Source: a virus (lineage: Duplodnaviria; Heunggongvirae; Uroviricota; Caudoviricetes). From it: 4,328 bases of DNA. A program made the translations under genes and the position numbers. Under the pieces are notes generated by a model. It saw nothing but the letters and a program-made list of their open reading frames with translations, was not told the origin of the DNA and did not search any database. Location: the IMG/VR virus record IMGVR_UViG_2734482584_000005. One strand, given 5' to 3'. This document shows, piece after piece, positions 1 through 4,328 of the stretch. Each line of letters starts with the position of its first letter. Within the stretch, counting starts at the first letter, position 1.

Positions 1-305
1 GCCTCCGGACGGGCATCATCCTCCGTCATGGCACCGAGAAAATCATTCAGCGTACCGGGTCGGGAATCTTCATACACAGTGATGGTCCCGGCATGTGACG
101 GCGGGAATCCTTCCACCAACAGAATAACGCTGTACTGACCGTACTCAACGTCCATGCTGTAACGCCCGGCTTCATCCGGATTTTCTGAGGCCAGCGTGTT
201 CACCACCACCGTGGTGCTGTTACGTTTTGCTTTCAGCTGGATTGTGCAGTTCTGTACCGGTTTTCCTGTGCCGTCTTTCAGTACACCTGAAATCTTTACT
301 GCCAT
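1..305 (-). CDS. stf: Side tail fibre protein Stf, N-terminal fragment (partial; 3' end lies beyond the window start)
   Basis: Hand translation of the minus strand from ATG at 305..303 gives MAVKISGVLKDGTGKPVQNCTIQLKAKRNSTTVVVNTLASENPDEAGRYSMDVEYGQYSVILLVEGFPPSHAGTITVYEDSRPGTLNDFLGAMTEDDARPE..., open to position 1. This matches the conserved N-terminus of lambda Stf (orf-401) as I recall it. Position 64 nt downstream of lom reproduces the lambda J-lom-stf order. Absent from the ORF track, probably because it runs off the window edge. Confidence 0.87.
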   Translation of the reverse strand, partial: MAVKISGVLKDGTGKPVQNCTIQLKAKRNSTTVVVNTLASENPDEAGRYSMDVEYGQYSVILLVEGFPPSHAGTITVYEDSRPGTLNDFLGAMTEDDARPE

Positions 306-308
306 ATT

Positions 309-314
309 CACCCC
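309..314 (-). promoter_or_regulatory. Candidate Shine-Dalgarno for stf (GGGGTG on the minus strand)
   Basis: Minus strand reads ...TTTTTTGTGGGGTGAAT-ATG; the G-rich purine stretch ends 3 nt before the stf ATG. Weak match to the GGAGG consensus. Confidence 0.35.
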
Positions 315-316
315 AC

Positions 317-343
317 AAAAAAGCCCGCCTGAACCGGCGGGCT
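317..343 (-). terminator. Rho-independent terminator downstream of lom
   Basis: Minus strand reads AGCCCGCC-GGTTCA-GGCGGGCT followed by TTTTTTG: an 8-bp GC-rich stem (plus-strand arms 322..329 and 336..343), 6-nt loop, and a T6 tract (plus-strand A-run 317..322; the outermost A-T pair overlaps the tract). It starts about 27 nt after the lom stop codon. The plus strand has no T-run after the hairpin, so it is unidirectional. Confidence 0.72.
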
Positions 344-369
344 GTCATAACACTGTGTTACCTGGCTAA

Positions 370-969
370 TCAGAACTTATAACCGACACCCACGATGAAA
401 CCGTCAGTGCGCCAGTCGCCACTGCCGGAGCCTTCATAAGCAATATCAATGGCCACGGATTCGGTCGGGTTAAACTGCACGCCAGCTCCCCACGCCAGAG
501 ACGTGTTGCTGTGGCGACCGTCATCACTTCCGGTCAGCACGTCGTGCGTTTTCCCCTTGTTGTCAGTTACGCGGAGATAATCCCCGGAGAAAGTCGACAC
601 ACGGCTGTAAGCCACACCCGCCATCGCATACGCGCTGAACCATTCATTCACGCGCACAGACGGCCCCGCCATTACGCTGAACCAGCGGTTACGAACGGAA
701 TCTTCATGCCAGCGGGTATCGCTGTAACGGGTCAGCTGGCGATTCTTGTCTCCTGCATAGCTGAATGACGTCACCAGCCCCAGCGTATCCGTAAACTCAT
801 AACGGTATTTCACGTTAATCCCGTTCAGATCATCACTGCCGGGAACGTTGGTCCGGGCATGAAGATACCCCGCGCTCAGCGTGGACTGATGTTCAGACGC
901 CCATGCAGGCGCACCGGATACGGCCAGGCAAATGGCTGCGGACAAAATGGCTGCACAAACTTTACGCAT
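370..969 (-). CDS. lom: Lom outer-membrane protein (Ail/Lom/OmpX/PagC family 8-stranded beta-barrel); phage moron / lysogenic-conversion gene
   Basis: 199-aa ORF with ATG at 969..967 and TGA at 372..370. The N-terminus MRKVCAAILSAAICLAVSGAPAWA-SE is a typical Sec signal peptide with an AxA cleavage motif (24 aa). Alternating amphipathic strands and a C-terminal YKF (terminal aromatic) are typical of OMP beta-barrels. Sequence and position immediately downstream of J match lambda Lom as I recall it. Confidence 0.93.
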   Translation of the reverse strand: MRKVCAAILSAAICLAVSGAPAWASEHQSTLSAGYLHARTNVPGSDDLNGINVKYRYEFTDTLGLVTSFSYAGDKNRQLTRYSDTRWHEDSVRNRWFSVMAGPSVRVNEWFSAYAMAGVAYSRVSTFSGDYLRVTDNKGKTHDVLTGSDDGRHSNTSLAWGAGVQFNPTESVAIDIAYEGSGSGDWRTDGFIVGVGYKF

Positions 970-974
970 AATTA

Positions 975-980
975 CCTCTC
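975..980 (-). promoter_or_regulatory. Shine-Dalgarno for lom (GAGAGG)
   Basis: Minus strand reads GAGAGG-TAATT-ATG, giving 5-nt spacing to the lom start codon. Confidence 0.6.
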
Positions 981-993
981 GCTTTTCTGCAAT

Positions 994-1017
994 AAAAAAG
1001 GCGTCATTCCTGACGCC
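994..1017 (-). terminator. Rho-independent terminator between J and lom
   Basis: Minus strand reads GGCGTCA-GGAA-TGACGCC followed by TTTTTTATT: a perfect 7-bp stem (plus-strand 1000..1006 and 1011..1017), 4-nt loop, and T6 tract (plus-strand A-run 994..999). It lies about 23 nt downstream of the J stop codon. Confidence 0.62.
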
Positions 1018-1039
1018 ATTTATTGGGGTTATAAATATT

Positions 1040-4000
1040 TCAACGAATACTGATGCCGGAAGCCGCTTTTTTGGTCACAATCACCGTACAGTCGGTGATA
1101 TTGCCTGCCCCCTGATTGCCTTTCTGGAAAATCTTAAACTCCAGAGTGACGCTACCACCACCACTAGGCATATCAATAACTGCACTGTAACTACCGGGAA
1201 TGGCACCTTTAGTTTCTCTGGATGCGATTAATACGCCGTTTTTGCGAACTTCAAAACCATAACCCGTGTATCGCGTGCCTCCTGGGTTATTTCCGCTCCC
1301 CGGATCGTCATACGCTATACCGTTAAAAATAATGGGCGGAATAATAATCTGGCGGTCAAAGTTATGATCATCGCTTATGGTGACTGTAACCGTCCCGTTT
1401 GGTGTTTCCGTGTTACCCCACGTACCAGCCTGTTTCGGAAATGATTTGGATACAGCTTTAACGAAGTCACCTCTGACCTGAGTCGCCTCCAGCATGCCCT
1501 TAATCGTACAGTTTTCATTTACCGTGACATTGTTGAGCGTCCCGGCGTTCGCATTCACACTGCCACTGATATCCGCATTTTTAGCGGTCAGCTTTCCGTC
1601 CGGAGTCAGGGAAAATGCCGATGGATTTCCACCGCTGGTAATGGTGGGGGCCGTCAGGCGTTTCAGGAACACGTCGTTCATGAATATCTGATCGCCCTGA
1701 CCAACAAACATCGGTTTTGTGTTGCCATTCGCAGGATTAACCATCGCAATCCTGTCCGCCGCCAGCAGCACCTGACTCTGCATGCCGTCAGGGGTGTTCT
1801 CAATACCGGCACCAATACCCGCGATATAAAGGCGTCCGTCCTGCATCTGCTGCAGCTTCACAGCCCACATGCTGTTCAGGTTATTATTTGTATCAACCTG
1901 AACCTTCTGTATCTGCTGAATTGCCGCACTCTGGTCTTCCAGTTTCTTATTGACGGTCTGCGTGATTTCATTGCTGACATCCGTAATGGACGTCCTGATT
2001 TCAGCCAGGTCAGGCGCAAGCTGACCGTTATCAATCTGCGTCCACAGCTCCTGAGCCAGATGGGTTTTCCCTATCTCGCCTTTGAAAAAATCCAGATAAC
2101 CGGATGCATCATCACTCGGCTGACCAACAGCCTCCACGAATGCCGATTTGCCAACGGTGTTCACACTGCGGATATAAAAGTAATAATCATGGCCCGGTTT
2201 GATATTGATACTGGCGGCTATCCAGTACAGCGCCGTGCCAAGATAGCGTGCTGTGGTTTCAACCTGCCTGATATCCGCAATCCGCTTTTCCGAGAACCAG
2301 AACTCAAACTGTACCGTCGGATCATAAACCGCAAGATGCGGCGTGGCGGTTATCTGAAAATAGCCCGGCGTCAGCTCAATCCGCGACAGCGCTGCCGGTG
2401 CGGCAATCCGGAACGATACCGACGCCGGATCGCCCTGCTGCCCCCACGCATTTACTGCCCGGACTGTCAGCCTGTAGTTCCCCAGCGCCAGTTGTGTGAA
2501 GCGGTAAGTGGTTTCCGTCGTCCGGGCCGTGCTGACCAGCCGCTCACTGCCGTCATCCGCTGTTACGGTCAGACGGAGCAGGAAGCTCACGCCCTTCACC
2601 ACCTTCGGCGTGTCCCAGCGCGCCAGCACCTGATATTCCCCGCTGTCTGCGGTGACTTCGGCAGTCAGGTGCTGCACCGCTGGCGGCGTGACACCATTCA
2701 CCGTGCCGCTCTGGTCGCCGTCAAAGTGCGCCCCGTTATCCACGATGGCTTCTTTTTCCGGCACATGCTGCACGGCGGTGATGGCATACGTGCCGTCGTC
2801 GTTCTCACGGATACTCACGCAGCGGAACAATCGCTGGTGCAGCGTCGGCAGCTTCAGCCCCCACACGCTGTATTCAGCAACACCGTCAGGAACACGGCTC
2901 ACTTTTACCTTCACGCCGTCGGTGACGGACTGGACCTCCACGCTGACCGGATTCCCCTGCCCGTCAACCAGGCTTATCAGCGTGGTGCCGGAGGATGGCA
3001 GCGTGATTTCACGGTCGAGCGTCAGCGTCCGGGTCTGGCTGTTCACCGCCAGCACGCGCCCGCCGGTGCGGATACCGGCATAGTCATCATCGCAGATTTC
3101 AATGACATCGCCCGGTACATGACGAAGCCCTTCAGCACCCACGCTGAAATCCACGGTCTGCGTCTCCAGCAGTTCCGTTTTAATCAGCCACAGCCCGGCG
3201 CGGTGTGCCTGCCCCNNNNNNNNNNNNNNNNNNNNNNNNNNNNNNNNNNNNNNNNNNNNNNNNNNNNNNNNNNNNNNNNNNNNNNNNNNNNNNNNNNNNN
3301 NNNNNNNNNNNNNNNNNNNNNNNNNNNNNNNNNNNNNNNNNNNNNNNNNNNNNNNNNNNNNNNNNNNNNNNNNNNNNNNNNNNNNNNNNNNNNNNNNNNN
3401 NNNNNNNNNNNNNNNNNNNNNNNNNNNNNNNNNNNNNNNNNNNNNNNNNNNNNNNNNNNNNNNNNNNNNNNNNNNNNNNNNNNNNNNNNNNNNNNNNNNN
3501 NNNNNNNNNNNNNNNNNNNNNGGTGCGGATACCGGCATACAGCGCATCGCCGAGCAGAAATCACTGAGCACATCCCACGCCTTGCGCTGTGTGGTCAGCC
3601 AGGCATTACAGGTGATGCGCGGCTCCGTGCTGCCAAAGCCGTCCGGCACCGACTGGTCACAGTACTGGCCGATGACATACAGCGCCCATTTATCCACATC
3701 TGCCGCACCAAGACGTTTCCCCATGCCATAGCGCGGATGGGTCAGCATATCCCACAGACACCAGGCCATGTTGTTGCTGTATGCCGGTTTTAACGTTCCG
3801 TCCCAGATACCGCTGTATTGCCGCGTCTGCGGATTATAGTTCGACGGCACCTGCAGAATGCGCCCGCGAAGATGATAATTACGGCTCACCTGCTGGCTGC
3901 CGAACTGCTCCGAATCCACCTGTACGCCGACCAGTGCCGTGTTCGGGTAGCACTGTTTCACATCGATGATTTCGGTGTATGACGACCAGAGCGTTTTGTT

Positions 4001-4328
4001 CTGCAGCTGGTCTGTGGTGCTGTCCGGCGTCATTCTGCGCATCCGGATATTAAACGGGCGCGGCGGCAGGTTATCCACCACCACCGAGGCCAGATACTGC
4101 GAGGTGGTTTTGCCCTTAATGGTGATGTCTTTTTCCGTCACCCAGCCACCGTTACGCTGTATCTGAACCAGCAGGCGAACTTCAGACGGATTCCTGTCTC
4201 CCTTTGAGGTGGTTTCCACCAGTGCCTGTACACCGAAGGTAAAACGCAGTCGGTCAATGTTTGCCGACGTGATGGTCCGGGTGATCGGCGTGTCATATTT
4301 CACTTCCGTACCCAGCACCGTCTCGGAG
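1040..4328 (-). CDS. J: Tail-tip host-specificity protein J (central tail fibre), partial: N-terminal ~95 aa lie beyond the window end; interrupted by an N gap at 3216..3521
   Basis: ORF-track entry 1040..4318 (1092 aa) begins at an internal GTG; the same frame stays open to 4328 (...[62 protein letters not shown]...). This matches lambda J from about residue 95 onward, from memory. TGA stop at 1042..1040; C-terminus ...[14 protein letters not shown]. The FN3-like central region ([70 protein letters not shown]) is conserved. Confidence 0.95.
3065..3082. repeat. 18-nt exact direct repeat GGTGCGGATACCGGCATA; second copy at 3522..3539 abuts the N gap
   Basis: Compared base by base: 3065..3082 and 3522..3539 are identical, with the next base differing (G at 3083, C at 3540). 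On the minus strand the first copy encodes YAGIRT and the second encodes MPVSA, so the two copies sit in different reading frames of J. Confidence 0.85.
3216..3521. other. Run of 306 N (assembly gap or masked sequence) inside the J coding region
   Basis: Directly visible. 306 is a multiple of 3, so the J frame is preserved across it and the ORF track shows a run of X. Counting the 8 flanking nt on one side and 1 on the other, it spans 105 codons where lambda J has about 90 between the conserved motifs CMPV and GQAHRAGLW. Confidence 0.99.

Follow-up and report, generated by a model that had tools for sequence, protein, structure and literature searches.

Phage 434 uses OmpC as its receptor, and lambda carrying the J gene of 434 binds OmpC instead of LamB, the specificity being set by the C terminus of J (PMC3509688; PMC11101478, which cite Hantke 1978, Fuerst & Bingham 1978, and Wang et al. 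2000 for these receptor statements). Natural gpJ C termini placed on lambda also retarget particles to OmpC, and among such chimeras A8 accepts both the EDL933 and the K-12 OmpC, while 1A2 accepts only the EDL933 allele (bioRxiv 10.1101/2022.09.30.509847). The native receptor of Phi21 has been reported as LamB, with one mutation in J adding OmpC (PMC11336670, Meyer laboratory), and OmpC use by some lambdoid mEp phages is mentioned second-hand. The way in which binding triggers the tail has been described for lambda J (Ge & Wang 2024). Our results fit into this general picture of modular host range. We find a 434-type receptor end on a lambda-like J, and our reading is that this end was exchanged in one block with lom and stf, that it would recognize OmpC, and that it would act through a lambda-like trigger; we give this explanation as a whole a probability of roughly 0.8.

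The window, i.e., the whole stretch of 4,328 nucleotides analyzed here, comes from a lambdoid prophage of the E. coli group and comprises the 3' four-fifths of its J gene, then lom, and then the first part of stf. All of its genes lie on the minus strand in the lambda order J, lom, stf, and the whole window matches many E. coli prophages at about 97%, with J annotated as gpJ there. J, the tip attachment protein or central tail fiber (1040..4328, minus), is truncated at its 5' end by the window edge and remains open from 4328 to the stop codon at 1040-1042. The sole interruption is a run of 306 Ns at 3216-3521 that is in frame and masks 102 codons; in related contigs and genomes, both of its flanks align and the interval between them holds real sequence. 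The Pfam domains of the protein are, in order, Ig_J, Ig_J_second, Phage_Tail_Tip (PF09327), and Ig_GpJ_C. Directly after J, a consensus scan places a terminator-like hairpin with a T-run (1000..1017, minus), and phage 434 has an annotated terminator at the matching place. The lom-type outer-membrane protein gene (370..969, minus) encodes 199 amino acids of the 434 type and matches PF06316 (Ail_Lom) over the full profile with an E value of 2.5e-122. A second hairpin lies between lom and stf (322-343), and the side tail fiber gene stf begins with an ATG at 303-305 and runs off the window edge (1..305, minus); in matching E. coli genomes, its start is annotated as a prophage tail fiber N-terminal domain protein. 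The specificity of the side fiber itself is a property of the Stf C terminus, which lies beyond the window, and the total host range is not readable from J alone.

J is a three-part mosaic: its body is shared by lambda, 21, and 434, its shaft is of the phage 21 type, and its receptor end is of the 434 type. The body (2121..4328, minus), which comprises the hub domains and two FNIII/Ig domains, has 94 to 100% amino acid identity to lambda and 90 to 100% nucleotide identity to lambda, 21, and 434, being equally close to all three. In bins of 50 residues, identity to lambda J (NC_001416) was 0.94 to 1.00 over the unmasked parts of lambda residues 101 to 800, fell to 0.35 to 0.46 at 801 to 900, recovered to 0.76 to 0.84 at 901 to 1000, and was 0.30 to 0.38 from 1001 to the end. 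The first drop corresponds to the alpha-helical shaft together with the uppermost part of the central straight fiber (1691..2120, minus; lambda residues 806 to 921). In the most diverged bins of this block, the amino acid identity was 0.95 to 1.00 to phage 21 J compared to 0.15 to 0.60 to lambda and 434, and at the nucleotide level it was 95 to 99% to 21 compared to 25 to 71% to lambda. A phage 21 shaft probe matched window positions 2117-1738 at 96.6%. Compared to lambda and 434, the block has an insertion of 28 residues, which is also present in phage 21 J (UMO75436.1, OL657228), while the receptor domain of that protein is only 43% identical to that of the window. Between the two foreign blocks lies the conserved core of the central straight fiber (1547..1690, minus; lambda residues 922 to 969), which is kept in lambda, 21, and 434. 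Across the two swapped blocks, the G+C content is 0.47 to 0.51, down from about 0.60 to 0.64 in the J body.

The second drop is the C-terminal region, which holds the last straight-fiber layers and the receptor-binding domain (1043..1546, minus). An earlier note on this DNA, made from the sequence alone, had placed a diverged end of J at 1043-1546, and this interval corresponds exactly to the last 168 codons of J, with both of the peptides quoted there present in the translation. Only one of the 48 lambda residues 922 to 969 differs (P945S), and from S970A (window 1544-1546) onward the sequence diverges continuously, so the start given in that note was accurate to the codon. Its description of most of J as near-identical to lambda holds for residues from about 80 to 805, which are 94 to 100% identical where unmasked, and its description of the last 130 to 170 or so residues as patchily similar agrees with a BLASTP identity of 39% over the last 168 (67/173, with 17 gap positions), far below the value of more than 90% that the note had named as counting against it. 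The high identity to lambda J 970 to 1132 that would mark a lambda-type LamB-binding domain was likewise not seen, and a megablast search of complete E. coli genomes with the lambda domain segment did not recover the domain type of the window. The motifs pointed out as shared with lambda are indeed retained (NCTI, TVTV, DDHxFDRQI, DMPxGxG, and KKxAxGIS), but two of them had been quoted one residue too long. The earlier note mentioned neither the strand of J nor the second diverged block, and it did not follow the divergence into lom and stf.

The identity of the end is clear from comparison with phage 434. For the last 168 residues, BLASTP with 434 J (UMO75286.1, OL657226) gave 158/168 identities (94%) with no gaps, compared to 43% identity to phage 21 J, and in the J alignment, everything beyond about lambda residue 958 was 90 to 100% identical to 434, 25 to 53% to lambda, and 33 to 47% to 21. 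The ten substitutions relative to 434 J (434 numbering) are S970A, I978V, Q980E, A1004S, K1008Q, V1009A, D1019N, V1108I, H1110Q, and R1115G. Seven of the ten fall in the Pfam receptor domain. All ten occur commonly as natural variants within the type, to whose consensus the window is close. The domain is 99.4% identical to that of phages Evi and 2B8, and receptor domains that are 95 to 99.4% identical are found in Escherichia phages Evi, 2B8, ev207, 2851, mEp460, cdtI, and Tritos and in Stx2c and Stx1a prophages. Judged by its sequence, the end of J is thus a 434-type host-range determinant, near-identical to that of 434 and distinct from other types. The two J proteins differ further up: the helical shaft of 434 is of the lambda type, and that of the window, with its 28 extra residues, is of the 21 type.

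The likeness to 434 is not confined to J. DNA with 88 to 100% identity to 434 runs from about window position 1546 down to position 1, covering lom and the start of stf, and 434 has the J end, lom, and a near-identical stf start in the same order. The Lom protein of the window is 97% identical to its 434 homologue and far from lambda Lom, with a nucleotide identity to 434 of 92 to 99%, and the start of Stf shows one difference from the N terminus of 434 Stf in about 100 residues. The sequenced lambda h434 imm21 hybrid (OM418627), a classical host-range hybrid, is lambda up to about nucleotide 2100 of J and 99 to 100% 434 from about 2200 through lom and stf; the foreign C-terminal region of the window falls inside the 434-derived part of this hybrid. 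Since the J proteins of lambda and 434 hardly differ from about residue 735 to residue 957, the effective h434 difference within J is this same C-terminal region. The hybrid also carries lom, stf, and tfa of 434, and its sequence alone therefore cannot assign the use of OmpC to J, whereas the cited genetics does.

The domain belongs to a family with solved structures. The last 136 residues of J match PF12421 (Ig_GpJ_C; about 1046-1453, minus) with an E value of 1.8e-25 and 90 bits compared to a cutoff of 26.2, covering profile positions 1 to 134 of 135. In J this domain stands at the extreme C terminus, after two Ig/FNIII domains and the tail-tip fiber domain. A sequence search of the PDB returned the A8 gpJ (9wca) and lambda J (8xcj, 8xck, and 8iyk). 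The earlier note had proposed structure prediction as a check, and an AlphaFold2 model of the monomer, built on an alignment of 15 sequences, had a mean pLDDT of 75.7 and an all-beta core, with low confidence at residues 1 to 26 and 86 to 89. Its top four Foldseek matches in the PDB were J receptor domains (9wcb, 8xck, 8xcj, and 9wca; E values near 1e-13, TMq of 0.71 to 0.73), including the OmpC-bound 9wcb and the LamB-bound 8xcj, and the next matches were far weaker. On this model, the receptor domain is an Ig-like beta-sandwich as in the solved J domains. The A8 gpJ (9WCA, closed; 9WCB, bound to EDL933 OmpC), a natural OmpC-using J C terminus, is the best PDB match by both structure and sequence. 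However, its receptor domain is 21-like and only 44 to 45% identical to that of the window, and its OmpC contacts are therefore not transferable residue by residue.

Lambda J (8XCK, closed; 8XCJ, LamB bound) shares with the window the domain family, the domain order, the Ig-like fold, and a body that is 94 to 100% identical, but differs from it in the last 168 residues (39% identity and indels in loops) and in the diverged helical shaft. By analogy with lambda J, three copies of the Ig-like domain would form the distal end of the central fiber, and their distal loops would insert into a trimeric outer-membrane porin. Binding of the porin would then spread the domains and twist the straight fiber, and this movement would in turn flip the helical shaft and open the tail tip for the ejection of DNA.

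The earlier note held that the receptor could not be named from sequence, and this we would amend. The 94% identity of the domain to its phage 434 counterpart allows OmpC to be predicted, and it is likely that OmpC, and not LamB, is the receptor of the J protein in the window. A search of the literature yielded no direct receptor determination for phages whose domain is near-identical (Evi, 2B8, ev207, mEp460, 2851, cdtI, Tritos, PhiR26_1, ECOR13, and Stx phages). The type of domain does not map rigidly to the receptor, as seen with Phi21, which is only 33 to 43% identical to lambda in this domain and yet has LamB as its reported receptor, and with the A8 chimera, in which a 21-like domain uses OmpC.

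Two other receptor assignments have to be weighed against OmpC as used by 434. The ten substitutions might have shifted or narrowed the specificity relative to 434, toward certain OmpC alleles of wild E. coli, toward OmpF, or toward another porin. In favor of this, 1A2 takes the EDL933 OmpC but not the K-12 OmpC that A8 also accepts, and single J mutations add receptors in Phi21 (PMC11336670). Polymorphism within the 434 type clusters at positions 34 to 40, 80 to 81, 130, and 139 to 146 of the 168, mostly between the strands predicted by the model, and variation there may adapt the domain to particular OmpC alleles. However, the window has the majority residue of the type at most of the variable sites, the 18-residue long loop that is specific to 434 is unchanged between the window and 434, and K-12 strains are given as hosts in phage records of the type (MG1655 for PhiR26_1 and MC1061 for phi458), and we therefore consider such a shift unlikely. 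If it had occurred, this very common domain type, together with the independently assorting 21-type shaft, would be not a single "OmpC" type but a set of variants tuned to different alleles.

Still less probable, in our judgment, is that the diverged domain continues to bind LamB, with the receptor unchanged by the divergence. The native LamB receptor of Phi21 (PMC11336670) does mean that divergence from lambda alone is no proof of a new receptor. In the window, however, the domain is not only diverged from that of lambda but near-identical to that of a phage for which, as for lambda with its J gene, the papers report the use of OmpC. OmpC thus remains the receptor that we would predict.

The 434-type domain would have arrived by homologous recombination within conserved flanks, in one block with the 434-type lom and the start of stf, and the conserved core at 1547-1690 is probably where recombination joined the two swapped blocks. 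The earlier note had seen in the swapped C terminus on a conserved body a horizontal exchange, and the finding of a different domain type with sharp boundaries bears this out. An exact 180-base stretch of the domain is present in 38 IMG/VR contigs, the best of which are 99.6 to 99.9% identical to the window, with none identical over its whole length, and an exact search for the same stretch in a set of genome contigs gave no match. A probe for the 434-type domain found it in 34/38 of these contigs, 21 of which have a 21-type shaft and 12 a shaft of the lambda/434 type, with the shaft of the remaining one being unassignable; in related contigs, the shaft and receptor modules are thus combined independently of each other. 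When the phage collection was queried with the 168 residues, 74 records matched at an identity of at least 90%, 169 matched at less than 60%, and none fell in between. Gradual divergence from lambda by point mutation under diversifying selection, with no exchange of modules, has in its favor the published experimental evolution in which J residues at the receptor interface are targets of selection, but we reject it as highly improbable given the sharp boundary at residue 970, the indels between the window and lambda domains, the 88 to 99% nucleotide identity to 434 inside the block and its continuation into lom and stf, the identity of the shaft to 21, the independent assortment of the modules, and the absence of intermediates of the lambda and 434 types from the matches in the phage collection.

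The 434-type domain is widespread in E. coli. Megablast with the 507-base region at a coverage of at least 80% found it in 2,092/5,426 complete genomes (about 39%), whereas the equivalent lambda segment was found in 96, making the 434-type domain about twenty times commoner than the LamB-type domain of lambda. Many of the lambda-type matches are probably laboratory strains, as were all three (3/3) among the matches listed. A phage 21 segment matched 2,417 genomes at widely varying identities. Protein matches to the domain of the window also came from E. albertii and Shigella sonnei. Since the 434 type is so much more common than that of lambda in E. coli, lambda is a poor default model for the receptors of natural lambdoid prophages, and a prophage J such as this one can be labeled as 434 type and probably OmpC dependent rather than as LamB dependent by analogy with lambda. 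Beyond annotation, the significance is small. A 434-type receptor end on a lambda-like J has already been described and is a textbook case of modular host-range exchange, real but ordinary, and the modular J C terminus is already in use for retargeting lambda-based delivery particles.

Some features of the relatives of the window were observed in passing. In the window, lom is intact (199 amino acids and, as noted above, 97% identical to its homologue in 434). Of the IMG/VR relatives, the closest ones that were checked (99.6 to 99.8% identical, e.g., L014, L016, and L038, and L024 over part of the window) lack 83 bases of lom, a deletion that frameshifts and truncates Lom and that lies between two CGCCAG direct repeats (about 410-492 in the window and around 915-950 in L014). 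Repeated partial fragments of J are present in L024 (4400-13800), L008, L013, L025, L027, L032, and L039, and L024 has three tandem units of the 3' end of J with lom. The 9.4-kb stretch of L024 maps onto single 3.9-kb J-lom units in the best-matching complete E. coli genomes listed. Because of this collapse onto single units, an assembly artifact among coresident lambdoid prophages is more likely than a true cassette array.

A last observation concerns the region around the conserved core. In lambda, a peptide comprising J residues 902 to 933 is reported to trigger the prophage-encoded abortive-infection nuclease HepS, with F924 being critical (PMC13043305). The equivalent stretch in the window (1655-1750, minus) differs from lambda at seven other positions, but the straight-fiber core that the window shares with lambda J includes this trigger residue, the equivalent of F924 being kept at 1682-1684 (in QIFMN). 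Going by this conservation, the J protein of the window would probably still trigger HepS.

Follow-up and report, generated by a model that had tools for sequence, protein, structure and literature searches.

The J gene in this 4,328-nt stretch of viral DNA (the window) is interrupted by a run of Ns, and the bases at one edge of that run recur elsewhere in the same gene, which raises the question of whether the locus records a real change in a phage tail protein or an error made in assembling it. The first-pass annotation had described a 306-nt N run interrupting J in frame, had noted an exact 18-nt copy of the gap-edge sequence 457 nt away in a different frame, and had suspected an assembly artefact with an over-extended contig end. 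The description is exact: the Ns occupy 3216..3521, the J open reading frame stays open through them, and GGTGCGGATACCGGCATA occurs at 3065..3082 and 3522..3539, 457 nt apart, as the sole repeated 18-mer in the window. Recurrence of an 18-mer by chance was rightly judged very unlikely, as the longest exact direct repeat in 200 shuffles measured 10-15 nt. Read in gene sense, which for all J readings is the minus strand, the copy at the gap falls in the frame T ATG CCG GTA TCC GCA CC (M P V S A), whereas the downstream copy reads TAT GCC GGT ATC CGC ACC (Y A G I R T).

The window carries three genes in the order J - lom - stf, all on the minus strand and annotated alike in relatives (Table 1). 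The same arrangement is found in thousands of complete E. coli genomes, the best of which is 97% identical across the whole window, and the matching gene is annotated gpJ in thousands of E. coli genomes. Homology to gpJ and the lom/stf context place the interrupted gene in the gpJ / TipJ family. The window J shares 98% amino acid identity with lambda J at residues 86-351 and 72% at residues 442-1131, after the gap; the corresponding values for a 1137-aa relative are 98.5% and 85.5% on the two sides of the gap. Window Lom is 45% identical to lambda Lom, and the Stf N-terminus is 93% identical to that of lambda. A Pfam search of the 1137-aa relative, not the gapped window ORF, returned FNIII-A_GpJ, Phage-tail_3, Ig_J, Ig_J_second, Phage_Tail_Tip and Ig_GpJ_C, so that all six domains are present. 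The window has in common with lambda the J-lom-stf gene order, and its gap flanks are colinear with V351 and G442 of lambda J; it differs in being a mosaic relative, of a kind widespread in E. coli prophages, and not lambda itself. These comparisons identify the window as an ordinary mosaic tail module of a lambdoid prophage. Its J/Lom type is frequent in E. coli prophages at ~97% DNA identity. In the assembly collection, 1,552 blocks list the exact Lom protein, and 10 long contigs that encode it are 96-98% relatives without Ns.

Table 1 Features of the window, with coordinates, strand and remarks
Feature	Coordinates	Strand	Remarks
Side-tail-fibre gene (stf), first 101 codons	1..305	-	ORF and annotations of relatives
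Ail/Lom family outer-membrane gene (lom)	370..969	-	ORF and annotations of relatives
Lambdoid tail-tip attachment / host-specificity gene J	1040..4328 (ORF 1040..4318)	-	5' end lies beyond the window; gap inside
Genuine CCGCACC, codons I-R-T, CGC (Arg) allele	3065..3071	-	Apparent template of the 7 nt at 3522..3528
Downstream 11-nt micro-homology TATGCCGGTAT, codons Y-A-G-I, frame TAT|GCC|GGT|AT	3072..3082	-	Kept in all relatives aligned
N run, 306 nt	3216..3521		Most likely a scaffold gap of estimated size; replaces 268 natural nt, J residues 352-441
7-nt non-J tail, gene sense CCGCACC	3522..3528	-	Replaces the universal GGAACGG of W-N-G; the artefact proper
Upstream 11-nt micro-homology TATGCCGGTAT, codons C-M-P-V, frame T|ATG|CCG|GTA|T	3529..3539	-	Present in the window, L001, L005, L006 and L007 (lambda)

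Natural and stray bases at the two repeat sites were separated by aligning the window with four related loci, L001, L005, L006 and L007 (lambda). At the upstream site every real J aligned reads TGT ATG CCG GTA TGG AAC GGG (C M P V W N G), and at the downstream site every real J aligned reads GAC TAT GCC GGT ATC (C/A)GC ACC. The alignment with lambda bears out the ...CMPV-WNG ascribed to it in the first-pass annotation. Across the natural junction, lambda and other relatives read TGTATGCCGGTATGGAACGG; the gap-edge copy in the window reads TATGCCGGTATCCGCACC and ends at the Ns, where relatives carry GGTATGGAACGG, and 7 of the 18 bases of the repeat are therefore anomalous. The first-pass annotation had counted 8 nt, TCCGCACC, in place of real J: the sequence does deviate, over 7 nt only, because the T is common to the natural TGG. 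It had also proposed a natural micro-homology, and one exists, as the 11-nt TATGCCGGTAT and not as ATGCCGGTATC. This 11-nt repeat, found at both J sites, is of a length within chance for 4 kb by the shuffles. The 7-nt tail is a different matter. It repeats 3065..3071 of the window base for base, CGC allele included; the window shares this allele with L005, and lambda, L001 and L006 have AGC. A match of 7 arbitrary bases has a chance of ~4^-7, or ~6e-5, and the tail is thus a copy of sequence lying downstream in the same sample, attached at the micro-homology. At its low edge (3215) the gap is clean, with relatives matching to the last base and continuing with CCGG.

The length of the N run can be compared with the natural distance between its flanks. 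In thousands of complete genomes both flanks match J with their order and orientation preserved. Of the 97 fetched loci in which both are present, 94 have them 268 nt apart, and the remaining three have 265, 266 and 270 nt. The same 268 nt separates them in L001, L005-L018 and phage ev099, and in spread samples of ~55 E. coli genomes and 27 phages, lambda among them, the record spans 531 nt against a query span of 576. The window, by contrast, implies 306 + 7 = 313 nt, an excess of 45 nt or 15 codons, so that the length across the gap differs from that in the J loci (313 vs 268). The earlier estimate that the insert of 105 codons exceeds the lambda equivalent by about 15 is exact: from V to the G of GQAHRAG the window has S, A, CCN and 102 X, compared with 90 residues in lambda and every relative. 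No J among the 97 loci is longer than 270 nt between V351 and G442. In real J, the segment that is absent under the Ns comprises the 90 residues 352-441, which begin with WNGQTLTFVQDRPSDK, end with FGCTSR and lie inside the Pfam Phage-tail_3 hub domain (330-498). The hidden sequence is almost certainly this standard 90-residue, 268-nt segment, and likely nothing new lies under the Ns.

The junction of the tail with the upstream flank was looked for in other genomes. Across 4,264 complete E. coli genomes, a 50-nt query that begins at 3522 aligned at 12,612 J places, none of which matched 3522..3528; the best matches all begin at query base 8, which is 3529, with 100% identity. Since a place bearing the junction with either the CGC or the AGC allele would top the E. 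coli ranking, such an allele is absent there. Similarly, all 135 fetched loci with the high flank begin aligning at 3529 and none runs through 3522-3528. Of 4,294 E. coli records, 3,687 match the adjoining 3529-3571 at 100% identity. The junction 20-mer TGTATGCCGGTATCCGCACC returned no match in viral contigs, none in metagenome contigs and three in species-representative genomes, all of them chance matches in unrelated high-GC MAGs otherwise dissimilar to the window. As a positive control, the natural 20-mer TGTATGCCGGTATGGAACGG was present in at least 120 viral contigs. The bases at 3522..3528 are thus absent from all J copies searched and traceable to 3065..3071 in the same assembly.

What is shown is a tail that adjoins the Ns, is foreign to J and copies the downstream allele of the window, together with a length across the gap that is wrong by 45 nt. 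The locus is most likely a scaffold gap of estimated size next to a mis-extended contig end, and not biology. This agrees with the over-extension that had been suspected at the outset, given edge bases foreign to J that copy the window's own sequence, a junction absent elsewhere, a gap of the wrong length and a clean low edge. We infer that the Ns are the original scaffold gap. A draft scaffold running through a lambda-type prophage tail module would have joined contigs 1..3215 and 3522..4328 by Ns, the 306 being a read-pair estimate and not a base count, off by 38-45 nt. The high-coordinate contig would have overrun its true end by 7 bases, taken from a place in J that naturally lies 412 nt downstream, the jump occurring at TATGCCGGTAT, the 11-nt stretch that stands naturally at both J places. 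The natural 11 nt and the stray 7 nt would together make up the 18-nt 'repeat'.

The event behind the tail would be a chimeric read, a graph tip or a mis-extension by a gap closer; the 7 bases probably stem from a read that was chimeric or wrongly placed, or from a graph tip that the assembler or gap closer retained where coverage of the contig end was low. Nodes of the usual de Bruijn graph (k >=21) are not connected by a homology of only 11 nt, and something further, for instance a chimeric read or a permissive extension step, has therefore to be assumed. The 18-nt overlap would fit k-1 of a k=19 de Bruijn graph, although this is speculation. The 45-nt excess is a multiple of 3 and keeps the J frame, as a real in-frame insertion would, and chance alone achieves this one time in three.

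Among the alternatives, the one that survives best takes the tail as real DNA, contributed by a minority molecule in the sample or by another copy of J, with a 412-nt deletion between the 11-nt direct repeats that arose by a slipped-strand, micro-homology-mediated event. The assembler would have followed this branch for a few bases until the graph merged with the normal path, and would then have stopped. The junction has the form of such a product, with the upstream flank, the common 11-mer and then the downstream continuation, and its allele, CGC, is that of the sample itself. Most E. coli genomes have several copies of J, and an 18-nt common end is what a k=19 graph would be expected to leave. 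However, the junction of the sequence predicted for the deletion molecule, TGTATGCCGGTATCCGCACCGGCGGG, occurs with neither the CGC nor the AGC allele among the 12,612 J copies in complete E. coli genomes, and it is likewise absent from the viral, metagenome and species-representative collections. Moreover, the scaffold places the supposedly deleted 3215..3083 directly after the gap, so that the scaffold as written is not that molecule. The intervening segment is present and no genome searched has the junction, which sets the locus apart from a deletion allele. We consider this explanation unlikely. Micro-homology-mediated deletions and PCR/template-switch chimeras between short direct repeats, whether formed in vivo or during library preparation, resemble the window in the form of the junction, whereas here only 7 bases extend past it, the would-be deleted segment follows, and the junction was seen in no other genome.

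A second alternative holds that the Ns are a deliberate mask of equal length, and that the source J is truly 45 nt (15 codons) longer and encodes V-S-A-P for V-W-N-G, for example through a template-switch copy of downstream sequence. The documentation of sequence collections states that some stretches are masked with Ns, the frame is kept across the gap (313 - 268 = 45 = 3 x 15), and a replication template switch would yield a downstream copy starting at the micro-homology. Against this, the extra length is seen in 0 of the 97 loci with both flanks, whose spacings are 268, 265, 266 and 270, and in 0 of ~80 sampled genomes and phages. A downstream copy that simply continued would read GTA TCC GCA CCG GCG GGC GCG TGC TGG CGG TGA and meet a stop after 10 codons (3064..3041), leaving J broken and not extended. 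A return through the second common motif, ACGCTGACG ('TLT' codons at both sites), was tried as a source of the excess and rejected, as it would give +32 nt and not +45. A mask laid over natural sequence, in turn, leaves the 45 extra nt and the 7 odd bases unexplained. The equal-length mask is accordingly very unlikely. In its specific form, Ns that hide real bases with a genuine 15-codon in-frame insertion at J residue 352, in the Phage-tail_3 hub domain, made by a template switch between the 11-nt micro-homologies and unseen in the other J examined, the proposal is hardly probable. A natural 15-codon length variant of the hub domain would exceed 270 nt, and none of the 97 loci does. If the insertion were nonetheless real, a phage tail gene would offer one more minor case of template-switch mutagenesis.

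The weakest proposal, an IS or other large insertion in J with the 7 nt as its first bases and the Ns as a collapsed repeat, draws on the fact that IS elements are multi-copy and commonly give contig breaks with short foreign tails, but it is extremely improbable: the tail is the window's own downstream J sequence (p ~6e-5), which a copy explains better than an IS end does, the termini of IS1 and IS5 (GGTGATG..., GGAAGGTGCG...) are unlike the gene-sense CCGCACC, and with the low gap edge 268 natural nt from the break an insertion alone would not remove the segment. Mosaic filler was also considered as the content of the gap, with phage ev099 (H143) and E. coli H2 (H113) as candidates that each match only one flank by megablast. 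It was rejected, ev099 having the standard 268 nt and H2 being a truncated J pseudogene.

The preferred reading, a scaffold gap beside a mis-extended contig end, is supported by what is seen of J in other assemblies. The median number of J copies per E. coli genome is 2-3 in our searches, and the highest is 13-14. Public draft contigs frequently break off in this part of J: eight of the 120 viral contigs listed with the natural junction end within 261 nt downstream of it. In two of these eight, the IMG/VR contigs L021 and L048, the last 15 nt and the last 25 nt, respectively, diverge from all other J, which suggests that contig-end errors at this segment are not peculiar to the window. The high gap edge lies within a very conserved island. 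In a variability map built from loci anchored by BLAST, this island is the diversity minimum of a 1.9-kb stretch in the sample, a minimum to which we attach little weight because it is inflated by the choice of viral loci through an exact 20-mer at that place.

Contig edges are error-prone in assembly, and according to a review of finishing tools this is why SSPACE and GapFiller trim them (PMC5596377). The window has much in common with the contig-edge errors found beside gaps of estimated size in short-read draft assemblies: an N run of non-round length, contigs colinear with complete genomes, a few wrong edge bases, a gap size off by tens of nucleotides, and a multi-copy, repeat-rich gene. 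It differs in the greater specificity of the error relative to generic low-quality ends: an 11-nt micro-homology leads from the wrong bases back to one template, 457 nt away (412 in nature). Both ends of the window (1 and 4328) lie inside multi-copy prophage genes, stf and J. The 4,328 nt may thus be an entire short scaffold of a fragmented assembly, which fits the scaffold-gap reading.

Taken as written, the scaffold would encode a J protein that contains V-S-A-P and is 15 residues too long, and such a protein is unlikely to exist. Annotation, protein clustering or variant calls that use 3522..3528 or the 306-nt length would propagate the error. Trimming the 7 bases and treating the gap as ~268 nt gives a standard J, a matter of data hygiene only that brings no new biology.

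Three further features of the window were observed. A perfect 13-nt inverted repeat at 3531..3543 and 3776..3788 (ACCGGCATACAGC / GCTGTATGCCGGT) overlaps the micro-homology motif ATGCCGGT, so that the motif occurs a third time, inverted, within 250 nt of the contig end. The repeat probably arose by chance, and it is possible that it provides another source of mis-joined reads. Within J, 1715..2040 (the Phage_Tail_Tip region) has no megablast match in the ten loci with the exact Lom protein, while its flanks match at 94-97%; the same stretch does match L005, and it appears to be another recombination patch within J. Finally, two GC hairpins that resemble terminators, each followed by a T tail, are found on the gene strand at 1017..1000 (-), directly after J, and at 343..322 (-), directly after lom, so that lom would be bracketed by terminators.
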